From: an uncultured Ruminococcus sp.
GTDB lineage: Bacteria; Bacillota; Clostridia; Oscillospirales; Ruminococcaceae
NCBI GenBank assembly: GCA_902464115.1
Contig: CABQIF010000001.1
Coordinates: 1-51,335 of the forward strand
DNA length: 51,335 bases
Reading direction: 5' to 3'
The notes below the pieces were generated by a model. That model ran no database searches. It was not told the DNA's origin and saw nothing but the letters and a program-made list of their open reading frames with translations. Each line of letters starts with the position of its first letter. Within the stretch, counting starts at the first letter, position 1. A program made the position numbers and the translations under genes. Positions 1 to 51,335 of this stretch are shown piece after piece.

Positions 1-51
1 ATAAATTTCAATTCATTTTTCACAATCTTGCAATTCCAAGAACGAAAATCT

Positions 52-79
52 TTGACATTCGGACAATTTATGTTATAAT
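52..79 (+). promoter_or_regulatory. sigma-A promoter for mgsA
   Basis: TTGACA(52-57)-16 nt-TATAAT(74-79) with extended -10 TG. Confidence 0.8.
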
Positions 80-192
80 AAAAGGTAAGACGGCGTTGGC
101 TCGAAACCCATTCCCGAAAAAATAGATAGATTCGGGTTCTGAAAACAAGTACATGCTGTAACCATTTGATCCGAAAAAGGAGGTTTTCTGAT

Positions 193-597
193 ATGACAAT
201 TGCACTCATTGCACATGATGCAAAAAAAGAACTGATGATTCAGTTTTGTATCGCATATTGTGGCGTTTTATCCCGCCACAAGCTCTGTGCGACCGGCACG
301 ACCGGAAAACTGGTCAGTGAAGCAACCGGTCTGGAAATCCAGCGTTATTTCAGCGGCAGACAGGGCGGCGATCAGCAGATTGGAGCTCGCATTGCTTGCG
401 ATGAAATCGACGTGCTGCTGTTCTTCCGGGATCCGATCAACCGCAAGGAATCGGAACCGAACGAAATGGCACTGCTCCGCCTCTGCGATGTCCACAATGT
501 TCCGGTTGCAACCAATATTGCAACAGCAGAAGCGTTAATTATGGCATTGGAACGTGGCGATCTGGATTGGCGGGAATACGGCAACCTGCCCATCTGA
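193..597 (+). CDS. mgsA: methylglyoxal synthase
   Basis: IALIAHDx[21 protein letters not shown] and ATNxATA motifs; AGGAGG SD places the start at ATG 193 rather than 166. Confidence 0.95.
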
Positions 598-616
598 CAA
601 GCGTTCCCAATGATTC

Positions 617-651
617 TGTCCTTTTCTGCAATCAGAAAGGGACAATTTTTT
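617..651 (+). terminator. terminator-like hairpin between mgsA and hisS
   Basis: TGTCCTTTTCTG-CAAT-CAGAAAGGGACA followed by ATTTTTT. Confidence 0.6.
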
Positions 652-670
652 CGATTATCGGAGGTTATCT

Positions 671-1975
671 ATGGCACTCAAAATCACACGTCCGCAAGGG
701 ACGGAAGACATTACACCAGAGAATATTTCCAAATGGTATACCGTGGAACAGGTTGCACGGGACACCGCAAAGTGTTTCGGCTTCCATGAAATGCGGATTC
801 CAACCTTTGAAAGCACCGACTTGTTCCTGCGGTCTGTTGGCGAAACCACAGACGTGGTACAGAAGGAAATGTACACGGTCAAGGCAAAGGAAACGGAATT
901 TACCCTGCGTCCGGAGGGCACTGCCGGAACGATTCGTTCCATGCTCCAGAATGGCATGCTGAATGCAGCCCTTCCGCAAAAGGTATTCTACATTCTCTCC
1001 TGTTTCCGACACGAACGGCCGCAAGACGGCAGAATGAGAGACTTCCACCAATTCGGCGTGGAAATGGCAGGCAGTGCAGACGCTGCCGCAGATGCGGAAA
1101 TCATCAGTCTGGCAAAGTCGATTTTAGACCGCATTGGTCTGAAAAATATTCAGCTCTACATCAATTCCATCGGCTGTCCGACCTGCCGTGCCAACTATCA
1201 CAAGGCACTGCGTGCTTATTTTGCAGCCTATGAAGATGACCTCTGCGATACCTGTAAGAGCCGTCTGGAAAAGAACCCGATGCGGATTCTGGACTGCAAA
1301 AGCCCAGTTTGCAGCAAGATTGCAGCAGATGCTCCCATCATTCTGGATTATCTCTGTGACGAATGCAGCGAACACTTCCAGACGCTGCAATCCCACCTGA
1401 AAGCTTTGCAAATTGATTTCACCATCAACCCGAAAATCGTTCGGGGTCTGGACTACTACACCAAAACTGTTTTTGAATTTGTCACCACAGAAATCGGCGC
1501 ACAGGGGACTGTCTGCGGCGGCGGTCGCTATGATGGCTTGATTGGACAGCTGGGCGGAGCAGATACGCCAGCTCTGGGCTTTGCAATGGGTCTGGAACGG
1601 CTGCTTCTGACGATGCAGCAACAGGGCTGCAATTTCTTAGAAACACCGCCTTGCGATTTATATATCGCTCCGATGGATGCAGAGGCACTGCCGAAAGCCA
1701 TGCAGCTTGCACAGGCAGTACGGGAAAGCGGCTATCAGGCAGAATATGACCTGATGCACCGTGGATTAAAGGCACAGATGAAATATGCCAATAAAATTCA
1801 TGCGACATATGTCTTGGTGCTGGGCGGCAATGAGTTGGAACAGCAGTCCGCAAAGCTGAAACAGATGGAAACTGGCGAACAGATTGAAATCCCTCTGGAT
1901 GACCGCTTCGCAGAAGCATTTGACAACATTGCCATTTCTCATATGTTCCAGAATACGTTACAGGAGGAAGCATAA
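671..1975 (+). CDS. hisS: histidyl-tRNA synthetase
   Basis: LRPEGTA, FRxERPQ, VRGLDYY, GGGRYDGL and GFAMGLERL motifs. Confidence 0.98.
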   Translation: MALKITRPQGTEDITPENISKWYTVEQVARDTAKCFGFHEMRIPTFESTDLFLRSVGETTDVVQKEMYTVKAKETEFTLRPEGTAGTIRSMLQNGMLNAALPQKVFYILSCFRHERPQDGRMRDFHQFGVEMAGSADAAADAEIISLAKSILDRIGLKNIQLYINSIGCPTCRANYHKALRAYFAAYEDDLCDTCKSRLEKNPMRILDCKSPVCSKIAADAPIILDYLCDECSEHFQTLQSHLKALQIDFTINPKIVRGLDYYTKTVFEFVTTEIGAQGTVCGGGRYDGLIGQLGGADTPALGFAMGLERLLLTMQQQGCNFLETPPCDLYIAPMDAEALPKAMQLAQAVRESGYQAEYDLMHRGLKAQMKYANKIHATYVLVLGGNELEQQSAKLKQMETGEQIEIPLDDRFAEAFDNIAISHMFQNTLQEEA

Positions 1976-3766
1976 ATGGATACCATGCAAAATTTACGCC
2001 GTACTTGCTACTGCGGCGAAGTCACTGAAGCCGGAAAAACCGTCGTTGTCGGCGGATTTGTTCAGAAAGTCCGGAATCTCGGCAACTTGATTTTCATCGA
2101 CCTGCGGGACAGAACTGGCATTGTACAGCTGGCATTCAACGATGAAACTGACCGAGAAATTTTTGAAAAGGCTGCCGGATGCCACAGTGAATATGTTCTG
2201 CTGGCAAAAGGGGAAGTCATTCCTCGTGCCAGCGTCAACACCGATATGAAAACCGGTGCTGTTGAAATCAAAGTCACAGAACTGCGTGTGCTCTCAAAGG
2301 CACAGACCCCACCGTTCACCATTTCGGATGAAACCAAGACCAATGAAGAATTGCGTCTGAAGTATCGGTATCTGGATTTACGCCGTGCTCCGCTGCAAAG
2401 AAATCTGATCATGCGGCACAAAATCGCACAGGCTGCCAGAGAATATTACTATGCAAACGATTTCATCGAAATTGAAACTCCGATGATGATGAAATCTACT
2501 CCAGAAGGGGCAAGAGATTACCTGATTCCGTCCCGTGTACACAACGGAAAATTCTACGCCCTCCCACAATCTCCGCAAATCTACAAACAGCTGCTGATGG
2601 TTGCTGGTATGGATCGCTACATCCAGATTGCAAGATGTTTCCGTGATGAGGATCTGCGTGCAGACCGTCAGCCGGAATTTACCCAAATTGACTTGGAAAT
2701 GTCGTTTGTAGATGTTGAAGATATTTTGCAGATGACAGAAGGCTTTGTACAGTACCTGTTCAAGAAGGTGCTGAACATGGACATTCCGACTCCGCTGCCG
2801 AGAATGACCTACAAGGAAGCGATGGAACGCTACGGCTCAGACAAGCCAGATACCCGGTTCGGCATGGAATTGCAGAATATTTCCGATTTGGTTTCCGATT
2901 TGGATTTTGTAGTATTCCGTTCTGCCATCGAAGCTGGCGGCAGTGTGCGGGCAATCGTTGCAAAACAGGCAGCAAAGACCCTGACCAGAAAAGAAATCGA
3001 CAAGCTGACCGAAAAGGCAAAGGGCATTGGTGCAAAGGGTCTGGCATTTATTCGCTGGAACGATGCAAAGCCGACTTGCTCGTTCGCAAAGTTCCTGCCG
3101 GAAGGCAGACTGGAAACCATCCTGCAAACACTGGGCTGCGAACAAGGTGACGTGGTTCTGATCGTTGCAGACAAGGACAAGGTAACCCTGCCGGTTTTGG
3201 GTGCTCTGCGGTTACAGGTTGCAAAGCAGCTGGATTTGATTCCTGCTGGCAAGTTCAATTTCCTGTGGATTACACAGTTCCCGTTCTTTGAATGGGATGA
3301 CGAAACCGAAACATGGGTTGCGATGCACCATCCTTTCACCATGCCAATGGATGAATGCCTGCCATATCTGGACACCAATCCGGAAAAGGTGATTGCAAAG
3401 GCATTTGACTTAGTTCTGAACGGAACAGAGTTGTCCTCTGGTTCGATTCGTATCACAGACTATGAATTGCAGCAGAAGATGTTCGAGGCTCTGGGCTTGA
3501 CCGATGAAGAAATCGAAGCAAAGTTTGGTTTCCTGGTAGAGGCTTACCACTACGGTGCACCGCCGCACGGTGGTCTGGGCATTGGTCTGGATCGTCTGGC
3601 AATGGTGATGCTGCAAGCAGAAAGCCTGCGGGATGTAGTCGCATTCCCGAAGGTACAGAACGCAAGCGAACTGATGAGCGAGTGCCCTGCTCCGGTTGAT
3701 ACCGCAAGTCTGGACGTTCTGGGCATTCAAATCAAGGAAACCCCGAAAGCAACCGATGCGGAATAA
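1976..3766 (+). CDS. aspS: aspartyl-tRNA synthetase
   Basis: RLKYRYLDLRR, STPEGARDY, ALPQSPQ, FRDEDLRADRQPEFTQ and GAPPHGG motifs; starts immediately after the hisS stop. Confidence 0.98.
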   Translation: MDTMQNLRRTCYCGEVTEAGKTVVVGGFVQKVRNLGNLIFIDLRDRTGIVQLAFNDETDREIFEKAAGCHSEYVLLAKGEVIPRASVNTDMKTGAVEIKVTELRVLSKAQTPPFTISDETKTNEELRLKYRYLDLRRAPLQRNLIMRHKIAQAAREYYYANDFIEIETPMMMKSTPEGARDYLIPSRVHNGKFYALPQSPQIYKQLLMVAGMDRYIQIARCFRDEDLRADRQPEFTQIDLEMSFVDVEDILQMTEGFVQYLFKKVLNMDIPTPLPRMTYKEAMERYGSDKPDTRFGMELQNISDLVSDLDFVVFRSAIEAGGSVRAIVAKQAAKTLTRKEIDKLTEKAKGIGAKGLAFIRWNDAKPTCSFAKFLPEGRLETILQTLGCEQGDVVLIVADKDKVTLPVLGALRLQVAKQLDLIPAGKFNFLWITQFPFFEWDDETETWVAMHHPFTMPMDECLPYLDTNPEKVIAKAFDLVLNGTELSSGSIRITDYELQQKMFEALGLTDEEIEAKFGFLVEAYHYGAPPHGGLGIGLDRLAMVMLQAESLRDVVAFPKVQNASELMSECPAPVDTASLDVLGIQIKETPKATDAE

Positions 3767-3801
3767 CTTCACAAATTCACATCTGTTACAAATGAATCCA
3801 T

Positions 3802-3846
3802 AAAAAATAAGCACCGATTTCCTGTAACTGGAAAATCGGTGCTTTT
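3802..3846. terminator. bidirectional intrinsic terminator
   Basis: AAGCACCGATTT...AAATCGGTGCTT flanked by A and T runs, between convergent genes. Confidence 0.85.
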
Positions 3847-3871
3847 GTGTTTCTCGTTGGTTTTAGAATGC

Positions 3872-4642
3872 TTATCCATGCTGTACATAGGCATAGGGGT
3901 CAATATAGTCCCCGCCTTTGGTGACTTCAAAATGCAAATGGGATTCCATCTTGCTTTCAATATCGGCACTATCTCCGACTGTTCCCAATGTCTGCCCGCT
4001 CTCTACGGTGTCGCCCTCCTGTACGCCAACATTCGGCGACAGGTTGCAGTATCGGCTGACAATTCCGTTTTCATGGTCAACAGACACGCAAATCCCCCAC
4101 AATGGGTCATTGACGACTTCCACAACGGTTCCGTTGTCCATTGCCCGAACAGGAACGCCCTGTTCTGCCAGAATATCTACGCCGTTATGCGTCTGCCATG
4201 TTCCTGTTGTCAGCGACTTCACCAGTTCCCCATCACTGAACGGCTGGGCAACTTCTCCATCTACCGGAATCATCAGCATATGGGAGTAAATCACTTCTTC
4301 TTCTGTTTCTTCCGGCTCTGATTCTGACTCTTCTGGTGGCTCAGTTTCTTCCACCGCTTCTGTCGTCGTTTCTACGGGAACATCGGTCTTGACTTTCGCA
4401 ACTGCATCATATTCCGGCTGCGTTGTCGTAACTGCATCGTAGATTTCTGCAATGAAATTGGTGGTCGACTGGGTTTCTTCTGCCGTCTGGGACAATTCAT
4501 TCTCCAACGTCTGATTGGTTTCTGTCGTCACCTGATACGCATACACACAGGCTGCACCGATCATCAGAATGCTGATACCAATGGCGGTATAAAATCCTTT
4601 GTATTTGCTGGCTTGCTTTTCTTTCATCGTTCCTTTTTTCAC
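3872..4642 (-). CDS. M23/LytM-domain membrane protein, SpoIIQ-like
   Basis: N-terminal TM helix, acidic E/T linker, HNGVD and HLHFEV zinc motifs; GGAGGT SD 7 nt before GTG 4642. Confidence 0.85.
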   Translation of the reverse strand: MKKGTMKEKQASKYKGFYTAIGISILMIGAACVYAYQVTTETNQTLENELSQTAEETQSTTNFIAEIYDAVTTTQPEYDAVAKVKTDVPVETTTEAVEETEPPEESESEPEETEEEVIYSHMLMIPVDGEVAQPFSDGELVKSLTTGTWQTHNGVDILAEQGVPVRAMDNGTVVEVVNDPLWGICVSVDHENGIVSRYCNLSPNVGVQEGDTVESGQTLGTVGDSADIESKMESHLHFEVTKGGDYIDPYAYVQHG

Positions 4643-4660
4643 ACGAAACACCTCCGCCTT

Positions 4661-4689
4661 TAGTGTGCACGGCGATGGGGCTTTTATGC
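4661..4689 (-). promoter_or_regulatory. putative forespore (sigma-F/sigma-G type) promoter
   Basis: GCATA-17 nt-CACACTA upstream of the M23 gene; same pattern before the ger operon. Confidence 0.5.
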
Positions 4690-4709
4690 ATCTTTGGAAC
4701 GATTTACAA

Positions 4710-5705
4710 TCAATTTGCTTTCAGAATCTGTTCGATTTCCTGAATGTCTGCATCTGTGAGCGGTGCTTGCTGTACCATTTCTAATGCATCCTGTACCTGC
4801 TCTGGTTTTGATGCACCGATTAAAACGCTGGTCACAGCAGGCTGCCGCAAAATCCAGTGCATCGCAAGTTGTGCGAGCTTTTCGCCTCTTGCCTGTGCAG
4901 CTGCCTGCAATTTTTGCAGGAGTTGCAAGCGTTCTGGTGTCAGCTGCTTTTCATTCAAAAAGCGTCCGTCTGTCCGCATCCGGCTGTCTGCTGGAATGCC
5001 GTGTAAGTAACGGTCGGTCAGCAAGCCCTGTGCCAGCGGACTGAATACGATCAACCCTTTCTGTTCCTCTGCACAGGCATCCAACAAACCATTCTGTTCA
5101 ATGGTACGATTCAGCATCGAATAGCAGTTTTGATTGATGACAAACGGGCAGTGCAGTTCTTTCAAGATGGCACATGCCTGCTGCATGGTTGCACCATCAT
5201 AATTGGAAAGCCCAACATACAACGCCTTTCCGCTCTGTACTGCCTGTGCCAGTGCTCCCATGGTTTCTTCCAGCGGTGTTTCTGGGTCTGGACGGTGATG
5301 GTAGAAAATATCGACATATTCCAGCCCCATCCGTTTCAGGCTCTGGTCTAAGCTGGCAAGCAGATATTTCCGGCTGCCCCAGTTTCCATAAGGGCCTTCC
5401 CACATATCGAATCCAGCCTTTGTGCTGATAATCAATTCATCCCGATAGCCGGCAAACAGCGTTTTCAGGATCTTTCCGAAGTTCTGCTCCGCAGCTCCTG
5501 CCGGTGGACCATAGTTGTTCGCAAGGTCGAAATGCGTGATGCCGCCATCAAACGCTGCCTTACAGATTGCCTCCATATGTTCTAAGGAGTTTGTATCCCC
5601 AAAGTTATGCCATAAGCCGAGGGATACTTCCGGCAACTTTAAACCGCTCTTTCCGCAGCGGCGGTATGCCATGGCTGCATATCGTTCTGGATTAGGTACA
5701 TACAT
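4710..5705 (-). CDS. aldo/keto reductase, L-glyceraldehyde-3-phosphate/methylglyoxal reductase (YghZ/Gpr type)
   Basis: YRRCGKSGLKLP, SLGLWHNFG, HFDLANNYGPP and YVDIFYHHRPDP motifs. Confidence 0.92.
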   Translation of the reverse strand: MYVPNPERYAAMAYRRCGKSGLKLPEVSLGLWHNFGDTNSLEHMEAICKAAFDGGITHFDLANNYGPPAGAAEQNFGKILKTLFAGYRDELIISTKAGFDMWEGPYGNWGSRKYLLASLDQSLKRMGLEYVDIFYHHRPDPETPLEETMGALAQAVQSGKALYVGLSNYDGATMQQACAILKELHCPFVINQNCYSMLNRTIEQNGLLDACAEEQKGLIVFSPLAQGLLTDRYLHGIPADSRMRTDGRFLNEKQLTPERLQLLQKLQAAAQARGEKLAQLAMHWILRQPAVTSVLIGASKPEQVQDALEMVQQAPLTDADIQEIEQILKAN

Positions 5706-5803
5706 CGTTTTTTCCTCTTTTCTATTTTGATTTGGATGATTTTTTTCGATGTACTGTTATCATAGCACACTCCGCCTTCTGTTGCAAGGCATTTCCTGCG
5801 ATT

Positions 5804-6568
5804 CTAACTTTTCGTTGATTTTCCCTCATTTGTTGCAGTTTCTTTGTTGATTTCATCGAAATCTTTTACAAGTTCGCAGAAATAATTAGACAATGCTTCC
5901 GGAACGGGCGTTGCAATCCATTCCTTTCTTCCCATCTGATACTGATACGTCAGATAGAGTTGTCCGTCCACCGCATAGAAATGACTTCCCCGATAAGAGC
6001 AGAAACATCCGTCTTTACTCTCCCGATAAAAAATCAATCGTTGTTTGTTATCCGGCAAGGGCATTGTAACGGTTTTCTGTTCCTGCTCGCTGTTTTTTCC
6101 GTAGGCAAACGGAATATATTCATTTCCCTCTCCAAATTCCAACAACTCCTTGAATTTCTGTGTATCCACTTTTCCAGAAATATCATAGAGCGTTGGCTCA
6201 GTCTGATCTTTGATCGTCACACCAACCGAACAATAATAAAGATACTGCTGGTCGTCTGCATAGTATGTTTTTGCCGCCTCCCACTGATCTTCTGCACAGT
6301 ACATGACGGAATCTGCACCGTTATACCACAAATCAAATTCCGGATGCTGTAATGCTCGGTAGATGATTTCATCCAGTTCGTATTCTAAACCGCTCAGCGG
6401 TAAATCATCCATCAAATAACAATCGCCATAAAAGCCCGTCCGATAGGATTTCCCGTTGATTTCCACGGTTTCTGCAACCATCGGCAATCGGCAGCCAATC
6501 AGACTGCTGCAAAGCACAGCACTGCTAACAATGCTCAGCAACCGAACCGCCCACGCCTTTTTAAACAA
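5804..6568 (-). CDS. hypothetical lipoprotein
   Basis: GAGGTG SD then TTG at 6568 gives MFKKAWAVRLLSIVSSAVLCSSLIGC (lipobox LIGC); start overlaps the stop of the upstream phosphatase; no domain recognised. Confidence 0.7.
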   Translation of the reverse strand: MFKKAWAVRLLSIVSSAVLCSSLIGCRLPMVAETVEINGKSYRTGFYGDCYLMDDLPLSGLEYELDEIIYRALQHPEFDLWYNGADSVMYCAEDQWEAAKTYYADDQQYLYYCSVGVTIKDQTEPTLYDISGKVDTQKFKELLEFGEGNEYIPFAYGKNSEQEQKTVTMPLPDNKQRLIFYRESKDGCFCSYRGSHFYAVDGQLYLTYQYQMGRKEWIATPVPEALSNYFCELVKDFDEINKETATNEGKSTKS

Positions 6569-7091
6569 GCTGTAACACCTCACAGTTTCCAATCCCGTAC
6601 TTTGCATATTCTTCATTTGTCATATCCTGAAAATACGACCGCACGACCCGAGCAATGCCGTTGTGTGCCACCAATAAATAATTCTTTTCCTGCTGCATCA
6701 GTTCATCCAGAAGGTTATAAATCCGCTGTGCCAGCTGCAACATGGATTCTCCGCCCTCGTAATGGTTCGCAAACTGCGTTTTTGCCTGCTGAAAGGCTGC
6801 TCCATCCCGTGCAGTGGATTCATACTTGCCGAAATTCTGCTCCCGTAACCGTGGCTCTGCAAACGCTGGCAAACCGGTCACCTCTGCAATGTGTTTTGCC
6901 GTATCGGCTGCCCGCATCAACGGGGAATACAGAATCGCATCAATGGGATACTGCCGCTCTAAAATCAGCTTTCCAGCTGCAATTGCCTGCTCATGTCCCA
7001 GCGGTGTCAAGGCAATATCGGTTGAACCGCAAATTTTGTTTTCAACATTCCAAATAGTCTGTCCGTGCCGGACAAAATAAAGATGTGGCAT
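6561..7091 (-). CDS. histidine phosphatase (phosphoglycerate mutase family)
   Basis: YFVRHGQT, SPLMRA, LREQNFG, GGES and LVAHNG motifs; AAGGAG SD before ATG 7091. Confidence 0.92.
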   Translation of the reverse strand: MPHLYFVRHGQTIWNVENKICGSTDIALTPLGHEQAIAAGKLILERQYPIDAILYSPLMRAADTAKHIAEVTGLPAFAEPRLREQNFGKYESTARDGAAFQQAKTQFANHYEGGESMLQLAQRIYNLLDELMQQEKNYLLVAHNGIARVVRSYFQDMTNEEYAKYGIGNCEVLQLV

Positions 7092-7136
7092 AATCGTTTT
7101 ACTCCTTTTCATTGCAATTTTTTCAATTCAATAATA

Positions 7137-7199
7137 CAATGCCGCCGTATGCATCCCGACAGTTTTTTGCTGTGTGCTGGACACCTTACGGCGGCGTTG
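7137..7199. other. intergenic long stem-loop
   Basis: CAATGCCGCCGTA...TACGGCGGCGTTG inverted repeat between the capA-like gene and the phosphatase. Confidence 0.6.
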
Positions 7200-7211
7200 A
7201 TTTGTTTTTGA

Positions 7212-8693
7212 TTAGTCTAATTTCTGGAACTCTGCCGGAATGGCAGTGTCAATGATTTCCTTGATTTTGTCCATATTCCAAATACCGTATTCGCCGGACA
7301 TGGCATATGGCAAACCGTGTTCTTCCGCCAGTTCTTCGGTATAATCCTTATACGCAATCAATCGCAGATTGGACAAAGAACCATCATCATACTGTGTGAT
7401 AATCGGATGAACCTGTACATTTTCTACCGTTACCTGCTTGTCCTCTTCGTGGTATACCAAATCAAAATCAGCCACTTCGCTGATCAGATTGATATTAAAG
7501 GTCTGTGCAGAAACAAAGTTCCCCATTGCATAGAACACAAAGCCCTGTGTTCCATCCGACCGTGTGATGTATTCCATTGTCTGCGGAACGTGCGGATGGT
7601 TGCCGATGATGACATCTGCACCCCATTCGATCATGTTCTGTGCCTGTGCCTTAACGCCATCCCGTACTTCAAAGGTATCTTCATCGCCCCAGTGTGCGGA
7701 AACCACAACAATATCTGCCAGTTCGTTTGCCCGTTCGATTTGTTCCTGAATGACATCGTCCTGTGTGGTCAAGGTAATCTGAATGGTGGAATCATCCGGA
7801 ACGGTATAGCCGTTGATGTTTTCGGTATATGCCAAGAAGGCAACCTTTAAGCCGTTTACTTCTTTAATCCGAATGTTGTTCATGTCGTCTACATCCCGAT
7901 AAACGCCATAGGTCAGCAGGTCGGAATGTTCTTGCAACAATCTGTCCCAATAATTCATACAAGAGGTCAAGCCCTCGACACCCTTATCCAACAGGTGATT
8001 GTTACACATCGAAACAACATTGAATCCCAAATCTACAATGGCTTCGCCAGCTTCCGGCGGAGAATTGAAGTTGAAGTTGCTGCCGCTGATTTCAATATCT
8101 GGATCATCACAAATCAGAGTTTCCTGATTGATAATCCGCAAATCTGCATTTGAGCCGTTGACCAAATCCTTTACGCCATCATAAACATAGGCAAAGTTAT
8201 AGGTTTCGCCATTTTCTGCATGTGCAGCAGCACTGTTATAAACGGAAGTCTGTACGAAATGATCGCCGGCAGCGACAACGTGTACCGTTCCGCTCTTAGC
8301 AGTTTCTTCTTCGGTGGAGGCTTCACTTGCATCAGATACAGCTTCTGTTGCTGCACTGGCATCCTGTGTCGTCACTTCTGTTGGGGCATTGACCTGTACA
8401 CCCTTATCCTTAGAAATAGAACGGCAGCTGCTGCAACGGGTACAAATCAGCACGATTACAATAATCAATGCCAATAAAATCAGCAATGCATTTCTACGCC
8501 TGCGATAGCCAACGCCCTTTTTCTTCTTTTTCGGGTTTTGATTCTGTGGCTGCCGAGGCGGTTGCTGGGGTGGTCGCTGGGTTTGAATCGGCTGCCGCTG
8601 CGGCATTCTTGGGGGTGTTGTTCGCTGTGGCGGACGCTGCTGTCCAGAGGTACGAGCAGAAATTGGTTTCTGCTGGAACGGTTGGTTCTCCAT
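7212..8693 (-). CDS. CapA/PGA_cap family metallophosphoesterase-fold membrane protein
   Basis: AAGD, NQET, NNHLLDKG, HWGxE, GADVIIGNHPHV and YAMGNF motifs; Q/P/R-rich N-terminus followed by a TM helix. Confidence 0.88.
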   Translation of the reverse strand: MENQPFQQKPISARTSGQQRPPQRTTPPRMPQRQPIQTQRPPQQPPRQPQNQNPKKKKKGVGYRRRRNALLILLALIIVIVLICTRCSSCRSISKDKGVQVNAPTEVTTQDASAATEAVSDASEASTEEETAKSGTVHVVAAGDHFVQTSVYNSAAAHAENGETYNFAYVYDGVKDLVNGSNADLRIINQETLICDDPDIEISGSNFNFNSPPEAGEAIVDLGFNVVSMCNNHLLDKGVEGLTSCMNYWDRLLQEHSDLLTYGVYRDVDDMNNIRIKEVNGLKVAFLAYTENINGYTVPDDSTIQITLTTQDDVIQEQIERANELADIVVVSAHWGDEDTFEVRDGVKAQAQNMIEWGADVIIGNHPHVPQTMEYITRSDGTQGFVFYAMGNFVSAQTFNINLISEVADFDLVYHEEDKQVTVENVQVHPIITQYDDGSLSNLRLIAYKDYTEELAEEHGLPYAMSGEYGIWNMDKIKEIIDTAIPAEFQKLD

Positions 8694-8851
8694 TTTTTAC
8701 ATCCTCACTTTATGATATTTTTTCTTGTACTCGCTCTTTCTAAAAAAGCGAGTCTGATTATCTTTATTATAACAGAGATACCGACAAATTGCAAGCAATT
8801 TCATACAGGTTTATGGCAGGATGATTCTTTTTCCAATCGCAAACGCTTTCT

Positions 8852-8880
8852 ACATAAATTCCCATTTTCGGGGCACGCTA
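8852..8880 (+). promoter_or_regulatory. putative forespore (sigma-F/sigma-G type) promoter
   Basis: ACATA-17 nt-CACGCTA upstream of the ger operon. Confidence 0.45.
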
Positions 8881-8916
8881 TGGACAGCATTTTGAATTGA
8901 AAGGAGCTTTTCCACC

Positions 8917-10371
8917 TTGAATGAATATGCAAAAGAACGCATCCTGCCGAAACTCTCCCAAAATCTTCAGCGAATTCGGGAAATTGCCCACAATAGTTCC
9001 GATTTATTGGTGAATGAATTTGTATTGAGCGGTCTGCCGGCAGCCCTGCTCTGCTGTGAGGGGATGCTTTCCACCAGCACCATTACAGAATTGATTTTAC
9101 GCCCCATTGTCGAGATTCAACTGGAACACCCCACAGCCGAACAGATTTTTCAACACATCCAGAAACACCAACTCTTTTCCACAGACCGTGCAGAGGCTTT
9201 GAACTATCGGGACTTATTCCGCTTTTTAAACTCCGGCTTTGCGGTTTTGGTTTTAGAGGGCTGCCCGAAAGCCTTGGTTTTTGGGGTGCAAGGTTATGAC
9301 AAACGCAGCGTTTCCACGCCCTCTGGTGAAAATAATATTCTTGGGGCAAAAGATGGATTCGTGGAGGTCGTCCGCACCAACATGTCTTTGATTCGCCGCC
9401 GGATGAAGTCACCATTTCTCAAGCTGGAACTTGGCTGTTACGGAGATAAAAGCCAGACAGACCTCTGCATCTGTTATCTGTATGACCGTGTGCCACAGGC
9501 ATTGATCCAGAAAATCAAGCGGCAATTGGGCAGTATGAAACTAGAGTCGATTCTCTCTTCCGGCTATGTTCGCCCGTTCTTGGAAACCAGCCGCCCTTCT
9601 CTCTTCGATACCATCAGCACCACACAGCGTCCAGATGTTTTTTGTGCAAAGCTATTAGAAGGACGAGTTGGGATCCTGATTGACGGCACACCGTTTGCCC
9701 TCATGATTCCAAAACTGTTCAACGAAAGCTTTCAGTCAATGGATGATTACTGTTATAAGCCCTATTATGCAACTTTTATCCGCTGGCTGAAATATGCAGC
9801 GTTTTTGGTTGCCCTGCTGCTGCCAGCTCTGTATGTGGCAATCGCTCTGCATCATCCGGAACTGCTCAACCGCACATTGCTGCTCATACTGGCAGAATCG
9901 GAAGAAACCGCTCCGCTCTCCCTGACAACCGAAGCCATCGGCATTTTATTGGTGTATGAAATCATTCGGGAGGCTGGGCTACGATTGCCGCAAGCAGTCG
10001 GCGGAGCGGTGAGTATCGTTGCCGGCTTAATTGTCGGGGACGCAGCCGTTTCCTCTGGTTTAATCAGTACGCCGATGCTGACGGTCACGGCGATTTCTGT
10101 CATTGCTGGATTCGTCATTCCAGACCTGAATCCGCCAATTAGCATTCTACGGCTAGCATTTGTCCTAGCTGGCGGTATGGGTGGACTGTTCGGTATTAGC
10201 CTGTTGGGAGCAGCGGTTCTCTTTCATATCTGTGCCGCTCAAAATCACGGGTTCCCACTGACTGCCCCCGTTGCACCATTCCGAAAACGTGGCATGCGAG
10301 ATATTTTATACCGTGCAGATTTTCCTGCAATGCAGTCCGGTAATTTTACGGTGGAGGAGTATCATGAATAA
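8917..10371 (+). CDS. spore germination protein, GerA/GerKA subunit
   Basis: GAKDGFVE..TNMSLIRRR, RPD..LLEGRVGILIDGTP and EIIREAGLRLP motifs; TTG start with AAGGAG SD. Confidence 0.93.
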   Translation: MNEYAKERILPKLSQNLQRIREIAHNSSDLLVNEFVLSGLPAALLCCEGMLSTSTITELILRPIVEIQLEHPTAEQIFQHIQKHQLFSTDRAEALNYRDLFRFLNSGFAVLVLEGCPKALVFGVQGYDKRSVSTPSGENNILGAKDGFVEVVRTNMSLIRRRMKSPFLKLELGCYGDKSQTDLCICYLYDRVPQALIQKIKRQLGSMKLESILSSGYVRPFLETSRPSLFDTISTTQRPDVFCAKLLEGRVGILIDGTPFALMIPKLFNESFQSMDDYCYKPYYATFIRWLKYAAFLVALLLPALYVAIALHHPELLNRTLLLILAESEETAPLSLTTEAIGILLVYEIIREAGLRLPQAVGGAVSIVAGLIVGDAAVSSGLISTPMLTVTAISVIAGFVIPDLNPPISILRLAFVLAGGMGGLFGISLLGAAVLFHICAAQNHGFPLTAPVAPFRKRGMRDILYRADFPAMQSGNFTVEEYHE

Positions 10372-11380
10372 ACCAGCCAAACTGCAACCCAGCCAGTTGA
10401 CGATGATTTTAACGCTCTCAGCTGCCTTTTCCGTGATGTGTGCAGCATTTCCGTTTACGTTAGAGCAGCTCCTTGGTACAGCGATTTCCATTGGGCTGCA
10501 AATTTTGCTCTGCATTCCGGCGTTTCTTTTGACTCGCCGAACGGACAGCCTTGCAGCCCATTGCAAGGGACATAAATTCCTTCCGCTGTTCTTTTGCTAT
10601 TATTTACTGCTTGCCGGCGGTCGCTCTGTGGTGCAACTCTGGAATGTCTCCGGCAGTCTTTCCCTGCCGGTACACAACGCCCTACTTGCAGCCGCCCTGA
10701 TTGCTGGAATCTGTTTCTATACGTCTACGCTGGGCATTCAAACACTTGCCCGCAGCAGTACGCTGACATTTGGGATTCTTCTGCTCACCCTGGCAGTCAT
10801 GCTCTGGGGCGGATACCGTTCGATCCACCTGCAAAACCTCGCCTTTTCGCCAGATAGCTGTATCTGGAGCAGTGTCCTACAACATCTCTCCTTAGCAGAT
10901 GAATTGCCCGTTCTGGTATTGCTGCTGGGATTTTTAGAAAAGCAGCCTGTTCGGAGCACATTCCGTTTTTTTGGGTTCTCGTTTGGCATCTGGTTTTTTG
11001 TACTGTTTTTAGGCATTACGATTTTAGGCAGCTTTATGCCACACGCAGCCTACCCGTTTTTCACCATTGCCAGCGTTTCGCAGCCATTCCGCACGCAACG
11101 GGCAGATGCCTTGTATTTGATTGTGTTTGTTTTGCTTTGCATTTTACGGCTGACGCTCTTCACAACGCTATCTGCCCATTTGCTGGGCGAAGCGTTTCCA
11201 AAACTTCGCTTCCGGAACGGCATTTGCCTGTTGATTATTTTGGGGCATGCGGCTGGAATCGGAATCTTAGGGCTTTCGTCCAGCTGGTGGTATATCGTGC
11301 CGATTGTACTATTAACCGTATGCGTTCCGTGGAGTTTACTGCTGCTAGACCCACCTGAATCTGCTCCGCAAAAACAGTAA
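10364..11380 (+). CDS. spore germination protein, B subunit (APC-like membrane protein)
   Basis: about 10 TM helices, YPFF..QRAD motif; follows the A subunit; GGAGG SD before ATG 10364. Confidence 0.75.
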   Translation: MNKPAKLQPSQLTMILTLSAAFSVMCAAFPFTLEQLLGTAISIGLQILLCIPAFLLTRRTDSLAAHCKGHKFLPLFFCYYLLLAGGRSVVQLWNVSGSLSLPVHNALLAAALIAGICFYTSTLGIQTLARSSTLTFGILLLTLAVMLWGGYRSIHLQNLAFSPDSCIWSSVLQHLSLADELPVLVLLLGFLEKQPVRSTFRFFGFSFGIWFFVLFLGITILGSFMPHAAYPFFTIASVSQPFRTQRADALYLIVFVLLCILRLTLFTTLSAHLLGEAFPKLRFRNGICLLIILGHAAGIGILGLSSSWWYIVPIVLLTVCVPWSLLLLDPPESAPQKQ

Positions 11381-11458
11381 TCCACATCATTCCCATCGGA
11401 TTCCACGATTTCCACAATGGCTGTTGAAATCAAATCTCTTAGAAAGGAAACTCCGGCT

Positions 11459-12385
11459 ATGAAAAAATCGCTGCTTTCGCTGTTGCTATGCCTTTCATTC
11501 TGTTGTTCCGGCTGTTCTGCAACGCAAGTCAAAGACCGCCTGTATTTGCAATCCTTGGAACTCTCCAACTATCGTTACCCAACTGTTCAACTGCACGCTT
11601 TCCAATCCGAAGAAGCAGACTGTTCCGGTAGTGGCAGCACACTTTCCGCTGCACTGGAATCCGCAGAAATTCCAGCTGGAAAGTCCCTCTTCTTGGGACA
11701 TTTGGAACTGCTCGCCCTGCAAGAACCGGAATTTTTACAGCAACTTCCAGATATCATGCAGACTTATCGGCTTTCTTCGGGCTGCAAGCTGCTCTATACC
11801 ACTCGCTCGCTTGCAGAAGTCAACACAGAAACCCTGCTGGAAAGCCTGAAACAGGAAGAACAAAACGGACGTATGCCTAAAACAGACTTGCTTTCGATTC
11901 TAAAAGAACGCTGCAATTCCTCCGAAACGGCTCTGCTGCCCTTTCGGATTACCAACGGCTTTTCGATGGTGCTGATGGATTCAGATGGAAGCACACAAAC
12001 GCTCTCCAACGATGCCATTCAAGGGCTGTGCTGGCTGCGTGGCAACAACTATCCGGAACGAGTCAGCTTATCGGCAGATGGTCAGGCAAGCGACTTTCTG
12101 ATTACCAGTGCTTCGACCAGATACACCGCCATCACCGCAAATGGCATTCCCATTGTAACCGTTTCGATTTCCATTCAAGGAAGCGGAAATGCAGTCGCCC
12201 TGCAAGAACGGCTGGAAACTGCCTGTGAAGCTGCCGAACGGGAAACTGTTCAGCAAAATCAAGCGGATGTCATCGAATTGGAAGCCTGCCTGCGGCAGCA
12301 ATGTTATAAGCTATATCAAGAACAGGACTGGAACAGCCTGCTCCGCACCGTACAATTTCAACATGAATTTACGATTCTCCCCTAA
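11459..12385 (+). CDS. spore germination lipoprotein, C subunit
   Basis: MKK + hydrophobic stretch + SGC lipobox, LFLGHLEL motif; third gene of the operon. Confidence 0.75.
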   Translation: MKKSLLSLLLCLSFCCSGCSATQVKDRLYLQSLELSNYRYPTVQLHAFQSEEADCSGSGSTLSAALESAEIPAGKSLFLGHLELLALQEPEFLQQLPDIMQTYRLSSGCKLLYTTRSLAEVNTETLLESLKQEEQNGRMPKTDLLSILKERCNSSETALLPFRITNGFSMVLMDSDGSTQTLSNDAIQGLCWLRGNNYPERVSLSADGQASDFLITSASTRYTAITANGIPIVTVSISIQGSGNAVALQERLETACEAAERETVQQNQADVIELEACLRQQCYKLYQEQDWNSLLRTVQFQHEFTILP

Positions 12386-12388
12386 ACC

Positions 12389-12433
12389 AAAACAGACCGC
12401 CCTGTGTTTTCACACAAAGCGGTCTGCTTTTTT
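12389..12433. terminator. bidirectional terminator
   Basis: CAGACCGC...GCGGTCTG plus T run between convergent genes. Confidence 0.8.
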
Positions 12434-12462
12434 CATAGATTTGGATTACTCCGAGAAAGAAC

Positions 12463-14301
12463 TTACTTGTTCAGTCTTGCTTCGATCTTATCCAGTTCAG
12501 CCATCAGTTCAGCCGGTACCTTGCCGCCCTTTGCTGCGATGTCTTCGGTGTAATATCTCCGCATTTCTGCGATTTCCTTCTTCCACAGGTCGGTATCTAC
12601 ATCGAGAAGCTTGTCCAGAACAGCCGGAGTTACTTCGTCTTCGATACCAGTCAGGTTCAGGTCTTCCTTCTTCGGCAGATAGCCGATTGCAGTTTCAACT
12701 GCATCAACTGTGCCTTCGCAACGCTTGATGATCCAGTCGAGGACTCTCATGTTGTCGCCAAAGCCCGGCCACAGGAAGTTGCCTTCTTCGTCCTGCTTGA
12801 ACCAGTTAACGTTGAAGATCTTCGGAGCCTTGTCGCCCAGGATCTTGCCCATTTCGAGCCAGTGTGCCCAGTAGTCGCCTACATTGTAACCGATGAACGG
12901 CTTCATAGCCATCGGGTCATGACGCAGAACGCCAACTGCACCCGTTGCAGCAGCTGTTGTTTCGGAAGAAACAGCAGAACCCATATAAGTGCCGTGTGTC
13001 CAGTCGAAAGACTGATATACCAGCGGTGTTGTGGAAGCACGACGGCCGCCGAAGATGATAGCAGAAATCGGAACGCCTGCCGGATTGTTGAATTCCGGAG
13101 AGATGCACGGGCAGTTTTCAGCCGGTGCAGTAAATCTGGAGTTCGGATGAGCCAGAGTCTTGTTCTTGCCGGTCTTTTCGTCAATTTCAGAAACGAATTC
13201 CGGACCATTTACCTTAGAACCCTTCCATTCGGTTGCATCAACCGGCGGATTCTTATCCAGCTTTTCCCACCAAACGGTGTTGTCTGCATTGTTCAGAGCA
13301 ACGTTGGTGAAGATGGTGTTCTTGCGTGTGCAAGCCAGTGCGTTCGGGTTGGACTTTTCGTTTGTACCCGGAGCAACGCCGAAGAAACCATTTTCCGGAT
13401 TGATTGCATACAGTCTGCCATCCTTGCCCGGCTTCATCCAAGCAATATCATCACCAACGGTGAATACCTTATAGCCAGCCTTCTGATAGCCTTCCGGCGG
13501 AATCAGCATAGCCAGGTTGGTCTTACCGCAAGCAGACGGGAATGCAGCAGTGATATAAACAGTTTCACCAGACGGCTTCTGAACGCCCAGAATGAGCATG
13601 TGTTCAGCCATCCAGCCTTCATTCTTACCCTGGAAGGAAGCAATACGCAGAGCGAAGCACTTCTTGCCCAGCAGAACATTACCGCCGTAAGCGGAGTTGA
13701 TTGACCAGATTGTGTTTTCTTCCGGGAACTGTACGATATAACGGTTTTCCGGATCAACGTCAGCCTTGGAGTGCAGACCACGAACGAAGTCGTTAGAAAC
13801 ATCGCCCAGGTTTTCAAATGCCTGCTTACCCATTCTGGCCATGATGTTCATGTTCAGAACAACATAGATAGAGTCAGTCAGTTCCACGCCAACCTTTGCG
13901 AGCGGAGAACCGATCGGACCCATAGAATACGGGATTACATACATGGTTCTGCCCTTCATAACGCCGTCATACAGCGGAATGAGCTTTGCCTTCATTTCGT
14001 CCGGAGCCATCCAGTTGTTGGTCGGGCCTGCATCTTCCTTCTTCTTGGAGCAGATGAAAGTTCTGTCTTCCACTCTTGCTACGTCATTCGGCAGCGTTCT
14101 GTGGTACAGACAGCCCGGCAGCTTTTCCGGATTCAGCTTATACATCTTATCCCGGTTGCCTTCCGGCAGAGAAGTAACTTCTTCTGTCAGTGCATCCAGC
14201 TGTTCTTTGGAACCATCGATCCATACGACCTTGTCAGGCTTGGTCAGAGCAACCATTTCTTCAACCCATGCCAGAACATTTTTGTTGTTTGTCAATGCCA
14301 T
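12463..14301 (-). CDS. pckG: phosphoenolpyruvate carboxykinase (GTP)
   Basis: DVARVE, YGGNVLLGKKCFALR, AFPSACGKTNLAM, VGDDIAW, NPENGFFG and HPNSRF motifs. Confidence 0.97.
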   Translation of the reverse strand: MALTNNKNVLAWVEEMVALTKPDKVVWIDGSKEQLDALTEEVTSLPEGNRDKMYKLNPEKLPGCLYHRTLPNDVARVEDRTFICSKKKEDAGPTNNWMAPDEMKAKLIPLYDGVMKGRTMYVIPYSMGPIGSPLAKVGVELTDSIYVVLNMNIMARMGKQAFENLGDVSNDFVRGLHSKADVDPENRYIVQFPEENTIWSINSAYGGNVLLGKKCFALRIASFQGKNEGWMAEHMLILGVQKPSGETVYITAAFPSACGKTNLAMLIPPEGYQKAGYKVFTVGDDIAWMKPGKDGRLYAINPENGFFGVAPGTNEKSNPNALACTRKNTIFTNVALNNADNTVWWEKLDKNPPVDATEWKGSKVNGPEFVSEIDEKTGKNKTLAHPNSRFTAPAENCPCISPEFNNPAGVPISAIIFGGRRASTTPLVYQSFDWTHGTYMGSAVSSETTAAATGAVGVLRHDPMAMKPFIGYNVGDYWAHWLEMGKILGDKAPKIFNVNWFKQDEEGNFLWPGFGDNMRVLDWIIKRCEGTVDAVETAIGYLPKKEDLNLTGIEDEVTPAVLDKLLDVDTDLWKKEIAEMRRYYTEDIAAKGGKVPAELMAELDKIEARLNK

Positions 14302-14373
14302 CGGTAATACCTCCTAATATATCAATCCACCGGTCAAACCGGCGGGGAGAAGAAAAATTTTCTTCTCCCCTTT

Positions 14374-14402
14374 ATTATAATTCCAACGGGAAATCTTGTC
14401 AA
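14374..14402 (-). promoter_or_regulatory. sigma-A promoter for pckG
   Basis: TTGACA-17 nt-TATAAT on the minus strand. Confidence 0.85.
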
Positions 14403-14573
14403 GCGGTTTTCGGGAAATTCCATTTGAAATTCAGTCTTTGTTCATGTTTTGCAAACGACTGTTTGCGTGCGGTGAACAAATTCTGATAAATTGTCGTTTT
14501 GTGATCCCCGCTCTATTATCGTACCCAGAATATCAAATTTTTTGCATATTCAAAAATTGACATGCTTTTCCGT

Positions 14574-15590
14574 TTAAAAAGTTGGCTGTTGCAGTGACAT
14601 CGTTGCATAGGCGTTCAGAGAAGCATCCGCCCGAACGCCAGCTGCATACGCATAAGAGCCAGCACAGGCGATCATTGCCCCATTATCTCCACACAGCGAA
14701 AGTGGCGGTACAAACAACTTACAACCCTGCTTTTCACAGGCAGCTGCCATGGCAGAGCGAACGCCGCTGTTTGCAGAAACACCGCCAGCAACGGCAATGG
14801 TCTGGTAACCCAAATCTTTCGCTGCCTGCATGGTGTGCGTGGTCAGCAATTCAGAAATGGTTTTCTGTACGGATGCTGCCAAGTCAGCTGTCGGAACAGT
14901 CTGCCCCTTTTGGGAGGCATTGTGCAGCAGATTCACAACTGCGGTTTTTAAACCGGAAAAGCTGAAATCATAGGGATTTCCCTCCACTTTCGGACGAGGC
15001 AAATGAAATGCCTCTGGGTTTCCCTCCTGTGCAGCGTGGTCAATGTGAATACCGCCCGGATACGGAAATCCCATCGCACGGGCGGTTTTATCGAAACATT
15101 CACCGGCGGCATCGTCCCGTGTTCTGCCGACAATCCGGAATTTGGTATAAGACAAAACTTCTACAATATGGCTGTGTCCGCCGCTTGCCACCAGACAGAG
15201 ATACGGCGGTTTCAATTCCGGATGGGCAATATAATTCGCTGCGATGTGTCCAGCTAAGTGATGTACGGGAACTAATGGCTTTCCGGTTGCCAGTGCCAAC
15301 CCTTTGGCAAAGTTCACACCAACCAGCAACGCCCCGATCAAACCGGGGGCATAAGTAACCGCAATGCCGTCTAAATCGGCAAGCGTAACCTGTGCATCGT
15401 CCAACGCCTTTTGGACTACAGGCAGGACGTTTTCACAGTGTCGCCGAGAGGCGATCTCCGGCACAACACCACCGTATAGTTTATGTTCATCCACCTGTGA
15501 TGCAACCACATTGGAACGGATTTTGGTGTAATCCTCCGCCACACTGGCAGCTGTTTCATCACAGGAACTTTCGATTCCTAAAATGAGCAT
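14574..15590 (-). CDS. tsaD: tRNA N6-adenosine threonylcarbamoyltransferase
   Basis: LGIESSCDETA, GGVVPEIASRRH, HHLAGH, SGGHS, TRDDAAGE and DNGAMIA motifs. Confidence 0.97.
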   Translation of the reverse strand: MLILGIESSCDETAASVAEDYTKIRSNVVASQVDEHKLYGGVVPEIASRRHCENVLPVVQKALDDAQVTLADLDGIAVTYAPGLIGALLVGVNFAKGLALATGKPLVPVHHLAGHIAANYIAHPELKPPYLCLVASGGHSHIVEVLSYTKFRIVGRTRDDAAGECFDKTARAMGFPYPGGIHIDHAAQEGNPEAFHLPRPKVEGNPYDFSFSGLKTAVVNLLHNASQKGQTVPTADLAASVQKTISELLTTHTMQAAKDLGYQTIAVAGGVSANSGVRSAMAAACEKQGCKLFVPPLSLCGDNGAMIACAGSYAYAAGVRADASLNAYATMSLQQPTF

Positions 15591-15602
15591 AGGTTCTTCT
15601 CC

Positions 15603-17081
15603 TCATCGTTCTGTATAAGAGATTTGATATTCATACAGACGCATTCTTGCATCTGCATGTACTTTTTGCAATAATTGCGGGCTGGGATGATTGACGCAGA
15701 GGATTCCAGATACAGAATGCTTGGAAAATCGTTTGCTCTTCTGAAACCAATCCAAATAAGCAGCGAGCTGTGCATAGGCATCCCCATATCCGCCATCTTT
15801 TTTCAACTCAATCACATATAAGTTTCCGTCAGCATCTTCACAGAACAAATCCAGCCGACCGATTGGAATGATATACTGCCTGCCGTATTCACCCTTCCGC
15901 CGATAAAGATGCAATTGTTTCCCGAACACTGGAAATCCAGCTTCGATGCGAGCGGTCAACTCTTCTTCCAATATCCATTCACTGGAAAACTGTTCTGCTT
16001 TTTCGAGCGGTTTCTTTTGCAGACCGGTTTTGGTTTGCTCTGCTGATTCTGCTGATAAAACAATTGATTGCCGATTCTTTGCCGTTTCTGCCCGCTTGAC
16101 CAGCGATTTAGAAACCGGATATGCTCCGGATTTGATAAAGGAACGTGCGGCTGTTCCATTGCCCATTGCAAGCAGAACCCGTACATAATTATTCGCTGCA
16201 CAGGATAAATCCAGTTCCTTTTCCAGACAAAATTCCAGCAATTCTTTCGCTTCCGCATATCGTTTTTGTCGATAAAAGCTATATGCCAGATTATTATTTG
16301 CAAATGGATAGTCCCATTCCAATTCCAAGCAGTTCCGGTAATAGGCTTCTTCCTGATTCCAGTCTTTTTCTTTCCCATATGCCCAGCCAATTTGAAAATT
16401 GATGCAGGCTTTTGTAAACAAACAGGGCTGTTCTTCGATGGTTTCCAGACAGGCGATTTGATTCTTCCAGCATTTCATCCTGCCATAAGTCATTCCAAGC
16501 AGTTCATGAGCAATCACAGAATCCGAATGGTTCTGCAAAAAGTCAGTCAGCAGCAGACATTTTTCTTCCTCTGTAGCAGTGAAATAATAATCCCGAACCA
16601 GTTCGGCATGTTCAATGACAAGTTGCTCTGCACCGGACTGTTTCAGCTGCAATACAACCATCTGCCAGAATCCAGGAAACGCATCTTTAAACGGAACGAT
16701 ATAAGAATAAACCAGTTCCTGCAAGTCATATGGTTTTTCTTCTGCATCCCGTTTCATCACAGTTCGAACCAGCCGCAAGCTCTTTTCATACTGTCCTTTG
16801 AAAAAACAAGCGACTGCCTGAAAATAAGGATTCCCTAGAATCTTTTCTGTATTCCGGAAAAACAACTGCACCGACTGTTCTTTTAGAAAATTCCCTCTGT
16901 TTTCTGAATACTCCAAATAATCCAGTGTGATCACATCCAATAAAACATTGTTAAACCAAATGCGAATTTGTTCAATATCCGGATGTGCCTGCATGGTATC
17001 CAATTTGTCTGCAACTTCTGTCACCGACATCTCTGCTGGAAATTCTCGCTTTATCAATTCCTGCAACGCTGCTTCTGTCAT
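15603..17081 (-). CDS. TPR-repeat protein with C-terminal PD-(D/E)XK nuclease domain (NucS/EndoMS C-terminal-like)
   Basis: TPR-like helices (AHELLGMTY, NFQIGWAY, ANNNLAYSFY); C-terminal ExxLE..GRQY..GRLDL..D..VIELK..AxxQLxxY; AAGGAG SD before ATG 17081. Confidence 0.75.
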   Translation of the reverse strand: MTEAALQELIKREFPAEMSVTEVADKLDTMQAHPDIEQIRIWFNNVLLDVITLDYLEYSENRGNFLKEQSVQLFFRNTEKILGNPYFQAVACFFKGQYEKSLRLVRTVMKRDAEEKPYDLQELVYSYIVPFKDAFPGFWQMVVLQLKQSGAEQLVIEHAELVRDYYFTATEEEKCLLLTDFLQNHSDSVIAHELLGMTYGRMKCWKNQIACLETIEEQPCLFTKACINFQIGWAYGKEKDWNQEEAYYRNCLELEWDYPFANNNLAYSFYRQKRYAEAKELLEFCLEKELDLSCAANNYVRVLLAMGNGTAARSFIKSGAYPVSKSLVKRAETAKNRQSIVLSAESAEQTKTGLQKKPLEKAEQFSSEWILEEELTARIEAGFPVFGKQLHLYRRKGEYGRQYIIPIGRLDLFCEDADGNLYVIELKKDGGYGDAYAQLAAYLDWFQKSKRFSKHSVSGILCVNHPSPQLLQKVHADARMRLYEYQISYTER

Positions 17082-17098
17082 AGAATCTCCTTTTTTAG

Positions 17099-17539
17099 TC
17101 AAGTATCCATTCGGGTCATTTCTTGCAAGGCGAGATTCCGGTAAGTCAAATCCTCCCGTGCAGAAAACCCCTGCTTTTCCCAGAATGCATTGCCGCTTTG
17201 ATTGCGGGAAAATACCACCAATGCCATCTTTGCAATGCCGATTTTCTGCACAGCTTTTTTTGCTGCCTGTACCAGCTGCGAACCAATGCCTTGCTTTTGC
17301 CGTTCTGGTGCAACTGCGGTATGATAGATGTAGGCTCGTCTGCCGTCACTTCCCACCAAAATCGCCCCAATAACAGCCGTTTCTTCCACGGCAACCAGAC
17401 AGGTTTCCGGATTTCGCTGCAAAAACCGTTCGATTCCGGAACGGGAATCATCGACATCATTCAACCCCATACCCAAACAGGATTTCCACAGGGCAAAAAC
17501 AGCATCATAATCTTCTATCTGCATGGTTCGGATTTGCAT
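17099..17539 (-). CDS. GNAT N-acetyltransferase (YpeA-like)
   Basis: GSDGRRAYIYHTAV, QKQGIG acetyl-CoA motif, N..GNAFWEKQGF. Confidence 0.9.
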   Translation of the reverse strand: MQIRTMQIEDYDAVFALWKSCLGMGLNDVDDSRSGIERFLQRNPETCLVAVEETAVIGAILVGSDGRRAYIYHTAVAPERQKQGIGSQLVQAAKKAVQKIGIAKMALVVFSRNQSGNAFWEKQGFSAREDLTYRNLALQEMTRMDT

Positions 17540-17571
17540 GACACTTCCCTCCTCATTGCATGCTATTTTTC

Positions 17572-17877
17572 TTAATACTCGTAGTCAATGCATGCCCGTG
17601 CTTCCCGAAGCGGCTTGATAAACTGTCCAAAGGCAACATGTGCCGGATGTACCTGATAGGTGTTCAGGTCGTCCATCGTTTCAAAGTCACAAATCAAGGC
17701 AAATTCATAGTTGGTCGGGTCAGCGGACGGGCTGTTCAACCGGACTTCCAGCTTCTTCAGCTGTGGAATCTGTGCCGGCAGCTGTTCTGCCTTTTCCTTT
17801 GCAGCCGCTGCATTTTCCATTGCAGTCTTGCCGTTTGCCTCTGCCTGAAATTTGAACATTACAATATGCTTGATCAT
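17572..17877 (-). CDS. Dabb family (stress-responsive A/B barrel) protein
   Basis: MIKHIVMFKF...YQVHPAH...DYE pattern. Confidence 0.9.
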   Translation of the reverse strand: MIKHIVMFKFQAEANGKTAMENAAAAKEKAEQLPAQIPQLKKLEVRLNSPSADPTNYEFALICDFETMDDLNTYQVHPAHVAFGQFIKPLREARACIDYEY

Positions 17878-17914
17878 AATTATCATCTCATCCTTTTTCA
17901 TAAAATTAACGGGC

Positions 17915-18370
17915 TTACTGGGAAAGTGATTTCCGCAGATAAACCATATCATCTAACAAAACGCCATCTTCTATAATCGGATGGTCATAATGTTCCGAAA
18001 AGAAATGCGGAATTCGACGATATGCCACAAATCCACATTTTTGATAAAACGGGATGGTTTTGGGACTATCTCCCGTTCCAAGAATCAGCCATTTTTCTGT
18101 TCCTGATAACTGCTGTTCTAAGAATTGCAAGAACTTGCGTCCATAACCCTTTCCCTGCTCCGAACTGGCAACTGCCAGATTTTTTACTTCCCATTCTGTT
18201 TCTGAAACTTTTAAGATCACACAAACTGCAATGGGATTGCCTGCTCTTTGCATCACATAAAGTGTTCCCTGCTCCAGATAATGGTCAATCATGGATTCCT
18301 GTTCATCACCAAGCATCAGCAAGGGCAAGTATTGTTTCTTCTGTTCCGAAACTTGTTGTATTTCAATCAA
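17915..18370 (-). CDS. GNAT N-acetyltransferase
   Basis: EVKNLAV..QGKGYG, GTGDS and FYQKCGF motifs; TTG start at 18370 after AGGTG. Confidence 0.88.
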   Translation of the reverse strand: MIEIQQVSEQKKQYLPLLMLGDEQESMIDHYLEQGTLYVMQRAGNPIAVCVILKVSETEWEVKNLAVASSEQGKGYGRKFLQFLEQQLSGTEKWLILGTGDSPKTIPFYQKCGFVAYRRIPHFFSEHYDHPIIEDGVLLDDMVYLRKSLSQ

Positions 18371-18413
18371 TTCAACACCTGCTCTCTGAAAAATAATCGT
18401 TCGGAATACTTTT

Positions 18414-18442
18414 ATTGTAGCGTAGTGTCCGGCATTTGTCAA
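18414..18442 (-). promoter_or_regulatory. sigma-A promoter for the GNAT...tsaD run
   Basis: TTGACA-17 nt-TACAAT. Confidence 0.75.
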
Positions 18443-18640
18443 CCGTCTTTTCATGTCCTCTGCGTTTTGAAAAGAAATATGCGATTTAATTTTACCATAG
18501 ATTTTAAATTTTGTATCGTTTTTTTTTTGAAACAGTGTTATACTGAAACTATACTGGGTGTTTCTGCTGGAAAAAAACAGATACCCCCATCATCAAATCA
18601 GTTTGCTCTGCACGCAAAGCGAACCAATATGGAGGAAATT

Positions 18641-21193
18641 ATGCGACTATTAGCAATTGACGGAAACAGTATTATGAACCGTGCCTTTTATGGCATTCGC
18701 CTGCTTTCCAATCACAAGGGAATTTATACGAATGCGATTTTTGGCTTTATGAATATTTATTTAAAGCACGTCACCGCATTACAGCCGGATGCCATCGCTG
18801 TTGCATTTGATGTTCACACGCCAACCTTCCGCCATCAGAAAGTATCATCCTACAAAGCAAACCGGAAAGGCATGCCGGAAGAACTTTCCATGCAGATGCC
18901 GTATCTGAAAAAACTGCTGACCCTGCTGGGGGTTCAGATTGTCGAATGTTCCGGCTATGAAGCAGACGACGTTCTCGGCACACTCGCTCAGGCAATGGAA
19001 GAACAGGGAAACGACTGCACCATTCTCAGCGGTGACCGGGATACCTTACAGCTTATCACCGACCATGTGACCGTTCGACTGGTTACCAATCGAGAAGATA
19101 TTGATTACACCGTACAGCGATTTCGGGAGGAATACGGCTTTTATCCCATCTCTATGATCGATTTAAAGGCACTCATGGGCGATGCCTCCGATAATATCTC
19201 TGGTGTTTCTGGAATTGGCCCGAAAACTGCCTCTACGCTGATTCGCAGCTGGAGCACTGTGGAAAACGTCTATGACCACATTCATCAACTGAACGTCAGC
19301 AAAATGGCAGTTCAAAAACTGATTGCCGGACAGGAATCTGCAAGGGAAAGCAAATGGCTCGCAACGATTGTGAAAGATGCCCCCGTTCCGACGGAATTGC
19401 AGCACTATCTGCCAAAGCCGATTCATGCCAGAGAAGTGCGGGATTTGCTGATGGAACTGGAAATGGTAAAGCTATTGGATAAATTACATCTGGAAGCTGC
19501 TGCTGACCAGCTGGAAGAAGAACCGCTCTCTTGTGCCATAACGCCATCCATTGCCATTCAACAGCAGCCACTGACCGATGACCTGTTTCAACAGTGGAAA
19601 ACCGACCTGCCAACACTCTGCTATGACCTGAACCTTCCAGAACATCGCCTGCAAGTACTACAGGAGCAGACCATCTATGAAACCACAGATGAAGCCCTGA
19701 TTGCTGCATTTTTGGGCAGTGCCATTCCAAAGCGAACCTTTGGTGCAAAGCCGCATTATCGCTACATGATGCAACAGGGAACAGCCCTGAACAATCTCGT
19801 TGCAGATGGTGAAATTGCTGCCTATCTGCTGAATCCGGCTTCTTCTGAATATACAGTTGCCCGTCTGAGCGTCACCTACCACGTTCTCTATGATACGGCT
19901 CTGGAAGATTTGGCGGCATTGGTTGCCCTGCCAGCACTCTGTGATGCGATGGAACAGGAAATTCAGGAACAAAACATGACCGACTTGTATCAAATGGAAC
20001 TGGAATTGACCCGTGTTCTGGCAGAAATGGAACAGGCTGGCGTTTTGGTTGATGTAGACGGGCTGGAAACATTCGGCAAATACCTCAGCGAACAGATGGA
20101 AGAATTACAGCAAATGGTCTATGATGAAGCTGGACATTCTTTCAAAATCGGCTCTCCGAAACAACTCGGAGATGTGCTTTTCGGCGAACAAAAATTGCCG
20201 CATGGCAAAAAGACCAAGACGGGTTACTCCACCAATGCAGAAATTTTGGAATCCCTGCGAGAGGAATACCCGATTGTTGACCACGTTTTGAAGTGGCGGC
20301 AGGTTTCCAAGCTGAAATCCACATACATTGACGGCTTGAAGAAAACAATTGCCGCAGATGGCAGAATCCACACTTGTTTCAAGCAGACAGAAACCCGAAC
20401 GGGTAGAATCTCCTCCATTGAACCGAATATGCAAAACATTCCGGTTCGGACAGAACTCGGCAGCAACATGCGGAAATTCTTCGTTGCCGGTGCTGGCAAT
20501 GTCCTGTTGGATGCTGATTACAGCCAGATCGAATTGCGAATTTTGGCGAATCTCTGCGGTGACACTGCCATGCAGGAGGCATTCTTACACGGTGCAGATA
20601 TTCACACTGCAACCGCTGCACAAGTCTTTGATTTGCCGCCGGAAATGGTCACAGATTCCATGCGGAGTGCTGCAAAAGCAGTAAACTTCGGTATTATTTA
20701 TGGTATTGGTGCATTCTCGCTTTCCAAGGATATTCACGTTTCTGTCGCACAGGCAGACCAGTATATCAAAAACTATCTTGCTCGTTACCCTCGTGTTGCA
20801 ACATTCATGGAAGAAACGGTGGAACATGCCAAGGAACTGGGCTATGTCAGCACCTATTTCAAGCGGAGAAGACCTGTTCCGGAACTGCGGCAGTCCAACA
20901 AGATGATTCAGGCATCTGGAAAACGGATTGCTATGAATACTCCAATTCAGGGAACGGCTGCCGACATCATTAAAATTGCTATGATTCACGTTTCCAACCG
21001 GTTACAGGAAGAATGCCCAGCAGCAAAGCTGATTTTACAGGTACACGATGAACTGATTGTGGAAGTTCCGGAACAGCAGGCAGACCTTGCTGCACAGATC
21101 CTGAAAGAAGAAATGGAACATGTCGTGCAGTTTGCCGTTCCGCTGACGGTAGACGTGAAGAAGGGAAAAAGCTGGTATGATGCAAAAGGTTAA
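18641..21193 (+). CDS. polA: DNA polymerase I
   Basis: IDGNS..RAFY, EADDVLGT, GDxSDNI, TGRISS.EPNMQNIP, DYSQIELR, KAVNFGIIYG and QVHDEL motifs; GGAGG SD before ATG 18641. Confidence 0.98.
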   Translation: MRLLAIDGNSIMNRAFYGIRLLSNHKGIYTNAIFGFMNIYLKHVTALQPDAIAVAFDVHTPTFRHQKVSSYKANRKGMPEELSMQMPYLKKLLTLLGVQIVECSGYEADDVLGTLAQAMEEQGNDCTILSGDRDTLQLITDHVTVRLVTNREDIDYTVQRFREEYGFYPISMIDLKALMGDASDNISGVSGIGPKTASTLIRSWSTVENVYDHIHQLNVSKMAVQKLIAGQESARESKWLATIVKDAPVPTELQHYLPKPIHAREVRDLLMELEMVKLLDKLHLEAAADQLEEEPLSCAITPSIAIQQQPLTDDLFQQWKTDLPTLCYDLNLPEHRLQVLQEQTIYETTDEALIAAFLGSAIPKRTFGAKPHYRYMMQQGTALNNLVADGEIAAYLLNPASSEYTVARLSVTYHVLYDTALEDLAALVALPALCDAMEQEIQEQNMTDLYQMELELTRVLAEMEQAGVLVDVDGLETFGKYLSEQMEELQQMVYDEAGHSFKIGSPKQLGDVLFGEQKLPHGKKTKTGYSTNAEILESLREEYPIVDHVLKWRQVSKLKSTYIDGLKKTIAADGRIHTCFKQTETRTGRISSIEPNMQNIPVRTELGSNMRKFFVAGAGNVLLDADYSQIELRILANLCGDTAMQEAFLHGADIHTATAAQVFDLPPEMVTDSMRSAAKAVNFGIIYGIGAFSLSKDIHVSVAQADQYIKNYLARYPRVATFMEETVEHAKELGYVSTYFKRRRPVPELRQSNKMIQASGKRIAMNTPIQGTAADIIKIAMIHVSNRLQEECPAAKLILQVHDELIVEVPEQQADLAAQILKEEMEHVVQFAVPLTVDVKKGKSWYDAKG

Positions 21194-21617
21194 GATTCTC
21201 CCGTTATCACAGGAGCAGCTGCCCGCAGCGGCTGCTCTTGCACAGCGTTGTTTCCCTGACCCATGGTCACTTGCCCTGTTTGAGGCTGCCTTTTCACAAC
21301 CAGATACCACCCTCTTTGCTGCAATGGCAGGCGATACATTAGCAGGCTACTTGATTTTACAGCGGCTCGGCGATGAAGAAAGCGTGGATGATATTGCGGT
21401 TGCTCCGGAATTTCGGCGACAGGGAATCGCTCAACAGCTGTTGGAAACAGCACACGCTCAATTTCCATCCTGTCCGTTTCTGCTGGAGGTACGGGAACAC
21501 AACACCGCTGCTCTCGCCCTCTATCAAAAATTAGGCTATCAGCAGGTTGGTTTTCGGAAACGCTATTATACCAATCCGAACGAAGGTGCGGTACTGATGA
21601 CCCGACCCCCACAATAA
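21177..21617 (+). CDS. rimI: ribosomal-protein-alanine N-acetyltransferase
   Basis: DPWS, IAVAPEFRRQGIA, LEVRxxN..A..LY..GY..RKRYY motifs. Confidence 0.88.
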   Translation: MMQKVKILPLSQEQLPAAAALAQRCFPDPWSLALFEAAFSQPDTTLFAAMAGDTLAGYLILQRLGDEESVDDIAVAPEFRRQGIAQQLLETAHAQFPSCPFLLEVREHNTAALALYQKLGYQQVGFRKRYYTNPNEGAVLMTRPPQ

Positions 21618-21630
21618 AAGGAGGAACTCC

Positions 21631-22617
21631 ATGCAACAAATCATCAAACTGGGAAATTTGACGCTGCCCCGTACCGCTGGACTTGCCCCTATGGCTGGCG
21701 TTGCCGACCGGGCTTACCGGATTCTCTGCAAGGAACATCAAGCTGCCCTGCTGGTCAGCGAAATGATTTCTGCAAAAGGGCTTTGCTACGGCGACCCGAA
21801 AACTGCTCAGTTCTGCACGATTACAGATGCAGAACGCCCGATGGGCTTGCAGCTGTTCGGCAGCGAACCGGATTTCATGGCAAAAGCAGTTCAAATCGTC
21901 CTGTCCTATCAGCCGGACTGGATTGATATTAACATGGGCTGTCCGGTGCATAAAGTCATTACAACTGGTTCTGGTTCAGCACTGATGCAGAAACCAGACC
22001 TCGCAGCGGATTTGGTACGGGCAGCGGTTTCGGTTTCACCCGTTCCCATTACCGTCAAGTTCCGTGCTGGCTGGGATGACAACGACCGCAATGCGGTTTC
22101 CTTCGCCAAAAAAATGGAACAAGCTGGAGCGGCAGCAGTTGCCGTTCATGGCAGAACCAAAGCACAGCTTTACTCCGGAAAAGCTGACTGGGAAATCATC
22201 CGGCAGGTGAAAGAATCCGTTTCGATTCCGGTTTTCGGAAACGGAGATGTAACCGATGCGGAAAGCTGCTTGAAGATGTATGAACAGACGAACTGTGATT
22301 TGGTGCTAGTCGGCAGGGGCAGCTATGGAAACCCATTTATTTTTTCCGAAATTGCAGCGGCAATGGCTGGAACACCTTACCAAAAGCCGACCCTCTCCGA
22401 AAAAATGGACACCATGCTCTATCATATCCGCCTGATTTTGCAGCTTGCCGATGGAAAGCCACCGGAACTTGCCATTCGAGAGGCTCGCAAACACGCTGCT
22501 TGGTATATCAGCGGTTTACATGGAGCAGCTGCTTTTCGGGCAAGATGTTATCAGCTGCAATCCTATGCAGAGGCAGAACAGCTGGCGGCAGATGTCAAGG
22601 AGGCGAATCCAGCGTGA
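21631..22617 (+). CDS. dusB: tRNA dihydrouridine synthase
   Basis: LAPMAGV, QLFGSEP, IDINMGCPV, VHGRT and GNGDV motifs. Confidence 0.95.
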   Translation: MQQIIKLGNLTLPRTAGLAPMAGVADRAYRILCKEHQAALLVSEMISAKGLCYGDPKTAQFCTITDAERPMGLQLFGSEPDFMAKAVQIVLSYQPDWIDINMGCPVHKVITTGSGSALMQKPDLAADLVRAAVSVSPVPITVKFRAGWDDNDRNAVSFAKKMEQAGAAAVAVHGRTKAQLYSGKADWEIIRQVKESVSIPVFGNGDVTDAESCLKMYEQTNCDLVLVGRGSYGNPFIFSEIAAAMAGTPYQKPTLSEKMDTMLYHIRLILQLADGKPPELAIREARKHAAWYISGLHGAAAFRARCYQLQSYAEAEQLAADVKEANPA

Positions 22618-22907
22618 AACGCTATCCATCCAAACCAAAACCTACGCCAACATCTACTTCTTTTGATATTCGCCCCCGTCATGTTATCACCGTTGACCTG
22701 CACGGACTTTCTGTTGCAGAGGCACGGGCAAAGCTGAAACAGGTCTTGGAACACTGCCCGAAAACCGTCACAGAAGTGGAAGTGATTCATGGCTATCACA
22801 GTGGGCAAGCCCTGCAAAAACTGGTGCGAAAAGATTTCAAACACGCTCGGATTGCCTCCCGTAGTTTCGGGCTGCAAAACGGCATTACCAACTACATTTT
22901 AAAGTGA
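22614..22907 (+). CDS. stand-alone Smr domain protein
   Basis: VDLHGL and VIHG motifs, terminal NG.T; GTG 22614 overlaps the dusB stop, with AAGGAGG upstream. Confidence 0.85.
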   Translation: MKRYPSKPKPTPTSTSFDIRPRHVITVDLHGLSVAEARAKLKQVLEHCPKTVTEVEVIHGYHSGQALQKLVRKDFKHARIASRSFGLQNGITNYILK

Positions 22908-22917
22908 GGGATTGATG

Positions 22918-23697
22918 ATGACCCTATCCATTCGGACGCTGCTCTATGATGCTCTACTGCTGTTGGAACTTGGCTTGTTCTTCCTATTTTTTGCACCGCT
23001 ATTTCTACGGATCTTCAATGCTGGAAATCTGTTCGGCATGGCGGTTTCAGCAATTTGTTTTCTACTGACGCTCTTTCACCGCCCTTGCGGACAGCTGCTT
23101 TCCCGTATCTGGGGCAATCTCTGCGGAAAGTGCGTGTTGAGCATCCTTGCCCTGCTCCTGACCGCTGGCATTGCATTTGCCGGATTCTGTTCCGTCAAGA
23201 TGGTGCAATATTATCAGAATCCCCCACAAACGCCTTGCACCGTGGTTGTTTTAGGCTGTAAAGTCAAGGGCACTGTCCCCAGTCTGATGCTACAACGGCG
23301 ACTAGAAGCAGCAAAGGACTACTTACAGCAACACCCGGAAGTTTCCTGTATTGTTTCCGGCGGAAAGGGAACGGGCGAGGACATCTCCGAAGCACAGGCG
23401 ATGAAAACCTACCTGACCGCTGCCGGCATTGCAGCAGACCGAATTCTCATGGAAGACCGTTCCACCGATACCCACGAAAACTTGTTGTTCAGCAAGCAAA
23501 TTCTGGAGCAACAGGGGCTGCCCAACCGAATCACCATTCTCACAGATGGCTTTCACCAATACCGTGCCCACCGCATGGCGACAGAACTGGGACTGGAAAG
23601 CTGGTCCGTCAGCGGTAAAACCAGACGCATTCTCATCCCGACTTACTGGGTGCGGGAATGGATGGCATTATTCGAGCAATTTCTCGGCATGGCGTAA
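22918..23697 (+). CDS. YdcF/DUF218 family membrane protein
   Basis: VVLG, RLEAA, VSGGKG..EAQAM, EDRSTDTHEN, TDGFHQYRA and terminal RE motifs; three N-terminal TM helices. Confidence 0.9.
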   Translation: MTLSIRTLLYDALLLLELGLFFLFFAPLFLRIFNAGNLFGMAVSAICFLLTLFHRPCGQLLSRIWGNLCGKCVLSILALLLTAGIAFAGFCSVKMVQYYQNPPQTPCTVVVLGCKVKGTVPSLMLQRRLEAAKDYLQQHPEVSCIVSGGKGTGEDISEAQAMKTYLTAAGIAADRILMEDRSTDTHENLLFSKQILEQQGLPNRITILTDGFHQYRAHRMATELGLESWSVSGKTRRILIPTYWVREWMALFEQFLGMA

Positions 23698-23768
23698 AAA
23701 TTCCTATATTTTTATGTGTTTCATTCTGGGCATTTGGTAAAAATCAAGTAAAAAGTAACATTCCACCC

Positions 23769-23797
23769 TTGCTATTCGAGCAAAACTTTGCTATAAT
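23769..23797 (+). promoter_or_regulatory. sigma-A promoter for the corA leader
   Basis: TTGCTA-17 nt-TATAAT with extended TG. Confidence 0.8.
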
Positions 23798-23846
23798 AGA
23801 AAGGGTGTTGTCAACACCAATCAAAAATAGTTTGGAGGAATCAGTA

Positions 23847-23894
23847 ATGCGAGCGGATCCTTATCCCCGACGATGGATGCAAGATAAAAAATAA
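23847..23894 (+). CDS. putative leader peptide MRADPYPRRWMQDKK (MgtL-like)
   Basis: GGAGG at 23834-23838, ATG 8 nt later, 15 codons, in the 5' UTR of corA. Confidence 0.65.
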   Translation: MRADPYPRRWMQDKK

Positions 23895-23898
23895 GATT

Positions 23899-23956
23899 GC
23901 AAAGGAGAAACCGCATCTTTTCAACGGTTCTGCCTTTGCGGAAAGGCGGAACCGTT
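23899..23956 (+). promoter_or_regulatory. attenuator: SD-sequestering hairpin with an alternative pairing
   Basis: AACGGTTCTGCCTTT/AAAGGCGGAACCGTT 15-bp stem covers the corA SD; GCAAAGGAGAAACCG (23899-23913) can pair with the left arm instead. Confidence 0.7.
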
Positions 23957-24886
23957 TTGATTTCTTACTATAAAACCGTACAAAATCATCTGGTAGAATG
24001 CAGTACGCCAGAGCCTGGCAGCTGGGTTTCTGTCGTTGACCCAACAGCACAGGAACGGAAAATGCTGATTGAAGAATTTGGTCTGGATAGCGACTTCATC
24101 AAGTCTGCACTCGATGAAGAAGAATCCTCCCGTGTGGAACGAGAAGACACCCAGACCCTGATTATCATTGACACCGCTGTTTCAGAGATTGAAAAAAATG
24201 ATACGCTGGTGTTCTACACCATGCCAATGAGTATTATCATCAAAGACCAGTTGGTTTTTACGATCTCTCTGCGAAACAACAAGGTGATTGAAGACCTGAT
24301 TGACGGACGGCTTCGGAATATTCAGACCAGTTTCCGAACGCAATTCGTTTTGCGGCTGATCATGCAGCTGACTTCCACCTATCTGGTCTATCTGAAACAA
24401 ATCGACAAGGCTTCCAACACCTTGGAACGAGAACTGCGAAAGGCAGTCAAGAACAAACAGCTGCTGCAAATGATGGAGCTGGAAAAATCTCTGGTCTATT
24501 TTTCCACCTCTCTCAAAGCCAACGATGCGACCATGAATAAGATCCTGCGTGGCAAGCTAATGAAACTCTATGAGGACGACCAAGACCTATTGGAAGATGT
24601 TCTGATCGAGTTGAAACAGGCAGAAGAAATGGCGAGCATTTATTCCAGCATCCTTGCCAACATGGTGGATGCATGCAGTTCGGTCATCTCCAACAATGTC
24701 AACATTGTAATGTGGCAATTGACCATTGTCACCATCATTCTGGCAATTCCAACGATGGTATTTAGCTTTTATGGCATGAACACGCTGGACTTGCCCTTTG
24801 CGGAACATACGTGGTTTCCAACTGTTGTTTCAATTGTGGCGACCCTGCTCACAGCACTGATTTTGTTGAAGTACAAGAAAAAATAA
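23957..24886 (+). CDS. corA: CorA family magnesium transporter
   Basis: LDEEESSRVE, LEKSLVYF, YGMN signature and two C-terminal TM helices; likely TTG start at 23957 (MISYYKT). Confidence 0.93.
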   Translation: MISYYKTVQNHLVECSTPEPGSWVSVVDPTAQERKMLIEEFGLDSDFIKSALDEEESSRVEREDTQTLIIIDTAVSEIEKNDTLVFYTMPMSIIIKDQLVFTISLRNNKVIEDLIDGRLRNIQTSFRTQFVLRLIMQLTSTYLVYLKQIDKASNTLERELRKAVKNKQLLQMMELEKSLVYFSTSLKANDATMNKILRGKLMKLYEDDQDLLEDVLIELKQAEEMASIYSSILANMVDACSSVISNNVNIVMWQLTIVTIILAIPTMVFSFYGMNTLDLPFAEHTWFPTVVSIVATLLTALILLKYKKK

Positions 24887-24887
24887 T

Positions 24888-24928
24888 AAAAAAGCAGACC
24901 CTCGTCTTAATAGACGGTGGTCTGCTTT
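24888..24928. terminator. bidirectional terminator
   Basis: AAAGCAGACC...GGTCTGCTTT between convergent genes. Confidence 0.8.
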
Positions 24929-24949
24929 CCCCATACACAGAAGAGATGG

Positions 24950-26197
24950 TTATGCTTTCGGTTCTTCTTTTTGTTCCGGAGATACCTGCAAGGCGATTTT
25001 TGTAACAGATTGGTTGTCCGTTTCCAGAACCTGAAATTGAAACGTTCCAACTTGAACCGTTTCGCCCACTTCTGGAATATGCCCCAGCAATTCTGTGACC
25101 CATCCGCCAACGGAGGTCGATGCTGCTTCTGGCATTTGGGACGGAATATCTTCTTCATCCAGTGCATCCCGCATATCACTAATACTGAATGTTCCTACAA
25201 TCGTATAGCAATGCGGTGCGGTACGGACAAATTCATGAACGATTTCATCGCTTTCATCGTAGATGTCCCCAACCAGTTCTTCAATGATGTCCTCGAGGGT
25301 CACAATGCCCTTTGTTCCGCCGTATTGGTCAACAACTACTGCCATATGCGTCTTGGAACGCTGCATTTCTTTCAGGCTGTCACTGATGGCTTTTGTTGCC
25401 GGAATATAGATGACATCCTGCAAGATTTCAGAAACAGAATGGAACATGCCATGCTCCAACCGGAAAAAGTCCCGGCTGGTAATCATGCCAATGATGTTAT
25501 CCATGCTCTTTTCATAGACTGGGAATCGGGAAAAATGGCTGTGCAGGAACATTTCACAGATCTCATCGGTGGTTGCCTCGCTGGAAACGCCGACAATCTT
25601 CACTCTTGGAATCAAAATATCGTTGACGGTAGTTTCATCAAACTGCAATGCCGACAAGACCAAATCGCTCTCCTGCTCTTCCAGAACGCCTTCTTCTTCG
25701 ATTTCATCAATGATGTACTTCAATTCGTCCTCTGTCACACTGGGAGCTTCTGTTTTCGGCTTCAATGCCCGAGATAATACATCAAAAATCTTCACGAACG
25801 GGGTCATAACAATGGTAAATGCGGAAAGTGCAGATGCCACAGACAACGCCATTTTTTCTGCATGGGATTTTGCATAGGATTTTGGGAGCACTTCCCCGAA
25901 TATCAAAACCAGAATCGTCATTGCAACGGTGGAAACTGCCGGGCCAGCACTGCCGACCCACTGGGTAAAGACGACCGTTGCAAGAGAAGATGCCCCGATG
26001 TTGACAATGTTGTTGCCGACCAGAATTGCAGTCAGCGAATCTTCATAGTGTTCTGCAATATGCAGTGCTTTCGATGCTCGTTTATCCCCCTGATCTGCCA
26101 TAGATTTCAGGCGGATTTTGTTGACACTCGCAAACGCTGTTTCCGAACTGGAAAACAGTGCAGAAAGTACAATACAGATGATAATGATGGCAATCAT
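24950..26197 (-). CDS. CNNM (DUF21)-CBS-CorC 'hemolysin family' protein, probable Mg2+/Co2+ efflux
   Basis: FSSSETAF, ILVGNNIVN, IFGEVLPK, SRFPVY and VVDQYGGTKGIVTLEDIIEELVG motifs. Confidence 0.92.
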   Translation of the reverse strand: MIAIIIICIVLSALFSSSETAFASVNKIRLKSMADQGDKRASKALHIAEHYEDSLTAILVGNNIVNIGASSLATVVFTQWVGSAGPAVSTVAMTILVLIFGEVLPKSYAKSHAEKMALSVASALSAFTIVMTPFVKIFDVLSRALKPKTEAPSVTEDELKYIIDEIEEEGVLEEQESDLVLSALQFDETTVNDILIPRVKIVGVSSEATTDEICEMFLHSHFSRFPVYEKSMDNIIGMITSRDFFRLEHGMFHSVSEILQDVIYIPATKAISDSLKEMQRSKTHMAVVVDQYGGTKGIVTLEDIIEELVGDIYDESDEIVHEFVRTAPHCYTIVGTFSISDMRDALDEEDIPSQMPEAASTSVGGWVTELLGHIPEVGETVQVGTFQFQVLETDNQSVTKIALQVSPEQKEEPKA

Positions 26198-26313
26198 TCA
26201 AGTTCCTCCATGTTTTTGATAAAATGTATGACATTATCGTACCATATTTTTTGGAAATTGGCAAGTTAAATTCAAGAAAAATAAAAATTTTTTAGGAAGG
26301 TGTGCGTGATTTT

Positions 26314-26802
26314 ATGAATCAATTGATTTTATGGGTGGTCAAGCATCTGCCCAAACCCCTTCAAAACATCTATTTTAAATATGAGAAGGGCTTGCTATAC
26401 TGTTTTTATGGAGTTTTGACAACCTTAGTTTCCATGATCACCAAACTTGTCCCCATGTATTTTCTGGGCGAGGGCAAGCTTTCCGTTACGTTCTGCACGG
26501 TGTTCTCTTGGATCTGTGCAGTGACGTTTGCATTTTTCACCAACAAAAAATACGTGTTCCAGAGTGAAACCCACACCAAAAAAGCCTTCTGGACAGAATT
26601 CATTTCATTCTATTCTGCAAGAGGGGCTTCCCTTTTCTTGGACTGGGGGATTAGCGTGCTGGGCATCAGCATTCTGGGCTGGAATAAATATCTGGTTACC
26701 ATCGCCGCACAGGTGATTATTTTGGTGGTCAACTATGCCTTCAGCAAATTGTTCGTATTCAAAAATCGAGAAAATTCAACTGATGCGGCAGAATCCAAGT
26801 AA
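26314..26802 (+). CDS. GtrA family protein
   Basis: YCFYGVLTT, FAFFTNKKYVF and NY..SKLFVF motifs; four TM helices; start could be 26302. Confidence 0.88.
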   Translation: MNQLILWVVKHLPKPLQNIYFKYEKGLLYCFYGVLTTLVSMITKLVPMYFLGEGKLSVTFCTVFSWICAVTFAFFTNKKYVFQSETHTKKAFWTEFISFYSARGASLFLDWGISVLGISILGWNKYLVTIAAQVIILVVNYAFSKLFVFKNRENSTDAAESK

Positions 26803-26846
26803 CTGCCCATCACCGGAATTTCTCCAACAGGAAAGGATGTCAAATC

Positions 26847-29006
26847 ATGAACCTACGACCCGGAAAATCCATGCTCTCTGTTCTATTGGCTGGTCTGCTG
26901 ACCATGGCCGCACTGGCAGGATGCAGCGACAAACAGGAATCCAGTAGTTCTACTTCTTCTGCTGCACAGACGACTACAGCAGCAACAGAGGCAGAAACAG
27001 AAGCAACCACAGATGCAGAAACCACTGCTCCGGAAACAACCGAAACTACAGAAACAACCACAACCCACATCAGCCCAACAGAAACCGTTTCCAGCACGCT
27101 GGGTGCAGAACTGGACGATTTAAATGTCCTGTTAGACCGAGATGCGGACAACACCTATAAAGCCAAACTGGAAAATTTCATACAGGATGGCGATGTCATT
27201 CAATCCTTTACCTTTATCTTCTATGCTCCGGATGGTGTTTCCAATATGGGAACATATAAGGGTGGATGCGGGATTTCTGTCAAGGCAGATAGTGCCACGG
27301 CAACCGATAAAAACTGGTATCAGTCCGATGACTTTGAACAGAGTGTCAACGGTGCTTATGCAGAGATCACCTGGAATGTCCCGACAGACGTTGCCGCAGA
27401 TGTTGATGCAAGCGGCGATGTTCTCATCGGCTACTGGTGGAGCGATTTACAGCAGCTGAAACTGAGCAGTATTGTCTGCACTTATACTCGCACCGCAGAA
27501 GTTCCGGTGGATGGCACTTCCGAAAGCAGTCCAGCTGCCACACTGGACTACAGCAGCGACACCGACAAGCAAGTAAAACTGCCGCTCTCTGATTTCATCG
27601 ACAAGGACGACCGCCTGCAAACTGTCACCTTTGACATCAGCAGCAGCGGTTCACTGGGAAAATTCACGGGAGCATTTGGCGTTTCGCTGACCAGCGGATG
27701 CGATGCGGAAACCGATAAGAACTGGTATCAGACCGGAAATATTGTCACCTTTACGCAGGATTCTTCCGTTTCCCTGACGTGGATCGTTCCGGAATCCATT
27801 CAGGATTACATCGACCCAACGGGTGATTTGATGCTGGGCTACTGGTGGAGTGATCAAGCAACCGTTACACTGAACAACGTTTCTGTTCGATACAGCAACG
27901 CCACCGGAACAGTGAAAAAATCCGACACCAAAAAGAATGAAGAAGCACAGACAGCCGTCAAAAATGAAGGGGCTGCTGCGGTTTCCGCCGAAGAAGTCAA
28001 CCAAATGAGTTCTTCAGAAATTGTAGCAGATATGAAAGTGGGCTGGAATCTCGGCAACACACTGGACAGCTATGACACCAGTTCCAGCGACAACGAAACC
28101 GGCTGGGGCAACCCGAAAACCACAAAGGCAATGATTGACACTGTAAAAGATGCTGGATTCAATGCCGTTCGGATTCCGGTCACCTGGGGCGAACATCTCT
28201 CCGCTGATAACACCATTGATGCGGATTACCTGAATCGAGTACAGGAAATTGTCGATTATGCAATGGATGACAATTTATATGTTATCCTGAATGTTCATCA
28301 CGATGATGCTTTGTGGTTGCATCCAACTTACAGCGAACAGGCTGCTGTTACCGAAAAGCTCACTGCCATCTGGAAGCAACTCTGCGAACGGTTCGGTGAC
28401 TATGACCACCATCTTGTATTTGAGGGCATGAATGAAACCCGTATCATTGGCTCTGCAACAGAATGGAGCGGCGGCACACCGGAAGAACGAGATGTCATCA
28501 ATCAGCTTTATCAGGCATTTGTAGACACCGTTCGGGCAACGGGTGGCTTGAATGCAGACCGCACCTTGATTATCAGTTCTCACGCACAGTCCATCACCAA
28601 AGAGGCTGTCAGTGCTGTCAAGATTCCAGATGATGCACACATTGCCGTTTCCATTCACAGCTATGCTCCATGGGATTTCTGCGGAACAGATGACACCCGT
28701 TCCGACTGGGGCAGCGATGCCGACAAGCAGGAACTGGACACCAATTTTCAGTATCTGGAAGACACTTTCATCAGCAAGGGCGTTCCCGTTCTGCTGGATG
28801 AATTCGGTGCGGTCGACAAAAACAATACCAGCATACGGGCACAGTACTATGCATATTATGTCAAGAGTGCCAAAGCACACGGCATTACTTGCTTTGTCTG
28901 GGACAATGGCACAGAAAGCGAATTTGGCTTGCTGAACCGGAAAGATTTGACTTGGTATGCACCGTCTATCATTGATGCAATGATGCAGGCACTGCAAGCA
29001 CAATGA
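26847..29006 (+). CDS. lipid-anchored glycoside hydrolase family 5 (endoglucanase, GH5_4-like) with two tandem putative CBMs
   Basis: LAGC lipobox, S/T/E linker, two 136-aa repeats, then GWNLGNTLD, WGNP, RIPVTW, LNVHHD, FEGMNE, HSY, EFG and WDNG motifs. Confidence 0.92.
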   Translation: MNLRPGKSMLSVLLAGLLTMAALAGCSDKQESSSSTSSAAQTTTAATEAETEATTDAETTAPETTETTETTTTHISPTETVSSTLGAELDDLNVLLDRDADNTYKAKLENFIQDGDVIQSFTFIFYAPDGVSNMGTYKGGCGISVKADSATATDKNWYQSDDFEQSVNGAYAEITWNVPTDVAADVDASGDVLIGYWWSDLQQLKLSSIVCTYTRTAEVPVDGTSESSPAATLDYSSDTDKQVKLPLSDFIDKDDRLQTVTFDISSSGSLGKFTGAFGVSLTSGCDAETDKNWYQTGNIVTFTQDSSVSLTWIVPESIQDYIDPTGDLMLGYWWSDQATVTLNNVSVRYSNATGTVKKSDTKKNEEAQTAVKNEGAAAVSAEEVNQMSSSEIVADMKVGWNLGNTLDSYDTSSSDNETGWGNPKTTKAMIDTVKDAGFNAVRIPVTWGEHLSADNTIDADYLNRVQEIVDYAMDDNLYVILNVHHDDALWLHPTYSEQAAVTEKLTAIWKQLCERFGDYDHHLVFEGMNETRIIGSATEWSGGTPEERDVINQLYQAFVDTVRATGGLNADRTLIISSHAQSITKEAVSAVKIPDDAHIAVSIHSYAPWDFCGTDDTRSDWGSDADKQELDTNFQYLEDTFISKGVPVLLDEFGAVDKNNTSIRAQYYAYYVKSAKAHGITCFVWDNGTESEFGLLNRKDLTWYAPSIIDAMMQALQAQ

Positions 29007-29145
29007 GAAATGTTCACAAAAAAGTTTGCAGTTTGTTGTGAAAAACGTAGATTTTTTGGAAAACTTTCAAATAATATCAGCAATTTCGTGAGAAATATGG
29101 TATAATAAGAAAATAGAAAAAACGGCAGAAGGAGGCCATTGAACA

Positions 29146-29760
29146 ATGAGCAATCGAATTATTACAATTGAAAGAGAATATGCAAGCGGCGGTCGGGAAG
29201 TCGGCGAACTGGTTGCAAAACAACTCGGGATCCCATTCTACAACCGTGAAATTTTAGAGATGGCGTCAGAACGCTGCGGCGTATCGGTGGATTATCTGGC
29301 AAGTGCAGAAGAAGCTGCACCAAAGAGCTTTTTGTATACGCTGATGCTTTCCTCAAATCCAACCCGTTCGATTCAGGAAAATCTGCCATTGTCGGATAAG
29401 GTTTATATCATTGAAACCAACATCATCAAGGAACTGGCGGAAAAGAGCGACTGTGTCATCGTTGGTCGTTGTGCCAGCTATATTCTACGGGATATGGAAC
29501 ATATGATGAGTGCCTTCGTCTATGCTGACCAAGAATCCCGTGTCAATCGGGCAATTTCAGAATACTCTGTTGACCCAAGACGTGCAGAAGCAACCTTGCG
29601 GAAGTCTGACCGGCGGAGAGAAACGTTCTACAGCATTAACACCGGCGGAAACTGGTATGACAAGGAAAACTACACACTCTGCCTGAACAGCGGTGCGTTA
29701 GGGATTCCGCTCTGTGCGGACATCATTGTATCCGCTGCACAAAAGACGATTTTTGCATAA
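29146..29760 (+). CDS. cytidylate kinase-like family protein
   Basis: ITIEREYASGG P-loop variant, VIVGRCA and D..R..FY motifs. Confidence 0.88.
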   Translation: MSNRIITIEREYASGGREVGELVAKQLGIPFYNREILEMASERCGVSVDYLASAEEAAPKSFLYTLMLSSNPTRSIQENLPLSDKVYIIETNIIKELAEKSDCVIVGRCASYILRDMEHMMSAFVYADQESRVNRAISEYSVDPRRAEATLRKSDRRRETFYSINTGGNWYDKENYTLCLNSGALGIPLCADIIVSAAQKTIFA

Positions 29761-29780
29761 ATCCCGTTTCAACTGCAATT

Positions 29781-29829
29781 AAAAACCGCCCTGCCGAATT
29801 CCACAAATCGAAATTCGGCAGGGCGGTTT
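29781..29829. terminator. bidirectional terminator
   Basis: 18-bp perfect inverted repeat AAACCGCCCTGCCGAATT/AATTCGGCAGGGCGGTTT. Confidence 0.85.
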
Positions 29830-29868
29830 CTATCTTCTCTTTGCACCTGCTTTTTCACAAAAGGCAGA

Positions 29869-30480
29869 TTATTTTTTCTTTTTTGGTGGCTGTGGCGGCT
29901 GTTTTTTCACTTCTTCCTTGTTGGAAAAAACCGCTTCCAACACTTTCCCGTAAAAATTTGCTGGATTCCGCATAATCTGCGTACCCAGATATTTCGCTTG
30001 CTTCATGTCCGGTGCATACAGTTTCAAGTCCATTAAGTCGCTCTGTAAATCCAGATACCGCACCTGTACATGATAGCCCTTTTTCAATGGCAAATAGGAG
30101 ATTTTTACTTCCTCCCGCCGTTTTTCCCGAATGAAATATTGCTTTGCCTCGCTGATAATTTTATCCCGATACGGTTTTGCAACGTATTCCTTCAGTTCCT
30201 TGGCACATTCTTCTCCAACTTTCGTCAGGGAATACCAGTCTTGTCCGTTTTCGTCCTGCTTTAGTTGGAGAGAACCATTTTTTTGCAGGTAAGTGATAGA
30301 TTCCTGATAGAAAAAATAGTTGATGATTTCCGTTTCTACGGCAATCTCATAAAGCTGCGTCGGGGTAACGGGTTTCTTTAAGTGGTCTAATAAACAGCAA
30401 ATCAGAATGTTCGCCATATGAGTATCCATAAGTGGCGGTGTTGCAATCTGCGACATTTTCATTAAGTTTTCGTCCTGCAT
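29869..30480 (-). CDS. DUF4364-like winged-helix protein
   Basis: ILI..LL, INYF and YSLTKVG motifs, C-terminal LKLYAP..QA..NP..FY. Confidence 0.7.
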   Translation of the reverse strand: MQDENLMKMSQIATPPLMDTHMANILICCLLDHLKKPVTPTQLYEIAVETEIINYFFYQESITYLQKNGSLQLKQDENGQDWYSLTKVGEECAKELKEYVAKPYRDKIISEAKQYFIREKRREEVKISYLPLKKGYHVQVRYLDLQSDLMDLKLYAPDMKQAKYLGTQIMRNPANFYGKVLEAVFSNKEEVKKQPPQPPKKKK

Positions 30481-30507
30481 CTCGATTCCCTCCAATCCAT
30501 GCGGTTT

Positions 30508-31599
30508 TTAAAAGTGCGGATAATCCATCATATGGGACAGCAATGCAAGATTGACGGCTGCCTCTACGCACGGCACAGCTCTCGGTACAATACACGGGTC
30601 ATGTCTGCCATGGATCTGTAAAATTTCATTCGTGCCTGCTCGGAAATCAACCGTTTCCTGCGGTTTTGCAATCGAAGCAGTCGGCTTGATGGCAACTCGC
30701 AGAATAATCGGCATTCCAGAAGAAATTCCGCCTAAAATTCCGCCATGGTGGTTGGTCTTTGTCTTAACATGCCCGTTTTCGTCTATATAAAATGGGTCAT
30801 TGTTCTGGCTGCCCACCATCTCTGCAACCTGAAAACCAGCACCAAATTCCAAACCCTTTACAGCTGGAATGCCGAAAATCAGCTGTGCAATGGTGTTTTC
30901 CAGTCCCTGAAACATCGGAGAACCAACGCCAGCCGGCATATTCACAACCGCACATTCAATCAGACCACCCAGCGATTCGCCACCCTTGCCAGCGTTGCGG
31001 ATGTCCTCCTGCATGATTTCGCCCTGTGCATCATTGATGACTGCAAACGGCTTTTCCCGTACTGCCAAAATATCGGCTCTGGAAACCGCTGTTTCTGAAA
31101 ATGCATCATCTTTCACGCCGTGAACGGCTGCAATATGAGCACCTGTATAAATGCCACGCCGTTCCAGAATCTGCCCACAGATTGCCCCTGCAAAGCACAG
31201 CGGTGCGGTCAGTCTGCCGGAAAAATGGCCGCCGCCCCGCACATCCTGAAAGCCACGATACCGCATTGCTCCGGTATAATCGGCATGTCCCGGACGAGGC
31301 AGCCGTTCGAGGTTGCTGTAATCCTTTGAGCGGGTATCGGTATTCTGAATGATGGCACAAAGTGGAACGCCCGTTGTCCGATTGTTCAACATACCGGACT
31401 GCACCTGTGGCAAATCCTTTTCACTTCTTGGAGTGGTCGTACCGTCCTTTTTCGGTGCACGTCTTGCCATAAATTGCAGCACCTTTTCCATATCGATATA
31501 TTCTCCCGGCGGTAAGTTGTCGATTACCACGCCGATTGACGGGCCGTGCGATTCTCCAAAAATAGAAATGGAAATCCGGTTATTCCAAAACGATGACAT
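30508..31599 (-). CDS. aroC: chorismate synthase
   Basis: FGESHG, PRPGHAD, GGGHFSGR, IPAVKG, GGILGGIS and GRHDPC motifs. Confidence 0.97.
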   Translation of the reverse strand: MSSFWNNRISISIFGESHGPSIGVVIDNLPPGEYIDMEKVLQFMARRAPKKDGTTTPRSEKDLPQVQSGMLNNRTTGVPLCAIIQNTDTRSKDYSNLERLPRPGHADYTGAMRYRGFQDVRGGGHFSGRLTAPLCFAGAICGQILERRGIYTGAHIAAVHGVKDDAFSETAVSRADILAVREKPFAVINDAQGEIMQEDIRNAGKGGESLGGLIECAVVNMPAGVGSPMFQGLENTIAQLIFGIPAVKGLEFGAGFQVAEMVGSQNNDPFYIDENGHVKTKTNHHGGILGGISSGMPIILRVAIKPTASIAKPQETVDFRAGTNEILQIHGRHDPCIVPRAVPCVEAAVNLALLSHMMDYPHF

Positions 31600-32824
31600 G
31601 GGCATTTCCTCCTAATCGATTATAATCTTCGTAAAACTGTGGATAGGATTTTTCAATACACTCTCCACCTTGAATGACCACCGGAGCGATGCAGCGTGTT
31701 GCTGCAATTGCAGCACACATTGCGATGCGGTGGTCGCCATAACTGTCGATTTTTCCGCCGTGCAGCCGTTCTACTGGCTGAATGCGTAAGCCGTCTTCTA
31801 AAATAGCAACTTGTCCGCCCAGCTGATTCAATAGATCTGTGGTCGCCTGCAAGCGGTCACTCTCTTTGATTTTTAGACGGGCTGCTCCATGGATCTCAGA
31901 CGGATGCGTTCCGAATGTTGCCAAAACTGCCAAAATTGGCACTAAGTCCGGAATATCTGCTGCATCCAGTGTAAAGCACGCCGGCTTGTGATTATTTCTA
32001 TTATAACACATTTTTTCTGCAATTTCAATGATGATTTTATCACCCTGCACGCTATCTGGATTTAAATTGGTCATTGTAATCTGGTTACCGATGGCATTCG
32101 CCACTGCAAAAAAAGCAGCCTGCGAATAATCGCCCTCCACCGTTCCGCTGCAAGCGTGGGCATGCTGTCCACCGGGAACAAAATAACCCTGCTCTGTTTC
32201 TGTTACCACAAATCCAAACTGCTGCATGCATGCAATCGTCATATCCACATAGGGTTTCGACTGCAACGGGGAAAGCATGATGATTTCTGAATTCCCTTTC
32301 AACAGCGGCAGTGCAAACAGCAAACCTGTGATATACTGCGAGGAAACATCGCCCTCTAAATAATACGTTCCGCTTTGCAGCTGTCCGTGAATCGTGAACG
32401 GCATGGTGTTCTGATAATCAAAAGTAATGCCATTTTTGGAAAGTTCCCGTACATAGGCAGTAATTGGACGCTGCGGCAGTCTGCCTTGTCCGTGGAATGT
32501 TGCATGAACACCCAGAGCGGCTGCAACTGGAATCAAAAACCGCAGAGTTGAACCACTCTCGCAGCAGTTCATTTCTGCTGTCTGTGTTGTAGCAACCTGA
32601 TTGATTCCCGTTACCGTAATCGTGCTTCCATTCGTTTCAAAGTCTGCACCCAAAGCCGACAGGGCTTCCATGGTCGCTGTAATATCCTTGGAGAAGCTGA
32701 CGTGCTCAATCACAGATGTTCCCTCTGCCAAAGCAGCACAAATCAACATGCGGTGTGTCATGCTTTTGGATGCCGGAATGGAAATCGTTCCACTCAAAGT
32801 GCGTGGTTCTACTTGAATATTCAT
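31580..32824 (-). CDS. aroA: 3-phosphoshikimate 1-carboxyvinyltransferase
   Basis: SKSMTHR, ESGSTLRF, SSQY, RLKIKESDR and DHRIAM motifs. Confidence 0.97.
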   Translation of the reverse strand: MNIQVEPRTLSGTISIPASKSMTHRMLICAALAEGTSVIEHVSFSKDITATMEALSALGADFETNGSTITVTGINQVATTQTAEMNCCESGSTLRFLIPVAAALGVHATFHGQGRLPQRPITAYVRELSKNGITFDYQNTMPFTIHGQLQSGTYYLEGDVSSQYITGLLFALPLLKGNSEIIMLSPLQSKPYVDMTIACMQQFGFVVTETEQGYFVPGGQHAHACSGTVEGDYSQAAFFAVANAIGNQITMTNLNPDSVQGDKIIIEIAEKMCYNRNNHKPACFTLDAADIPDLVPILAVLATFGTHPSEIHGAARLKIKESDRLQATTDLLNQLGGQVAILEDGLRIQPVERLHGGKIDSYGDHRIAMCAAIAATRCIAPVVIQGGECIEKSYPQFYEDYNRLGGNAHVIVLE

Positions 32825-33870
32825 GCCTGTTCCTCCATCCATGCGGCAAACGCTGAAATAGAGGCAGTCCGAATTTCTGCCTTGCCCGGTGTTTCGCAGA
32901 CAATATACCGCAGCTGATTGCCTGCCCGCTTTTTATCGACACCGCAGAACGGCAGCAAATCCGAAATTGGAACAGGAACAGAAGTCGGCAAATGATATGC
33001 CTGCAAGCACGCTTTCAGTGCAGCAGTCTGTTCCGGTGTGCAAGTCTTTTCTGCAATCAGGCACATTCCAATGGCAACTGCACTACCGTGAGAATACGTT
33101 TCATAGTGATAATAACCCTCAATGGCATGGCCAAGGGTATGCCCATAGTTTAAAATCATCCGTTCGCCAGTGTCAAATTCGTCTGCCTCTACAACGTCCC
33201 GTTTAATCGAAATGCAAGTGCAGATCACATCTTCCAATACAGAGAAAATCGTTTCCTGATTGTGTGCTGATAGCAGTTCAAACAGCTTTGCATCCCGAAT
33301 CATGCCGTATTTGACAACTTCTCCCATTCCATCGGAGAACGTCGCACTTGGCAATGTCCGCAGAGTATCCGGGTCACACAATACGCAAACGGGTTGCTTA
33401 AACGCACCAACCAGATTTTTTCCGCCTTTCAGGTCAATGGCAGTCTTTCCGCCGACAGAGGAATCTACCTGTGCCAACAATGTAGTTGGAATCTGAATAA
33501 AATCCATACCACGGAGATAGGTCGCTGCTGCAAAACCGGCAAGGTCGCCGACAACGCCGCCGCCTAAAGCAACAATGGCATCTGTACGGGTAAACTGCTT
33601 TTCACACAGAAAATCATAGACTTGCAGCAAGGTTTCTGCACACTTCGAGGCTTCGCCGTGTGGGAACACAAAAGTTTCCACCCGAAATCCAGCATTCCGG
33701 AGAGCAGAAACAACTGCCGCTCCATAAAGGCTTTGTACAGTATCATCGGTAATGACAGCAAGTGCTGCTGCTTTGGTAGCGGTTCGGATATACGTTCCGC
33801 ATTCTGCAAGCAATCCGTGCTGCACATAGATTGGATAAGTATGACTAGCGTGTACGGTAATTGTTTTCAT
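32821..33870 (-). CDS. aroB: 3-dehydroquinate synthase
   Basis: GEASK, GGGVVGDLAGF, PTTLLAQVDSSVGGKT, LNYGHTLGHAIE and SHG motifs. Confidence 0.97.
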   Translation of the reverse strand: MKTITVHASHTYPIYVQHGLLAECGTYIRTATKAAALAVITDDTVQSLYGAAVVSALRNAGFRVETFVFPHGEASKCAETLLQVYDFLCEKQFTRTDAIVALGGGVVGDLAGFAAATYLRGMDFIQIPTTLLAQVDSSVGGKTAIDLKGGKNLVGAFKQPVCVLCDPDTLRTLPSATFSDGMGEVVKYGMIRDAKLFELLSAHNQETIFSVLEDVICTCISIKRDVVEADEFDTGERMILNYGHTLGHAIEGYYHYETYSHGSAVAIGMCLIAEKTCTPEQTAALKACLQAYHLPTSVPVPISDLLPFCGVDKKRAGNQLRYIVCETPGKAEIRTASISAFAAWMEEQA

Positions 33871-33915
33871 GTTCTCTCTCTTTTCTGCACTGTTGTAAGC
33901 ACTTATTTTTCTTTT

Positions 33916-33944
33916 ATTATACCGTTTTTCTGTGGTTCTGTCAA
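33916..33944 (-). promoter_or_regulatory. sigma-A promoter for aroB-aroA-aroC
   Basis: TTGACA-17 nt-TATAAT. Confidence 0.85.
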
Positions 33945-33947
33945 CAG

Positions 33948-33987
33948 AAAAAGGCTGACAGAACCATGCTTTTCTCTGCCAGCCTTT
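33948..33987 (-). terminator. terminator of the amino-acid ABC operon
   Basis: AAAGGCTGACAGA...TCTGCCAGCCTTT with a U run on the minus strand. Confidence 0.7.
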
Positions 33988-34015
33988 CCTATCTTCTGTT
34001 TTTTACAACGTGATA

Positions 34016-34789
34016 TTATTCTGCATCGCTGCTTTCTGCATACTTTGCGGAAAGTTCAGAAATCGTTCCATCTTCCATCATCTTATCCAAAGACTTGTTG
34101 ATCTTATCCAGCAGTTCGGTGTTGCCCTTCTTAACAGCAATGCCGTATTCTTCGGCTTCAAATGCATCGTTGTCTTCTACAATCTTCAGCCCTTCGTTGT
34201 CATTGACATACTTTTCAGCAGTTGCAGAGTCGATGACAACCACGTCACACTTGCCATTGACCAATTCCATGATGGCTTCTGTACCCTTCTTGAACGATTC
34301 GTACTTATAGCCCATTTCATTGACACAAGTTTCACCGGTAAAGCCCTGCAAAACAACAATCTTCTTATCTGCCATATCAGAAGCCTTCTGGATGTCAGAA
34401 TCTTCCTTGACGATCATAACCTGCTTTGCGGTGTAATACGGTTTTGAGAAATCAACTGCATCTTTCTTTTCGTCGGTGATGGTCATACCAGCGATGACTG
34501 CATCGACCTGACCATTTTCCAGTGCCAGCAGCAGGGAGTCAAATTCCATGTTTTCAATCTTTGCTTCCATGCCATTATCTTCACCGATCTGCTTTGCAAT
34601 TGCCATATCAATGCCATCAAATTCGCCGATGACACCCTTTGCGGTGACATATTCAAACGGCGGAAATTCTGCGTTTGTACCAAATGTAATCGTGCTGTCA
34701 TCCTTCTTGCTGTCGCCGCAAGCGGTGCAGATCGCCATCATCAAAATGGCTGCCAACATCAACGATAGTACTTTTGTAAACTTCTTCAT
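34016..34789 (-). CDS. polar amino-acid ABC transporter substrate-binding lipoprotein
   Basis: TAC lipobox, GTNAEFPPFEY, GIDMAIA, AGMTIT and EEYGIAVKKG motifs. Confidence 0.95.
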   Translation of the reverse strand: MKKFTKVLSLMLAAILMMAICTACGDSKKDDSTITFGTNAEFPPFEYVTAKGVIGEFDGIDMAIAKQIGEDNGMEAKIENMEFDSLLLALENGQVDAVIAGMTITDEKKDAVDFSKPYYTAKQVMIVKEDSDIQKASDMADKKIVVLQGFTGETCVNEMGYKYESFKKGTEAIMELVNGKCDVVVIDSATAEKYVNDNEGLKIVEDNDAFEAEEYGIAVKKGNTELLDKINKSLDKMMEDGTISELSAKYAESSDAE

Positions 34790-34820
34790 GATTTTCAATC
34801 TCCTTTTTCCTAATTCCTAT

Positions 34821-35543
34821 TTAAAGAACCTTGCTCAAGAATTGCTTGGTTCTTTCATTCTGTGGGTTGCCGAACACTTCTTCCGGCTTTCCGCTCTCCA
34901 TGACAATCCCCTGATCCATGAACAGAACCCGAGTTGCCACTTCTCTTGCAAAGCCCATTTCGTGTGTCACCACAACCATGGTCATACCGGATTTTGCAAG
35001 GTCTTTCATAACATCCAATACTTCGCCGACCATTTCTGGGTCAAGGGCGGAAGTCGGTTCATCAAACAGCATGATTTCCGGACTCATTTCCAGTGCTCTT
35101 GCAATCGCAATTCGCTGCTTCTGACCGCCGGAAAGCTGACTCGGATAGGACTCTGCCTTTTCTGCCAGACCAACCCGTTTCAACAACTCTTTGCCTTTTT
35201 CCACAGCCTGTTCCTTGGTCATCTTTTTCAACAGAACAGGTGCTAACGTCAGATTCTCCATGACGGTCAGATGTGGAAACAGATTAAACTGCTGGAACAC
35301 CATGCCCATTTTCTGCCGAATGCGGTTGACATCCACTTTCGGGGCGTTAATTTGTTCGTCATCGACAAAAATTTTCCCGTCTGTCGGCGTTTCCAACAAA
35401 TTCAGGCAGCGTAAAAAGGTGCTTTTTCCTGAACCGGATGGGCCAATGACTGCAACCACTTCGCCCTCCTGAATGTGCTCATTGATGCCCTTCAGGACTT
35501 TTAAATCTCCAAAGTACTTGTGCAAATTTTCTACACGAATCAC
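34821..35543 (-). CDS. amino-acid ABC transporter ATPase (GlnQ type)
   Basis: [28 protein letters not shown] and VTHEMGFA motifs. Confidence 0.96.
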
Positions 35544-35556
35544 AGTTAACCCCTCC

Positions 35557-36246
35557 TTATCGAACTTCTGATTTTCTAAGCCGCTTTTCGAGTCTGCCCA
35601 GTGCCAGCGTCAGCAGCTTGATAATCACAAAATAAATGATTGCTGTTCCAATCAGTGGCATAAAGGCTTCATACGTAGAGGTCTTGATGAAGTCGCCGGC
35701 TTTCTGAATGTCTACCAAGCCAACATAACCAACAATCGCCGTTTCCTTGATCAAGGTGATAAATTCGTTGCAGAGTGCCGGGAAAATATTCTTTGCAGCC
35801 TGCGGAACGACAATCCGAATCATGGTTTGTCTGCCATTCAAGCCCAGAGAACGACCTGCTTCTGTCTGTCCCTTGTCCACAGAGAGAATTCCTGCCCGAA
35901 TGATTTCGGAAACATATGCACCGGAATTGATCCCGAATGCGATCGCAGCAATCACCCACTTTGGCCAGTGCACGGAAGCAAAGATGACAAAATAGATGAT
36001 CATCAACTGTGTAACCGTTGGCGTTCCTCGAATGATGTCGGTATAGACTTTTCCGATCAGCCGGATGCCCTTTTTGTTGGAAAGATTACACAGGGCAATC
36101 AAAAAGCCGATCAGCAAGCCGAATACCACTGCCAGCAGGGAAACTTTTACTGTTACACCGATGCCGTCCAGCAACAATTGATACCGGTCTTCTTTTATGA
36201 AACATTTATAAAATGTGTCGTAAAAATTCTGAAACCACATAACCAT
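35557..36246 (-). CDS. amino-acid ABC transporter permease
   Basis: [27 protein letters not shown] and [10 protein letters not shown] motifs. Confidence 0.95.
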
Positions 36247-36505
36247 ACTCCTTTCTATTTCTTTTTTGTCACATTCGTACTATTGTATCACAACGCCTCT
36301 GGAATTTCAAGTGGATAATATGATATTTTCATGACGCCTGCGTAAAAAAGACCGAAATCATGGAGAAAAACAGTTTTTTCATTTTCAGATATGCATCAAT
36401 TTCTGCGGAAATTTTCAATTTTCTCTGGTAATTGCAAACGAGATATGGTATAATAGAAATGGATGCCGACTTTCGGCTTCACATCACTTCAGAAAGGATG
36501 ACATT

Positions 36506-37780
36506 ATGCCTGTTTCTTATAACCGAATTTCCCTGACCGATTCCATCGGCTATTCAGAAATTCTTGACCCAAAATTGAAAACCAATACCCTCCGCATTCA
36601 ATTCTTTCATCCACTGAAAAAGGAATCGGCTGCAAAGAATGCCCTTGCCTTTTCGCTGCTGACCACCAGCAACGCTGTTTATCCGTCTATGGAAGAACTG
36701 GCGAAAAAGCTGGATACACTCTATGGCATTTCGCTCACATCTGGTGTTACCAAGTTCGGTGACTTTCAGGCGTGCGGCATTACGGTTCGCACCATTGCTG
36801 ACCGCTATGCCCTGCATCAAGAACCGCTTTTGCAGGAAATGACAGACTTACTGTTGACCTGTCTGCTCCAGCCGAACTGTGTAGCGGATGGCTTCACAGA
36901 GTTTGAATTTCAGACCAAGCAAAAAGACCTGCTGGACACCATCGAAGCAGAAATCAATGAAAAGCGTGCTTATGCCACTGCACAGGCGTTGGAAACGGCA
37001 TTCCAGAATGAACCGGCTGCCCTCTCCTGCTACGGCAAAAAGGAAGATGTCTTGGCATTGACGCCACAGAACACACTTGCTGCATATCGGGAAGTGCTGC
37101 ATACTGCTCCGGCTGAAATTTATTTTGTTGGTGCAGAATCTCAGCCAATGCTGTTGGAAAAGCTGAAAGCAGCTCTGACACCAATTGACCGCCAGAATGT
37201 GCCTTCCTACACGTTCCACGTTCCCAGCCCAGCAAAGGCAGAACCGGTTACCGTTGTAGAACCGCTTCCGGTCAATCAGGCAAAAATGGTGCTGGTTCTG
37301 AAATCAGACTGTGACAACCGCTATGTGATGCAGATGGTCAGCTATATTCTCGGTGCGTTGCCGTCCTCGAAGCTGTTCGCCAATGTTCGGGAAAAAATGA
37401 GCCTCTGCTACTACTGCTCCAGCTCTTATTCTACACCAAAACAAGCAATGATTATCAGCAGCGGTGTGGAACATGACAATCTGGAAAAGGCAAAGACGGC
37501 GATTCTGGAACAGCTGACTGCCATTCAGAATGGTGATATTTCAGATGCAGAACTGGAATCCGCAAGAATGAGCATCTATAACACCTTAAATGGAATCGGC
37601 GATACGCCTGGCTCGCATATTAACTGGTATCAGGGTTGCTACTACTGGAACCGCTACACCACACCAAAGGAAACCCTGCAACAGTATCTTGCCATCACCA
37701 AGGAAGACATCACCAAGGCTGCCTGCACCCTGAAATTGGATACGGTCTATATCATGGATACCAAGAAAGAGGAGGCGTAA
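36506..37780 (+). CDS. M16 family peptidase-like protein, non-catalytic subunit (YmfF-like)
   Basis: SKLFANVREKMSLCYY; no HxxEH motif. Confidence 0.85.
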   Translation: MPVSYNRISLTDSIGYSEILDPKLKTNTLRIQFFHPLKKESAAKNALAFSLLTTSNAVYPSMEELAKKLDTLYGISLTSGVTKFGDFQACGITVRTIADRYALHQEPLLQEMTDLLLTCLLQPNCVADGFTEFEFQTKQKDLLDTIEAEINEKRAYATAQALETAFQNEPAALSCYGKKEDVLALTPQNTLAAYREVLHTAPAEIYFVGAESQPMLLEKLKAALTPIDRQNVPSYTFHVPSPAKAEPVTVVEPLPVNQAKMVLVLKSDCDNRYVMQMVSYILGALPSSKLFANVREKMSLCYYCSSSYSTPKQAMIISSGVEHDNLEKAKTAILEQLTAIQNGDISDAELESARMSIYNTLNGIGDTPGSHINWYQGCYYWNRYTTPKETLQQYLAITKEDITKAACTLKLDTVYIMDTKKEEA

Positions 37781-37784
37781 CATC

Positions 37785-39071
37785 ATGGCAGAAACAAAAA
37801 TTGAACGCATTTCCTGCTCGCAGATCGGCGAACAGTACACCCACATTCAACACAAGAGTGGTCTTTCTATTTACGTCAGCGAAATGGAGGGATTCAGCAC
37901 CACAGAAGCCCTGTTTGGTACCAAATATGGTTCCATCAACACCCAATTTAAGACCAAGCAAGAAACGGATTTCTGCTGTGTGCCGGAAGGCATCGCCCAC
38001 TATCTGGAACACAAGCTGTTTGAAAATGAAGATTGCGACGTGTTTGACCTCTATGCAAAGACTGGGGCAAATGCCAACGCTTTCACCTCATTTGACAAGA
38101 CTTGCTATCTGTTCAGCTGCTCTTCCCACTATCAGGAATCGCTTGAAATCCTGCTGTCTTTCGTGCAATCCCCTTACTTCACCAAGGAGAGTGTTCAGAA
38201 AGAACAGGGCATTATTGGGCAGGAAATTCAGATGTGCAACGATGACCCAGGCTGGCGGATCTTCTTCAACACCCTGCAAGGCTTGTTCCACCACCATCCG
38301 GTAAAAATCGACATTGCTGGAACGATTGAAAGCATTGCTCAGATTACGCCGGAACTGCTGTACCGCTGCTATCATACCTTCTACAACCTGCACAACATGG
38401 TGTTGTCGGTTGCCGGAAACTGCAAGGTAGATGAAGTGGTGGCTCTGGCAGACAAGTTGCTAAAACCATGCGAAGATATGCAGTTAGAATGCATCTTCCC
38501 AGAAGAACCGATGGAAATTGTACGGGCAGAAACTGTAGAAACTGCACCGATTGGCACAACCATGTTTGTACTGGGTTATAAGTGCAAGCCGGAATCTGGT
38601 CTGAAAAATCTCAAGAAGGAACTGCTGGCAACACTTGCTCTGAAAGTTTTAACACACGTCACATCCCCGCTGTATCAGGGCATGTTAAAAGATGGTTTAA
38701 TCAATGAAACTTTCTCGACTGAGATTTTCAACGGCGATGATTTCTTTGTTGCCATGCTGGAGGGCGAATCCAAAGACCCACACGCTGTACGGGAACGGAT
38801 TTTTGCAGCAGTCGAAGACGCTGCAAAGAACGGCTTAGACGAAACCCTCTTTGAAAACAGCCGAAAGAATGCCTATGGCAGCCTGATTATGAAGTTCAAC
38901 AATGTAGAAGCCGTTGCCAACCTGATGATCAACTCCGCTATGAGTGGCATTGCACCGTTCGACACAGTTACAATGCTCTCCAGCCTGACGATTGAAGAGG
39001 CAAATTGTTGGTTGCGGGAAGAACTGCTGCCGCAGCAGGCAACGCTCTCCATTATGAAAAATCAGGATTAA
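37785..39071 (+). CDS. M16 family zinc peptidase (YmfH-like)
   Basis: GIAHYLEHKLFE, ANAFTSF and KEQGIIGQEI motifs. Confidence 0.92.
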   Translation: MAETKIERISCSQIGEQYTHIQHKSGLSIYVSEMEGFSTTEALFGTKYGSINTQFKTKQETDFCCVPEGIAHYLEHKLFENEDCDVFDLYAKTGANANAFTSFDKTCYLFSCSSHYQESLEILLSFVQSPYFTKESVQKEQGIIGQEIQMCNDDPGWRIFFNTLQGLFHHHPVKIDIAGTIESIAQITPELLYRCYHTFYNLHNMVLSVAGNCKVDEVVALADKLLKPCEDMQLECIFPEEPMEIVRAETVETAPIGTTMFVLGYKCKPESGLKNLKKELLATLALKVLTHVTSPLYQGMLKDGLINETFSTEIFNGDDFFVAMLEGESKDPHAVRERIFAAVEDAAKNGLDETLFENSRKNAYGSLIMKFNNVEAVANLMINSAMSGIAPFDTVTMLSSLTIEEANCWLREELLPQQATLSIMKNQD

Positions 39072-39115
39072 ACAGAAAGGAGCGGGATTCCGCTCCGGAA
39101 TCCCGAATCAAAACG

Positions 39116-40177
39116 ATGTTAGAGCAAAACGAAATTCAATTCCCACATCTCGGAATTGACCTACACGTTGACAGCACCGCCTTTCAAATCTTTGGAATTG
39201 ATATCCAGTGGTATGGCTTATTGATTACCTGCGGTCTGCTGCTGGCAATGATTTATGCGTTCCACAATATGCGTTCCTACGGCATTCACCCTGACCGTGC
39301 TATTGATGCCATCATCGGTGGCATCATCGGGGCGATTGTTGGAGCAAGAGCCTATTATGTCATCTTAGAATGGGACAACTACGCTGGCGACTGGAAACGA
39401 ATTTTCAACCTGCGACAAGGTGGGCTTGCCATCTATGGTGGACTGATTGGGGCGTTAGTCGTTGGATGTATCATTGCAAAAATCCGAAAAGTACGGCTGC
39501 TGCCGCTGTTAGACCTCTGTGGAGCTGGGTTTCTGCTGGGGCAAGGAATCGGACGTTGGGGAAACTTCTTCAATCAAGAAGCATTCGGCTGCAACACAAA
39601 CTCGATTTTCGGCATGACTGGCGGAACGATTCAGAATTGGATTACCAATGTCTATCCCACAACCATCTTTTATCAGAACTTCGGGAAGACCATGGACGCT
39701 GCAACACCAGTACATCCATGTTTCTTATATGAATCGTTCTGGTGCTTGCTGGGGTTTGTCGTACTTGCCATCTGCGGAAAAAAATTCCGGAAGTTTGACG
39801 GGCAAATTTTCCTGATGTACATTGGTTGGTATGGTTTAGGGCGGTTCTTCATTGAGGGGCTGCGAGTAGATAGTTTGGTGATTGGAAACATGCGAATTTC
39901 ACAGCTGATTGCTGGAATTTGCGTGGTAGTGTCTGTGATTCTGCTGCTGATAATCGGCGGACGGGTTCGCCGGATGGGCTCGGACTATCAGCTTTACTGC
40001 AACACAGAAGCCTGCAAACAGATGATGGCGGAACTGGATGCCAAACGAGAAGCATCCGGCAAAAAAGCTGCTGCCTCGGTGGTGTTGGATTCTGCAAAAG
40101 AACCAGAGGACGAAACTTCTGAACCGGAAGAAACTTCCGAAGCAAAAACAGATGCTCCAGAAGAAAATGATAAATGA
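39116..40177 (+). CDS. lgt: prolipoprotein diacylglyceryl transferase
   Basis: WYG, GARAYYV, GGLAIYGG, GRWGNFFNQE, HPxFLYES and RFFIEGLR motifs. Confidence 0.95.
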   Translation: MLEQNEIQFPHLGIDLHVDSTAFQIFGIDIQWYGLLITCGLLLAMIYAFHNMRSYGIHPDRAIDAIIGGIIGAIVGARAYYVILEWDNYAGDWKRIFNLRQGGLAIYGGLIGALVVGCIIAKIRKVRLLPLLDLCGAGFLLGQGIGRWGNFFNQEAFGCNTNSIFGMTGGTIQNWITNVYPTTIFYQNFGKTMDAATPVHPCFLYESFWCLLGFVVLAICGKKFRKFDGQIFLMYIGWYGLGRFFIEGLRVDSLVIGNMRISQLIAGICVVVSVILLLIIGGRVRRMGSDYQLYCNTEACKQMMAELDAKREASGKKAAASVVLDSAKEPEDETSEPEETSEAKTDAPEENDK

Positions 40178-40208
40178 TGAATGAGAGAGGATAGGAGGAC
40201 GTTTCATC

Positions 40209-41066
40209 ATGGCGAAATTGATTAGTGGAAAAATCGTATCGGTAAAGGTACGAAACGAGGTCAAAAAGGAAACCGAAGAACTGCGGGAAAATCATGGTAT
40301 CGTGCCGGGGCTGGCAGTTATTCTGGTGGGCAACGACCCAGCATCTCAAGTTTATGTTCGTAACAAGCAGCGTGCCTGCGAGGAAGTCGGATTTCATCCG
40401 TACGAATACCGCATGAATGAAAATGCAACGCAGGAACAGTTGCTGGATTTGATTGGTGTTTTGAACAAAGATAACAAGGTCAATGGCATTCTGGTACAGC
40501 TGCCATTGCCGGAACATATTGATGAACAGGCTGTGATTCATGCCATTTCTCCGCTGAAAGATGTTGATGCATTCCATCCGGTGAATGTTGGAAAGATTAT
40601 GATTGGTGACTATGATTTCCTGCCGTGTACGCCTGCTGGTATCATGGAACTGATTGCAAGCACAGGTGTTGACATCAGCGGTAAGCAATGCGTTGTCATC
40701 GGCAGAAGCAACATCGTTGGAAAACCAATGGCAATGCTGCTGCTGCAAAAGAATGGAACGGTTACCATCTGCCATTCTCGCACGAAGAATCTGAAAGAAC
40801 TGGCAGCCAGTGCAGATATTCTGGTAGTTGCCATCGGCAAGCCGAAGTTTGTCACTGCGGACATGGTGAAAGAAGGGGCAATTGTCATTGATGTTGGCAT
40901 CAATCGCATGGATGATGGAAAGCTCTGCGGCGATGTGGACTTTGATTCGGTAGAGCCAAAGGCTGGATACATCACACCCGTTCCGGGCGGTGTTGGCCCT
41001 ATGACCATTGCAATGCTAATGAAAAACACCCTGCATGCTGCAAAGTTACAGCACAACTTAGCATAA
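40209..41066 (+). CDS. folD: bifunctional methylenetetrahydrofolate dehydrogenase/cyclohydrolase
   Basis: YVRNK, GILVQLPLP, KDVD, PCTP, GRSNIVGKP and TPVPGGVGPMT motifs. Confidence 0.98.
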   Translation: MAKLISGKIVSVKVRNEVKKETEELRENHGIVPGLAVILVGNDPASQVYVRNKQRACEEVGFHPYEYRMNENATQEQLLDLIGVLNKDNKVNGILVQLPLPEHIDEQAVIHAISPLKDVDAFHPVNVGKIMIGDYDFLPCTPAGIMELIASTGVDISGKQCVVIGRSNIVGKPMAMLLLQKNGTVTICHSRTKNLKELAASADILVVAIGKPKFVTADMVKEGAIVIDVGINRMDDGKLCGDVDFDSVEPKAGYITPVPGGVGPMTIAMLMKNTLHAAKLQHNLA

Positions 41067-41085
41067 GGCATACAAACAATCACAT

Positions 41086-41189
41086 AAAAAATAGGCAGTC
41101 GGGAAATATTTCCCAGCTGCCTATTTTTATGCAGAAGACTCGCTTCCAAACAAAAGAAAAAGCACTGCGGAAAATCCACAGTGCTTTTT
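41086..41189. terminator. two adjacent terminators (folD and the sugar ABC operon)
   Basis: AAAAATAGGCAG...CTGCCTATTTTT (41086-41128) and AAAAAGCACTG...CAGTGCTTTTT (41157-41189). Confidence 0.85.
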
Positions 41190-41213
41190 GTTGTGCTACA
41201 TAGAAATGTTTGA

Positions 41214-42089
41214 TTATTCCTTTACACCGCCGAGGGCAACGCCACCAACGATGAACCGAGACAAGCAAACATAAATGACGATAATCGGAATAACAGACAA
41301 TGCAACTGCTGCGTACTGTGCGCCAAGGTCGATCTTCTTATCCTGACCCAGTACCTTCTGTACCATCATCGGCATGGTGATCATCTTGTCATTCGAGATC
41401 AAGATCATGTTCTGTGTATAGTAGTTGTTCCAGTTCTGTACAAATGCAAAGATTGCCTGTACTGCAATTGCCGGCTTCATCATCGGAATTGCAATGGAAA
41501 TAAAGGTTCTGAATTCGCTGCATCCATCGATTCTAGCGGCTTCTACGATGTCCAACGGGAAGGAGGACTTCATATATTGACGCATATAGAATACGATTGC
41601 CGGAGCGGCAATTGCCGGAACAATCAGCGGAATGAAGGAGTCTGCCAAGCCCAGTGTACCAACCATGAACTGTACGAAACCGGTAGAAGTTACCTGAATC
41701 GGAATCATCATAACGGCAAGAATGAGCGTGTAAGCACCATCACGAACCTTGAACTGATAAACGGTCAAACCGTATGCAGTCATTGCGGAGAAGAATACTG
41801 TCAGAATGGTAGAACCAGCTGCGATAATCAAGCTGTTCCGATAACCACGCAACAAATCCCATTGCGGAGACTGTGTTGTGATATTCTTCATGTTTTCAAC
41901 AAAGTTGCTGCCCGGAATCAAAGATACCGGCGACTGCAGGATGGCATTATGACCACGGCAAGCATTTACAATCATCAAGTACAGCGGCACTAAGCAAACC
42001 AATGTCAACAGAATGCAAACGATGAAGCATCCAGCGGACTTTAAGTTCTGTACCAGTCTGTAATTATCCTTTACACCAACTTGTTCCAT
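41214..42089 (-). CDS. carbohydrate ABC transporter permease (MalG type)
   Basis: EAARIDGCS EAA loop, WNNY, GGVKE C-terminus. Confidence 0.94.
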   Translation of the reverse strand: MEQVGVKDNYRLVQNLKSAGCFIVCILLTLVCLVPLYLMIVNACRGHNAILQSPVSLIPGSNFVENMKNITTQSPQWDLLRGYRNSLIIAAGSTILTVFFSAMTAYGLTVYQFKVRDGAYTLILAVMMIPIQVTSTGFVQFMVGTLGLADSFIPLIVPAIAAPAIVFYMRQYMKSSFPLDIVEAARIDGCSEFRTFISIAIPMMKPAIAVQAIFAFVQNWNNYYTQNMILISNDKMITMPMMVQKVLGQDKKIDLGAQYAAVALSVIPIIVIYVCLSRFIVGGVALGGVKE

Positions 42090-43114
42090 TAGTCCATGCC
42101 TCCCATCTTTGCCAGCTTCTGTTCCCGCTTATAAGCCTTAATGAGTTCCTTCCGTTCCTTCTTCTTCCGAGCTTCGTCAGCATCCCGGTTCATCCGGAAT
42201 ACGATAATACCCAGAATTGCAGTGATGATAAAGAGGATGATGGAAGCCGCACCGGCATAACCATACTGTACCTTATCTTCACTGGTACGGAAGTTCTTAT
42301 ATACGAATACAGCAGCTGTTTCCAGATACTTGTTGATGGTTTCCTTCTTGGTATGGAACAAGAACGGAATATCGAACATCTGCAAACCACCGATCATGGA
42401 AGTGATCAAGGTGTAAACAACCATCGGACGCAGCAGCGGCAGGGTTACCTTGCGGAGTACCTGACCACTTGTTGCACCGTCGATTGCAGCAGCTTCAAAC
42501 AGAGACGGGTTAATACCCAGAATACCAGACATCATCATGATCATGGTATTACCGAACCACAACCAGGTCTGAATAAACATGACGATCGCTCGTGACCATG
42601 CCGCACTGTCTTCAAACATGAAGGCATCTTTTCCGGCGGATGTCAGCAAGCCGTTTACCAAACACATGTTGGAGTTGGAGAAGAAACGCATGAACAATGC
42701 TGCAACAGATACAGCAGTGATGATATTCGGCAGGTACATAACAACTTTAAAGAAACCCTGACCCGGAATGTGCAGCTTGGAATCTGTGAACCAAACAGCG
42801 AGCAACAGGGACAGGAGAATCTGCGGGATGAAGTTACCAACCCAAAGAATCAAAGTGTTACCAAAGTCACGGGCAAATTCTGCATGAATCCGACGGGCGG
42901 AACGGTCATCGCCACCGAACAGCAATGTCTGGAAATTCTGCAGACCAACGAAAGTATCCCCTTCGGAACCATTTCCGTATACACTCAAGATAAAGGTGTT
43001 GATCAGTGGCCAGATCTGAAAGAAAGCGTATACAAGGAAAAATGGTGCAATGAATAAATATCCATACTTGGCGTAGCTGATTGATTTAATTCTTCTTTGT
43101 GCAGCTGATGCCAT
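42089..43114 (-). CDS. carbohydrate ABC transporter permease (MalF type)
   Basis: YLFIAPF, FVGLQNF, EAAAIDGA, TLPLLRP and GGLQMFD motifs. Confidence 0.94.
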   Translation of the reverse strand: MASAAQRRIKSISYAKYGYLFIAPFFLVYAFFQIWPLINTFILSVYGNGSEGDTFVGLQNFQTLLFGGDDRSARRIHAEFARDFGNTLILWVGNFIPQILLSLLLAVWFTDSKLHIPGQGFFKVVMYLPNIITAVSVAALFMRFFSNSNMCLVNGLLTSAGKDAFMFEDSAAWSRAIVMFIQTWLWFGNTMIMMMSGILGINPSLFEAAAIDGATSGQVLRKVTLPLLRPMVVYTLITSMIGGLQMFDIPFLFHTKKETINKYLETAAVFVYKNFRTSEDKVQYGYAGAASIILFIITAILGIIVFRMNRDADEARKKKERKELIKAYKREQKLAKMGGMD

Positions 43115-43186
43115 AAAACACACCCTCTCAAAAATTAAGTAAAATAGTAAGAATAGATAATCGTAAAGAGATAATGACAAATATAT

Positions 43187-43214
43187 GCCTACGGGATAGA
43201 ACTATCCCGTAGGC
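43187..43214 (-). other. intra-operonic stem-loop after the solute-binding protein gene
   Basis: perfect GCCTACGGGATA-GAAC-TATCCCGTAGGC. Confidence 0.75.
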
Positions 43215-43250
43215 GATTATATTTGATCGTGTCAAATTTGGCTATTCAGC

Positions 43251-44759
43251 TTATTCAACAGTGATGTCAGAGATAGCAGATGCTACAGTGTCGAGGAATT
43301 CGTCGTAGCAAGCCTGTTCGTCTGCCAGATCACCCTTGCAGTAAGCAGTTACAGCATCCTGCAGCTTGGTGTTGATAGTACCGTCATACTGAGTTGCGAT
43401 ACCGTCGAGGTTGATTGCATCAGCAGAATCGTACAGAACAGAGAACTGATCCTGACCATCCTTGAACAGAGCATTGCTGTTCTTGCCGCCGTCTACAACT
43501 TCCTTCATAACAGACTTGTTGTTAACGAAGTCGCTGTGGCTTTCGCAATATTCCTTCATGGTAGCGTCATCAACAGTCATAGCCTTGATGAACTGACCAG
43601 CGAAGGTACCATTGTCGCAGTTCGGGCTTACGCAGATCCAAGAACCGCCCCAGAACCAGCCGGTCGGGCCTTCTGTGATTGCATACTTACCATATGTAGA
43701 ACCGCCTTCGCCGCCTTCAGCAGATTCCAGCTGACCGCCAGCTGCCAGAGACCAAGACGGGAAGAAGTAACCCATGGTAGCGTCAGCCATTGCACCGTCA
43801 GACTGACCAATTGCATACCAGTCATCTGTCCACTGATCTACAGTGCCGATGTAACCAGCATCATAGTTGGTCTTAGCCATGTTGATGAAATCACCCAGGC
43901 AAGCCTTTGCGTTGTCAGCAGTGATCTTACCATCCTGAACCCATGCAGTGCTTCTGTTACCAGCGGAGTAAGCTCTCCAAACGCCGCCCAGGGTATCAGC
44001 CATAGCAGTCTTGTTGCCAGATGCATCGTATACTTCCTTAGCAGTTGCCCAGAATGTATCCCAGTCAGCTACCTTAGCCTGCATTTCTTCCGGAGAAGTT
44101 ACGCCCAGATACTGTTCAGCCAGGTCGGTTCTGTAGCAGTAACCACCTGCTGCTGCCTGCCAAGAAGCGCCCTTCAGAACGCCGTTCTGATCGGTACCCA
44201 TTGCTACGGTGTAGCTGTAAGCATCGCTGTACATATCAGCAGTGATACCAACGCTTTCCAGCGGAGCAGAGTTGTCATCGTTGTTTTCATAAGACAGAAC
44301 CCAGTCTGCATCGCAGATGTACAGGTCAACGTCAGAACCAGAAGAGAAGTATGTCAGATACTGTTCCATAGCTTCTGTACCGGAAGAACCTACGTTCTGA
44401 TACTTGATCTTGCCAGCCATATCCGGATATGCCTTTTCAACAACCGGAATCATAGCGTTCAGGTCAGTGTCAGTCCAGCACAGAACGGTCAGTGCATCAC
44501 CGGTGTCCGGCATAGAAACTGCACCCAGTTCCGTGCTTGCAGTTGCATCGCTGTCAGAAGATTCTTCGCTGGATTCTTCAGCAGCAGATGTTTCTTCGCT
44601 GGATTCTTCAGCGGCAGATGTTTCTTCGCTGGACTCTTCAGCTACAGTAGTAGCAGCAGAGCTGGAAGAAGAATCCTTGTCGTCGCCGCAGCCTACGAAT
44701 GCAGTTGCAGTCATAGCCAGAGCAGCCAGCAATGCCAAAGTTCTTGTTAATTTGTTCAT
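43251..44759 (-). CDS. carbohydrate ABC transporter solute-binding lipoprotein
   Basis: FVGC lipobox, S/E-rich linker, YRTDLA and WGGSW motifs; AAGGAGG SD; leads two sugar permeases. Confidence 0.92.
   Translation of the reverse strand: MNKLTRTLALLAALAMTATAFVGCGDDKDSSSSSAATTVAEESSEETSAAEESSEETSAAEESSEESSDSDATASTELGAVSMPDTGDALTVLCWTDTDLNAMIPVVEKAYPDMAGKIKYQNVGSSGTEAMEQYLTYFSSGSDVDLYICDADWVLSYENNDDNSAPLESVGITADMYSDAYSYTVAMGTDQNGVLKGASWQAAAGGYCYRTDLAEQYLGVTSPEEMQAKVADWDTFWATAKEVYDASGNKTAMADTLGGVWRAYSAGNRSTAWVQDGKITADNAKACLGDFINMAKTNYDAGYIGTVDQWTDDWYAIGQSDGAMADATMGYFFPSWSLAAGGQLESAEGGEGGSTYGKYAITEGPTGWFWGGSWICVSPNCDNGTFAGQFIKAMTVDDATMKEYCESHSDFVNNKSVMKEVVDGGKNSNALFKDGQDQFSVLYDSADAINLDGIATQYDGTINTKLQDAVTAYCKGDLADEQACYDEFLDTVASAISDITVE
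44562..44642. repeat. 30-bp tandem repeat (about 2.7 copies) encoding AEESSEETSA
   Basis: unit TTCTTCGCTGGATTCTTCAGCRGCAGATGT. Confidence 0.9.
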
Positions 44760-44882
44760 TGGAAATTTCCTCCTTAAATATATTACCTTGTTCCGAACAA
44801 CCAGAACAAGATAAGCAGCAAGGGTCATTTACCGCCTGTCCCCCATGGCAAGGCGTGCATAAAAGCCCCTTTTGATACACTA

Positions 44883-44911
44883 AATATACAACAATTTTCG
44901 GGGATTGTCAA
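44883..44911 (-). promoter_or_regulatory. sigma-A promoter for the sugar ABC operon
   Basis: TTGACA-17 nt-TATATT. Confidence 0.7.
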
Positions 44912-45064
44912 TGATAAAAACCATTCTTTCATTTTTTTTAGGGATTTCAAACAAATAAATGTCCACTTTTTTGTATGAGTTCCACAAAAAAATAGGGTCG
45001 TTTTCAGAAAAGGTTACAAAACGGTTAAATCATATTTGTGCAGGTTTTTGAGAATCCTCCCATT

Positions 45065-45925
45065 TTAAGCAAAACTTACATACAAATAGTCCCGAATCGA
45101 AAGAAAAAGCCGGTCTGTCATGCCGTCTGCATAGAGCAGTTCATAAATATTCTGAAAATACTGAATCTGTGTCCGCAGCCGAACAATGGCTTCTGCCTGT
45201 TCCGGTGTGATGTTCGGCAGCTTTTGAAAATCCTCTGCCGTGGCGGTGTTGATGTCCAGATGTGGAATGGATTCTGAATCCGATGCCGTTTCCTCCTCTG
45301 GAATCGTCGGTTCTGATGATTCTGATGGCTCTGCGTCTGGTTCGGGTGAAATCGTTTGCAGTTCTCCTATTATAAATAGGTATGGGGCAATTTGGGAATA
45401 GATTCCACTTCCGATTCCATTGACTTGCTGTAACTCCTCCAACGTCTGAAATCCGCCGACCGCCTCCCGATAAGAAACAATCCGCTCCGCTAAAATTGCA
45501 CCAACACCCGGCAGCGTTTCCAGTTCTTCCACTGTTGCCGCATTCAAATCCAGCGGATAAGAAATCTCCGACTCGGCTTCTTCCGGTAACACCAATTCCG
45601 CTGCATCCTGCTGTGCTGGTTCTGTCTGTTTTGCTGGAGTTGTTGTAGAACCTGCTGATTTTGTGGTTGTTTCTGCTTTTGTAGGCTTGTCCCAGTCAAA
45701 AACAGGCTGTCGATTTGCATTTTCAGAATCCGCTTCTGTTTCCAGCGGTTCAGTTTGCGGTTCGGATTCTGCTGACTCCTCCGAAGCAGTTGTAACCCAT
45801 GTAATCGCCGGAATGGTGTCCTGCTCGGCGAAGCTCTGCACAGCTAAAACGACCACCGCCGTTCCCATCATTGCCAAACCCAGCAACGGTTTCCAAAGTT
45901 GTTTTCGTTTCATTTTCATGCCCAT
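45065..45925 (-). CDS. comEA: ComEA-like helix-hairpin-helix DNA-binding protein
   Basis: N-terminal TM/signal; LDLNAATVEELETLPGVG..LAERI..F..LEEL..VNGIG; second LDINTAT unit; start uncertain (45925, 45919 or 45913). Confidence 0.8.
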   Translation of the reverse strand: MGMKMKRKQLWKPLLGLAMMGTAVVVLAVQSFAEQDTIPAITWVTTASEESAESEPQTEPLETEADSENANRQPVFDWDKPTKAETTTKSAGSTTTPAKQTEPAQQDAAELVLPEEAESEISYPLDLNAATVEELETLPGVGAILAERIVSYREAVGGFQTLEELQQVNGIGSGIYSQIAPYLFIIGELQTISPEPDAEPSESSEPTIPEEETASDSESIPHLDINTATAEDFQKLPNITPEQAEAIVRLRTQIQYFQNIYELLYADGMTDRLFLSIRDYLYVSFA

Positions 45926-45929
45926 TTAC

Positions 45930-45964
45930 AAAAAGGGGAAAGACAACGGATGCCGTCTTTCCCC
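45930..45964 (-). terminator. terminator after the malic enzyme gene
   Basis: GGGGAAAGAC...GTCTTTCCCC plus TTTTT on the minus strand. Confidence 0.8.
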
Positions 45965-45986
45965 CCTCGTAGTTTCTATGATTCCG

Positions 45987-47165
45987 TTAGATTCTTGCAA
46001 CGCCGGTGTCTTTTGCAGCCTGTGCAACCGCAACTGCAACTGCCTCTGCAACACCCTTTTCCAATGCACTCGGAATGATATATTCCGGACAAAGCTTTTC
46101 ATCTGTTACGAAGGATGCAATTGCCTTTGCAGCAGCAATCTTCATAGCATCGTTGATTTCCTTTGCGTGTACATCCAGTGCACCACGGAAGATGCCCGGG
46201 AATGCCAGAACGTTGTTAATCTGGTTCGGGAAGTCACTTCTGCCAGTTCCCACGCAATATGCACCAGCTGCCAGAGCATCTTCCGGCATGATTTCCGGTG
46301 TCGGATTTGCCATCGGGAACAGGATCGGCTTTTCAGCCATGCTCTTTATCATTTCCGGTGTTACGCAGTTCGGAGCGGAAACGCCGATGAAAACATCTGC
46401 ACCAACCAGAACATCTGCCAGAGAACCAGCCTTATGACCACTGTTTGTAATCTTTGCCATCTGTTCCTTTTCCTTGTTCAGACCTTCTCTGCCTTCATAG
46501 ATTGCACCCTTCCGGTCGCAGAGAATGACATGATGCGGATCCAGACCCATTGCAATCAGCAGGCGGATGATTGCAATCCCTGCTGCACCAGCACCACTGG
46601 TGACAACCTTGACATCCTTCAAGTTCTTGCCCGTCAGCTTCAGAGCGTTCATCATGGCTGCCAGTGTTACAACAGCAGTACCATGCTGGTCATCGTGGAA
46701 AATCGGAATATCGCAGCATTCCTTGAGCTTTTCTTCAATTTCAAAGCAACGAGGTGCAGAAATATCTTCGAGATTGATGCCGCCGAAGCTGCCAGCGAGC
46801 AGACGAACGGTATTGACAATGTCGTCTACATCCTTGGAGCGAATGCACAGCGGAATCGCATCTACATTACCAAACTTCTTGAACAGGGCACACTTCCCTT
46901 CCATAACCGGCATGCCTGCTTCCGGGCCAATGTCGCCCAGACCCAGAACAGCAGTACCATCGGTTACAACAGCAACGAGGTTGCCTCTTCTGGTCAGCTT
47001 ATAGCTCAGGTCAACATCCTTCTGGATTTCCAGACAAGGCTGTGCAACACCTGGGGTATATGCCAAAGACAAATCGTCTGAGGTTTCCAGCGGTGCACGC
47101 AGTGCAATTTCAAACTTGCCCTGCCAGTCGTAATGCAGCTTCAAAGATTCTTTTGCGTAATCCAT
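45987..47165 (-). CDS. NAD(P)-dependent malic enzyme
   Basis: LSLAYTPGVA, DGTAVLGLG, PVMEGK, INLEDI, FHDDQHGTA, GAGAAG and TGRSDFPNQINN motifs. Confidence 0.97.
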   Translation of the reverse strand: MDYAKESLKLHYDWQGKFEIALRAPLETSDDLSLAYTPGVAQPCLEIQKDVDLSYKLTRRGNLVAVVTDGTAVLGLGDIGPEAGMPVMEGKCALFKKFGNVDAIPLCIRSKDVDDIVNTVRLLAGSFGGINLEDISAPRCFEIEEKLKECCDIPIFHDDQHGTAVVTLAAMMNALKLTGKNLKDVKVVTSGAGAAGIAIIRLLIAMGLDPHHVILCDRKGAIYEGREGLNKEKEQMAKITNSGHKAGSLADVLVGADVFIGVSAPNCVTPEMIKSMAEKPILFPMANPTPEIMPEDALAAGAYCVGTGRSDFPNQINNVLAFPGIFRGALDVHAKEINDAMKIAAAKAIASFVTDEKLCPEYIIPSALEKGVAEAVAVAVAQAAKDTGVARI

Positions 47166-47233
47166 TTTGAAAACTTCCCTTCGTTTTACAAATTACATTT
47201 GATTCCGGAAATAACCGGTTTTCGCCATCGCAC

Positions 47234-47271
47234 AAAATACGGACAGCAGCAAAATTGCCGCTGCCCGTATT
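47234..47271 (-). terminator. stem-loop/terminator between mdh and the malic enzyme gene
   Basis: AATACGGACAGCAGCAA/TTGCCGCTGCCCGTATT inverted repeat (G:U pairs on the minus strand). Confidence 0.65.
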
Positions 47272-47332
47272 CACTCTTTTCAAATTGTTGCGGTTTCACC
47301 CACTGCAATTAGCGTATGAAGAACAGCGTTGA

Positions 47333-48283
47333 TTATTCTGCTTTCATTGCGTCAATTACTTCCCGGAGAGCAGCTGCACTCTTGCGAACAGCTTCTTCTT
47401 CTTCCGGCAGCAGCGGCGGTGTGATTTCCCGTTCAATTCCGTTTGCACCAACTACGCAAGGCAGGCTCAGACAAACGTCCTTAACGCCGTAACGGCTGCC
47501 GTCCTGCAATGTGGAAACAGTCAGAATCATCTTGGTATCCCGCAGGATTGCTTCTGCAATCTGGCTGACAGACAGTGCGATCGCATAATAGGTTGCACCC
47601 TTGCACTTGATAACTTCTGCACCACCAGCACGAACTTCCTGTTCGATTACATCCTTATCGCCCAGATTGTCGATGTGTGCACAGTAATCATCGAACTTCA
47701 TACCATCAATAGAAGACAGCGACCACGGAATCATAGAAGAATCGCCGTGTTCTCCAAATACATAAGCATGAATATTCTTGATGTTCAGGTTTGCGTGATC
47801 TGCCAGACATGTCCGCAGACGAGAAGAGTCCAGAACAGTACCAGAACCGAATACATGCTTCGGATTCAGACCGGAAACCTGAATGGCTTCATAAGTCAAA
47901 ACGTCAACCGGATTGCTTACAATGATGTAGCAAGCATTCGGTGCATACTTTGTAATTTCTGGCATAACAGATGCCATGATCTTTGCATTGGTCTTGCACA
48001 GGTCAATTCTGGTCTGACCCGGCTTTCTTGCGATACCAACGGTGATGACAACCAGATCGGAATTGACTGCATCTGCATAATCGCCGTCCCGCACATCAAC
48101 TGCCGGACAAAATGCAGTACCCTGCATAATATCCATTGCTTCGCCCTTTGCCTTCGGCTTATTGATATCTACCAGCAGCAATTCGGAGCAAAGTCCCTTA
48201 ATTGCGAGAGTAAATGCGATAGAAGCACCAACATTACCAGCACCAACAACGGTTACTTTTTTTCCCTTTTTCACGAAATCCAC
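47333..48283 (-). CDS. mdh: LDH-like malate dehydrogenase
   Basis: GAGNVG, NPVD, LDSSR and GEHGDS motifs; specificity loop reads ARKPG (Arg, MDH type) rather than QKPG; adjacent to malic enzyme. Confidence 0.8.
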   Translation of the reverse strand: MDFVKKGKKVTVVGAGNVGASIAFTLAIKGLCSELLLVDINKPKAKGEAMDIMQGTAFCPAVDVRDGDYADAVNSDLVVITVGIARKPGQTRIDLCKTNAKIMASVMPEITKYAPNACYIIVSNPVDVLTYEAIQVSGLNPKHVFGSGTVLDSSRLRTCLADHANLNIKNIHAYVFGEHGDSSMIPWSLSSIDGMKFDDYCAHIDNLGDKDVIEQEVRAGGAEVIKCKGATYYAIALSVSQIAEAILRDTKMILTVSTLQDGSRYGVKDVCLSLPCVVGANGIEREITPPLLPEEEEAVRKSAAALREVIDAMKAE

Positions 48284-48379
48284 TTTTCATATCCTCCTAA
48301 CACAGAATGATCTTTGATCGCTCAAAACAAAACCGATACACAGCAGTCTCACAGAATTCCCCACTATGTATTGTCTTTC

Positions 48380-48408
48380 ATTATACCATATCCGTTCCGT
48401 TTTTGCAA
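48380..48408 (-). promoter_or_regulatory. sigma-A promoter for mdh
   Basis: TTGCAA-17 nt-TATAAT with extended TG. Confidence 0.75.
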
Positions 48409-48500
48409 GATGGGAATGAATTTCTTTGCATTTTTGTGATATTTCACAGAATTTCGTAGAATTTCAAAGAAAAAGCGAGCAAAAAGCAATAGAATCGAAG

Positions 48501-48580
48501 AAAAGTAAAACACCCATCCGTTTACACAGATGGGTGTTTTAGTAAGGGGATTTTTATGAAAAAAATTTTTAAGAAAGGAT
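48501..48580 (-). ncRNA. putative small regulatory RNA, copy 1
   Basis: lies between a perfect promoter and a terminator hairpin; no SD-led ORF; CU-rich anti-SD/anti-AUG core; ends approximate. Confidence 0.75.
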
Positions 48581-48586
48581 ACTCAT

Positions 48587-48615
48587 ATTATAACCGCCGC
48601 AAGGGTATTTGTCAA
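48587..48615 (-). promoter_or_regulatory. sigma-A promoter of sRNA copy 1
   Basis: TTGACA-17 nt-TATAAT. Confidence 0.85.
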
Positions 48616-48684
48616 GCAATTTTGCCATACTTTTTTTATTTTACAATTTTCGACAAATGCGTTCACATCTGCCCGAGATCCGGA

Positions 48685-48762
48685 TAGTAAAATGCCCATC
48701 CGTTTGCACAGATGGGCACTTTAGTAAGGGGATTTTTATGAAAAAAATTTTTAAGAAAGGAT
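48685..48762 (-). ncRNA. putative small regulatory RNA, copy 2
   Basis: same organisation as copy 1; terminator stem carries compensatory changes; ends approximate. Confidence 0.75.
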
Positions 48763-48768
48763 ACTTAT

Positions 48769-48796
48769 ATTATAGGTGCAGAGGGGCATTTGTCAA
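48769..48796 (-). promoter_or_regulatory. sigma-A promoter of sRNA copy 2
   Basis: TTGACA-16 nt-TATAAT. Confidence 0.8.
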
Positions 48797-48830
48797 GCAC
48801 TTTTTTCTATAATTCACAGATTTTTTACAA

Positions 48831-49763
48831 TTATGCTTCGTCTGCCGACTCCAACACGTGCACATCCACCTTGTGATACGGAATTTCAATGCCGTTTTCA
48901 TCCAGTACCTGCTTGGTCTGTTCCATCATGTCATAGTAAACCGTCCAGTAATCCGTACTATTGCACCAGACACGCAGCAGCAATTCGATTGCATCTGAAC
49001 CCTGATTTTTCACAACCACATCTGGGGCTGGGTCTTTCAAGGTCAATGGATGTTTCGCAACCGTTTCAAGAATGACTCTCCGAGCAGTTTCCAAATCCGA
49101 TTCATACGAAATTCCCAAATCGAGTTCTACTCGCCGCTGTTCTTTTTCTGTATAATTGACAATTTTTGCAGCAGTTACTTTTCCGTTTGGAATAAAAGCA
49201 ACCGTATTATCTGCTGTAACAATTTTTGTATAAAGAATATCAATCTGTTCCACTTTTCCGATAGTGCCATCAATCTGAACCGTATCGCCCTGCTTTACAG
49301 GTTTCGCAAATAGCAAAATAAATCCACCTGCAAGATTGGAAAGACTATCTTTCAACGCCAGTGCAACGGCGACTCCGGCGGAAGCGATCACTGCAACAAT
49401 GGAATCCATCGGCACATTCAAGATCGAAAGCACGATCACACCTAAAATTGCATATAGAATAATCTGAATCACAGAACGAATGAATCCCACTGCAATGCGA
49501 TCAAGATTGGAACGCTTCAAGCCGTGGGAAACAAGCCGCAGCAGATATTTAATCAATGCATAGCCGATGATTGCAAATATAATGGCAATCACCAACGACG
49601 GAATGGCGTTTTTGATGGGTGTTAGGACAGCATTCAACACCCGGGATGCATGATGGACTTCTTCGCCCATGCTTTCCACAACATTTTCCAAAGGCATGGT
49701 CTGGGTTTCGGTTTCTGATGAAACGGTTTCTAAAACGGTTGTCAGCAACTGAGTTGTTTGCAA
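48831..49763 (-). CDS. mscS: small-conductance mechanosensitive channel (MscS family)
   Basis: LALKDSLSNLAGG, PVKQGD, IPNG, NY..RRVEL..GISYESD and GIEIPY motifs; TTG start with AGGAGG. Confidence 0.93.
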   Translation of the reverse strand: MQTTQLLTTVLETVSSETETQTMPLENVVESMGEEVHHASRVLNAVLTPIKNAIPSLVIAIIFAIIGYALIKYLLRLVSHGLKRSNLDRIAVGFIRSVIQIILYAILGVIVLSILNVPMDSIVAVIASAGVAVALALKDSLSNLAGGFILLFAKPVKQGDTVQIDGTIGKVEQIDILYTKIVTADNTVAFIPNGKVTAAKIVNYTEKEQRRVELDLGISYESDLETARRVILETVAKHPLTLKDPAPDVVVKNQGSDAIELLLRVWCNSTDYWTVYYDMMEQTKQVLDENGIEIPYHKVDVHVLESADEA

Positions 49764-49799
49764 AATAAAAACCTCCTGTTTCTTTGTGATTGCTTATTC

Positions 49800-49828
49800 A
49801 GTATAACGAACTTTTTTTGTTCTGTCAA
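49800..49828 (-). promoter_or_regulatory. sigma-A promoter for mscS
   Basis: TTGACA-17 nt-TATACT. Confidence 0.75.
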
Positions 49829-49844
49829 GGTCGTTTTCGGCAAG

Positions 49845-50195
49845 TTATTTGGCTTCTTTTCGCTGAAATTCGGTTTGCTGCTGTTCATAGAGCTGTTCCA
49901 CAAATTGTTCTACTCTGCCCTTGTTGCGTTCGGTGAGGTCAGAGAAGTATTTCGGGCAGTCGATTTCCTCCGCAGCGACTGGCATTCCCTGCGGAAAGTT
50001 GGTTCTTCCGGCAATATAGTCAATGCTGACCTGATAGAAATCTGCCAGCTGTACCGCAAAATCCAGCGGAACGGTATGCTTGCCCTGTTCATAATTCGTG
50101 TAAGTCGTTTTATGCATATACAGCTTTTTGCAGAGTGCCTCTTGGGTGAGGTCGCTGTCTTCCCGTAAATCTCGAATTCTTTGGTAATGTTGCAT
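49845..50195 (-). CDS. XRE-family helix-turn-helix regulator
   Basis: RIRDLRED.DLTQ..TY..YEQG..LADFYQVSIDYI. Confidence 0.92.
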   Translation of the reverse strand: MQHYQRIRDLREDSDLTQEALCKKLYMHKTTYTNYEQGKHTVPLDFAVQLADFYQVSIDYIAGRTNFPQGMPVAAEEIDCPKYFSDLTERNKGRVEQFVEQLYEQQQTEFQRKEAK

Positions 50196-50340
50196 AATTT
50201 GGAAAACTCCTTTTTATGATAGTTTCCGAAATTATACCACAAATGCGGACGCAGACTTGATTTTTTACAATAAATATGGTATTTTATTCTTGTAAAATCA
50301 TCATTCGTTGTATTTTCAGAACGGAAAAAGGAGGATTATT

Positions 50341-51335
50341 ATGACAAAAATAAGCATTCAAAAGTGGATTGCGATCTTAGTCAGTTTCCTGATGATTGGA
50401 ACGCTGTTTTCCATGCTGCCCATGACCAATTTAACTGCATCTGCAATTTCCTGTCAGAAAGATGGATTCGATAAAAGCAGATACACATTAAGCGGAAACA
50501 TGGCAGAAGATGTTGCCACGATTGCAAAGTCACAAAAAGGAAGAACAGGGGCACAATTTGGATATACAGAAGCATGGTGCGATGAGTTCGTTGCAGACTG
50601 TCTCGAAAATGCAGGAGCAGATTCTTCTATTGTTGGACACGGCGGAACAGTTGCTGACTTCGAAGCTGTCATGCGGCAAAAAAAGGGTGCTGTTGAAGTA
50701 AGTTCTCCGCAGGTGGGCGATTTAGTATTTTTCACGTATTCGCACGTTGAAATTGTAACAAAAGTGGAAAATGGAACGGTATATTGTGCAGGCGGCAACA
50801 ACGGCGGAACGGGAAACTATAAAACAAATTATTGTGCCGGAGAAAGAAAGTTGTATGCTACAGCAAGATTGTATTTAAGACCAAATTATAAAAATACAAA
50901 TGTTGAACCGCCAACATATGCAAGACTTGACAAAAATCAAGTTTGGTATGACCTGCAAGATACGATTGAACTTTATCCAACATCAGATAAAGCAACAAAT
51001 TACTATCTAACAATAACAAAAGACAACATTCCAGTTGTGCTTGGTATTGAAATTTCCGGAACTTATAGTATTTCAGCCAGTAATTTAGGATATGGTAATT
51101 ATCATGCTTGGATATCAGCTGCGAACAGTGCAGGAGGAGTTGATTCTAACGGTATTGATTTTTCTGTTGTGGAATCAGCTGCATATACAGATATTTATAC
51201 TTCTAAATCATTATATTCATTAAATCAAACAGTATCTATCCATGTGGATACTATTTGTGCAAAAGGGCAGGTAATCGGAATTGATAAAATTGGATTTGGG
51301 AGAGTAGTTACAAAACAATGTGATAACACATATAC
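50341..51335 (+). CDS. secreted CHAP/NlpC-P60-like cell-wall hydrolase with beta-rich C-terminal modules (partial, runs off the window)
   Basis: absent from the ORF track because it has no stop; AGGAGG SD, signal peptide MTKISIQKWIAIL...ASA, AWCDEFV, PQVGDLVFF, SHVEIV and GGN motifs; frame open to the end. Confidence 0.8.
   Translation, partial: MTKISIQKWIAILVSFLMIGTLFSMLPMTNLTASAISCQKDGFDKSRYTLSGNMAEDVATIAKSQKGRTGAQFGYTEAWCDEFVADCLENAGADSSIVGHGGTVADFEAVMRQKKGAVEVSSPQVGDLVFFTYSHVEIVTKVENGTVYCAGGNNGGTGNYKTNYCAGERKLYATARLYLRPNYKNTNVEPPTYARLDKNQVWYDLQDTIELYPTSDKATNYYLTITKDNIPVVLGIEISGTYSISASNLGYGNYHAWISAANSAGGVDSNGIDFSVVESAAYTDIYTSKSLYSLNQTVSIHVDTICAKGQVIGIDKIGFGRVVTKQCDNTY

Follow-up and report, generated by a model that had tools for sequence, protein, structure and literature searches.

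The window, the whole stretch of 51,335 nucleotides of DNA that was analysed, comes from an uncultured Ruminococcus sp., and the sequence-only reading of its host as a Ruminococcus was borne out. Two closely similar units, here called copies A and B, lie on its minus strand between mscS and ldh:

48831..49763, minus strand: mscS (Pfam MS_channel), the conserved upstream neighbour, outside the RNA
48813..48829, minus strand: phased TGT(A/G/T)AA hexamers, 33 and 22 nt ahead of the −35 box of copy A (family motif, peaks at −22/−33)
48769..48796, minus strand: sigma-A promoter of copy A, TTGACA-16-TATAAT (sigma-70 match; hexamers conserved at 1.00/0.99, spacer at 0.51)
48683..48763, minus strand: small RNA copy A, ~80 nt, 5′ end predicted 6–7 nt past the −10 box (model R1, 100.7 bits; fold)
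48721..48763, minus strand: unpaired core of copy A, made up of a 5′ pyrimidine seed, an A/U linker, an anti-AUG and an anti-SD (Shine-Dalgarno) segment (identical to copy B; column identity)
48688..48723, minus strand: intrinsic terminator hairpin of copy A (fold, inter-copy changes, covariation)
48640..48645, minus strand: TGTAAA hexamer, 30 nt ahead of the −35 box of copy B
48587..48615, minus strand: sigma-A promoter of copy B, TTGACA-17-TATAAT (sigma-70 match; family conservation)
48501..48581, minus strand: small RNA copy B, ~80 nt, 5′ end predicted (model R1, 105.9 bits; fold)
48539..48581, minus strand: unpaired core of copy B (identity to copy A; fold)
48506..48541, minus strand: intrinsic terminator hairpin of copy B (repeat, terminator scan, fold, covariation)
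47333..48283, minus strand: ldh (Pfam Ldh_1), the downstream neighbour in the close clade only

The two minus-strand copies, correctly placed 182 bp apart from the letters alone, form a direct repeat of 89 nt with 92% identity (48504–48592 and 48686–48774), and a second repeat of 21 nt spans their −35 boxes at a spacing of 181. The core is identical over 43 nt (48539–48581 and 48721–48763), the string quoted earlier covering 40 of these. Within the 2.22-Mb assembly no further copy of the core was found at up to 10 substitutions, and model R1, built from 37 copies, returned nothing besides copies A and B below E 0.5. Each copy folds as one 16-pair hairpin behind a nearly unpaired 5′ half (folding z −7.5 and −7.2; 0 of 200 shuffles as stable for either unit). 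A simple terminator scan called the downstream copy only, the upstream one having a weaker U-tail. The compensatory changes claimed for the terminator are present: in two places both sides of the stem differ between A and B, and one pair is A-U in one copy and G-U in the other.

The promoters, with their 16- and 17-nt spacers, are the sole two 12/12 sigma-70 matches in 47800–49600, both on the minus strand. Upstream of them, 45 of 51 family promoters, versus 15 of 192 other consensus promoters, carry a TGT(A/G/T)AA hexamer whose distance to the −35 box is 12–36 nt. In a set of 386 looser intergenic promoters from genome G000 (for example at C5:7181, C12:18769, C23:7268, C34:526 and C46:6781), the favoured positions of the hexamer are −22 and −33 relative to the −35 box. 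Since the hexamer is also found before genes that we named by eye as rpsL-, pfk-, infC-, rpoB-, eno- and htpG-like, it is probably a general upstream element common to housekeeping promoters; a CiaR-, WalR- or CodY-type site, judged by their consensus sequences, was rejected on the same grounds. The promoter of the small RNA (sRNA) thus appears to be strong and of the housekeeping type, and might still accommodate a regulator site. On the ldh side, that gene has its own promoter-like site at 48380–48408, preceded by a near-palindromic TGTGAA-N3-TCACAA (48437–48455, minus strand) that resembles a Rex operator.

The family is present in 38 of the 42 genomes of the Ruminococcus callidus/CAG:254 genus. 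A DNA search of the first draw found it in 33 of 36 genus genomes and R1 in 36 of 42, with two more genomes (G007 and G031) added by diverged copies recognised by eye; no copy was found in G014 (99% complete), G009, G020 or G021. Copy number ranges from one to at least five per genome, close human-gut relatives having one to three tandem copies where the contig extends to the locus, and the named carriers are all Ruminococcus, among them R. callidus ATCC 27760 (locus L068, two copies), CAG:254 (L108, three) and CAG:403 (L074). The anticipated spread over Oscillospiraceae was not upheld: within the searched genomes the family is confined to one genus, and neither R1 nor the promoter-inclusive model R2 found a full copy outside it among the 148–150 genomes, from the family and the order, covered by each search. 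R1 gave five weak non-genus matches over 150 family genomes (at most 41 bits). With R2, weak matches reaching no more than 45.5 bits came from 20 of 148 non-genus family genomes and ones of up to 38.5 bits from 10 of 150 order genomes, where true copies score 116–130 bits; R1 is insensitive, with the diverged G007 copy reaching only E 0.13, so that diverged relatives may escape it. Inspection of 15 weak matches showed eight true gene starts on the other strand, five matches with short ORFs and two lacking the anti-AUG. The weak matches are thus mostly gene starts read backwards, which indicates that the core mirrors a start region. In a pattern scan, those of the matches listed (at least 119) that combined promoter, core and terminator were of the Ruminococcus type, plus one csRNA-like locus.

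Several outlying loci deserve description. G012 holds two diverged copies (L189:1579–1691 and L189:8569–8678) in both of which the 5′ seed is altered, one of them also lacking the anti-AUG C, a state that could reflect decay or retargeting. In G111, whose genus also holds the dockerin-rich G259, locus L362 (C5:46452–46555, minus strand; 36.9 bits) combines an intergenic −10-like box, an anti-AUG core and a terminator, and is possibly a distant relative. Three further stretches, L358 (G173 C18:3898–4007), L364 (G168 C31:3021–3131) and L379 (G211 C17:54793–54906), carry anti-AUG and anti-SD segments directly after a stop codon and before a terminator, with neither a promoter of their own nor a long ORF opposite; they are possible 3′-UTR-derived start-masking RNAs.

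Conservation across the family follows the RNA. In 49 copies chosen by the core alone, the promoter is present in 49. The −35 box (1.00) and −10 box (0.99) are nearly invariant around a spacer at 0.51, the core segments score 0.91 (5′ pyrimidine seed), 0.87 (A/U linker), 0.98 (anti-AUG) and 0.99 (anti-SD), and the terminator letters fall to ~0.7. The terminator stem is nonetheless paired in 99.6% of cells, and 11 of its 15 pairs covary (reached by 0 of 500 shuffles; pairing in slid controls did not exceed 45%). Whole promoter-core-terminator units have been duplicated in the family. Read on the plus strand, the same stretch offers a perfect SD and an AUG-AAA-AAA, opening ORFs of 24 and 43 aa in the window, as if the conserved thing were a small gene with an MKK start. 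The A/U linker, however, varies from 9 to 13 nt among species (12 nt in 23 copies, 11 nt in 21), and its one-base indels break the plus-strand frame between species; the ORFs opposite the RNA range from 4 to 152 aa, one copy has lost the AUG, and the promoter faces the opposite direction. These frame-shifting indels effectively refute the plus-strand gene, to which we give next to no credence. The contrast drawn in the sequence-only reading between that frame and the promoter, core and terminator therefore came out for the RNA, whose features are kept in homologues where the frame is not, and its claim of a minus-strand RNA gene under selection is sustained by the covariation, the promoter in 49 of 49 copies and the broken frame. 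With its own promoter, an intrinsic terminator and a conserved unpaired seed, and no conserved ORF, the element shows the general features of a trans-acting sRNA gene, and the two units are very probably copies of a functional RNA gene.

The genomic position would fit a different origin. In at least 30 of 39 loci the sRNA has mscS upstream on the same strand, ~90–170 nt away, with differing genes downstream, and the terminator scan called no other terminator between mscS and copy A; the element might then be the mscS 3′-UTR with its terminator, acting in cis or processed from the mscS message. Against this, each of the 49 copies has its own promoter, tandem copies duplicate the promoter as well, the copies in G007, G031, G002 and G017 sit away from mscS, and in other genera the element was missing from all 27 mscS loci. 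We regard such an origin as highly improbable, although the sRNA hairpin may double as the mscS terminator. At L006/L068, a gene that looks transposase-like by eye stands immediately upstream of the RNA pair, in the place expected for mscS.

The likeness to streptococcal csRNAs proposed for the core holds in that the best Rfam match is csRNA (RF02379), though sub-threshold: the window scores 30.2 and 24.8 bits against a gathering threshold of 57, with all Rfam matches sub-threshold, while L068 scores 32.4 and the CiaR-box-bearing locus L147 scores 47.2. Like the csRNAs (also called Ccn), the Ruminococcus sRNA is multicopy and often tandem and holds an unpaired anti-AUG and anti-SD ahead of its terminator, and its core aligns with the csRNA consensus of Rfam with few differences. 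In the part of PMC3091779 consulted, 16 of 61 predicted csRNAs have a terminator hairpin only, and the CiaR repeat is given as (N)TTAAG-N5-TTTAAG, 10 nt before the −10 box; csRNAs repress comC additively by pairing, with compensatory mutations as proof (PMC4507080, in part). The csRNAs carry the CiaR repeat where the Ruminococcus sRNA has a full −35 box, and the absence of the repeat noted from the sequence was confirmed, a loose match (one mismatch per half) occurring in 1 of 51 promoters and off the CiaR position, and TTGACA in all of them. CiaRH is reported only in streptococci according to the relevant portion of PMC8186281, and no protein with the CiaR recognition helix within four mismatches was found among 1781 predicted proteins of G000 and 1249 of G002, both sets being incomplete. 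The csRNA nonamer, [A/C]UCCUAAA[A/C], appears to be replaced by an extra 5′ pyrimidine seed; the Ruminococcus sRNA starts AUCCU and has its A-run five bases later, an order related to the nonamer and not the nonamer itself. The hosts also differ, being clostridial here and streptococcal for csRNAs. Membership of the csRNA family was thus rejected on the CiaR box, CiaRH and the Rfam score alike. The shared core amounts to 20 low-complexity bases, which fit descent as well as convergence on SD-AUG-AAA-AAA.

Other analogues are looser. LhrC1–5 of Listeria monocytogenes is a multicopy CU-rich sRNA that blocks translation of the cell-wall protein LapB, a surface-protein analogue, and depends on LisRK and envelope stress while using three redundant CU sites (PMC4132741, in part). 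Rfam gave no LhrC match here. The RsaE/RoxS-type sRNAs of Bacilli aim a C-rich unpaired motif at the SD; they too gave no Rfam match, and the Ruminococcus seed continues over the AUG and the first codons. Among catalogued candidates, HMP2_5069 and HMP2_13603 (97 and 41 nt) have the same host range (CAG:254, CAG:330, OM06-36AC and R. callidus) and FeoA nearby, as do two sRNA loci, and HMP2_5069 is expressed in faecal RNA-seq; their neighbours are led by GT4 and FeoA, with no MscS or LDH in the visible part of the table (PMC8040213). Judged by table rows and neighbours only, identity of our sRNA with either candidate is unlikely. Both catalogue rows probably map to a conserved multi-hairpin element that lies between genes, next to those for a GT4 glycosyltransferase and FeoA (L416:19377–19569, corresponding to G000 C3:9571–9764 at 75% over 197 nt, no Rfam match at E 0.1). 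No description of the sRNA was found in the literature, the PMC8040213 candidates having been compared by the table rows available, and we have apparently a real, genus-wide and so far undescribed sRNA family, new as a family within the already well-known mechanism class of start-masking sRNAs.

Complementarity to start regions was computed for G000, with gene starts and signal peptides called by simple custom heuristics. Core duplexes below −20 kcal/mol occur at 39 of 1580 start regions versus 2 of 1580 mid-gene windows, a contrast that 2 of 40 shuffles reach. Starts of the form AUG-AAA-AAA belong to secreted proteins in 28 of 43 cases, against 209 of 1580 overall. The proposed bias towards exported proteins stands in part: by plain duplex energies the top 100 contain 30 secreted proteins against 13.2 expected (0 of 40 shuffles), with no enrichment in the top 20 (four secreted), while with accessibility, rescored for the best 350 of the 1580 start regions, it is a trend only and not significant (9 of 40, p 0.07). 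The suggested pairing of the 5′ segment with a second SD needs refinement, since the best targets bind that segment within codons 3–8 instead.

The top target in G000 (C179:2164–3060, −29.1, both seeds pairing) encodes a secreted protein with a sortase-type tail recognised by eye, and a sortase gene follows directly downstream; among its homologues, 9 of 34 starts reach −20, mostly in the close clade. The operon (C179:594–3060; L187 and L194) comprises the secreted protein, the sortase and a membrane protein. Homologues of its first gene, which encodes a sorting-like C-terminal tail and exceeds the cut-off of no Pfam family, are present in 41 of 42 genus genomes, frequently as a pair. No orthologue was outstanding in both G000 and G002 among 742 pairs (best −20.3/−19.9), and a single genus-wide target was not found. 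The complement of the 3′ seed matches 56 sites besides the RNA in the 42 genus genomes, and of the 53 that were translated most look, by eye, like signal-peptide proteins, the chief exception being five ArgR-like genes. Hand counts put the SD-U5-AUG-AAA-AAA start at 1.33 per genome in the genus (56 in 42) versus 0.85 in other genera (126 in 148); because it is frequent in those 148 genomes, it may simply mark strong secreted-protein starts. Prediction programs failed to put the known csRNA targets at the top of the ranking (10.1101/2024.11.14.623631, in part).

The sharpest predictions concern dockerin proteins. In G002 (1249 genes from 2.0 of 3.23 Mb), four energy outliers (−31.2 to −27.1, the next gene at −23.4) all carry Dockerin_1 and use both seeds; three of the four are paralogues. 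Shuffling of the 5′ segment alone matched the real top-four energy in 4 of 150 trials for G000 and 0 of 150 for G002. In both genomes, genes with a dockerin and a signal peptide show stronger pairing than the remaining secreted genes (36 versus 173, p 0.005; 29 versus 111, p 5e-5), an excess seen in 0 of 60 shuffles each with CAU and CCCC held in place. Nine of ten scanned members of the largest cluster of seed-complement matches have Dockerin_1 over cut-off. Small secreted proteins with a dockerin at the N-terminus form a family that was detected in 27 of the 42 genus genomes and in none of 248 other genomes; its starts (35 in 25 genomes, three rows having been dropped for a start outside the locus or lack of the N-terminal motif) have a median of −19.9 with 17 at or below −20, compared with a median of −13.3 and 14 of 209 at or below −20 for the secreted genes of G000, bearing in mind that these homologues are kin, not independent, and that the family was chosen from a top match. 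It is often multicopy, with a second dockerin/EF-hand-like part and no catalytic domain in Pfam (L421:3734–4390, L421:4446–5135, L420:9669–10313; G000 C124:31–648). The association is loose in both directions: in G014, G020 and G021, where no RNA was found, the N-terminal-dockerin starts score −18.4, −26.2 and −17.1, and many RNA-bearing genomes have no match to the family at E 1e-12. No sRNA copy was detectable in the dockerin-rich sister genomes G221, G201, G186, G259 and G240, so dockerin systems do not need the sRNA. A search of the literature for dockerin, small RNA and Ruminococcus together found no paper, and a cellulosome review, in the portion consulted, calls double-dockerin proteins rare and leaves sRNA and post-transcriptional control unmentioned (PMC12484212).

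These energies also bear on whether the RNA has message targets at all. It might instead titrate a protein, such as a translation factor or a binder of U/A-rich single strands, or dampen many starts as a general anti-SD competitor, its individual targets being incidental. Forty near-invariant unpaired bases with no single conserved orthologous target would fit this, as would the eight letters of the 16S 3′ tail (as read in G002) repeated in the 5′ seed, the resemblance to housekeeping promoters, the presence of a KhpB/Jag gene and the protein-binding role proposed for the conserved csRNA nonamer (PMC3091779, in part). The order and spacing of the seeds, however, mirror SD-spacer-AUG-AAA exactly, the target energies show clear outliers and not a flat spread, and the 5′ seed contributes target-specific energy, making titration or competition unlikely. 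A Pfam search for Hfq (PF01423) gave no match in G000, but none in the E. coli and B. subtilis controls either.

Short, multicopy RNAs directed against translation starts are often type I antitoxins or regulators of small peptides. A comC-like target would parallel the csRNAs, which target comC (PMC4507080, in part), and an agrD target is conceivable with agrB in five of five genomes tested; the genus carries one to six agrB loci per genome with adjacent agrD-like peptides (L398–L407; G000 C19:14161–14688). Yet agrD starts score only −10 to −22 (−15.2 in G000), no short ORF among 3854 candidate starts in G000 was convincing, and the ORFs beside or opposite the RNA, at 4–152 aa with frame-shifting indels, include no conserved one. 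At the sRNA loci we found no small toxin ORF that lies next to the RNA or overlaps it with extended complementarity, and there was no copy in viral contigs or phage records. An antitoxin or signal-peptide regulator is accordingly very unlikely.

We therefore consider it probable that the element is a stand-alone, trans-acting sRNA of ~80 nt that masks the translation starts of several mRNAs by means of two seeds. Gene anatomy, selection on the RNA strand, distribution and computed complementarity are observed; from them we infer transcription, near-constitutive expression, pairing in cells, repression and the identity of the targets. Transcription of the sRNA would start at its strong sigma-A promoter and stop at its own terminator, leaving an unpaired 5′ half that would mirror a strong start region. 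Of the two seeds, the 3′ one would bind the Shine-Dalgarno sequence, the U-rich spacer and AUG-AAR, and the length-variable A/U linker would join it to the 5′ pyrimidine seed, predicted to clamp an AGAAAGG-like stretch in codons 3–8 or a AGAAAGGA-type SD. Such pairing would block 30S loading on several mRNAs, and additional copies may increase the dose, by analogy with csRNAs. The best-fitting messages are predicted to encode secreted proteins, dockerin-bearing ones foremost. That dockerin proteins are the chief targets is a possibility that we hold tentatively, on the strength of the predicted pairing. Still more speculative is the broader proposal that the RNA serves as a post-transcriptional throttle on the dockerin-bearing (cellulosome-type) secretome of this fibre-degrading genus of the gut, with the genus-restricted N-terminal-dockerin family first, as part of a csRNA-like start-masking principle spread across Firmicutes and uncoupled from CiaRH.

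Hardly any regulatory RNAs have been described in Ruminococcaceae, a family of major fibre degraders in the gut, and by a term search a 2026 review of gut-commensal sRNAs does not mention Ruminococcus in its main text (PMC13750123). A clean genus-wide sRNA gene that is present in a cultured type strain (L068) and has sharp two-seed target predictions is directly testable. If the dockerin targets hold, the control of cellulosome-type secretion would gain a further layer, one of RNA. Another question prompted by the sRNA is that of a common origin of csRNA-like RNAs across Firmicutes; if the proposal is true, csRNA-like start-masking RNAs would have spread over this phylum by descent or by repeated invention.
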